Below are positions 1 to 30,437 of a DNA stretch of 30,437 bases, one piece after another; the stretch's first letter is position 1, and every line of letters begins with the position of its first letter. A program made the translations under genes and the position numbers. The DNA is from Flavobacteriales bacterium (GTDB lineage Bacteria; Bacteroidota; Bacteroidia; UBA10329). The notes under the pieces were generated by a model. That model searched no databases. It saw only the letters and a program-made list of their open reading frames with translations, and was not told the origin of the DNA. The stretch spans positions 1 to 30,437 of the forward strand of contig DMRV01000121.1 in NCBI GenBank assembly GCA_003456455.1, read 5' to 3'.

Positions 1-15
1 TAGTATCTTTTTCAT
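1..15 (-). CDS. 5' fragment (MKKIL...) of a gene running off the window; by Bacteroidota gene order probably a second OmpH/Skp
   Basis: Reverse complement of 1-15 is ATG AAA AAG ATA CTA, 32 bp after the skp stop. MKK-hydrophobic looks like a signal-peptide start. Identity is inferred only from the usual bamA-ompH-ompH order. Confidence 0.5.
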
Positions 16-47
16 TTTTCGTTTTTTACGGGCGCAATATTAGAAAT

Positions 48-572
48 TTATTTATCTGACTTGACAGAGTAACCCAACTCGTCAAGTATGTCTTCACTCA
101 GGTCATATTTAGCTGAGGTGTAAAGCATTGTTAATGTTCCGGCTTTGTCAAAAATTACGGCATATCCCCGCGCATCTGCAACTTCTTTAATGGCCGTGTA
201 AACCTTGTCTTGTATAGGCTTGGTAAACTCTTGTCTCTTTTGAAAAAGGTCGCCTTGAAAACCGAAACGCTGCTTTTGCTTTTCCTTGGCTTCCTTCTCT
301 TTTTCAATAATCTGATCTTCACGCTTGCGCTTCATATCATCGGTAAGGAGAATTTGTTCAGCCTGAAAATCCTTGTACATCCGGTCAATTTCGGCATACA
401 TCTTTTCAATCTCTTCTTGCCATTGAACGGATATTTCGTTCAATTCCTTCTGCTTATTCTGATACTCGGGAATACTCTCTAGAATATAGTTTGAATCTAC
501 ATAACCAAAGCGCTGAGCACTAGCGCTAAGAACAAAGCAAAAGGCGATAAGGGTAAGGGCTACTTTTCTCAT
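48..572 (-). CDS. skp: OmpH/Skp family periplasmic outer-membrane protein chaperone
   Basis: Signal peptide ending SASA|Q; 'RFGYVDSNYILESIPEY' N-terminus; long charged coiled coil; 'IKEVADARGYAVIFDK' C-terminal motif; 12 bp downstream of bamA. Confidence 0.93.
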   Translation of the reverse strand: MRKVALTLIAFCFVLSASAQRFGYVDSNYILESIPEYQNKQKELNEISVQWQEEIEKMYAEIDRMYKDFQAEQILLTDDMKRKREDQIIEKEKEAKEKQKQRFGFQGDLFQKRQEFTKPIQDKVYTAIKEVADARGYAVIFDKAGTLTMLYTSAKYDLSEDILDELGYSVKSDK

Positions 573-584
573 GATGATATGGTA

Positions 585-3098
585 TTAGAATTGTTGTCCA
601 ATTGAGAAGTGGAACTGTCCAGGTGCCATGTCAGGTCTTCCAGGAACATCGTCAAACCTCCAACCGTAATCCAGTCCCAAAAGACCAAACATTGGAAGGA
701 AAATTCTAACTCCGACTCCGGCAGACTTCTTAAGGTCGTATGGCTTGAACTCACTGAATGTGAGCCAAGAGTCACCAGCTTCCGCAAAGGCAAGTACATA
801 AACTGTGGCCTGTGGGTTTGGAGATATGCGATACCTAAATTCAGCACTGTATTTTGTAAAAATTGTTCCACCAAAACTTGATGATAGTGAGTTATTATCG
901 TATCCACGCAGCGCAACAATTTCTCGTCCGTCTAAGCCAAATCCACTCAATCCATCCCCTCCAACATAAAACCTTTCAAAAGGAGAGATTCCGAGATCTT
1001 TATTATAACCTCCGAGAAACCCGAACTGCATTTTGGTTTCTATAACCAAATTCTTTGCCAAAGAGATATACCACTTGGCATCGAACTTCCATTTGTGGTA
1101 TTCTATGAGCTTATATGCTTCCGATGCGGATGCTGTTGTATAGTCCAGCCCAGTAAATGCCGAGAATGGTGGCGTCAATTCCATACTACCTGAGATAATA
1201 GAACCGTAAGTTGGAAAAATAGGGTCACCAATGGAGTTCCTAGAAATAGTGAGCTTATAACTGAAAGTGTGTGAATTTCCATTATTGAAACCAGAAATAA
1301 GCTGGTAATTCTCAAGGATGTAGTTCTGATAGCTTAACTCATGCTGCATAAGGAAGAAGTCATCAGGCCATTTCATTCTGGTTCCCAAACCAACAGATAC
1401 ACCAGTAATTCGGATGGCTTCACGTCTAGCCTCACCACGCTGAACACCATTAGACTGAACCGAATGGTAAGCTGAAACACTAAAAGCATTAGGCTTGTTT
1501 CCTCCTAACCACGGCTCCATAAAGGAGAAATTATACGATTGGAAGAACAATCCATTTGATTGAGCGCGAAGACTTAAACGCTGTCCGTCACCTGCAGGAA
1601 GTGGCCGCCAAGCTCCCTTCTTAAACATGTTTCGTAAGGAGAAGTTATTGAAAGTGACACCCAATGTTCCTACAATTCTTCCTGCTCCCCAACCACCAGA
1701 AAGCTCAATCTGATCGGAGGGTTTTTCTTCTACGGTATATTCAATATCAACCGTACCGTCAACTGGGTTTGGTTTGGGGTCTACGCCTAAGGTTTCCGCG
1801 TTAAAATACCCTAGCTGCGAAAGCTCTCTTTGAGAACGAATAATGTCCGCTCGACTAAATAATTGTCCAGGCTTAGTTCTTAACTCACGCAGAATAACGT
1901 GATCATTCGTTTTTGAATTACCAATTACCGTAACCCTGTTAATAGTTGCTTGTTTGCCCTCGCGCACGCGCATCTCCAAATCAATGCTGTCATTCACAAC
2001 AAGAATTTCGGTTGGCTGAACGTTAAAGAACAGATAACCATCATCCAAATAGAGTGAACTCACATCCCGTCCGTTAGGATTCATAAACAAGTTGGCATCT
2101 AGCCTACTTTGATCATAAACATCGCCTTTCTTAATCCCCAAAATTTTACCCAGCACTTCAGACGAGTACTTGGTATTTCCAGACCAGGTGATGTTTCGGA
2201 AGTAGTATTTCCTTCCTTCCTCAAGGTTAATCTCTACATTAATGGCATTCTTCTTACTCGCATAAATCGTATCGCTAATTATTCGAGCATCGCGATATCC
2301 CATTTGATTATACTTCGCAATAAGCGCCTTCTTGTCATTTTCGTACTCAAAATCAAGGAACTTAGACGTTTTCCAAACGCGCCACCACTTACGCTGCTTG
2401 GTTTCCTTCATCGTTCCAGCAAGCTTGCCTTTTTTTACTTCCTCGTTACCTCGGAAAATCAATTTAGCAATCTTAATTTTCTTCTTTCTATCAACGTTGA
2501 AAGTCAGAATTACGTTGTTCGGTAAAGTGGTGTCAGGTGTCTCAATGGTTTCCACTTCCACGTTCAAAAACCCTTTATCGATAAAGTGATTCTGAATAAT
2601 ATTCTCGGTGGAAACAATCAGGTTTTCGGTGACCACTTTCCCCTTTATTAAGCGAATTGATTCTCGGATATCGTTCGCATCACTCTTTTTAACTCCCTTT
2701 AAGGCATACTTACTTAAACGAGGGCGCTCCTGAAGGCGGATGTCAAGGAAGATTTTATCGTCAACAATTTTTGTTGCCGTAATCTCAACATCACTAAATA
2801 AACCTTGGTCCCAAAGTTTATGAATAGCCTCCGTAGTTGCTTCTCCTGGAACTTGAATCTTTTCTCCAACACTAAGGCCAGAAAGAAGAACTAGTACTTT
2901 CTTATCTAGATACTTTGTACCAGAAACGGTAATACCACCCACCTCAAATTGCTTGGGTGCTGCATAATCCAATTTAGTGTTGCCACCAACAGAAATCTGC
3001 GCACTAGCAGTGGTTGATACAAAAAGCATCATCACCGATAGTACAAATAACAATATTTGACCGCGACTATGCGCTGACCTGCTCACTGATTTTTCCAA
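585..3098 (-). CDS. bamA: Outer membrane protein assembly factor BamA (Omp85), about 837 aa
   Basis: Several POTRA repeats (e.g. 'GNSKTNDHVILRELRTKPGQLFSR', 'VDIEYTVEEKPS'); barrel start 'DQIELSGGWG'; loop-6 motif 'ALRGY'; C-terminal 'FHFSIGQQF'. Start set at TTG 3098 (LEKSVS..., signal ending TASA|Q) rather than ATG 3125; the start is uncertain. Confidence 0.95.
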   Translation of the reverse strand: MEKSVSRSAHSRGQILLFVLSVMMLFVSTTASAQISVGGNTKLDYAAPKQFEVGGITVSGTKYLDKKVLVLLSGLSVGEKIQVPGEATTEAIHKLWDQGLFSDVEITATKIVDDKIFLDIRLQERPRLSKYALKGVKKSDANDIRESIRLIKGKVVTENLIVSTENIIQNHFIDKGFLNVEVETIETPDTTLPNNVILTFNVDRKKKIKIAKLIFRGNEEVKKGKLAGTMKETKQRKWWRVWKTSKFLDFEYENDKKALIAKYNQMGYRDARIISDTIYASKKNAINVEINLEEGRKYYFRNITWSGNTKYSSEVLGKILGIKKGDVYDQSRLDANLFMNPNGRDVSSLYLDDGYLFFNVQPTEILVVNDSIDLEMRVREGKQATINRVTVIGNSKTNDHVILRELRTKPGQLFSRADIIRSQRELSQLGYFNAETLGVDPKPNPVDGTVDIEYTVEEKPSDQIELSGGWGAGRIVGTLGVTFNNFSLRNMFKKGAWRPLPAGDGQRLSLRAQSNGLFFQSYNFSFMEPWLGGNKPNAFSVSAYHSVQSNGVQRGEARREAIRITGVSVGLGTRMKWPDDFFLMQHELSYQNYILENYQLISGFNNGNSHTFSYKLTISRNSIGDPIFPTYGSIISGSMELTPPFSAFTGLDYTTASASEAYKLIEYHKWKFDAKWYISLAKNLVIETKMQFGFLGGYNKDLGISPFERFYVGGDGLSGFGLDGREIVALRGYDNNSLSSSFGGTIFTKYSAEFRYRISPNPQATVYVLAFAEAGDSWLTFSEFKPYDLKKSAGVGVRIFLPMFGLLGLDYGWRFDDVPGRPDMAPGQFHFSIGQQF

Positions 3099-3810
3099 AT
3101 CTTCTTTCTCGTCCTTGATAGTCAATTATTGCCGTTTCAAAATCTACTCTTTCAAAATCTGGCCACAATTTATCTGTGAAATACAATTCTGCGTAAGCAA
3201 TTTGCCACAACAAAAAGTTTGATATGCGGTGTTCTCCGCTTGTTCTAATAAGTAATTCTGGATCAGGAATTCCAATTGTACAAAGATGCTGATTGATGGT
3301 TGATTCATCAATTGCATCTACGTCTAACTCCCCCGATTTAACATTTTTTGCAATCGCCTTTATCGCTTCCGTAATTTCCCACTTTGATGAATAGCTCAAC
3401 GCCAACGTCAAAGTCATGCGTGTATTGTCCTTGGTCTTCTCAATTGCCTCATTTAATTCCTTTAGACAAGACACAGGTAGGCTTTCTAAGTCTCCAATTG
3501 CATTTAACCGAATGTTATTTTCTGTAAGCGTCTTTGTTTCCTTACTGATGGTTTTTACCAATAAGGTCATCAAAGCATTAATCTCAAATTTCGGACGATT
3601 CCAGTTTTCGGTAGAAAAGGCATATAAGGTCAAGTACTCGATGCCAATTTCGGCTGCCGTTTCGACCGTTTCCCGTACAGCTTTTACGCCTTTGTTATGA
3701 CCAAAGGTGCGCAGTTTACCACGCTGTTTTGCCCAGCGTCCGTTTCCGTCCATAATTACGGCTACGTGATTTGGCAATTTACTCTGGTCTATACGGGAAT
3801 CTATGGCCAT
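3067..3810 (-). CDS. uppS: Undecaprenyl diphosphate synthase (cis-isoprenyl transferase)
   Basis: Motifs 'HVAVIMDGNGRWA', 'TLYAFSTENWNRP', 'PDPELLIRTSGEHRISNFLLWQIAYAELYF', 'RERRFG'. ATG 3810 preferred because it lies just downstream of a TAnnTTTG element. Confidence 0.97.
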   Translation of the reverse strand: MAIDSRIDQSKLPNHVAVIMDGNGRWAKQRGKLRTFGHNKGVKAVRETVETAAEIGIEYLTLYAFSTENWNRPKFEINALMTLLVKTISKETKTLTENNIRLNAIGDLESLPVSCLKELNEAIEKTKDNTRMTLTLALSYSSKWEITEAIKAIAKNVKSGELDVDAIDESTINQHLCTIGIPDPELLIRTSGEHRISNFLLWQIAYAELYFTDKLWPDFERVDFETAIIDYQGRERRFGKISEQVSA

Positions 3811-3842
3811 CAATAAATTAAAAAACACCCTTAAAGGCGGTG

Positions 3843-3850
3843 CAAAGGTA
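3843..3850 (-). promoter_or_regulatory. Bacteroidota primary-sigma -7 element (TAnnTTTG) upstream of uppS-bamA-skp
   Basis: Minus strand reads TACCTTTG(CA), about 32 bp upstream of the uppS ATG, in the intergenic gap. No clear -33 element. Confidence 0.65.
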
Positions 3851-3866
3851 TACTAGAGTTTGAGAC

Positions 3867-4691
3867 TTATTGATAGGCAGGGCATTTGGCCGGTCGCGCC
3901 TTGAGATTCATTGAAAATGTAATGAGAGCGAACGAATACCAGTCGTTTGTTTTTGAGTTACCACGCTGCCTTCCTTCAAGCGTTTCATCCAACAAATTTG
4001 ACTGGTTTGACAATTCATAGGCAATGTCTCCTCGCTCAGATCGGATTACATTCGGATCCGCATATGCACCGCTTACGTCATCTAAATAATCGGTAAACGT
4101 ATAGCGCATTCCCCACTCCAATCCAACAGAAAATGTTTTTGAAATATTAAGCTTTAAACCCAAACCAAAAGGGATAGCTGCAGTAGTAAGCGCATACTTT
4201 TTTCTGTCGGGGTAAGCAACGGTTCCTTGTCCTTCTGTACCAAGCGGTTGAAGTTCGTACATGTTTCCGTCACTCGCCTCAGCGCGAGGGTTGAAATTAA
4301 AAATCGAAACACCTCCAAACAGGAATGGTGTAATAAAATGGGTCATGTCGCCTGGGGCGTACTTAAAGAAATTAAACTCTCCGGTAATACTGAATTCGAA
4401 TAACCAAGATTCAAATTGCAGATTTCGGTCTAACTGAGATTGAACTTTTGAATCGGAATCGTCTCCCATTAAATATCCAACAGTAAACGTACCGCGAGCA
4501 GATAAGCGCTCATTAAAATTGTACCGATAGAAAGCTCCGCCTGCAGGAAGCACTTTTTTAAATGGTGTTTCGGGATTCAAATCTCCCATGTAGTAGGAAA
4601 CTCCACCCATTATGCCAAACTCAGAATACTGAGCCGTACTGGTGGAAACGCATCCGAAAAGAACTAAAAAAAGAATACTAAAGCGTTTCAT
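3867..4691 (-). CDS. porG: DUF6089 / PorG-like outer-membrane beta-barrel (T9SS-associated)
   Basis: Signal peptide TSTA|Q; 'EFGIMGGVSYYMGDLNP'; alternating barrel strands; 'GLEWGMRYTFTDYLDDVS'; 'QRGNSKTNDWY'. Lies directly upstream of uppS-bamA-ompH, as porG does in Porphyromonas. The symbol rests partly on synteny. Confidence 0.75.
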   Translation of the reverse strand: MKRFSILFLVLFGCVSTSTAQYSEFGIMGGVSYYMGDLNPETPFKKVLPAGGAFYRYNFNERLSARGTFTVGYLMGDDSDSKVQSQLDRNLQFESWLFEFSITGEFNFFKYAPGDMTHFITPFLFGGVSIFNFNPRAEASDGNMYELQPLGTEGQGTVAYPDRKKYALTTAAIPFGLGLKLNISKTFSVGLEWGMRYTFTDYLDDVSGAYADPNVIRSERGDIAYELSNQSNLLDETLEGRQRGNSKTNDWYSFALITFSMNLKARPAKCPAYQ

Positions 4692-4710
4692 AACAACTGA
4701 TTGACCAGTT

Positions 4711-5658
4711 TTAGAACTTAGGAAGCCCCTTCCTTGACGTTCGGATTTTGCGCTGATAGGTAATCATCAAGAACATGTATGAGTCCAAATCACTAGGGTC
4801 TCCTCGCTGTTGTCCTGGACACGCTGCACATGCACCAGTGAAAGAGTCTATATTATCTGGAACGGGATTCAAAGATGGGTCTGCAAGTCCGGCAGCAACA
4901 TTATTATATCCCAGTGCTTGCCGAATTGCTAACTCATTTGGTGCCCATTTCGTATAAACATAAGTTGTGCTTACGTCATCCATATAATCTGTAAATGTTT
5001 TTCGCAGCCCGTATTCCAAACCAATGCTACTCTTTTTATCAAGTGCGTATTTCATCCCAACACCAAATGGAATGGTCAATTGCCAGTTAGCATATTCTGT
5101 TCTTGAAGGAACATACTCCTGGCCCTCTGTATGAAGCGGTTTAAGCGAATACCATTTACCATCATACTTTGCCATTGGATTCATGTAGAGCAAAGCAACT
5201 CCAGCAAAACCATAGACATAAACCTGGCTTCCTTTTCTACCTCGGCCACGGACACGTCTAATCTTGTAACGGCTTCCAATAGACTCTCTCATCCAAGAAA
5301 CTTCCATTTGAGTTGCCCACTCCACCACGGGCGATCGAAAGTGTAAATTTCTATTATTTCTGAACGGTTCATCTGTAAACTTATCATGACTCGCAATTTC
5401 TCCAAAGGAGAAGCCGGTTTTAACCGAAACGTATTGAGAAATCTTGTAACGAAAACCTAGGTTGACAACATAGCGCGTTGATGCAGCATCTAAATCGAAA
5501 AACCAGTCGGAGCCAATTTGGCTTCGTCCACCGAGATCTCCCAAGAATTGGGTTGCACCTATGCCTGCAACCCATTCATAACGCTGGCGTTTCCAACGCT
5601 GTGCGCTGGCCAAAGTTGGAAGAATTACAAGAAGAAGTAAAAATACTTTTGCTCGCAT
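4711..5658 (-). CDS. Second DUF6089-family beta-barrel paralog, about 315 aa
   Basis: Shares motifs with the neighbour: 'QFLGDLGG', 'LKPLHTEGQ', 'GLEYGLRKTFTDYMDDVS', 'GQQRGDPSDLDSY'. Signal peptide LASA|Q from ATG 5658. Confidence 0.78.
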   Translation of the reverse strand: MRAKVFLLLLVILPTLASAQRWKRQRYEWVAGIGATQFLGDLGGRSQIGSDWFFDLDAASTRYVVNLGFRYKISQYVSVKTGFSFGEIASHDKFTDEPFRNNRNLHFRSPVVEWATQMEVSWMRESIGSRYKIRRVRGRGRKGSQVYVYGFAGVALLYMNPMAKYDGKWYSLKPLHTEGQEYVPSRTEYANWQLTIPFGVGMKYALDKKSSIGLEYGLRKTFTDYMDDVSTTYVYTKWAPNELAIRQALGYNNVAAGLADPSLNPVPDNIDSFTGACAACPGQQRGDPSDLDSYMFLMITYQRKIRTSRKGLPKF

Positions 5659-5691
5659 AAGAAGACAATTAACCAAATTTTACTACGTCTG

Positions 5692-5699
5692 CAAATATA
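5692..5699 (-). promoter_or_regulatory. Bacteroidota -7 element (TAnnTTTG) upstream of the DUF6089 pair
   Basis: Minus strand reads TATATTTG(CA), about 33 bp upstream of ATG 5658. Confidence 0.65.
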
Positions 5700-5734
5700 A
5701 CTAATAATGGTCAGGAAGGGTTTTAGCACAAAAC

Positions 5735-6601
5735 CTAGTTGCGTTTATCGATGCCCCACATCAACTTACCACGCAATGTATCGAAGTAGTCATTTGTGCC
5801 AAACCGAATCAGACCAACCTGAAAATCGGCCTTGGAAACTCGTATTTCAACCTCCGAACTGATAATATTTGATTGTGAATCAAGAGACATCATAAAGCTC
5901 GGGTCAGCATCACCGATTCTTAACGTGACTTTTCTGTTATCAGCAATAACTAAAGGGCGCACATTAAGGTTGTGAGGTGCAATTGGCGTAATGACAAAAT
6001 TGCTTGTTCCTGGCGCGATTATCGGACCGCCTGCGCTCAAGGAGTACCCAGTCGAGCCAGTTGGGGTTGAAATAATAAGGCCATCGGCCCAATAAGTATT
6101 TAAGAAGAAATCGTCCAAATACGCGTTTACAACAATCATGGAAGATGTTGCGTTTTTGTGAACGCTGACCTCATTCAAAGCATAGTTATCCCCACCAAAC
6201 AGATTGTCGTCCGTCTCGGCTTTGACAAGAGTTCTTTCGTCAACCTGAAAATCTCCCGTTTTTAGTTTCTCAAAAGCTTGTTCGAGTTCCTCTAAGGGAG
6301 TGCTGGCAAGGAAACCCAGTCTACCAGCATTAACGCCTAGAATTGGTATCCCAGAATTTCCAACCTTCCTGACAGATTCCAGTATTGTTCCATCACCACC
6401 AATGCAGACCAGTGCATCAAACTGATCTTTTCTGAACTTTTCTGTAGGAATAACTCCATCCATCGGGAGCCCACCTATTTCAGCTAACTCTTGGGTGTAA
6501 GAAATTGATTGGAATTTTTGATTAAGCACGTTTAAAACAGCCTGCAACCTAGGTCGGTCAGATTCAAAACGCAGTCTTCCGTGTACGGCTATTTGCATCA
6601 T
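5735..6601 (-). CDS. nadK: NAD+ kinase
   Basis: Motifs 'IGGDGTIL', 'GVNAGRLGFL', 'ALNEV', 'ADGLIISTPTGSTGYSLSAGGPI', 'PIAPHNL'. The ATG directly abuts the upstream TAA (TAAATG). Confidence 0.96.
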   Translation of the reverse strand: MMQIAVHGRLRFESDRPRLQAVLNVLNQKFQSISYTQELAEIGGLPMDGVIPTEKFRKDQFDALVCIGGDGTILESVRKVGNSGIPILGVNAGRLGFLASTPLEELEQAFEKLKTGDFQVDERTLVKAETDDNLFGGDNYALNEVSVHKNATSSMIVVNAYLDDFFLNTYWADGLIISTPTGSTGYSLSAGGPIIAPGTSNFVITPIAPHNLNVRPLVIADNRKVTLRIGDADPSFMMSLDSQSNIISSEVEIRVSKADFQVGLIRFGTNDYFDTLRGKLMWGIDKRN

Positions 6602-7987
6602 TTAAATGTGCTTTGTGAAATGTACGAAAAACCCATGCTCGAGATTCTTATTCATGGAGTATTCAAAACGCCAAGAAATATCATAGAAGGTAACTATATC
6701 AATTCCTGCACCTCCGCCCAAAAGTAAGCTACCTGCCAATGGGTTTCCTTGGTTAAACTGATTATCGATGACGTAGCCCACATCAAAATTGAAATTAGCG
6801 TATAGCGCAAGGGGTAACGTGTTGAATTTGTCCGATTTCAAGAATTTAAGTTTCACCTTTCTAAACGGAAAAATTGCCCATTTAATTGCCGTTTTCAACA
6901 GACCAAAATGCTGCCCATCAACAACATAGTTTTCGTACCCTCTCACAAAATCACGCTCATAGCCCAAACCCCGCTGAAGAGAGAAAGCCTGCCCATTGGT
7001 AGATGAGACTTTGATTTTCTGGGCATGAGAAAAATACCATCGTTTATGAAGCTTCCAGTACTTAGCAAATTCAACTTCTAATGACCAAATATCAATCGGA
7101 CTATCCAGTATTCGAAAGCCATCTTTTCTTAGCCTGAGCTCGAAGCGATAGCCTTTTAAAGGATAATCGGTGTAGTCGGTAACGTCTCTTAACACTTCAT
7201 ACTCAAGTGAAAAATACTTGACCACATTTTCTTCCGCACCAAAGTACTGTGGTTGCAGTTTGGCAACAGAGTCTAAAATCCAGAAATGTGTATAACCCAC
7301 CTCCAATTTATGAACGTTATAAAGGTTAGGACGCCACGTAGGAGAAATGGTTCCAAACCCCTGCTTCCGGATATATCGGTTCGGGTTTTTATAAAACACA
7401 CGCTTATTATCAACTGTTGCGTATGCTACCTCACGCCCTTGTCTGTACCCCCCCTGAAACTCTATTCCCCATTTTTGAGCGTGGTCGAGATAAGGGATTC
7501 TATACCTCAATTCATACTGATTATTAAACCCGAATCGGAGATGCAGGGTGAGTTCCTCTCTTCTGCCTCGAAAATTACTCCACTTGACCAGCGTGCCATA
7601 ATCTAACCTATCTAAGCGCTTGGTTTCCCACCACTCGCTTAGGTTTCTATCTGCAAAATCCACGAATGGGATGGGCCAGACATACCACCTTTCAGTTACT
7701 CGAACAACTATGTCAATCTCAGTGGGTGAAAACCAGCATGTGTCAATTTCTACAAAGTTGAAAAGCTGAAGATTCCAAACGTTTCCTTTTGACCGTTCTA
7801 AATGTTGGTTAAGCTTGTTTCTAGCAATAGATCGCCCTTCGCGAATGGTCATTTCGCGTAGCAAAATTCGCTCTCGTGTAATCTTGTTTCCCTCAAATGT
7901 TAGAGACGAAACGGTTACATCATCCTGCGCTTGGGCACAAAAAGAAAAAAGGAGAAAGAGGAAGAAGAGAAAGCGGAAATAAAAAAT
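6602..7987 (-). CDS. Omp85/TamA-like outer-membrane protein with a single N-terminal POTRA domain; start codon non-canonical or unresolved
   Basis: The called ORF (TTG 7864) begins mid-POTRA. The open frame upstream reads ...IFYFRFLFFLFLLFSFCAQA|QDDVTVSSLTFEGNKITRERILLREM. Also 'DIVVRVTERWY' POTRA end, Omp85 loop-6 motif 'FVRGYE', and barrel strands to the C-terminus. 7987 is an ATT candidate start. Confidence 0.78.
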   Translation of the reverse strand: MFYFRFLFFLFLLFSFCAQAQDDVTVSSLTFEGNKITRERILLREMTIREGRSIARNKLNQHLERSKGNVWNLQLFNFVEIDTCWFSPTEIDIVVRVTERWYVWPIPFVDFADRNLSEWWETKRLDRLDYGTLVKWSNFRGRREELTLHLRFGFNNQYELRYRIPYLDHAQKWGIEFQGGYRQGREVAYATVDNKRVFYKNPNRYIRKQGFGTISPTWRPNLYNVHKLEVGYTHFWILDSVAKLQPQYFGAEENVVKYFSLEYEVLRDVTDYTDYPLKGYRFELRLRKDGFRILDSPIDIWSLEVEFAKYWKLHKRWYFSHAQKIKVSSTNGQAFSLQRGLGYERDFVRGYENYVVDGQHFGLLKTAIKWAIFPFRKVKLKFLKSDKFNTLPLALYANFNFDVGYVIDNQFNQGNPLAGSLLLGGGAGIDIVTFYDISWRFEYSMNKNLEHGFFVHFTKHI

Positions 7988-7991
7988 CGTT

Positions 7992-8651
7992 CTAAATGTT
8001 GATGAACCGCATCAGCTCGTCATAGCGGCCTTTGAGGTCTTCAAGGTGCGCACTTTCTTGGAAATACGCAATTACCTGATAATCATAACGCTCCAAACTC
8101 TGAACTATCGAACTGATTTCCTCACGGTTTACTTTCAGAGTAAGCTCCAACATTCCGGTTTCCGGACGTTCAAAAACGTAGCTACTTAAAATCTTGGCGT
8201 TGTTTGATTCAATCACATGTGCCACCTGTGCAAGCGAATAATCAGCCTTATTCATATTGACAACGATGATTCCTCCTAGCTGATTTATTGCCGCCAATTC
8301 CTCAAACTTGACAACGAGGTCAGAAAGCGTGATGCACCCAAGATATTTATCTTCGGAATCAACCACAGCAACAACGGAAAGGTCAGTTGATGTCAGCTTA
8401 CGGATGACGTAGTATATATGCTGAGATTCTAGTACCGAGGCATGACTCATTACCTCTTTTGAAGCAATAACTGTATCGTCTTTTTCGCCATCCAAAATAT
8501 TGTCTTCGCTAATAATTCCAATGAAATTTCTCCCATCAACTACTGGCAGATGTGAAACTTTGAACTCATCCATCCACGCCAAAGCCCTAGCCACCTCGTC
8601 ATTTGGCTTCAGAGGTGGAACAACTTTAGATATGAGTTCTCTAGCGAGCAT
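7992..8651 (-). CDS. CBS-domain-pair protein with C-terminal ACT-like domain (AcuB-like)
   Basis: CBS repeats 'ALAWMDEFKVSHLPVVDGRNFIGIISEDNI' and 'LSVVAVVDSEDKYLGCITLSDL'; C-terminal 'LELTLKVNREEISSIVQSLERYDYQV'. ATG 8651 chosen. Confidence 0.88.
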   Translation of the reverse strand: MLARELISKVVPPLKPNDEVARALAWMDEFKVSHLPVVDGRNFIGIISEDNILDGEKDDTVIASKEVMSHASVLESQHIYYVIRKLTSTDLSVVAVVDSEDKYLGCITLSDLVVKFEELAAINQLGGIIVVNMNKADYSLAQVAHVIESNNAKILSSYVFERPETGMLELTLKVNREEISSIVQSLERYDYQVIAYFQESAHLEDLKGRYDELMRFINI

Positions 8652-8667
8652 TTTCTTGAATTGCGTG

Positions 8668-8675
8668 CAAAGTAA
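8668..8675 (-). promoter_or_regulatory. Possible variant -7 element for the CBS-led operon
   Basis: Minus strand reads TTACTTTG(CA), one mismatch to TAnnTTTG, 16 bp upstream of ATG 8651. Confidence 0.3.
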
Positions 8676-8742
8676 ACGCAAACATGTACTGTTTTGTTAT
8701 TGCTTACTGCAAGTAGCTAACATCAATTTGTTTGCCGAAGTC

Positions 8743-8750
8743 TACTTTTG
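8743..8750 (+). promoter_or_regulatory. Bacteroidota -7 element (TAnnTTTG) for pdxJ
   Basis: TACTTTTG, 27 bp upstream of ATG 8778. Confidence 0.6.
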
Positions 8751-8777
8751 GCAACAATTAAGTTTCAATACCAAAGA

Positions 8778-9497
8778 ATGAACAACACCAAACTGAGTGT
8801 AAATATTAATAAGATCGCTACTCTGCGAAATAGTAGAGGCGGTGCCAATCCTAGTGTGGTTGAAGCAGCAGTTAAGGCGCAGCAATTTGGAGCTGACGGC
8901 ATTACCATTCATCCACGGCCGGATGAGCGACATATTCGTTACCAGGATGTTTACGATCTAAAACCCGTGGTAGATACTGAGTTCAATATTGAAGGTTATC
9001 CGAACGAAAAGTTCATGGAAATTGTGTTAGAAGTGAAGCCCACGCAAGCAACCTTGGTTCCTGACCCACCAGGGGTTTTGACTTCAAACGCTGGTTGGAA
9101 TACGATTGAGCATCAAGCATTTTTGAAGGGTGTCATTGATCGGTTGAAGAATGCCGGAATTAGAACTTCCATCTTTATTGAAACCGATGAAAAAATGATT
9201 CGTGCGGCCAAAGAAACTGGCGCAGACAGAGTTGAGCTTTACACGGAGAGTTATGCGGTTAGTTTTCCTTCAGACAAGGAAAAGGCCGTAGCCCCTTTTG
9301 TAAAAGCGGCAAAAGTGGCGCATGAAGTTGGTTTAGGGATTAACGCTGGTCACGATCTAAGTTTGGAAAACCTAACTTATTTCAATCAGAACATTCCAAA
9401 CCTGTTGGAGGTTAGCATTGGGCACGCACTCATTTCGGATGCGCTTTATTTGGGAATGAGCAACGCGGTGAAAATGTATAAGAACTGTTTACGGTGA
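8778..9497 (+). CDS. pdxJ: Pyridoxine 5'-phosphate synthase
   Basis: 'KLSVNINKIATLRNSRG', 'GITIHPRPDERHIR', 'FNIEGYP', 'GADRVELYTE', 'NAGHDL', 'EVSIGHALI'. Confidence 0.97.
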   Translation: MNNTKLSVNINKIATLRNSRGGANPSVVEAAVKAQQFGADGITIHPRPDERHIRYQDVYDLKPVVDTEFNIEGYPNEKFMEIVLEVKPTQATLVPDPPGVLTSNAGWNTIEHQAFLKGVIDRLKNAGIRTSIFIETDEKMIRAAKETGADRVELYTESYAVSFPSDKEKAVAPFVKAAKVAHEVGLGINAGHDLSLENLTYFNQNIPNLLEVSIGHALISDALYLGMSNAVKMYKNCLR

Positions 9498-10261
9498 AAT
9501 TGAACTTTAAAGAATTTGGCGAGGGGAAACCCTTGGTTATCCTTCATGGGCTTTTCGGGTCGTTAGATAATTGGTTTTCGCTTTCGAAGGCCTTTGCCGA
9601 TAAGCATCACGTTTATCTGGTTGATCAGCGAAACCATGGTCAATCACCTCATTGCGATTCTCATACTTATGAGGAAATGGCTGATGATTTATTCGAGTTT
9701 TTTCAGGAACACAAACTGGAAGATGCTATGCTTATTGGGCATTCTATGGGTGGGAAAACGGCCATGCTTTTTGCCTCTGAGCATCCAGAGTTACTGTCTA
9801 AATTGATTGTGGTTGATATGGGTATAAAACAATACCCTGTTCATCACGATTTAATAATCAGATCTATGCAGGCGTTGGATTTAGACGCCATGAAAAGCAG
9901 AAAAGAAGCCGAAGAATCTCTGAGTCACTTGTTGGATGAAGATGAGAGCACCATTCAGTTTCTTCTTAAAAACATCTACAGACAAAAACAGGAGGATGGT
10001 TCATCAAAGTATGCTTGGCGATTTAACTTAGACGTAATTGCTGATGATATTGAGGAAATGGGACTGCTAATTTCTGAAGGCGCTGAAATTGAAACGCTGT
10101 TTCTCCACGGAACACAATCAAAATATGTTTTGGAAGATGACAAAGCTGAAATTTTGGAGCTGTTTCCAAACTCGATTTTCAAGTCGCTACAAACCGGCCA
10201 CTGGGTTCATGCGCAAGATCCAAAAGGATTTGTTGAAGAGGTGAAAGCCTTTATTGATTGA
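9494..10261 (+). CDS. Alpha/beta-fold hydrolase (YbfF/ABHD11-like esterase)
   Basis: 'LHGLFGSLDNW', 'DQRNHGQS', nucleophile elbow 'GHSMGGK', catalytic His 'GHWVHA'. GTG start overlaps the pdxJ stop (GTGA). Confidence 0.92.
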   Translation: MKLNFKEFGEGKPLVILHGLFGSLDNWFSLSKAFADKHHVYLVDQRNHGQSPHCDSHTYEEMADDLFEFFQEHKLEDAMLIGHSMGGKTAMLFASEHPELLSKLIVVDMGIKQYPVHHDLIIRSMQALDLDAMKSRKEAEESLSHLLDEDESTIQFLLKNIYRQKQEDGSSKYAWRFNLDVIADDIEEMGLLISEGAEIETLFLHGTQSKYVLEDDKAEILELFPNSIFKSLQTGHWVHAQDPKGFVEEVKAFID

Positions 10262-10264
10262 AAC

Positions 10265-10297
10265 AAAAAAGCCGCTGATTTCTCAATCAGCGGCTTT
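10265..10297. terminator. Bidirectional intrinsic terminator between convergent esterase and endonuclease genes
   Basis: Perfect 13-bp stem AAAGCCGCTGATT (10268-10280) / loop TCTC / AATCAGCGGCTTT (10285-10297). The A-run at 10265-10270 gives a U-tract on the minus strand; the plus-strand tail is shorter. Confidence 0.9.
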
Positions 10298-10321
10298 CCA
10301 AAACTCAACTTTTTGCCTTTC

Positions 10322-12541
10322 CTATTGAAGAACAACTTTCAGCGTAGTTCTCCCTTTTTCACCACTCAAAACCATGTGGTAAACTCCAGCATCAAGATTT
10401 GAGAAATCAAAGTTTTGTCTAGAAAGGCCAGCGTTAAAGTTGTTAGACTGAACTGAAACTTGACGACCCGAAATATCCATTAATTCAATTGTCAATTCTT
10501 GCTTTTCAATCAAGTTCAGATTAAGACTAACCTCACCGTTTGAAGGGTTTGGAGAAACTGAAAAATCTCCAGCCAATTGCTCTTCAATTCCTTCTGGCTC
10601 TGTTGTAGAACAAGGAACCGTAGGATTTGATATGTATGAAAGGTCATCAAAGTTGATATAGCAAACCCAATGGGTACTATCAACAAATGGATTTCTATTG
10701 CCTTGCTCACTTTCAATAAAATCGTTTCGAGCAATTTCCCAAGCATCTGGCGGATCTTGTAGGTGCCATTGCTTTAAAACATCCTGATCCTGACCATACT
10801 GAACGATAAAATCTATTGGATTAGGAAGTTCCCAACTCCCACTTGTTCCATTCCACTTTGTGGCCATGTAAAATATAGCTCTAGCCGCATCACCTTTATG
10901 CTGATCACGCGGTTCGTAAACTCGCTGACCATCGGCATTGTCTCCGTACTGCGCATCTAAAAATGAACTGGCTGGCGTAACAACTTCGCCTAGCGGACGG
11001 TTACTTCTTACAGCATTTGCATTGTCTTGGTGTGTTGGAAAAAGGTTGTGCATATCCGAGTACTCGTCTCCATCTTGATCTGGAAAAGCTGGCATCCAAC
11101 TATGTGGCCAAGAATGCTCTCTACTTAATACATCATAGAAAAATGCACCTAAATACATATGCTGGTATCCTGAGTAAACACCTGTAACCACTTTTTGCCC
11201 GTCTGTTGTATCTCGCGAAGCAAATTTGTTAATCATAATTGGCGCGTAATTGCTGTAGAATATTTGGTCGTACCCTTGGCTAATTCGCGTCTGCAAATCA
11301 GAAATAAAGCTGGTTTGATTAGGGTCAATTCCATCGTAATAGTTACCCATCATGGTTTCCGGTGTAGTAACAGAACCATCAAGTGGAGCGCTGGTATAAT
11401 AATTTTCGTACCCGGCTGGGCCATTGAAGGAGTAGGCAGCGAAATAATAGGTGGTATTAGCCACATTATAAGTTGGTTTAAACGAACCGGCTGGGCCAAC
11501 ATGAACAACCTGCGTAAATGCATCGATATAGTCACCTTTAACATAGGTTGAACCGTCCATGGGCTGATTAAGGAATTGATTCTCGATTCCTCTAATTACA
11601 ATGTAGTTTTCAGGAACCACGGTTGCATCATCAAAACTTACCTCATAACCATATGTGGTTACGTCTGTAATCTGGAGGTTAGCTGGGCCTTCTGATGGCT
11701 CCGTAGCATAATCTCCCCCAATCCCGTATAGGTTTATAACAAACGTTGTTTCATCTCCATTTGCATCATCATTCTCAATTGTAAGCGTTGCAAAACGAGA
11801 ACCCATCGCTCCAGCAGTAAACGTCAAATCAAACTGTTCAACAGCAGTTGCACCAACTGTTGTTGGGGTTGTTCCGAGCGAAAAATCGGCTGCATTTATA
11901 CCGCTTAAACTGATGTTGCTAATGGTTAAATCCGTTCCACCCAAAAGGTTTACGTTTTCGATACTGATAACGGTAGATGTGTTATTACCAACAACAAAAG
12001 TTCCGTTGTTTACAATTGGCGTAACACCACTGCTTACTCCAATTTCTTGAGCGTTTGTAGGAATTTGAGAAATTAAAGTAATCTCATCGAGCCCAACATT
12101 TCTACCGCTTTGCTTTTCAGTAAAATACCATCTGATGTAACGGGTAGTAGCTAAAGGGATATCGGTAAACTCAGTCCAAGCCGAGGCCGCGTCAAGATCT
12201 GCTTCTTCAAACAATCTAAGCGTTGTCCAGTCTGTTCCGTTTGCACTTTCTTGAACTGTGAAAACATCATTACTAGCAGAGCTTTGACCAATAAAATCGT
12301 ACGTAACTCCACCACATACATCGCTAAAATGAACTACAACATATTCATCATCTCCGTCTAGTTTGCAGGCAGCTCCTACAGAACCATTGGTGTATCGTGT
12401 GTTACCAGGATTGTTAGAAAGCTCCTCTGTCCAACCAACAGGTTGCGGATCATCAAAATTCCAAGATGCTGGTAAACTCGTTTGACCAAAAGTGGTTGTG
12501 GCCAAAATGGCCGAAGCCAAAAGTGTTGTTATTTTTTTCAT
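10322..12541 (-). CDS. T9SS-secreted endonuclease I (EndA/Vvn-like His-Me finger) with N-terminal beta-sandwich, Ig-like and FN3-like domains, about 739 aa
   Basis: Signal peptide TTFG|Q from ATG 12541. Nuclease motifs 'SREHSWPHSW', 'SDMHNLFPT...NAVRSNRPLG', 'YEPRDQHKGDAARAIFYM', 'RNDFIESEQGNRNPFVD'. Type-A CTD 'VSPNPSNG...MDISGRQV...LDAGVY...KVVLQ'. Confidence 0.88.
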   Translation of the reverse strand: MKKITTLLASAILATTTFGQTSLPASWNFDDPQPVGWTEELSNNPGNTRYTNGSVGAACKLDGDDEYVVVHFSDVCGGVTYDFIGQSSASNDVFTVQESANGTDWTTLRLFEEADLDAASAWTEFTDIPLATTRYIRWYFTEKQSGRNVGLDEITLISQIPTNAQEIGVSSGVTPIVNNGTFVVGNNTSTVISIENVNLLGGTDLTISNISLSGINAADFSLGTTPTTVGATAVEQFDLTFTAGAMGSRFATLTIENDDANGDETTFVINLYGIGGDYATEPSEGPANLQITDVTTYGYEVSFDDATVVPENYIVIRGIENQFLNQPMDGSTYVKGDYIDAFTQVVHVGPAGSFKPTYNVANTTYYFAAYSFNGPAGYENYYTSAPLDGSVTTPETMMGNYYDGIDPNQTSFISDLQTRISQGYDQIFYSNYAPIMINKFASRDTTDGQKVVTGVYSGYQHMYLGAFFYDVLSREHSWPHSWMPAFPDQDGDEYSDMHNLFPTHQDNANAVRSNRPLGEVVTPASSFLDAQYGDNADGQRVYEPRDQHKGDAARAIFYMATKWNGTSGSWELPNPIDFIVQYGQDQDVLKQWHLQDPPDAWEIARNDFIESEQGNRNPFVDSTHWVCYINFDDLSYISNPTVPCSTTEPEGIEEQLAGDFSVSPNPSNGEVSLNLNLIEKQELTIELMDISGRQVSVQSNNFNAGLSRQNFDFSNLDAGVYHMVLSGEKGRTTLKVVLQ

Positions 12542-12552
12542 TGAGTGTGTTT

Positions 12553-15360
12553 TCAAAATTTTACGCCAACAGTAGCTGTCCATCTTCGGCCTTGTCCCAT
12601 AAAAACCTTTGCGCCTGTAGCGTCAAACGTTTGAGAACTGGTGGCGTTGTTCTGAGCATCTGAGATATAAACATGGTCTGTTACGTTAAGGACGGATACT
12701 CGTAGACTGACGTCCATTTTTTTAAGCTTAATTGTCCAGCCTGCATGGATGTCAAACAGATAGTAGGCGGGAATTTTCCACGATTCCCGACCTCTGTTTT
12801 CTCCTTGAAGATCGAGCGGGTTAAAATTCGCATAGTAGTTATCGAAATAGGTGATTTGCGCTTTGAGATAAACGTCCTTTAGTGTAAGCCACTTTTTAAT
12901 ATAAAGGTCCTTGATTGGTTTAATCTTGATGCTTCCTGCTACCTGAAACTGCGCTGCATCTCCAACATGCACACCATCCGCTTCAACATCCACGCTATCA
13001 ATCGGAACATCACTTCCTTCTTGATAGTAATACGCTAACGAATTTCCTTTCCACCTCCAATCTCCGTAAGAAACAAGTCCTTCAATATCGAAGTACCAAG
13101 GTGTTTTATACGCTCCATCCAACTCAATTCCACGATGGGTAGAACCAATGTTAGGAATAGAAATTGTGGTTGGTGTTCCTCCAATGCTAACGCTTGTGGT
13201 AATAGGTCTGTTTTCCCAAACCGTGTTGTATAAATTCAGATTTGCCGCCCAGCGAGGATAACTAATTGAATAACCCAATTCCACACCCCAAGAAACTTCA
13301 CTTTTAACCCCCTGAACGAAATTGAAAGATGTGCCAGCGTATACATCTGAAATCGTTGGCGGACGTAAGAACATCCCACCGTTCACAAACACATTCATAT
13401 GGTCGTTAATATTAAAGTTCAAGCCAGCTTTAGCCGTTGCTCCCCAATAGTGAACCCAATCTGTTGTGGCCGTCTTTGCTTCTGTGCTAGCAGCCGTGTA
13501 TTGGGTCCCATTATATGTAATTGTATCATTGGCGCCCAACGATTGACGCATTGTCGTATCAGAAAGCACCAAATCGCGCTTACGGTATTGGTCTTTTCTG
13601 ATGTAAGAATTGTGCCCACCAGAAACGCTTACAAAACCCGAAAACTTGTCCTTCTTGTATTCAACCTGGCCGAAAACACCCCCCGTGTACACGGATGTAT
13701 TTGCCCGATAGCCAGCCACATCACCAATGCGTTTGACATTGTCACGGGCGAGAGTGGACGAATTGAAGAGGTTCTCTGGTTCGCTTGTCGGAAAAATCAC
13801 CGCATAATTCCCCCCAAGCAGGTCGTATGGCGTGCTATACCTCTCAACCCAGTACGAGCGAAAGTCAATACCTACCGACATTTCCCATGTATCATTGAAC
13901 CGATGGTTGATTGTAGATATGAGGCCGTACCAATAGTGATTATTCATGTTAGCCTGTATATAATTTTCAGATTTATACTGGCTAGTATCATTGACAGCAA
14001 TAGTATCGTAAGCCTGAACGAACGGTGTACCCGAGATGTTCTGCTCATAAAGACTATCAACATCTAGTTGGCCGAAAGGATCGTATTCTGTATTTCCTCG
14101 AAGACGCGTTCCTCCGCCATTCCCAAATGAACCATAAATAACGTTGGACACCGCCCATTTATCCTTAGCCCAAAAGTGCTTCAGATTAAAAATGGGTTTG
14201 TGGTAGAAGTTTTCGGCAACACTTTGAGCTTCACTCTGTGCATTTGGGTTATTCCTGTCACGAATAACGTATCCCCACTGACCATTATATCTTCTCCCAT
14301 AATTACCCTGCAAACCGGCAGCCATATTCTCGGTAACAGATTCGTCACTTAAATTAACCCCCACCTTTTCAGCGTAAGCCCTATCGAACATGTAAATTTC
14401 TTGCTTATAACTGCGCTGCTGACGTTTTTGAGGCGCGCCCATTCCTGTAATACTGATGGTGTGATTCTTGATTTGCTTTTGAAGTTTTAGGAAGTAAAAA
14501 AAACGATTGGCTCCAGTGCTTTCTACCCAGCCTTCTTGATGGTCATATGCAAACGCGGCAGTTACGCCCCACCCATTTTTCAATCGGCCAGAATTATAGC
14601 TAATGTTCGTCCTAATAAGATTGTTATTACCAACAGTAACCGCAACTTCCGTTTGTTGTTTGGAACTAATTCCAGCCGTCAAAATATTCATGCTACCACC
14701 AACCGCAGGAATAGCCAATTTGCTTGCTCCCAAACCTCGTTGCACCTGAATCCGCTGTGTTACACCATCCAACCCAAACCAGTTACTCCAATACACCTGA
14801 CCGTTTTCCATATCATTCATCGGAACCCCATCAATTTGAACAGAAATATTACGTTGTGAAAATCCTCGTATGGTTACGCGCGCGTCTCCTGCACCTCCTC
14901 CTTGCTGCGTAGCATACACACCAGGCGTTGAGTTCAACAACATGGGGATGTCCTGAGAAGAGAGTTCCTCCTTGATTTTTGCAGGCTCTATATTGGAAAA
15001 GGCCACCGGGGTTTCACGATCGATTGCCATGTCTGCAACAACCCTTACCTCATTAAGTGTCTTTGTTTGCAGAGCAAAGTTTACCTCTAACTGACCTCCT
15101 CTTGTTTTAATTTCCCGCGTTGTTGCCTCATACCCTATGTATGAAATTTGCATGGTGTAAGAGCCGTTTTCAACCTCAATTGAGTACCTACCATCAAAGT
15201 CGGTTACAACCCCTCTACCTTCTGCTACCAATACGTTTGCAGAAATGAGCGTTTCACCAGAACTGGCATCTTTCACAACACCATAAACACGTGTTTTTTG
15301 TGCCTGCGATACTGTTACGGTAATCAATACCGTTAAAAAAGTGAAGAGAAAGCGATACAT
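12553..15360 (-). CDS. TonB-dependent receptor with N-terminal carboxypeptidase-regulatory-like domain, about 935 aa
   Basis: Signal peptide SQA|Q; 'VYGVVKDASSGETLISANV...GVVTDFDGRYSI' N-domain; TonB-box-like 'LNEVRVVA'; plug 'LLNSTPGVYA...IRGFSQRNISVQIDGVPMND'; terminal 'NVTDHVY...GQGRRWTATVGVKF'. Confidence 0.93.
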   Translation of the reverse strand: MYRFLFTFLTVLITVTVSQAQKTRVYGVVKDASSGETLISANVLVAEGRGVVTDFDGRYSIEVENGSYTMQISYIGYEATTREIKTRGGQLEVNFALQTKTLNEVRVVADMAIDRETPVAFSNIEPAKIKEELSSQDIPMLLNSTPGVYATQQGGGAGDARVTIRGFSQRNISVQIDGVPMNDMENGQVYWSNWFGLDGVTQRIQVQRGLGASKLAIPAVGGSMNILTAGISSKQQTEVAVTVGNNNLIRTNISYNSGRLKNGWGVTAAFAYDHQEGWVESTGANRFFYFLKLQKQIKNHTISITGMGAPQKRQQRSYKQEIYMFDRAYAEKVGVNLSDESVTENMAAGLQGNYGRRYNGQWGYVIRDRNNPNAQSEAQSVAENFYHKPIFNLKHFWAKDKWAVSNVIYGSFGNGGGTRLRGNTEYDPFGQLDVDSLYEQNISGTPFVQAYDTIAVNDTSQYKSENYIQANMNNHYWYGLISTINHRFNDTWEMSVGIDFRSYWVERYSTPYDLLGGNYAVIFPTSEPENLFNSSTLARDNVKRIGDVAGYRANTSVYTGGVFGQVEYKKDKFSGFVSVSGGHNSYIRKDQYRKRDLVLSDTTMRQSLGANDTITYNGTQYTAASTEAKTATTDWVHYWGATAKAGLNFNINDHMNVFVNGGMFLRPPTISDVYAGTSFNFVQGVKSEVSWGVELGYSISYPRWAANLNLYNTVWENRPITTSVSIGGTPTTISIPNIGSTHRGIELDGAYKTPWYFDIEGLVSYGDWRWKGNSLAYYYQEGSDVPIDSVDVEADGVHVGDAAQFQVAGSIKIKPIKDLYIKKWLTLKDVYLKAQITYFDNYYANFNPLDLQGENRGRESWKIPAYYLFDIHAGWTIKLKKMDVSLRVSVLNVTDHVYISDAQNNATSSQTFDATGAKVFMGQGRRWTATVGVKF

Positions 15361-15372
15361 CAAGCTTTAGGC

Positions 15373-16278
15373 TTATTGGCCTAGCATTACTTTTCGAGAA
15401 AGGATTGCTCCGTTGCTCATAGTAACCCGCACAACATAAACTCCTGTTCTGAGATGTTCTAAATTGTAACGCTGTGTGGTTGCTCCGTAAGCAAAATTCA
15501 CACGGTCTTTCTCTTGTCCGATAATATTAAATACCTGAATAGACTCCATTTCCACAGATGTAGAAATCATTAACTGTTTATCTGCAGCAGGATTTGGAAA
15601 CATATTCATCTTGGCTGTTTCTGCATCATTTACTCCAACAGAAGCACAGTCACAATTGTGCCATCCAAGCTCTGTAAATGTATCTTCCGGTAGGCTGTCC
15701 CACTCTGCCTCTACAACAAATGCCACAGGGTTTATTGTAACACCACTTAATACTCCTGGCTTTCTGATTAACGTTTTATCTGTTGTCCACCAGGTTCCAT
15801 TTGCATCTGCCCAAGCAGTACCAGGATCTTCTCCAATTCTACCAACAAGATCAACGATAGTTGTGCCGTCTCCTTTAATAAGTGGCACCGCATCGTCTCC
15901 ATTAAAATAGAACGGAGAGTTAGCCTGCACGTATACTGGATTTACAAACGTATCAGCCACGGCTTGAATTGCTAGGTCTACCTGCTCTTCAAAACCAGTT
16001 CCGTTAGGGTCACGTTTATCAATTGCAATTACATAAGTTCCGAATGCTGGGATAGTTCCTGCTAAATCAAGCAACATTGGTGTTCCAGAACCATCACGAA
16101 ACCTTCCAACCTTATAACCGAACAGGTCTACGGCTGCATCCGTTGGGTTGTAAATTTCCAAAGCACGGTTGTTTCCCGAACCAACCACATATTCTGAGAT
16201 AAATAAATCATCACAGTCTTGTGCCTGAATGCTGAAAGATGTGATTACTGATAGTGTAAGAAGTAAAAGTCTTTTCAT
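15373..16278 (-). CDS. Lamin-tail-domain (LTD) protein with T9SS type-A CTD and no recognisable catalytic domain, about 301 aa
   Basis: Signal peptide SIQA|Q from ATG 16278; LTD signature 'LFISEYVVGSGNNRALEIYNPT...VDL', 'FNGDDAV.L'; CTD 'MFPNPA...VFNIIGQ...LRTGVYVVRV...RKVMLGQ'. Confidence 0.85.
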   Translation of the reverse strand: MKRLLLLTLSVITSFSIQAQDCDDLFISEYVVGSGNNRALEIYNPTDAAVDLFGYKVGRFRDGSGTPMLLDLAGTIPAFGTYVIAIDKRDPNGTGFEEQVDLAIQAVADTFVNPVYVQANSPFYFNGDDAVPLIKGDGTTIVDLVGRIGEDPGTAWADANGTWWTTDKTLIRKPGVLSGVTINPVAFVVEAEWDSLPEDTFTELGWHNCDCASVGVNDAETAKMNMFPNPAADKQLMISTSVEMESIQVFNIIGQEKDRVNFAYGATTQRYNLEHLRTGVYVVRVTMSNGAILSRKVMLGQ

Positions 16279-16300
16279 GTTGTAAGTGCTGATTAAGATA

Positions 16301-16330
16301 CAAAGGTAGATTATCTCTTTAACCATCAAA
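16301..16330 (-). promoter_or_regulatory. Bacteroidota promoter (-33 TTTG / -7 TAnnTTTG) for the LTD-TBDR-endonuclease operon
   Basis: Minus strand: TTTG at 16330-16327, an 18-bp spacer, then TACCTTTG at 16308-16301, 22 bp upstream of ATG 16278. Confidence 0.7.
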
Positions 16331-16507
16331 GGTCTTGTTGCTGCCAAATAAGAGTTTTATCTTTTGTTTTAGAATAGATGATAATGTGGGGTTCTCCACA
16401 TCTGTATGGTGAATACTTTAAACGCTACACACTTGACCGTCTTAATACATTAGATAATATCGCTTTGGCATTCTCGTTTTAACCAGTCTAACCAAATTAC
16501 AGACGTG

Positions 16508-17152
16508 ATGAAAAAGCTAATGATAATGATGCTTCTTGGATTTGCCATGACCACCACCAAGGCGCAAGACAAGGGAGGGTCCAAACCCGTCAAATTCAGT
16601 AACATCACTGAAGCTACAGTTGGGTTTCATATTGGGAAGACCACCAGGCTTTCTGAAGTTGGGGGTAACGAAACTGAATTTAAGGTTGCTGGTTATGAAA
16701 TTCCATCTCCTCGTGTTTCTAGTTCCTTTGGGGCGTTTATCGGACAGCGATTTTTTATCGGCCCAGGGTTCAGTTATATGTATCAATCGAAGGACGACAG
16801 CAACCCAACGCAACACCACATTGGTGTTTTCGGACACGCCCGTTTACAATTGTTCAAGGGACTATTACGTCCGTATTTAGAATTAAAAGGAGGCTATAAC
16901 CACATTTTACCTGAAGGAAATGCTGGTGTTTTCTCACAGGAAACATACACTTGGGACGGGGCTTTTGCGGAACCAGCTCTAGGTCTTGGTATAAAATTGG
17001 GAGGACATGCCCAACTAAACGTTTCGCTGGGCTATCAGTTTCTTAATGTTTGGAATCGGGCAGAAGGTATTACAAGTGCTGATGCCTTCGGACCAGAATT
17101 GAAAGATGCTTACCACCGATTGCTACTGATCGTTGGATTCAGCTTTTTCTAA
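16508..17152 (+). CDS. Small outer-membrane beta-barrel protein (OMP_b-brl/porin-like), function unknown
   Basis: Signal peptide TTKA|Q; amphipathic strands such as 'RPYLELKGGY', 'FAEPALGLGIKL', 'LNVSLGYQF'; C-terminal aromatic beta-signal 'IVGFSFF'. Confidence 0.75.
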   Translation: MKKLMIMMLLGFAMTTTKAQDKGGSKPVKFSNITEATVGFHIGKTTRLSEVGGNETEFKVAGYEIPSPRVSSSFGAFIGQRFFIGPGFSYMYQSKDDSNPTQHHIGVFGHARLQLFKGLLRPYLELKGGYNHILPEGNAGVFSQETYTWDGAFAEPALGLGIKLGGHAQLNVSLGYQFLNVWNRAEGITSADAFGPELKDAYHRLLLIVGFSFF

Positions 17153-17158
17153 GCTAGG

Positions 17159-17866
17159 TCAATCAACATTCTTCTGCTTAAAGAGCTTCCGACTGTCAAG
17201 GTCATAGCACAATAAGTGACCATATTCCTTATCGAGATAAGTGTGTGAGCATCCATTATCTAAACAAATAGATTTGGAGTTTGACTTAACTTCTGAGGTG
17301 ATTTTTGAAAGCTTTGTTGGAGTATGTCCAAACAACACCTTCCGTCCGTTTAGCTTTTTGTCAATGGAAAAGTTGCGCATCCAGGCCATGGCATGCGAAT
17401 CGGTAAAAGGTTTTTTGATATTCATATTAAATCCTGCATGTACCAAATAGTAACCGTCAAGCTCATAGAAATAAGGCAACTTACGCATGAATTTGAAAAA
17501 TCGACCTCTTACATTTCCCTTTTTGTTGAGGAGATTCAACGAGTTTCTCGGTTCTAACAAAATCTTAAGTTCATCTGGGTTTTTTGCGGCAATATGTAAT
17601 AGATTCTCTTCGTGATTTCCCATTAAAGGAAAAACACTGTAGCCATCATCAAGGAGGGCAAGCACACGGTCTAGTACCTGTTTGCTTCGTGGCCCACGAT
17701 TGATGAAATCTCCCAATAAAAAAAGTTGATCATTTGCCGTAAGACCGACCTTTTTAAGCAGTTTTCCGAAAGTTTTATTGCAGCCATGTATGTCGGTTAT
17801 TACCAACCTACGACCACCGTTTTCAGGTGGTTCCACTTTAACACTTATTGCGTCTTTAGAAGCCAA
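17159..17866 (-). CDS. Calcineurin-like metallophosphoesterase (PphA/ApaH/phage-lambda-type PPP phosphatase)
   Basis: 'DIHG', 'GDFINRGP', 'GNHE', 'VHAG', 'FGHT', 'LDNG' motifs; no signal peptide. The TTG start overlaps the upstream stop by 11 bp. Confidence 0.9.
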   Translation of the reverse strand: MASKDAISVKVEPPENGGRRLVITDIHGCNKTFGKLLKKVGLTANDQLFLLGDFINRGPRSKQVLDRVLALLDDGYSVFPLMGNHEENLLHIAAKNPDELKILLEPRNSLNLLNKKGNVRGRFFKFMRKLPYFYELDGYYLVHAGFNMNIKKPFTDSHAMAWMRNFSIDKKLNGRKVLFGHTPTKLSKITSEVKSNSKSICLDNGCSHTYLDKEYGHLLCYDLDSRKLFKQKNVD

Positions 17867-20252
17867 TTTTCAAACTTAGTTTGAACGCAAGATTATCAAT
17901 TTCATTGGAAAATGAATACGCACCATAGCGATAAAACACACCGCCCCCAATTCCAAGTAAGTTCACCTTAATAAGGTCGTCAACAACAATCCCCGTTTCA
18001 AAGAAGCCTTTGCTCATATCTTGGATTGTTAATCCGGTATGGCGCTGAGGCTCTCTTAGCCAACCAATGCCAAAGCTGTTTGCCAAATTAAAATCTGGTC
18101 TAATCCACTTAATGCCCGTTTTCACCGAGCCAAAATTATGGCGATGGTGCACACCTATAATTAACCCATTTAGAAACTCGTTTGGTCTAATTGTTTCGTA
18201 AGAATTAGGCGAGTAAATCGAAAGGTCGTCATAGTTCGATTTCGGTGTATACATCTTTAAATATGGAGTGGAATTAGAAATCCAACCAACATTTAGCTGC
18301 CAAAATTCCATCCCTAATTTCCGAATTCTAAATTTTCCTTGAAGCCTGAGGTCAGCCTTCCAATAAGCGTAATCTGACGAGAGTATTCCTTTGAAACCTC
18401 TCGTTACCGTTGCCCACAAAATCACAGCTCCCTTGTCCTGAATAATCTCTCGAGCCCCCAACCGCATTTTCTTCTCAAATGGCGCAAATCGAAAGCCAAC
18501 TCTGACCTCAGCATATTGCGCCTTTGTTAGGCTATCTGTGGTGTTTTCCGGAACATATCGGTAGCCGTGTTTACTCTCTTCATCCTGATGGCGAAACTCA
18601 GCCTCAAAATGCCAGCCGCGCAAGGGATTTATTCTCACGCCAGCATTCCAGCCGTTAATTAAATCCATACGCTGAATAACCAAATCGCTGTACATAGAAC
18701 CAAGCGAACGATTATCGTCCACCAAAAACTCTTGCGCCCCAATCTCCCGAACATCATGGTAATACGCTCCGCGAAGCTGAAGACCTAAATTTTTATGTAG
18801 CGTAAACTCGGCATCACCTCCGTATTTCACCTCTTTATCCTTAAAACCATAGGCAATGTATGCGCCAAAATTCGCCCACTTTATCAAGTTTGGAGACGTA
18901 TGTAATCCAACTCCTAAACGGAAACCTTCATAATCGTTGAAGTCGATAATTTTATCGAGGTCTAACTCCACAGGGCCAATGGGAAAACGGCCCGTTGCTA
19001 GAGCAACAAGCAGTTTAATCCGTTTATCTAGATTTATCTCTTCACCAATGCTATCAATCACTTGGTACGTCTGAATTTCTTTGTCCGATAATGGCATTTC
19101 ACGTTGGTCATTCCAGTATACAGAATCCTTCTTGTGCGCCTTTGAATCTAGTTCCAAAGTATTGGTGCCTATATCGATGGCGCGAACTTTCTCATCCAAG
19201 TTCACCTCTCTATTAAAGGTTGTACCAACACCCTTAAAATTGAAGCCTCCAACATCTACACCAAGCATTGTGAAATCGGTGTTTAGTTGCGTAGGAAACC
19301 ATGTCTCACCCCCGAGTTTCTCATATTTATGCTGGACTTTTATTTCAACCCCTTGCCCGTTAACGACCGTACCCGAAGCATTCATAAGCGCCAAGTCTGT
19401 CATGTTGATGTGTAGCATTCCGCGCAGCGCATCAAATTTCTTCCCCTTTTTGGGCTGGTAACTGATAATGATTACCGTGTCTTGCTCCACCATCAGCGTA
19501 TCTTCAATATTGAAGAAATAGTTGTTCCAGCTATTTGGGCTTAAAGGACCAAGGAATGCCTTTTCGCCCACCGAGAAATAATCCTTGTAAAACGAGAACG
19601 ATTGCATCTGACTGGTAAGCATTGCAAACTGTGGTTTCTTCATACCTGAGAAGCGAGTTGCTTCTACATTATCGGTGTATTTACCATTACGGTATTTGCG
19701 CTCATACACGTTCTCCGACATCATAATGTGCTGCTTTTCTAACAGATTCCTGATAGCGGTAACCATGGTGTCTTCAGCTGCTTGTTTGTTGGTCAGGGTA
19801 GTATCTTCATCTAACGTGACAATCATTTTCTCGTATGCCTTGTAAGAGAAATAAGGCAGATTTCCGGGGTCGGCTTTCTTTCGGTTTTTCACCACTTTTT
19901 TGATGATACGGTCCGCTGGGTTTTCTCCAGGAAGTATTGTAACCTCCGCCAACTGCGTATTCGATTTTGGAAGCTTATAAATGAGCGAATCGGTTTTAGC
20001 GCCAACCGGGAACTTCCGCATTTGATAGCCAATATATTTGATACGAATATGAGAGACTGAACCACTAGCCCTAATTTTAAAGAAGCCATTTAAATCAGTA
20101 GTCGTTCCGCGTGTTCCATCATTTAGAACCACATGCGCAAACACCAACGGTTCGTTGGTAAGGCTATCCTGCACAAAACCTGAAATTGCATCTTGCGAAA
20201 AGCCGGATAGGGAGTAGCAGATTAAAGCAATTGTAACGAGGTTTCTGTGCAT
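17856..20252 (-). CDS. Carboxypeptidase-regulatory-like domain plus DUF5686-type outer-membrane protein
   Basis: Signal peptide SGFS|Q; 'ISGFVQDSLTNEPLVFAHV...GTTTDLNGFF' N-domain; 'LAEVTILPGENPADRIIKKVVKNRKK'; 'IIDFNDYEGFRLG'; C-terminal 'GGGVFYRYGAY...KIGF'. Family recalled from pattern, not searched. Confidence 0.75.
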   Translation of the reverse strand: MHRNLVTIALICYSLSGFSQDAISGFVQDSLTNEPLVFAHVVLNDGTRGTTTDLNGFFKIRASGSVSHIRIKYIGYQMRKFPVGAKTDSLIYKLPKSNTQLAEVTILPGENPADRIIKKVVKNRKKADPGNLPYFSYKAYEKMIVTLDEDTTLTNKQAAEDTMVTAIRNLLEKQHIMMSENVYERKYRNGKYTDNVEATRFSGMKKPQFAMLTSQMQSFSFYKDYFSVGEKAFLGPLSPNSWNNYFFNIEDTLMVEQDTVIIISYQPKKGKKFDALRGMLHINMTDLALMNASGTVVNGQGVEIKVQHKYEKLGGETWFPTQLNTDFTMLGVDVGGFNFKGVGTTFNREVNLDEKVRAIDIGTNTLELDSKAHKKDSVYWNDQREMPLSDKEIQTYQVIDSIGEEINLDKRIKLLVALATGRFPIGPVELDLDKIIDFNDYEGFRLGVGLHTSPNLIKWANFGAYIAYGFKDKEVKYGGDAEFTLHKNLGLQLRGAYYHDVREIGAQEFLVDDNRSLGSMYSDLVIQRMDLINGWNAGVRINPLRGWHFEAEFRHQDEESKHGYRYVPENTTDSLTKAQYAEVRVGFRFAPFEKKMRLGAREIIQDKGAVILWATVTRGFKGILSSDYAYWKADLRLQGKFRIRKLGMEFWQLNVGWISNSTPYLKMYTPKSNYDDLSIYSPNSYETIRPNEFLNGLIIGVHHRHNFGSVKTGIKWIRPDFNLANSFGIGWLREPQRHTGLTIQDMSKGFFETGIVVDDLIKVNLLGIGGGVFYRYGAYSFSNEIDNLAFKLSLKIGF

Positions 20253-20344
20253 TGCGGCAAAGGAAAGAATAAACGCAAATTGAATTGTTGGATTAGTTAG
20301 GCATCATGCAAAACGAAATTCCAGCCTCTAGAATAAGTGATTTA

Positions 20345-20352
20345 TACATTTG
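20345..20352 (+). promoter_or_regulatory. Bacteroidota -7 element (TAnnTTTG) for the SGNH-reductase-desaturase operon
   Basis: TACATTTG, 18 bp upstream of ATG 20371. The ORF-track TTG start at 20350 lies inside this element. Confidence 0.6.
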
Positions 20353-20370
20353 GCTTCTCTTAATCAGGTA

Positions 20371-21621
20371 ATGAACGGCAAAAACCCAAATCTTATTCTT
20401 TCAATCGTTTTCACGGCAGTGGCTTTTTTCCTCTGTCCCGCTTCTAGGCAGTTTTTCGGGTTTGATATGGCCTTATCTACAGATGCGATTCTGATATATT
20501 ACTGGCTTGGAGCCATCCTTTTTGTATTACTAGCGCTGATAGAAGTGCCAAAGCTATCTTCAGTTGTTCGGTATGGAATTGGCGCATTACTCATATTTGG
20601 TTGTTTGGAGTTAACTAGCGCAATTGCATACAAAGCAATAACGGGGAATTGGGCACACCGCATAGCAAAAAACCAGAATCAATACTTGTTTGAAGAACAT
20701 CCGGAACTTGTTGGTTCGCTCATTAAAAACGCAACCCACACTCGAGGAAATCTCACCTATTCGCATAATTCGCTTGGCTATAGAAGTAATGAGTTCACAG
20801 TTGAAAAACCAAAAGAAAAAATCAGAATTGTTACACTTGGCGGCTCTACAACCTATGGCGTGGGAGTGAATAATGACGAGACTTGGCCCTCTCATTTAGC
20901 GAAAGAACTAGGTGCTAATTACGAGGTCATTAACATGGGCGTTCCCGGTTATTCTAGTCGAGAAAACCTACTTCAATCAGAAATGTATCTTTCAGAATTA
21001 CAGCCTGATTTAGCCATTTATTATATTGGACTTAACGACCTACGAAACATCAATATCGAAAACTTGGCAGATGACTACAGCGACTTTCATCAACCTTCAT
21101 TGTACGGTGCTTTCGGTCTGTGTAAGAACGAAAATATTCCGGCTCTAGCATCGTTAAAATTAATGGTTCTGTTTGGGCAAAAATTGAATCTGATTGAGAC
21201 GTGTCCGAACCAAGAGGTAGATGTAAAAACCAGAGGACATCAGGGTGTTGACGAGCGGGCGTTATCCATTTACAAAAGTAACTTAGAGCGTATTATTTCT
21301 CTGTGTAAAAGCAATGGAATTGAGGTAATGCTTGTGCCACAAACGCTTTTAGAAGAGGTTCTCATAACGGGTGATTACAGCTGGTGGATTCCTTTCGTGC
21401 CAACCGAAGAGATGGACAATATGATGAATGACTATAATGTCGCTCTGAAAACGGTGACCGATAGCAACCGGATTTCATTCGTTTCGGAAGCTTTAGAACA
21501 TCATTGGAAAAAAGAAGACTTCGTTGACCTTTCGCATTTCGATAGCGAGGCGAACTTGGAATTGGCTAAAATCATTGCAAATAAATTGCGGATTAGCTCG
21601 AAATCTGATTCTACAAACTAA
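20371..21621 (+). CDS. Membrane-anchored SGNH/GDSL hydrolase
   Basis: Three N-terminal hydrophobic segments; block I 'TLGGSTTYG', block II 'NMGVPGYSS', block III 'YIGLNDL', block V 'DLSHF'. Confidence 0.85.
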   Translation: MNGKNPNLILSIVFTAVAFFLCPASRQFFGFDMALSTDAILIYYWLGAILFVLLALIEVPKLSSVVRYGIGALLIFGCLELTSAIAYKAITGNWAHRIAKNQNQYLFEEHPELVGSLIKNATHTRGNLTYSHNSLGYRSNEFTVEKPKEKIRIVTLGGSTTYGVGVNNDETWPSHLAKELGANYEVINMGVPGYSSRENLLQSEMYLSELQPDLAIYYIGLNDLRNINIENLADDYSDFHQPSLYGAFGLCKNENIPALASLKLMVLFGQKLNLIETCPNQEVDVKTRGHQGVDERALSIYKSNLERIISLCKSNGIEVMLVPQTLLEEVLITGDYSWWIPFVPTEEMDNMMNDYNVALKTVTDSNRISFVSEALEHHWKKEDFVDLSHFDSEANLELAKIIANKLRISSKSDSTN

Positions 21622-21632
21622 GTTCGTAAGAC

Positions 21633-22667
21633 ATGGGAAAGAAACGTTCATATTACATCACCAAACACGGGTCAGCTAAAACGGCATTCGAGCTTCGTGA
21701 AGAGGAAATTCCGCAGCCTCAATCAGGTTTTATTCGAGTTGAAACCGAAGGATTCGGAATCAATTTCGCAGACATTATGGCGCGGAAAGGGTTGTACCAA
21801 GATGCTCCTCCAACGCCTTGCGTGGTTGGGTACGAATCGGTTGGTAGAACCATGGACGAATCGGTTATTGGTGGCGAAACGTTTCCTGCAGGAACGCGTG
21901 TAGTTGCCTTCTCTCGTTTTGGAGGATATTCAACCCATGTTCTTGCTGATGAAAGAGCAGTTCAACCAATTCCGGAAGATATGCCGCTTGGCGAAGCATT
22001 GGCACTGGCAGTTCAGTATTGCACAGCCTACCATTGTGCGGAGGAGCGCGTTTCCGTTTTCCCAGAAGACCACGTTCTGGTGCAAGCCGCAGCTGGAGGT
22101 GTAGGTACAGCGTTGGTTCAATTGCTAAAGCGAAAAGGCTGCACTATTTACGGAACGGCCGGCTCGGAAGAAAAGCTAAAATACATCGCTGAGCAAGGCG
22201 TTCATTTCCCTATCAATTACCGAAAGCAAGATTTTGCCAAGGTGATTAAAGAGAAACTCGGCAAACGAGGGTTGGATGTGGTCTTCGATTCGCTTGGCGG
22301 AAAGAGTTATTCGGATGGATTTAAAGCCTTAGGAAAAGGCGGGAGAATTGTGGGTTTTGGTGCAGCCGAACAGGTTGATGGCGGATTACAAGTCATCAAT
22401 CAACTGAAACTTGCTGCCAACTTTGGGTTATTCAGCCCGATTCAACTATTGATGAATTCGAAAGGAATGATTGGGGTAAACATGCTGCATGTGGCAGACG
22501 ACCGACCAGAAGTGTTGGCTAGAACGATGAAGGCCGTTGTTGAATTGTGGAAAGCAGGAGAAATAAAACCTGTGGTTGGTAAAGTCTTCGAAGCAGCTAA
22601 TCTTGCCGAAGCACACGAATACGTTGAAGGTCGAAAATCTATAGGCAAAGTTGCCGTTAAATGGTAA
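21633..22667 (+). CDS. VAT-1-like NADPH-dependent medium-chain reductase / quinone oxidoreductase (Zn-independent MDR)
   Basis: 'GINFADIMARKGLYQDAPPTPCVVGYE' (GYE in place of the Zn-binding GHE), NADPH motif 'AAAGGVG', C-terminal 'AHEYVEGRKSIGKVAV'. Confidence 0.88.
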   Translation: MGKKRSYYITKHGSAKTAFELREEEIPQPQSGFIRVETEGFGINFADIMARKGLYQDAPPTPCVVGYESVGRTMDESVIGGETFPAGTRVVAFSRFGGYSTHVLADERAVQPIPEDMPLGEALALAVQYCTAYHCAEERVSVFPEDHVLVQAAAGGVGTALVQLLKRKGCTIYGTAGSEEKLKYIAEQGVHFPINYRKQDFAKVIKEKLGKRGLDVVFDSLGGKSYSDGFKALGKGGRIVGFGAAEQVDGGLQVINQLKLAANFGLFSPIQLLMNSKGMIGVNMLHVADDRPEVLARTMKAVVELWKAGEIKPVVGKVFEAANLAEAHEYVEGRKSIGKVAVKW

Positions 22668-22685
22668 TGGCTTAATTTTATTCTC

Positions 22686-23486
22686 ATGGAATGGCAAGTT
22701 TATCTCGATAAATTCATCAATTCTGGTGGAAAGAATTTAATCCGATACACCTTATTCGCAGGCATTCCTTACCTGCTTTTTTACGTGCTGTTCCAATCTA
22801 AAACCTTTCGGATGAAAATTCAGCAGAAGGTGCCAAAGGCTAAAGACATCAGAAGGGAAATGCTTTATTCCATTTCTTCTGTGGCCGTGTTTTCCATCAT
22901 CAGTATGGGAATCCTAGCTTTAGTAAAAGGCGGTTATTCTACGGTATACGGAGATATGAGCGAATACGGAATGGTCTATTTCTGGGTAAGCATTCCATTG
23001 CTCATCATTTTACACGATGCTTATTTCTACTGGACACATAGAGCAATGCACTGGCGGCCCGTTTTCAAATATGTGCACCTCGTACATCACAAAAGCACAG
23101 ACCCAACACCTTGGGCGGCCTTTGCTTTTCATCCACTAGAAGCTATTGTGCAAGGCTCATTTGTACCGCTCGTCATTTTGATTCTTCCAGTACACCCCAT
23201 TGCCATTCTTACATGGGCACTATACCAGTTTACGCTCAATGTGCTTGGACATTTAGGCTATGAAATACTTCCTAAAGGATTTACCAAAAGCAAGCTCACT
23301 TTCTGGCACAATACAGGCACGCATCATAACATGCATCACAAATATTTCAGCTGTAATTACGGCTTGTACTTTAATGTTTGGGATCGCCTTATGGGCACCA
23401 ATCACGCTAAGTATGACGAAACCTTTGAGGAGGTTTGCGATAGACGCGCCAAGGCTACTGAAAGCATTAGTTCGCAGGCTGTTTGA
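22686..23486 (+). CDS. Sterol-desaturase / fatty-acid hydroxylase superfamily membrane diiron enzyme
   Basis: His boxes 'HDAYFYWTHRAMH', 'HLVHH', 'HHNMHH'; 'PTPWAAFAFHPLE'; 'NYGLYFNVWDRLMGT'; several transmembrane segments. Confidence 0.9.
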   Translation: MEWQVYLDKFINSGGKNLIRYTLFAGIPYLLFYVLFQSKTFRMKIQQKVPKAKDIRREMLYSISSVAVFSIISMGILALVKGGYSTVYGDMSEYGMVYFWVSIPLLIILHDAYFYWTHRAMHWRPVFKYVHLVHHKSTDPTPWAAFAFHPLEAIVQGSFVPLVILILPVHPIAILTWALYQFTLNVLGHLGYEILPKGFTKSKLTFWHNTGTHHNMHHKYFSCNYGLYFNVWDRLMGTNHAKYDETFEEVCDRRAKATESISSQAV

Positions 23487-23845
23487 TTGTTGAATCTGTG
23501 GTTGGAATTCAAGAACCACCAAATCGTTGCAACTCTTGGCTCTGTTTTTTCACCATCCAATTTTTCTCCTCCGCTAATCCAGCAAATAAATCTAGAGAAT
23601 CCACCCTTTGATTTTCCTCTATTTAAACCGTGTCGCTTGTCGAATATCCAAACCACAGCTAAGCATTACTCGCTCATAAAATTCGGTTACTAACACCTAA
23701 CTAACAGGTTCTTAATGTCAGTTTGTGCACAAATAGCCCTTATTGACACTACGCAAAACCCGTAATTGTGGGTACTGGGCCTTATTTTCGTGAGCCTAAA
23801 AAATTTTATTAAAGTTTTCTTAACAGCTATCGTACTCGTACCCAG

Positions 23846-23853
23846 TATTTTTG
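23846..23853 (+). promoter_or_regulatory. Bacteroidota -7 element (TAnnTTTG) for the giant T9SS protein gene
   Basis: TATTTTTG(CC), 22 bp upstream of ATG 23876. Confidence 0.65.
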
Positions 23854-23875
23854 CCATCCGATTTTCAAACCCACA

Positions 23876-26800
23876 ATGAAAAAAAATTTACTCCCTCTCG
23901 TTTCTGCTCTTCTTCTTGTTTTCATTAGCCCGTTGATGGGTGTTGGCCAGGTTTTCTGGACTGAAGATTTTGAAACGGACGGGGCAGGAGTCAGATATAC
24001 GTTAGATGCGGTTGATGATGAGTTCAATGACGGCTCATCTGATCATTACGGAAGAACAGACGGATTAGGAATAAGTGGTAGCTATTCTGGACAAAACGGA
24101 ATCTTCTTCTGGGCAGGGGAGGATATCGATGACAACGGAGGTAACGGGAACAATCCCAAGGCCGTCATCTTCAACAGCCAATCCATAGCTGGGATGACCG
24201 ATGTTCGAATATCGGGCCTTTTTGCTAGAGGAAGTGCTGGTGGAGGGGGTATTGACCAAGCTGATTACCTCCGTTTGGATTACCGAATTGATGGAGGGAG
24301 CTGGACTCCGGCCATTTGGTTCTCGGGTCAATCAGGCTCCAACAATGGTGCATATCTTGACACGGATTACGATGGTACGGGTGATGGGACGGCCCTGACG
24401 AATACTTTCGCTTCTTTCACTAAAGACATCTCGGTCAGTGGTTCTAACATTGAGTTGCGATTAGAAATGTCAATGAACTCAGGAAGTGAGGAGGTCGCCT
24501 ATGATTATTTACAACTTGAAAATACGAATCCAGTGGTTGGCGGAAACGACATTACCGTAACCCAGTCCACAGGCGGAACCATTACACCCGGCACAACTGC
24601 TGTAGCGGAAGGAGCCGACCAAGACTTTACTGCCACAGCAGATGCTTGCTACACCTTTACCAATTGGGTGGTAGATGGTTCGCCTGCCGGCAATTCCAAT
24701 CCGTACAGTTTTACCAACGTAACAGCACCGCACACCATTACTGCTGTGTACACGTCCGTGGCATCAAGCAATATTGTGGCCAGCGCGGGCGCCAACGGAA
24801 ACATCTCTCCAAGTGGCACTACTTCGGTTTCTTGCGGTGGCAGCCAATCTTACACCATTACACCAGATGTGGGTTATGGTGTATTGGATGTATTGGTAGA
24901 CGGTGTTTCGGTAGGGGCCGTTACCAGCTACGATTTTACCAATGTAACTACCGGCCATACCATCAGTGCCACGTTTGCCGAAGCGCCTTGTGCAAGCGTT
25001 GACTTTACTGGTTCTGGTAATAGTGGGTCTTATTTAACCCTTAACTGGACTGATAACTCGGTTGATTGGACAGCAACAGATGCCCGTGGCGATCAAGATT
25101 TGAACGGTAGCGAAGCTGTTACCCTGCGTAATGGGTCTTTAACCAACGATGCTTCTGTAGCAGGGGGCTGCGGCACTTTGAGTTTTGACTACGCTCGTGC
25201 CTTCACAGGAAATTCTACTCTTCAAGTATTTGTAAATGGCACACAGTACGGTGGAGATATTACAGTTTCTAACACCTCCTCTACTACATTCTCAGTTGTG
25301 GTAAACCAAACAGGTAATATTGATATTGAATTACGAAACAGCGGTAATCGAACTGTAATCAATAATCTTCAGTGGAGCTGTTATTCCCCGGCATTTCCGC
25401 CAGTCGACCTATCAGTATCTGCAAGCGCTGGTACCGAAGCAGGAGCAACTGCGATTACCGTTACAGCCACAGCGTCCTTTGCAGTAACTGGAGCGCAAAC
25501 GGTTGACCTTGCCGTAACAGGAACAAACATTACTGCTGGCGACTATACATTAAGTGGTACAACTATTACCATTGCAGATGGCGCTACAACTGGCACAGTA
25601 ACTTTTACTGTTGTAGACGATGCACTAACAGAGACCGCAGAAACAGCGACCCTCACAATTAGCAACCCAAGTGGTGGCGTTACCATTGGAAGCACAGCCA
25701 CACAGGATATTGATATTACCGATAATGACGCTCCGGTAATTGTGGCCGCGCCTACATCGCTTACTGGATTTAGTACGCCACAAGGCACTCCATCAGCATC
25801 GCAAACTTTTACACTAGAAGGAGACAATCTAAGCGGAGACCTCAGTATTGCCGCACTTACTGGCTTTGAATATTCGTTAGACAATACCACGTTTACCTCC
25901 ACGCTTACTGTACCTGTTTCTGGCGGTAATGTAACGGGAGAGCCTCGTACTATTTATGTACGATTAACAGGTGCTATCATTGGTACACCATCAGGCAATG
26001 CAGTTATATCTGGAGGCGGTGCCACTTCTGTTAATGTTGCGCTAGATGGAGCAGTAACCACACCACCAGCTGCGCCTTGTTCCGATTTGTTCATCTCAGA
26101 ATATGTAGAAGGAAGCAGCAACAACAAATACATAGAGATTTACAACCCAACGGCTAGTGCCATCGATCTTGGTACGGGAAATTACTCGCTCAGGTCATAC
26201 GCTAATGGCAGCTCTACCCCAGCCAACAATGCCTTGAGTGGTACGATTCCTGCTTTCGGCACCGTGGTTTATAAAAATTCCAGTGCTACCATTTATAGCG
26301 GCACAGCCACAGACAACAACTCCGTGAATTTCAACGGGGATGATGCAGTGGCCCTTGCAAAAGCTGGAACCAACATTGACATTTTCGGTAATATTGGTAA
26401 CGACCCAGGTTCTCAATGGAGTTTGAGTGGGAATAACACCCAGAATCAGACCCTTGTAAGAAACCCGGCTGTACAGATAGGTATAGATGCTGACCCAACC
26501 GGAACAGGCGCAGCTTCGTTTACAACATTAGGAACGGAATGGACCGAATTTGCAATAGACAATATTGCTGACCTTGGTAGTCATACCTGCGATTGTTTTG
26601 TGGCATTGCCATCTGTTACGTTAACCAGTAACACCACAGCAGGTACTGAAGCTGGAACAACGGCTATTACGCTTACAGCGACAGCAGATGTTGCCGTTAC
26701 AGGTAGCCAAACAGTTGTAGTTGCACTTAGCGGTACCGGCTTGGCATCAACTGACTTCACGGGCGTAAATTTCCTGTCCACCGTAAACATCACTATAGCG

Positions 26801-29800
26801 GATGGCGCGACAGTAGGAACAATCACTTTTAACGTAGCTGATGACTCTGACGTAGAAGGCAGCGAAACAGCCACCTTTACCATTGGTAGTCCATCTGCCG
26901 GTATTGTTGTGGGCACACCAAATGCAGTTGACCTTACCATTGCCGATGACGACAACCTTACATCCACGGAAAGCGTTATTATAGAACAAAGTGGAGAGGC
27001 AACCGGTATTTCTTCTGTTGTTAATGGAACCATTAACAACAACACAGACGGAACAGAAGTTTGGAGTTTTAACCTATACGATGGAGATGGTTCTAGCAAC
27101 GATGCGGATAACAAACCAACCATTTATGAAGGATTTACCATTCGTCAGTCTGGTGGCAATACGGTTCCAGCATGGGATGATGCAATTAGTAATGTAAAAT
27201 TCTTTCTTGGAGCTAGTGCAACTCCCATTTCGGGTTCGTTCTTGGTAAGCGCAAGTACCATTACATTCACGCCTACGACATCAATTACCGTTACAGATGG
27301 AACGACACCAGCTGTCATCTCAATGAGAATGACACTTGATGCAACACTTCCAGCTGGGTCAGACGGTCAACATTTTGGATTTAGCCTAGATGCTGCTGAT
27401 GTAACCACAGAGACAAATGTGTTACTTGCATCCCAGCTAGGAACGTTTACGGAACTAAGCGATGTCGCCCTCAATGGCATCGACATCGTAGCTACTCTAC
27501 AATTTATAGATGCACCGGCTGCGATTTCTATAGGCAGCAACTTTAGCGTAACGGTAAGTGCGGTTGATGCTAACGGTAATGTTGATACTGGCATCAGCAA
27601 CTCAATAACTCTGAGCCTTACCAGTGGCTCAGGAACACTTTCGGGTGCTCCAACTACAGCCAACCTTAGCAGCGGTACTCACACATTTACGGGGCTTAGC
27701 CACGATACGGAAGAACTCATTGAGATTACTGCAAACGATAACGGTAGCGTGTTTGCAGACCTCACAGCAAATATTAATGTGACAGATGAGCCAAATCAGT
27801 TGTTTGATGATTTCAACAGAGCGAATAACAATACCGTTGGAATCCCTAGCAGTGGAGGTTCTACTTCTTGGACAGAGGACGGCCTTTTCTCTAATGAAGC
27901 CCAACGAGTTGCCATTGATGGCAATGAACTCTATTTAGGTGGATGTGTAGCTGGGACTTCATCAGGTTCTTCTGGTAGCACTGGAATGGAACAAATACGT
28001 TTTAATGGAGAAACCTTGTATGAGACCATATTCGACAACGCAGGAGGATCGTTGGAGTGGTTGTTTAATATGAAACAGACACGTACTAATCCTTCTGGTT
28101 TTGGTGGAGGAACGTATGCGGCAGCAGTGGTACTTGGTTCTGACGAAAATGATTTCGAAAGTGTGAACGCTGATGGATACGCGGTTATTATTGGAAATGG
28201 CAGCACTCCTGACCCAGTGAAACTTATTCGTTTTGCTGGTGGTTTAAGCACAAATGTCAATGTTACTGATGTTGCAGTTTCAACTGAGATAGATGCAGAC
28301 GCTTACTATAGTGTTAAGGTTACTTACGATCCATGTACAGGAGAATGGAATTTGTTTGTACGAGATGATGGTACATCGGCCTTTGCCGCACCAAACGTAG
28401 GTAGTCTTGGTACGCCAGTCTCTGCTACAAATCAAACACATACTGGTCTTGACCTTAAATACTTTGGAGCAGGATGGCAGCATAGCAGTTCATGCGGGGA
28501 GTATCTACGTGTTGATAACCTCAACATACCTAACGCCACAACTGCATCTACCACCGCCAAACTTTGGAATGGTTCTGTAAATGCAGATTGGAATGAGGCG
28601 AATAACTGGGGCCCATGTCCTGGAGTTCCTACCAACACAAATGATGTAATTATTCCTAACGTGGCAACGCAGCCAGTTATAAGTGCTGCTGCACCAGCAG
28701 CTACATGTCAAAACCTTACCCTTAATGCAGGCGCGGACCTTACAATTAACGCAAACCGTTTCTTGAACGTGTGGGGCAACGTAGTGAACAATGGTGGTGC
28801 TGCTTTTGGAGATGGAACGCTTTCGATGGAAGGACCAAGCACACTTACACTCACAGGAAACGTGAATGTGGCTAACTACCACGTAAGCACAACAGTTACT
28901 CTGAATGGGACCGTAACAGTAAGCGATATTGCTCGCTCAGAAGTTGGTGGCGCGTTAGCAGCCAACGGAAACCTTGTTCTTGAAAACGGAGCACAGCTTC
29001 TACACGGAACAGGAACAACTTTCGGTGGTGGTACAGTTACCGGAAACATTGTAGTAAGACGCCAAGGCAATGTTTCTGGTGGTTTCAACGGTTGGAGCAC
29101 ACCAGTCGTAGGTGGAGGTCTTCCCGGCAGCAGTGGATATTTGTACAACTCATTATTAGGTACAAATAGCGGCACAGATGACAACAACCCTGACCCTGAT
29201 CCAGGATGGGTAGCGCACTCAGGTACAATGAGCGCTGGTAAGGGTTATTTCTCTACCAACGGTGCTTCTGCAACATTCACCGGTGTGGCCAATAATGGAA
29301 ACTATACGCCAAGTGTTACAAGTAGCACAGAGCTTATGACTTCAACAGATGCGCCAAGTGTCTTCAATCTTATTGGCAACCCATACCCATCATCGTTAGA
29401 TGCCGATCAGTTCATTGCAGACAACAGCTCAAACATAGATGGGGCATTGTATTTCTGGTCAGATGAAAACGCAGGAAGTGCCGCCTTCTCCACAGATGAT
29501 TACGCTACGTTCACTGGTGGCGGCTCTATTGTACCGATTTCATCAGGTGGGAGTGGTATCACCCCAGTAAGTAGCGTTCCATCATGCCAAGGTTTCTTTG
29601 TGAATTGTGAAACATCGGGCACCATCGATTTTAACAATGGCCAACGTGGTGGCAGCAATGGACAGTTCTTTAGAATGGCTGCTCAAAACGGTCAACGTAT
29701 GTGGCTAAGTATCAATAATGACAATTTGGAGCTGTTTAATCAAACGCTGGTTGCCTTTGATGAGTTTGCCACAGACCAGAAGGATTGGGGGGTAGATGCA

Positions 29801-30379
29801 TACAAGTTCCGTGGCAACCCTGCCATTTCTATCGGTGCACAGCAAAATGACGAAACCTATGTGATTGCTACGTATGAAGCTATTCCCCACACAGGTAAGG
29901 TTATTCCATTAATGACGTTCGTTGAAACTGCTGACACGTACACATTCGTTGCAGACAGCATGGAAGGGTTTGATAACCAAAACGTCTTTTTAGAAGACCT
30001 GAGTAATGGTTCGCTCTACCCAATGCAGCAAGGAGATTCGCACAGCTTTGCAATGACAAGCGCTGATGAGTTTAACCGGTTCCAATTGTGGTTTAGCCCT
30101 GTAAGTGGTACAGGTGTAAATGAATCTGACAACGGATTTCGCCTCTACGCCAATCCTAACAACACTATTGTAGTGGAAACAACTAGCGGAGATAACATGA
30201 ACGGAACAGTAGAAATAACGGATATGGCTGGTCGTAAAGTGCTCACAAACGACATTAGTATTACCAACGGTATTGGACGTTTACAAACAGCCGATTTTGC
30301 GAATGGCGTTTATGCAATTACATTTGTAAGCGCGGATGGCAATAACCGAACATCACAAAAAGTGGCTCTAGGCCAATAA
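23876..30379 (+). CDS. 2167-aa multidomain T9SS type-A cargo (adhesin-like surface protein) with InlB-B-like repeats, two Calx-beta domains, an LTD and Ig-like domains
   Basis: Signal peptide MGVG|Q; recognisable modules listed separately; late block 'WNGSVNADWNEANNW...GWSTPV...GKGY...FNLIGNPYPSSLDADQF', common in large Flavobacterial cargo; CTD 'LYANP...TDMAGRKV...FANGVY...QKVALGQ'. Confidence 0.88.
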   Translation: MKKNLLPLVSALLLVFISPLMGVGQVFWTEDFETDGAGVRYTLDAVDDEFNDGSSDHYGRTDGLGISGSYSGQNGIFFWAGEDIDDNGGNGNNPKAVIFNSQSIAGMTDVRISGLFARGSAGGGGIDQADYLRLDYRIDGGSWTPAIWFSGQSGSNNGAYLDTDYDGTGDGTALTNTFASFTKDISVSGSNIELRLEMSMNSGSEEVAYDYLQLENTNPVVGGNDITVTQSTGGTITPGTTAVAEGADQDFTATADACYTFTNWVVDGSPAGNSNPYSFTNVTAPHTITAVYTSVASSNIVASAGANGNISPSGTTSVSCGGSQSYTITPDVGYGVLDVLVDGVSVGAVTSYDFTNVTTGHTISATFAEAPCASVDFTGSGNSGSYLTLNWTDNSVDWTATDARGDQDLNGSEAVTLRNGSLTNDASVAGGCGTLSFDYARAFTGNSTLQVFVNGTQYGGDITVSNTSSTTFSVVVNQTGNIDIELRNSGNRTVINNLQWSCYSPAFPPVDLSVSASAGTEAGATAITVTATASFAVTGAQTVDLAVTGTNITAGDYTLSGTTITIADGATTGTVTFTVVDDALTETAETATLTISNPSGGVTIGSTATQDIDITDNDAPVIVAAPTSLTGFSTPQGTPSASQTFTLEGDNLSGDLSIAALTGFEYSLDNTTFTSTLTVPVSGGNVTGEPRTIYVRLTGAIIGTPSGNAVISGGGATSVNVALDGAVTTPPAAPCSDLFISEYVEGSSNNKYIEIYNPTASAIDLGTGNYSLRSYANGSSTPANNALSGTIPAFGTVVYKNSSATIYSGTATDNNSVNFNGDDAVALAKAGTNIDIFGNIGNDPGSQWSLSGNNTQNQTLVRNPAVQIGIDADPTGTGAASFTTLGTEWTEFAIDNIADLGSHTCDCFVALPSVTLTSNTTAGTEAGTTAITLTATADVAVTGSQTVVVALSGTGLASTDFTGVNFLSTVNITIADGATVGTITFNVADDSDVEGSETATFTIGSPSAGIVVGTPNAVDLTIADDDNLTSTESVIIEQSGEATGISSVVNGTINNNTDGTEVWSFNLYDGDGSSNDADNKPTIYEGFTIRQSGGNTVPAWDDAISNVKFFLGASATPISGSFLVSASTITFTPTTSITVTDGTTPAVISMRMTLDATLPAGSDGQHFGFSLDAADVTTETNVLLASQLGTFTELSDVALNGIDIVATLQFIDAPAAISIGSNFSVTVSAVDANGNVDTGISNSITLSLTSGSGTLSGAPTTANLSSGTHTFTGLSHDTEELIEITANDNGSVFADLTANINVTDEPNQLFDDFNRANNNTVGIPSSGGSTSWTEDGLFSNEAQRVAIDGNELYLGGCVAGTSSGSSGSTGMEQIRFNGETLYETIFDNAGGSLEWLFNMKQTRTNPSGFGGGTYAAAVVLGSDENDFESVNADGYAVIIGNGSTPDPVKLIRFAGGLSTNVNVTDVAVSTEIDADAYYSVKVTYDPCTGEWNLFVRDDGTSAFAAPNVGSLGTPVSATNQTHTGLDLKYFGAGWQHSSSCGEYLRVDNLNIPNATTASTTAKLWNGSVNADWNEANNWGPCPGVPTNTNDVIIPNVATQPVISAAAPAATCQNLTLNAGADLTINANRFLNVWGNVVNNGGAAFGDGTLSMEGPSTLTLTGNVNVANYHVSTTVTLNGTVTVSDIARSEVGGALAANGNLVLENGAQLLHGTGTTFGGGTVTGNIVVRRQGNVSGGFNGWSTPVVGGGLPGSSGYLYNSLLGTNSGTDDNNPDPDPGWVAHSGTMSAGKGYFSTNGASATFTGVANNGNYTPSVTSSTELMTSTDAPSVFNLIGNPYPSSLDADQFIADNSSNIDGALYFWSDENAGSAAFSTDDYATFTGGGSIVPISSGGSGITPVSSVPSCQGFFVNCETSGTIDFNNGQRGGSNGQFFRMAAQNGQRMWLSINNDNLELFNQTLVAFDEFATDQKDWGVDAYKFRGNPAISIGAQQNDETYVIATYEAIPHTGKVIPLMTFVETADTYTFVADSMEGFDNQNVFLEDLSNGSLYPMQQGDSHSFAMTSADEFNRFQLWFSPVSGTGVNESDNGFRLYANPNNTIVVETTSGDNMNGTVEITDMAGRKVLTNDISITNGIGRLQTADFANGVYAITFVSADGNNRTSQKVALGQ
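24545..24975 (+). repeat. Two tandem InlB-B-like (bacterial repeat) domains
   Basis: 'ITVTQSTGGTITPGTTAV..GADQDFTATADACYTFTNWVVDG...Y.FTNVTAPHTITAVY' and 'IVASAGANGNISPSGTTSV..GGSQSYTITPDVGYGVLDVLVDG...YDFTNVTTGHTISATF'. Confidence 0.75.
25403..25729 (+). repeat. Calx-beta domain, copy 1
   Basis: 'SASAGTEAGATAITVTATAS...DY...TITIADGATTGTVTFTVVDDALTETAETATLTI...DITDND'. Confidence 0.8.
26078..26596 (+). other. Lamin-tail domain within the giant protein, paralogous to 15645-16215
   Basis: 'CSDLFISEYVEGSSNNKYIEIYNPT...SGTIPAFGT...FNGDDAV...GNDPG..W...TLVR...EW....LGSHTCDC'. Confidence 0.85.
26615..26953 (+). repeat. Calx-beta domain, copy 2
   Basis: 'TTAGTEAGTTAITLTATAD...TDF...ITIADGATVGTITFNVADDSDVEGSETATFTI...LTIADDD'; clearly homologous to copy 1. 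Confidence 0.8.
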
Positions 30380-30390
30380 ATAGAACTGAT

Positions 30391-30437
30391 ATGAAAAGAT
30401 TACTCGCAGCTCTTCCACTTCTTATTGTCTTCGTTTT
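30391..30437 (+). CDS. 5' fragment of an exported protein (MKRLLAALPLLIVFV...), truncated by the window edge
   Basis: ATG 11 bp after the giant gene's stop; basic n-region plus hydrophobic h-region; no stop before the window end. Confidence 0.7.
   Translation, partial: MKRLLAALPLLIVFV

What the first reader, a model, noticed from the sequence alone, without database searches (positions are those of the whole stretch)
10265..16330. Three-gene operon LTD cargo + SusD-less TonB-dependent receptor + T9SS endonuclease I: candidate extracellular DNA/RNA harvesting system
Seen: one promoter (16301-16330); three co-oriented genes separated by only 12 and 11 bp; a strong terminator 24 bp after the last stop. 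The nuclease keeps its His-Me-finger motifs (REH, DMHNL, RNPFVD), and both flanking proteins have Sec signals and type-A T9SS CTDs. No SusD-like lipoprotein or regulator is present. Established: SusC/SusD loci pair secreted depolymerases with TonB-dependent uptake, and LTDs with this 'ISEYVEG.SNN..IEIYNPT' signature occur at the N-terminus of ExeM/NucH-type extracellular nucleases. Inference: this is a utilisation locus for nucleic acid, where the nuclease cuts environmental DNA, the LTD protein binds or presents it, and the TBDR imports oligonucleotides or nucleotides as P/N/C source. I know of no characterised system with this layout but cannot search to confirm novelty.
Basis: partly seen in the sequence, partly recalled or inferred. 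Interest (0 to 1): 0.82.

Follow-up and report, generated by a model that had tools for sequence, protein, structure and literature searches.

The report
Secreted-nuclease DNA-scavenging uptake operon
Three tightly packed genes (a secreted lamin-tail-domain protein, a TonB-powered outer-membrane importer and a secreted DNA/RNA-cutting enzyme) form a cassette found in about a quarter of sampled Bacteroidia species. It most likely lets these bacteria feed on environmental nucleic acid, as an unstudied cousin of the DNA-utilisation loci described in gut Bacteroides in 2025.

Summary

**How conserved it is.**
- In an evenly drawn sample of about 300 Bacteroidia species genomes, 81 carry the LTD-CTD gene directly upstream of an orthologous TonB-dependent receptor.
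- Of the 76 with enough downstream sequence, 69 have a nuclease gene next on the same strand.
- The nuclease is endonuclease I in 57, a DUF5689 + PLD (NucT-like) enzyme in 10, and DUF5689 + endonuclease I in 2. Two unrelated nuclease folds in one slot point to nucleic acid as the substrate.
- In Fluviicola and six other loci, a Tat-signal 5'-nucleotidase follows the cassette.

**Closest known systems.** These are ddbABCDEF of B. thetaiotaomicron and the Riemerella outer-membrane transformation pair. This receptor forms its own clade. The window has no DUF5689 partner, and export is by T9SS rather than as lipoproteins. The two system types never co-occurred in the sample (0 observed, 17 expected).

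**Verdict.** This is a new variant of a known kind. Function is inferred, not shown. The role of the LTD protein and the imported species are the weakest steps.

The scan has flagged this cassette at least 13 times on other DNA, with the same reading.

The parts
16301..16330 (-). Bacteroidota-type promoter candidate: TTTG (16330-16327), 18 nt, TAccTTTG (16308-16301); the ATG follows 22 nt after the box
   Evidence: Read directly. Consensus match only. The sigma-70 scan does not cover this promoter type.
15373..16278 (-). Gene 1: 301-aa secreted LTD protein with no catalytic domain. Signal peptide aa 1-20, LTD / ExeM-N-terminal-like module aa 19-222, T9SS type A CTD aa 226-298
   Evidence: PF00932 50.9 bits; NF033680 N-terminal part E 1e-25; PF18962 and TIGR04183 above cut-off.
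15838..16224 (-). Lamin tail domain (Pfam envelope aa 19-147)
15388..15603 (-). T9SS type A C-terminal sorting domain of gene 1
12553..15360 (-). Gene 2: 935-aa TonB-dependent receptor, not SusC-type. N-terminal CarbopepD_reg-like domain aa 25-106, plug aa 115-222, barrel to the terminal Phe
   Evidence: Orthologues form one clade linked to LTD genes.
10322..12541 (-). Gene 3: 739-aa secreted multidomain nuclease
12014..12484 (-). N-terminal jelly-roll beta-sandwich of the nuclease (aa 20-176), cleaved-adhesin / CBM / MAM-like. It sits where relatives carry DUF5689
   Evidence: AlphaFold2 pLDDT 88.8. Foldseek best hits are Kgp K1-K3 adhesin domains, TM 0.6-0.65. Not DUF5689 by hhalign. L084 has DUF5689 in this position.
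10676..11128 (-). Endonuclease I (His-Me finger) catalytic domain, aa 472-622
   Evidence: It is the only Endonuclease_1 match in the 70%-complete genome.
10331..10555 (-). T9SS type A C-terminal sorting domain of gene 3
10262..10299 (-). Intrinsic terminator: 15-bp hairpin with GAGA loop and a U run. It lies between the operon and the convergent hydrolase gene
   Evidence: -22.7 kcal/mol, z -5.3.

Best explanation
This is a T9SS-dependent extracellular nucleic-acid harvesting operon. The proposed steps, with their status:
1. Both outer genes are exported by Sec and then by the type IX secretion system, and stay on or near the cell surface (inferred from the signal peptides and type A CTDs).
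2. The endonuclease I enzyme cuts environmental DNA or RNA into 5'-phosphorylated oligonucleotides. Family membership and catalytic motifs are shown; activity is inferred. Its N-terminal beta-sandwich, Ig-like and Fn3-like modules hold it at the surface or on the substrate.
3. The LTD protein is the invariant partner of the receptor. It acts as a surface capture or hand-over subunit, in the role that the DUF5689 protein DdbD is proposed to play for DdbC. This is the weakest inferred step.
4. The TonB-dependent receptor imports oligonucleotides or nucleotides into the periplasm (inferred).
5. 5'-nucleotidases release phosphate and nucleosides there. Such genes are fused to the cassette in some lineages and lie elsewhere in this genome.

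The benefit is phosphorus, plus nucleosides as a source of nitrogen, carbon or salvage.
For: - Tight operon anatomy with a promoter match and a strong terminator.
- All domains score above curated cut-offs, and catalytic residues are conserved.
- The cassette is conserved from 84% down to about 37% receptor identity across Flavobacteriales, Bacteroidales, Chitinophagales, Saprospiraceae and Sphingobacteriales labels.
- In an even class sample, 81 of 81 orthologous receptors have the LTD-CTD gene upstream, and 69 of 76 have a nuclease downstream. Median gaps are 42 and 37 nt.
- The third slot undergoes non-orthologous replacement: endonuclease I, or a two-HKD PLD enzyme that scores as nuclease NucT (E 3e-24).
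- DUF5689 is fused to the slot-3 nuclease in about 40% of the best 80 loci. This domain is modelled as DNA-binding in DdbD and is part of the protein essential for transformation in Riemerella (PMC12478041, PMC8459023).
- DdbC-like loci of another family carry the same DUF5689+PLD+CTD nuclease.
- The LTD-type and DdbD-type systems do not co-occur: 0 observed against 17 expected among 300 genomes.
- A Tat-signal split 5'-nucleotidase follows the nuclease gene in Fluviicola sp. and six other loci.
- One relative has a phosphate-selective porin and a phytase-like gene upstream.
- In F. johnsoniae, LTD+endonuclease I nucleases are induced by phosphate depletion and found in the exoproteome (PMC8115612).
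- Contigs from RNA libraries match parts of all three genes at 99-100% identity, and two bridge the LTD/TBDR junction.
Against: - There is no experiment on any member of this receptor clade.
- Nothing here shows that the LTD domain binds DNA. It is strongly acidic (pI about 4.1). So are the nuclease and DUF5689 domains, so charge does not discriminate.
- Seven of 76 sampled loci lack a nuclease next to the LTD-TBDR pair. The pair can therefore stand alone.
- No regulator or Pho box was identified.
- In this window the 5'-nucleotidase is not linked to the cassette.
- The RNA-library contigs are short, could derive from contaminating DNA, and none bridges the TBDR/nuclease junction.
- The genome is a 70%-complete MAG.
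Confidence: 0.68

Rival explanations
1. Outer-membrane DNA uptake for natural transformation. The receptor would pass long DNA into the periplasm for ComEC, as proposed for RA0C_RS04915/RS04920 in Riemerella anatipestifer. The nuclease would trim or convert the DNA.
For: A TBDR-like protein plus a DUF5689 protein are essential for transformation in Riemerella (PMC8459023). DUF5689 recurs in the slot-3 proteins of this cassette. ComEC is present in this genome.
Against: The receptor is in a different clade from the DUF5689-partnered receptors. The window and its whole order lack DUF5689. A non-specific endonuclease is the usual third gene, and 5'-nucleotidases are appended in some lineages, which points to degradation. 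ComEC is nearly universal, so it does not discriminate.
Confidence: 0.12
2. The receptor imports something other than nucleic-acid fragments, such as another phosphoester, a metal or a cofactor. The two secreted proteins would merely be co-regulated surface enzymes.
For: The receptor's only NCBIfam hits are weak matches to B12 and siderophore receptors. Sources label homologues as iron or cobalamin receptors. Seven sampled loci lack a nuclease. The nearest paralogous receptors have unrelated neighbours such as pgi.
Against: Those annotations are generic plug-domain matches far below cut-off. LTD linkage is 81 of 81, and nuclease linkage is 91% with fold swapping, across very distant lineages. 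That is hard to explain by co-regulation alone.
Confidence: 0.1
3. Extracellular DNA remodelling without import. The nuclease and LTD protein would manage matrix DNA in biofilms or aggregates, or degrade foreign DNA. The receptor would play a structural or anchoring role.
For: [quoted passage not shown]
Against: This does not explain a conserved energy-dependent importer, nor the periplasmic nucleotidase extension. In B. thetaiotaomicron the same locus is required for DNA depletion and nucleobase production (PMC12478041).
Confidence: 0.07

Closest known systems
ddbABCDEF DNA-utilisation locus of Bacteroides thetaiotaomicron (BT3558-3563; Sharan et al., PNAS 2025, PMC12478041; Bechon et al. 2022, PMC8851478)
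   Same: Both are operons that join secreted or surface nucleases to a dedicated TonB-dependent transporter and a non-catalytic surface protein. DUF5689 (DdbD) recurs in the slot-3 proteins of relatives of this cassette. DdbC-like loci of T9SS-bearing Bacteroidia carry the same DUF5689+PLD+CTD nuclease.
   Different: The receptor forms a separate clade. It is 22-31% identical to receptors that sit beside stand-alone DUF5689 genes. There is no DdbD in the window or its order. An LTD protein sits upstream instead. Surface proteins are T9SS cargo rather than SPII lipoproteins. There are three genes rather than six. The nuclease is endonuclease I, whereas the Bacteroides paper annotates an EEP-type enzyme. 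The two system types did not co-occur in 300 sampled genomes. I could not obtain the BT3560 sequence, so the comparison is by proxy.
Riemerella anatipestifer outer-membrane natural-transformation pair RA0C_RS04915 / RA0C_RS04920 (Huang et al. 2021, PMC8459023)
   Same: A Bacteroidota TBDR-like barrel with a CarboxypepD_reg N-domain works with a surface protein on extracellular DNA, and a nuclease gene lies beside them.
   Different: The partner there is DUF5689+DUF5017 and lies downstream. The shown function is transformation, not nutrition. This window has neither domain by sequence. Its nuclease N-domain is only a generic jelly-roll.
SusC/SusD polysaccharide utilisation loci
   Same: The logic is the same: a surface binder, a surface depolymerase, a TonB-dependent importer, and periplasmic finishing enzymes.
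   Different: The receptor does not hit the SusC/RagA model and no SusD is present. The polymer is nucleic acid. The surface proteins are T9SS cargo.
Vibrio and Shewanella extracellular nuclease pairs (Xds or ExeM with an LTD; Dns or EndA of the endonuclease I family) used for phosphorus from eDNA. This comparison is from my own knowledge, not tested here
   Same: An LTD module and an endonuclease I enzyme act together outside the cell. The LTD here matches the ExeM N-terminus (NF033680, E 1e-25).
   Different: In those systems the LTD is fused to an EEP nuclease, and no dedicated TonB-dependent receptor is encoded with them. Here the LTD stands alone and is always paired with a receptor.
Flavobacterium johnsoniae EndA1/EndA2 (Fjoh_4721, Fjoh_4723; Lidbury et al. 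2021, PMC8115612)
   Same: They are secreted Fn3+LTD+endonuclease I proteins of a Bacteroidota species, induced by phosphate depletion.
   Different: They are listed there as orphan genes. The gene between them is a 21.7-kDa protein, not a receptor. The LTD is fused to the nuclease.

Membership tests
Ddb-type DNA-utilisation locus (DdbC/DdbD core) | Transporter belongs to the DdbC clade of TonB-dependent transporters | tested here: not met
   Tested by proxy. Receptors beside stand-alone DUF5689 genes form a separate, fully supported clade (100/100). The LTD-linked receptors form their own clade (89/93). Identity is 22-31%. The BT3560 sequence itself was not obtainable.
Ddb-type DNA-utilisation locus (DdbC/DdbD core) | Adjacent DUF5689 (DdbD) surface partner | tested here: not met
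   No PF18942 match in the genome (70% complete) or in 16 genomes of its order. The nuclease N-domain is not DUF5689 (hhalign probability 26%).
Ddb-type DNA-utilisation locus (DdbC/DdbD core) | Secreted nuclease(s) encoded in the same operon as the transporter | tested here: met
   Endonuclease_1 with signal peptide and CTD, 11 nt after the receptor gene.
Ddb-type DNA-utilisation locus (DdbC/DdbD core) | Locus required for depletion of exogenous DNA | not testable with these tools
   Needs genetics in a cultured carrier.
SusC/SusD-type PUL | SusC/RagA-family transporter followed by a SusD-family lipoprotein | tested here: not met
   No SusC/RagA NCBIfam hit for the receptor. The neighbouring genes are LTD and nuclease, and the flanks are unrelated.
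Endonuclease I (Vvn/EndA, PF04231) | Family model above cut-off and His-Me finger catalytic residues | tested here: met
   104 bits against a cut-off of 25. Aligns to Vvn 1OUP/1OUO. REH His, the NAN Asn and NRNPF are invariant in 25 homologues. The model match starts at position 75 of 235, so the N-terminal third of the canonical domain is not matched.
T9SS type A cargo | C-terminal type A sorting domain plus N-terminal Sec signal | tested here: met
   TIGR04183 scores 36.8 and 40.9 bits against a cut-off of 23. PF18962 scores 39.9 and 46.2 against 27. Secretion itself was not tested.
ExeM/NucH extracellular nuclease | LTD N-terminus fused to an EEP-type nuclease domain | tested here: not met
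   Gene 1 matches only positions 5-186 of the 884-position ExeM model (89.8 bits against a cut-off of 1300). It has no catalytic domain.
Riemerella-type outer-membrane transformation machinery | TBDR-like barrel paired with a DUF5689+DUF5017 protein and required for transformation | tested here: not met
   No DUF5689. The DUF5017 likeness of the N-domain is only an Atlas lead below 0.9. The transformation phenotype is not testable here.

The most novel reading that the evidence does not exclude
The stand-alone LTD protein is a T9SS-delivered, surface-anchored subunit of the TonB-dependent transporter. It would act as a capture or lid partner that replaces the DUF5689 lipoprotein DdbD. This would define a class of transporter complexes whose extracellular subunit arrives by type IX secretion rather than as a lipoprotein. 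It would import oligonucleotides, or possibly longer DNA, in roughly a quarter of Bacteroidia species.
Probability: 0.3. Interest if true: 0.75.

Novelty: new variant of a known kind. Interest (0 to 1): 0.6.

Why it matters
Extracellular DNA and RNA are large pools of organic phosphorus and nitrogen in lakes, estuaries, oceans, soils and sludge, and Bacteroidota are major degraders of polymers there.

A compact cassette present in about 27% of sampled Bacteroidia species would give a concrete genetic marker and a testable mechanism for who consumes dissolved nucleic acid, and how. The cassette appears to be the alternative to the Ddb system of gut Bacteroides.

It would also extend the PUL principle to a T9SS-dependent form, and would give the bacterial lamin tail domain a defined job.

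Tried and rejected
- **Direct comparison with BT3560 (DdbC) and RA0C_RS04915.** No tool returned those named sequences. I used receptors beside stand-alone DUF5689 genes in anonymous genomes as proxies.
- **Window nuclease N-domain as a diverged DUF5689.** Rejected. hhalign gave probability 26%, and the model is a jelly-roll like the gingipain adhesin domains and CBMs.
- **Flanking small beta-barrel protein (16505-17152) and Metallophos gene (17159-17866) as parts of the unit.** Rejected. They are conserved beside the cassette only in three close relatives, and the Metallophos protein has no signal peptide.
- **Net charge of the LTD as a test of DNA binding.** Uninformative. All domains, including the nuclease, are acidic.
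- **Neighbours of the nearest paralogous receptors as a clue to substrate.** They are heterogeneous (pgi, GH3, GDSL esterase).
- **F. johnsoniae Fjoh_4721-4723 as a member of this cassette.** Rejected. The middle gene encodes a 21.7-kDa protein.
- **The RNA leader found in relatives as a reporter of the regulatory ligand.** Its other copies precede SprB/PKD-type T9SS adhesin genes, so it does not point to nucleic acid or phosphate. It is also absent from the window.
- **Rfam.** No family matched the window or nine related loci.
- **Literature searches for this exact layout.** Nothing found.
- **The sigma-70 promoter and terminator scan.** It does not fit Bacteroidota promoters and it missed the terminator, which I confirmed by folding.
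Full report
**Observation.**
The region holds three minus-strand genes:
- a 301-aa protein at 15373-16278;
- a 935-aa protein at 12553-15360;
- a 739-aa protein at 10322-12541.

The gaps are 12 and 11 nt. Pfam and NCBIfam assign the domains as follows:
- Gene 1 has LTD plus a type A T9SS sorting domain.
- Gene 2 has CarbopepD_reg_2, Plug and the TonB-dependent barrel.
- Gene 3 has an Ig-like choice-of-anchor-D region, Endonuclease_1 and a type A sorting domain.

All of these score above curated cut-offs. The receptor hits no SusC/RagA model. Each protein begins with a type I signal peptide followed by Gln.

Upstream of gene 1, TTTG (16330-16327) and TAccTTTG (16308-16301) are 18 nt apart. This fits the Bacteroidota -33/-7 promoter pattern as I know it. 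It is a consensus match and nothing more.

About 23 nt after the last stop codon, a 15-bp hairpin with a U run folds at -22.7 kcal/mol. Its z-score is -5.3 and no shuffle folds as well.

The flanks are pdxJ and an alpha/beta hydrolase on one side. On the other are a small beta-barrel protein, a cytoplasmic Metallophos protein and a DUF5686 protein. No SusD-like gene or regulator is present.

The genome is a MAG of 2.88 Mb in 487 contigs, 70% complete.

**Is the arrangement more than chance?**
The receptor has thousands of relatives. Contigs encoding relatives at 61%, 52% and 44% identity all show the same order: LTD-CTD, receptor, nuclease-CTD. In one 44% relative the third gene is DUF5689 + PLDc_2 + CTD instead.

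A scan of one genome per species found at least 592 species with a relative. In the best 80 loci:
- 69 of 75 upstream genes carry LTD and 67 carry the sorting domain.
- Of 69 downstream genes, 33 carry Endonuclease_1, 29 DUF5689, 26 PLDc_2 and 58 the sorting domain.

Those 80 loci are the top scorers, so I also took an evenly drawn sample of about 300 Bacteroidia species genomes at least 90% complete. I fetched all 100 best receptor loci and annotated them with profiles built from the first set.
- 81 genomes have the LTD-CTD gene directly upstream of the receptor, with a median gap of 42 nt.
- Of the 76 with enough sequence downstream, 69 have a nuclease gene on the same strand. It is endonuclease I in 57, DUF5689+PLD in 10, and DUF5689+endonuclease I in 2.
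- Seven have no nuclease.
- Receptors scoring below about E 1e-105 to the query have neither neighbour. The family therefore has a sharp edge.
- All 16 genomes of the window's own small order have the receptor at 64-83% identity.

**What the parts are.**

*The nuclease.*
- The catalytic domain aligns to the Vibrio vulnificus nuclease Vvn.
- The REH histidine, the Asn of NAN, RSN, and NRNPF are invariant or nearly so in 25 homologues. I equate that Asn with the Mg ligand by alignment to Vvn, using an offset I recalled rather than verified.
- The Pfam match begins at model position 75, so the first third of the canonical domain is not matched.
- The first 157 mature residues model confidently (pLDDT 88.8) as a jelly-roll beta-sandwich. 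The best structural matches are the cleaved-adhesin domains of Lys-gingipain, followed by carbohydrate-binding modules and MAM.
- This N-domain is not a detectable DUF5689. Yet relatives with the same overall architecture carry DUF5689 in exactly this position (L084; L143 and L179).
- Other slot-3 architectures are endonuclease I + DUF5689 + Ig, endonuclease I + LTD, and DUF5689 + Fn3 + two-HKD PLD. The PLD part scores as nuclease NucT (E 3e-24), not as a lipid enzyme.

Two unrelated nuclease folds alternate in one conserved slot. Together with the recurrent DUF5689, this is the strongest computational argument that the cassette handles nucleic acid.

*The LTD protein.* Gene 1 has no catalytic domain. 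Its whole mature part resembles the N-terminal module of ExeM-type nucleases.

*Net charge.* All domains, catalytic ones included, are acidic, so net charge says nothing about DNA binding.

**Further functional context.**
- In a complete Fluviicola sp. genome, a split 5'-nucleotidase follows the cassette on the same strand. The two pieces are 5_nucleotid_C and Metallophos, the latter with a twin-arginine signal. Six other loci show the same extension.
- One 61% relative has a phosphate-selective porin gene, a phytase-like gene and a 1599-aa LTD protein upstream.
- This genome has two 5_nucleotid_C genes elsewhere and a ComEC gene. The cassette's nuclease is its only Endonuclease_1 match.
- Short contigs from three estuary or marine RNA libraries match parts of all three genes at 99-100% identity. 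Two span the LTD/receptor junction (15301-15451 and 15307-15494). None falls in the flanks. This is weak evidence: the contigs are short, DNA carry-over cannot be excluded, and the receptor/nuclease junction is not bridged.

**Comparison with what is known.**

Three papers bear on this.
- Sharan et al. (PMC12478041) showed that ddbABCDEF of B. thetaiotaomicron is required for depletion of exogenous DNA. It encodes three nucleases, the transporter DdbC and the DUF5689 protein DdbD, which they model as a DNA-binding lid. They relate DdbCD to RA0C_RS04915/04920.
- Huang et al. (PMC8459023) found RA0C_RS04915 and RA0C_RS04920 essential for natural transformation in Riemerella.
- Bechon et al. (PMC8851478) tied the same Bacteroides operon to eDNA degradation in biofilms.

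I could not fetch those sequences, so I used a proxy.
- In the class sample, 115 genomes have DUF5689. Sixty-three of them have strong, stand-alone DdbD-like genes.
- The receptors beside those genes are only 22-31% identical to the window's receptor.
- In a maximum-likelihood tree, those receptors form their own fully supported clade. The LTD-linked receptors form another (89/93). Both lie in a wider, unresolved group with orphan paralogues.
- The paralogues' neighbours are uninformative.

So this is not a DdbC orthologue. Two links remain.
- DdbC-like loci of a T9SS-bearing family carry, after the DdbD-like gene, the same DUF5689+PLD+CTD nuclease found in 10 LTD-type cassettes.
- The 81 LTD-type genomes and the 63 DdbD-type genomes do not overlap at all, against 17 expected. 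This count is not corrected for phylogeny. Within one family, though, different genera carry one system or the other.

The count of 63, and locus L102, include genome G176, which is flagged as unpublished.

The pattern suggests two alternative solutions to one task. In the LTD-type, the LTD protein fills the partner role that DdbD fills in the other.

Also relevant: F. johnsoniae LTD+endonuclease I nucleases are induced by phosphate depletion (PMC8115612). They are not part of such a cassette.

I found no paper describing the LTD / receptor / nuclease layout.

**Mechanism and its status.**
- Shown by sequence: the operon anatomy, domain identities, conserved catalytic residues, export signals, and the conserved linkage.
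- Inferred:
  - surface retention by T9SS;
  - nuclease activity;
  - capture or hand-over by the LTD protein;
  - import of oligonucleotides or nucleotides by the receptor;
  - periplasmic dephosphorylation;
  - a nutritional purpose.
- Not excluded: uptake for transformation, an unrelated ligand, and matrix-DNA remodelling. I rate each of these lower, for the reasons given under rivals.

**Earlier notes of this scan.**
I consulted them after reaching this reading. They show the same cassette flagged at least 13 times on other genomes, with follow-up agents also naming ddbABCDEF as the closest system. One mentions an uncatalogued RNA leader, one a four-gene form with a small lipoprotein, and one the PLD form. 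I saw all three independently here.

**Verdict.**
I classify it as a new variant of a known kind: a T9SS-dependent, LTD-partnered DNA-utilisation cassette with its own receptor clade.

Noticed in passing
Not in the window. Examples: L041:4869-4932, L045:4872-4936, L049:4928-4992, L184:8398-8462 (minus strand): A structured RNA motif of about 50 nt lies in the 5' leader just upstream of the LTD gene in many related cassettes.
- It has a 5-bp outer stem and an invariant internal loop (GAACAYCCUACA on one side, AUUCCGAAACC on the other).
- The inner hairpin varies, with compensatory changes in 8 of 12 pairs.
- It has no Rfam match.
- A covariance model finds 18 copies in 85 loci and 20 in 100 class-sample loci; those whose position I checked lie on the cassette strand, just upstream of the LTD gene or of another LTD/T9SS gene.
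- It occurs in tandem before a 690-aa LTD+CTD gene.
- In five genomes of one genus, the other copies precede SprB/PKD/Ig_7 surface-protein genes.

It may be an uncatalogued cis-regulatory RNA of T9SS cargo genes.
   Followed up: partly
L245:11032-12538 (Fluviicola sp. GCA_965284695.1); also L084, L093, L168, L179, L207, L209: A split 5'-nucleotidase follows the nuclease gene on the same strand. A 195-aa 5_nucleotid_C piece comes first, then a 305-aa Metallophos piece with a twin-arginine signal. This extends the cassette to five genes in Crocinitomicaceae-like lineages.
   Followed up: partly
Class-sample loci such as L146-L148, L154, L164, L166; L169 and L173: In about 19 loci, 430-1650 nt separate the receptor and nuclease genes. 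In L169 and L173 a roughly 144-aa lipoprotein-like ORF directly follows the receptor, and no nuclease gene is present. A small lipoprotein may be an optional fourth component.
   Followed up: no
window:16505-17152 (+): A divergently transcribed 215-aa protein has a signal peptide and a C-terminal aromatic residue typical of small outer-membrane beta-barrels, and no Pfam match. It is conserved beside the cassette only in three close relatives.
   Followed up: partly
L009:1-7832: In a 61% relative, the cassette is preceded by a phytase-like/SdiA-regulated gene, a phosphate-selective porin (Porin_O_P) gene and a 1599-aa LTD protein. This hints at a phosphorus-scavenging neighbourhood.
   Followed up: no
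Class sample of about 300 genomes: Genomes with the LTD-type cassette (81) and genomes with a stand-alone DdbD-like DUF5689 gene (63) do not overlap, against 17 expected. Nine of the 21 genomes that have only a near-paralogous orphan receptor carry the DdbD-type system.
   Followed up: partly
window:23876-30379 (+): A 2167-aa ORF. A first-reader note describes it as a multidomain T9SS surface protein that includes an LTD. I did not analyse it.
   Followed up: no
window:10262-10299: The terminator hairpin sits between the operon and the convergent alpha/beta hydrolase gene that ends at 10261. It could serve both transcripts.
   Followed up: no
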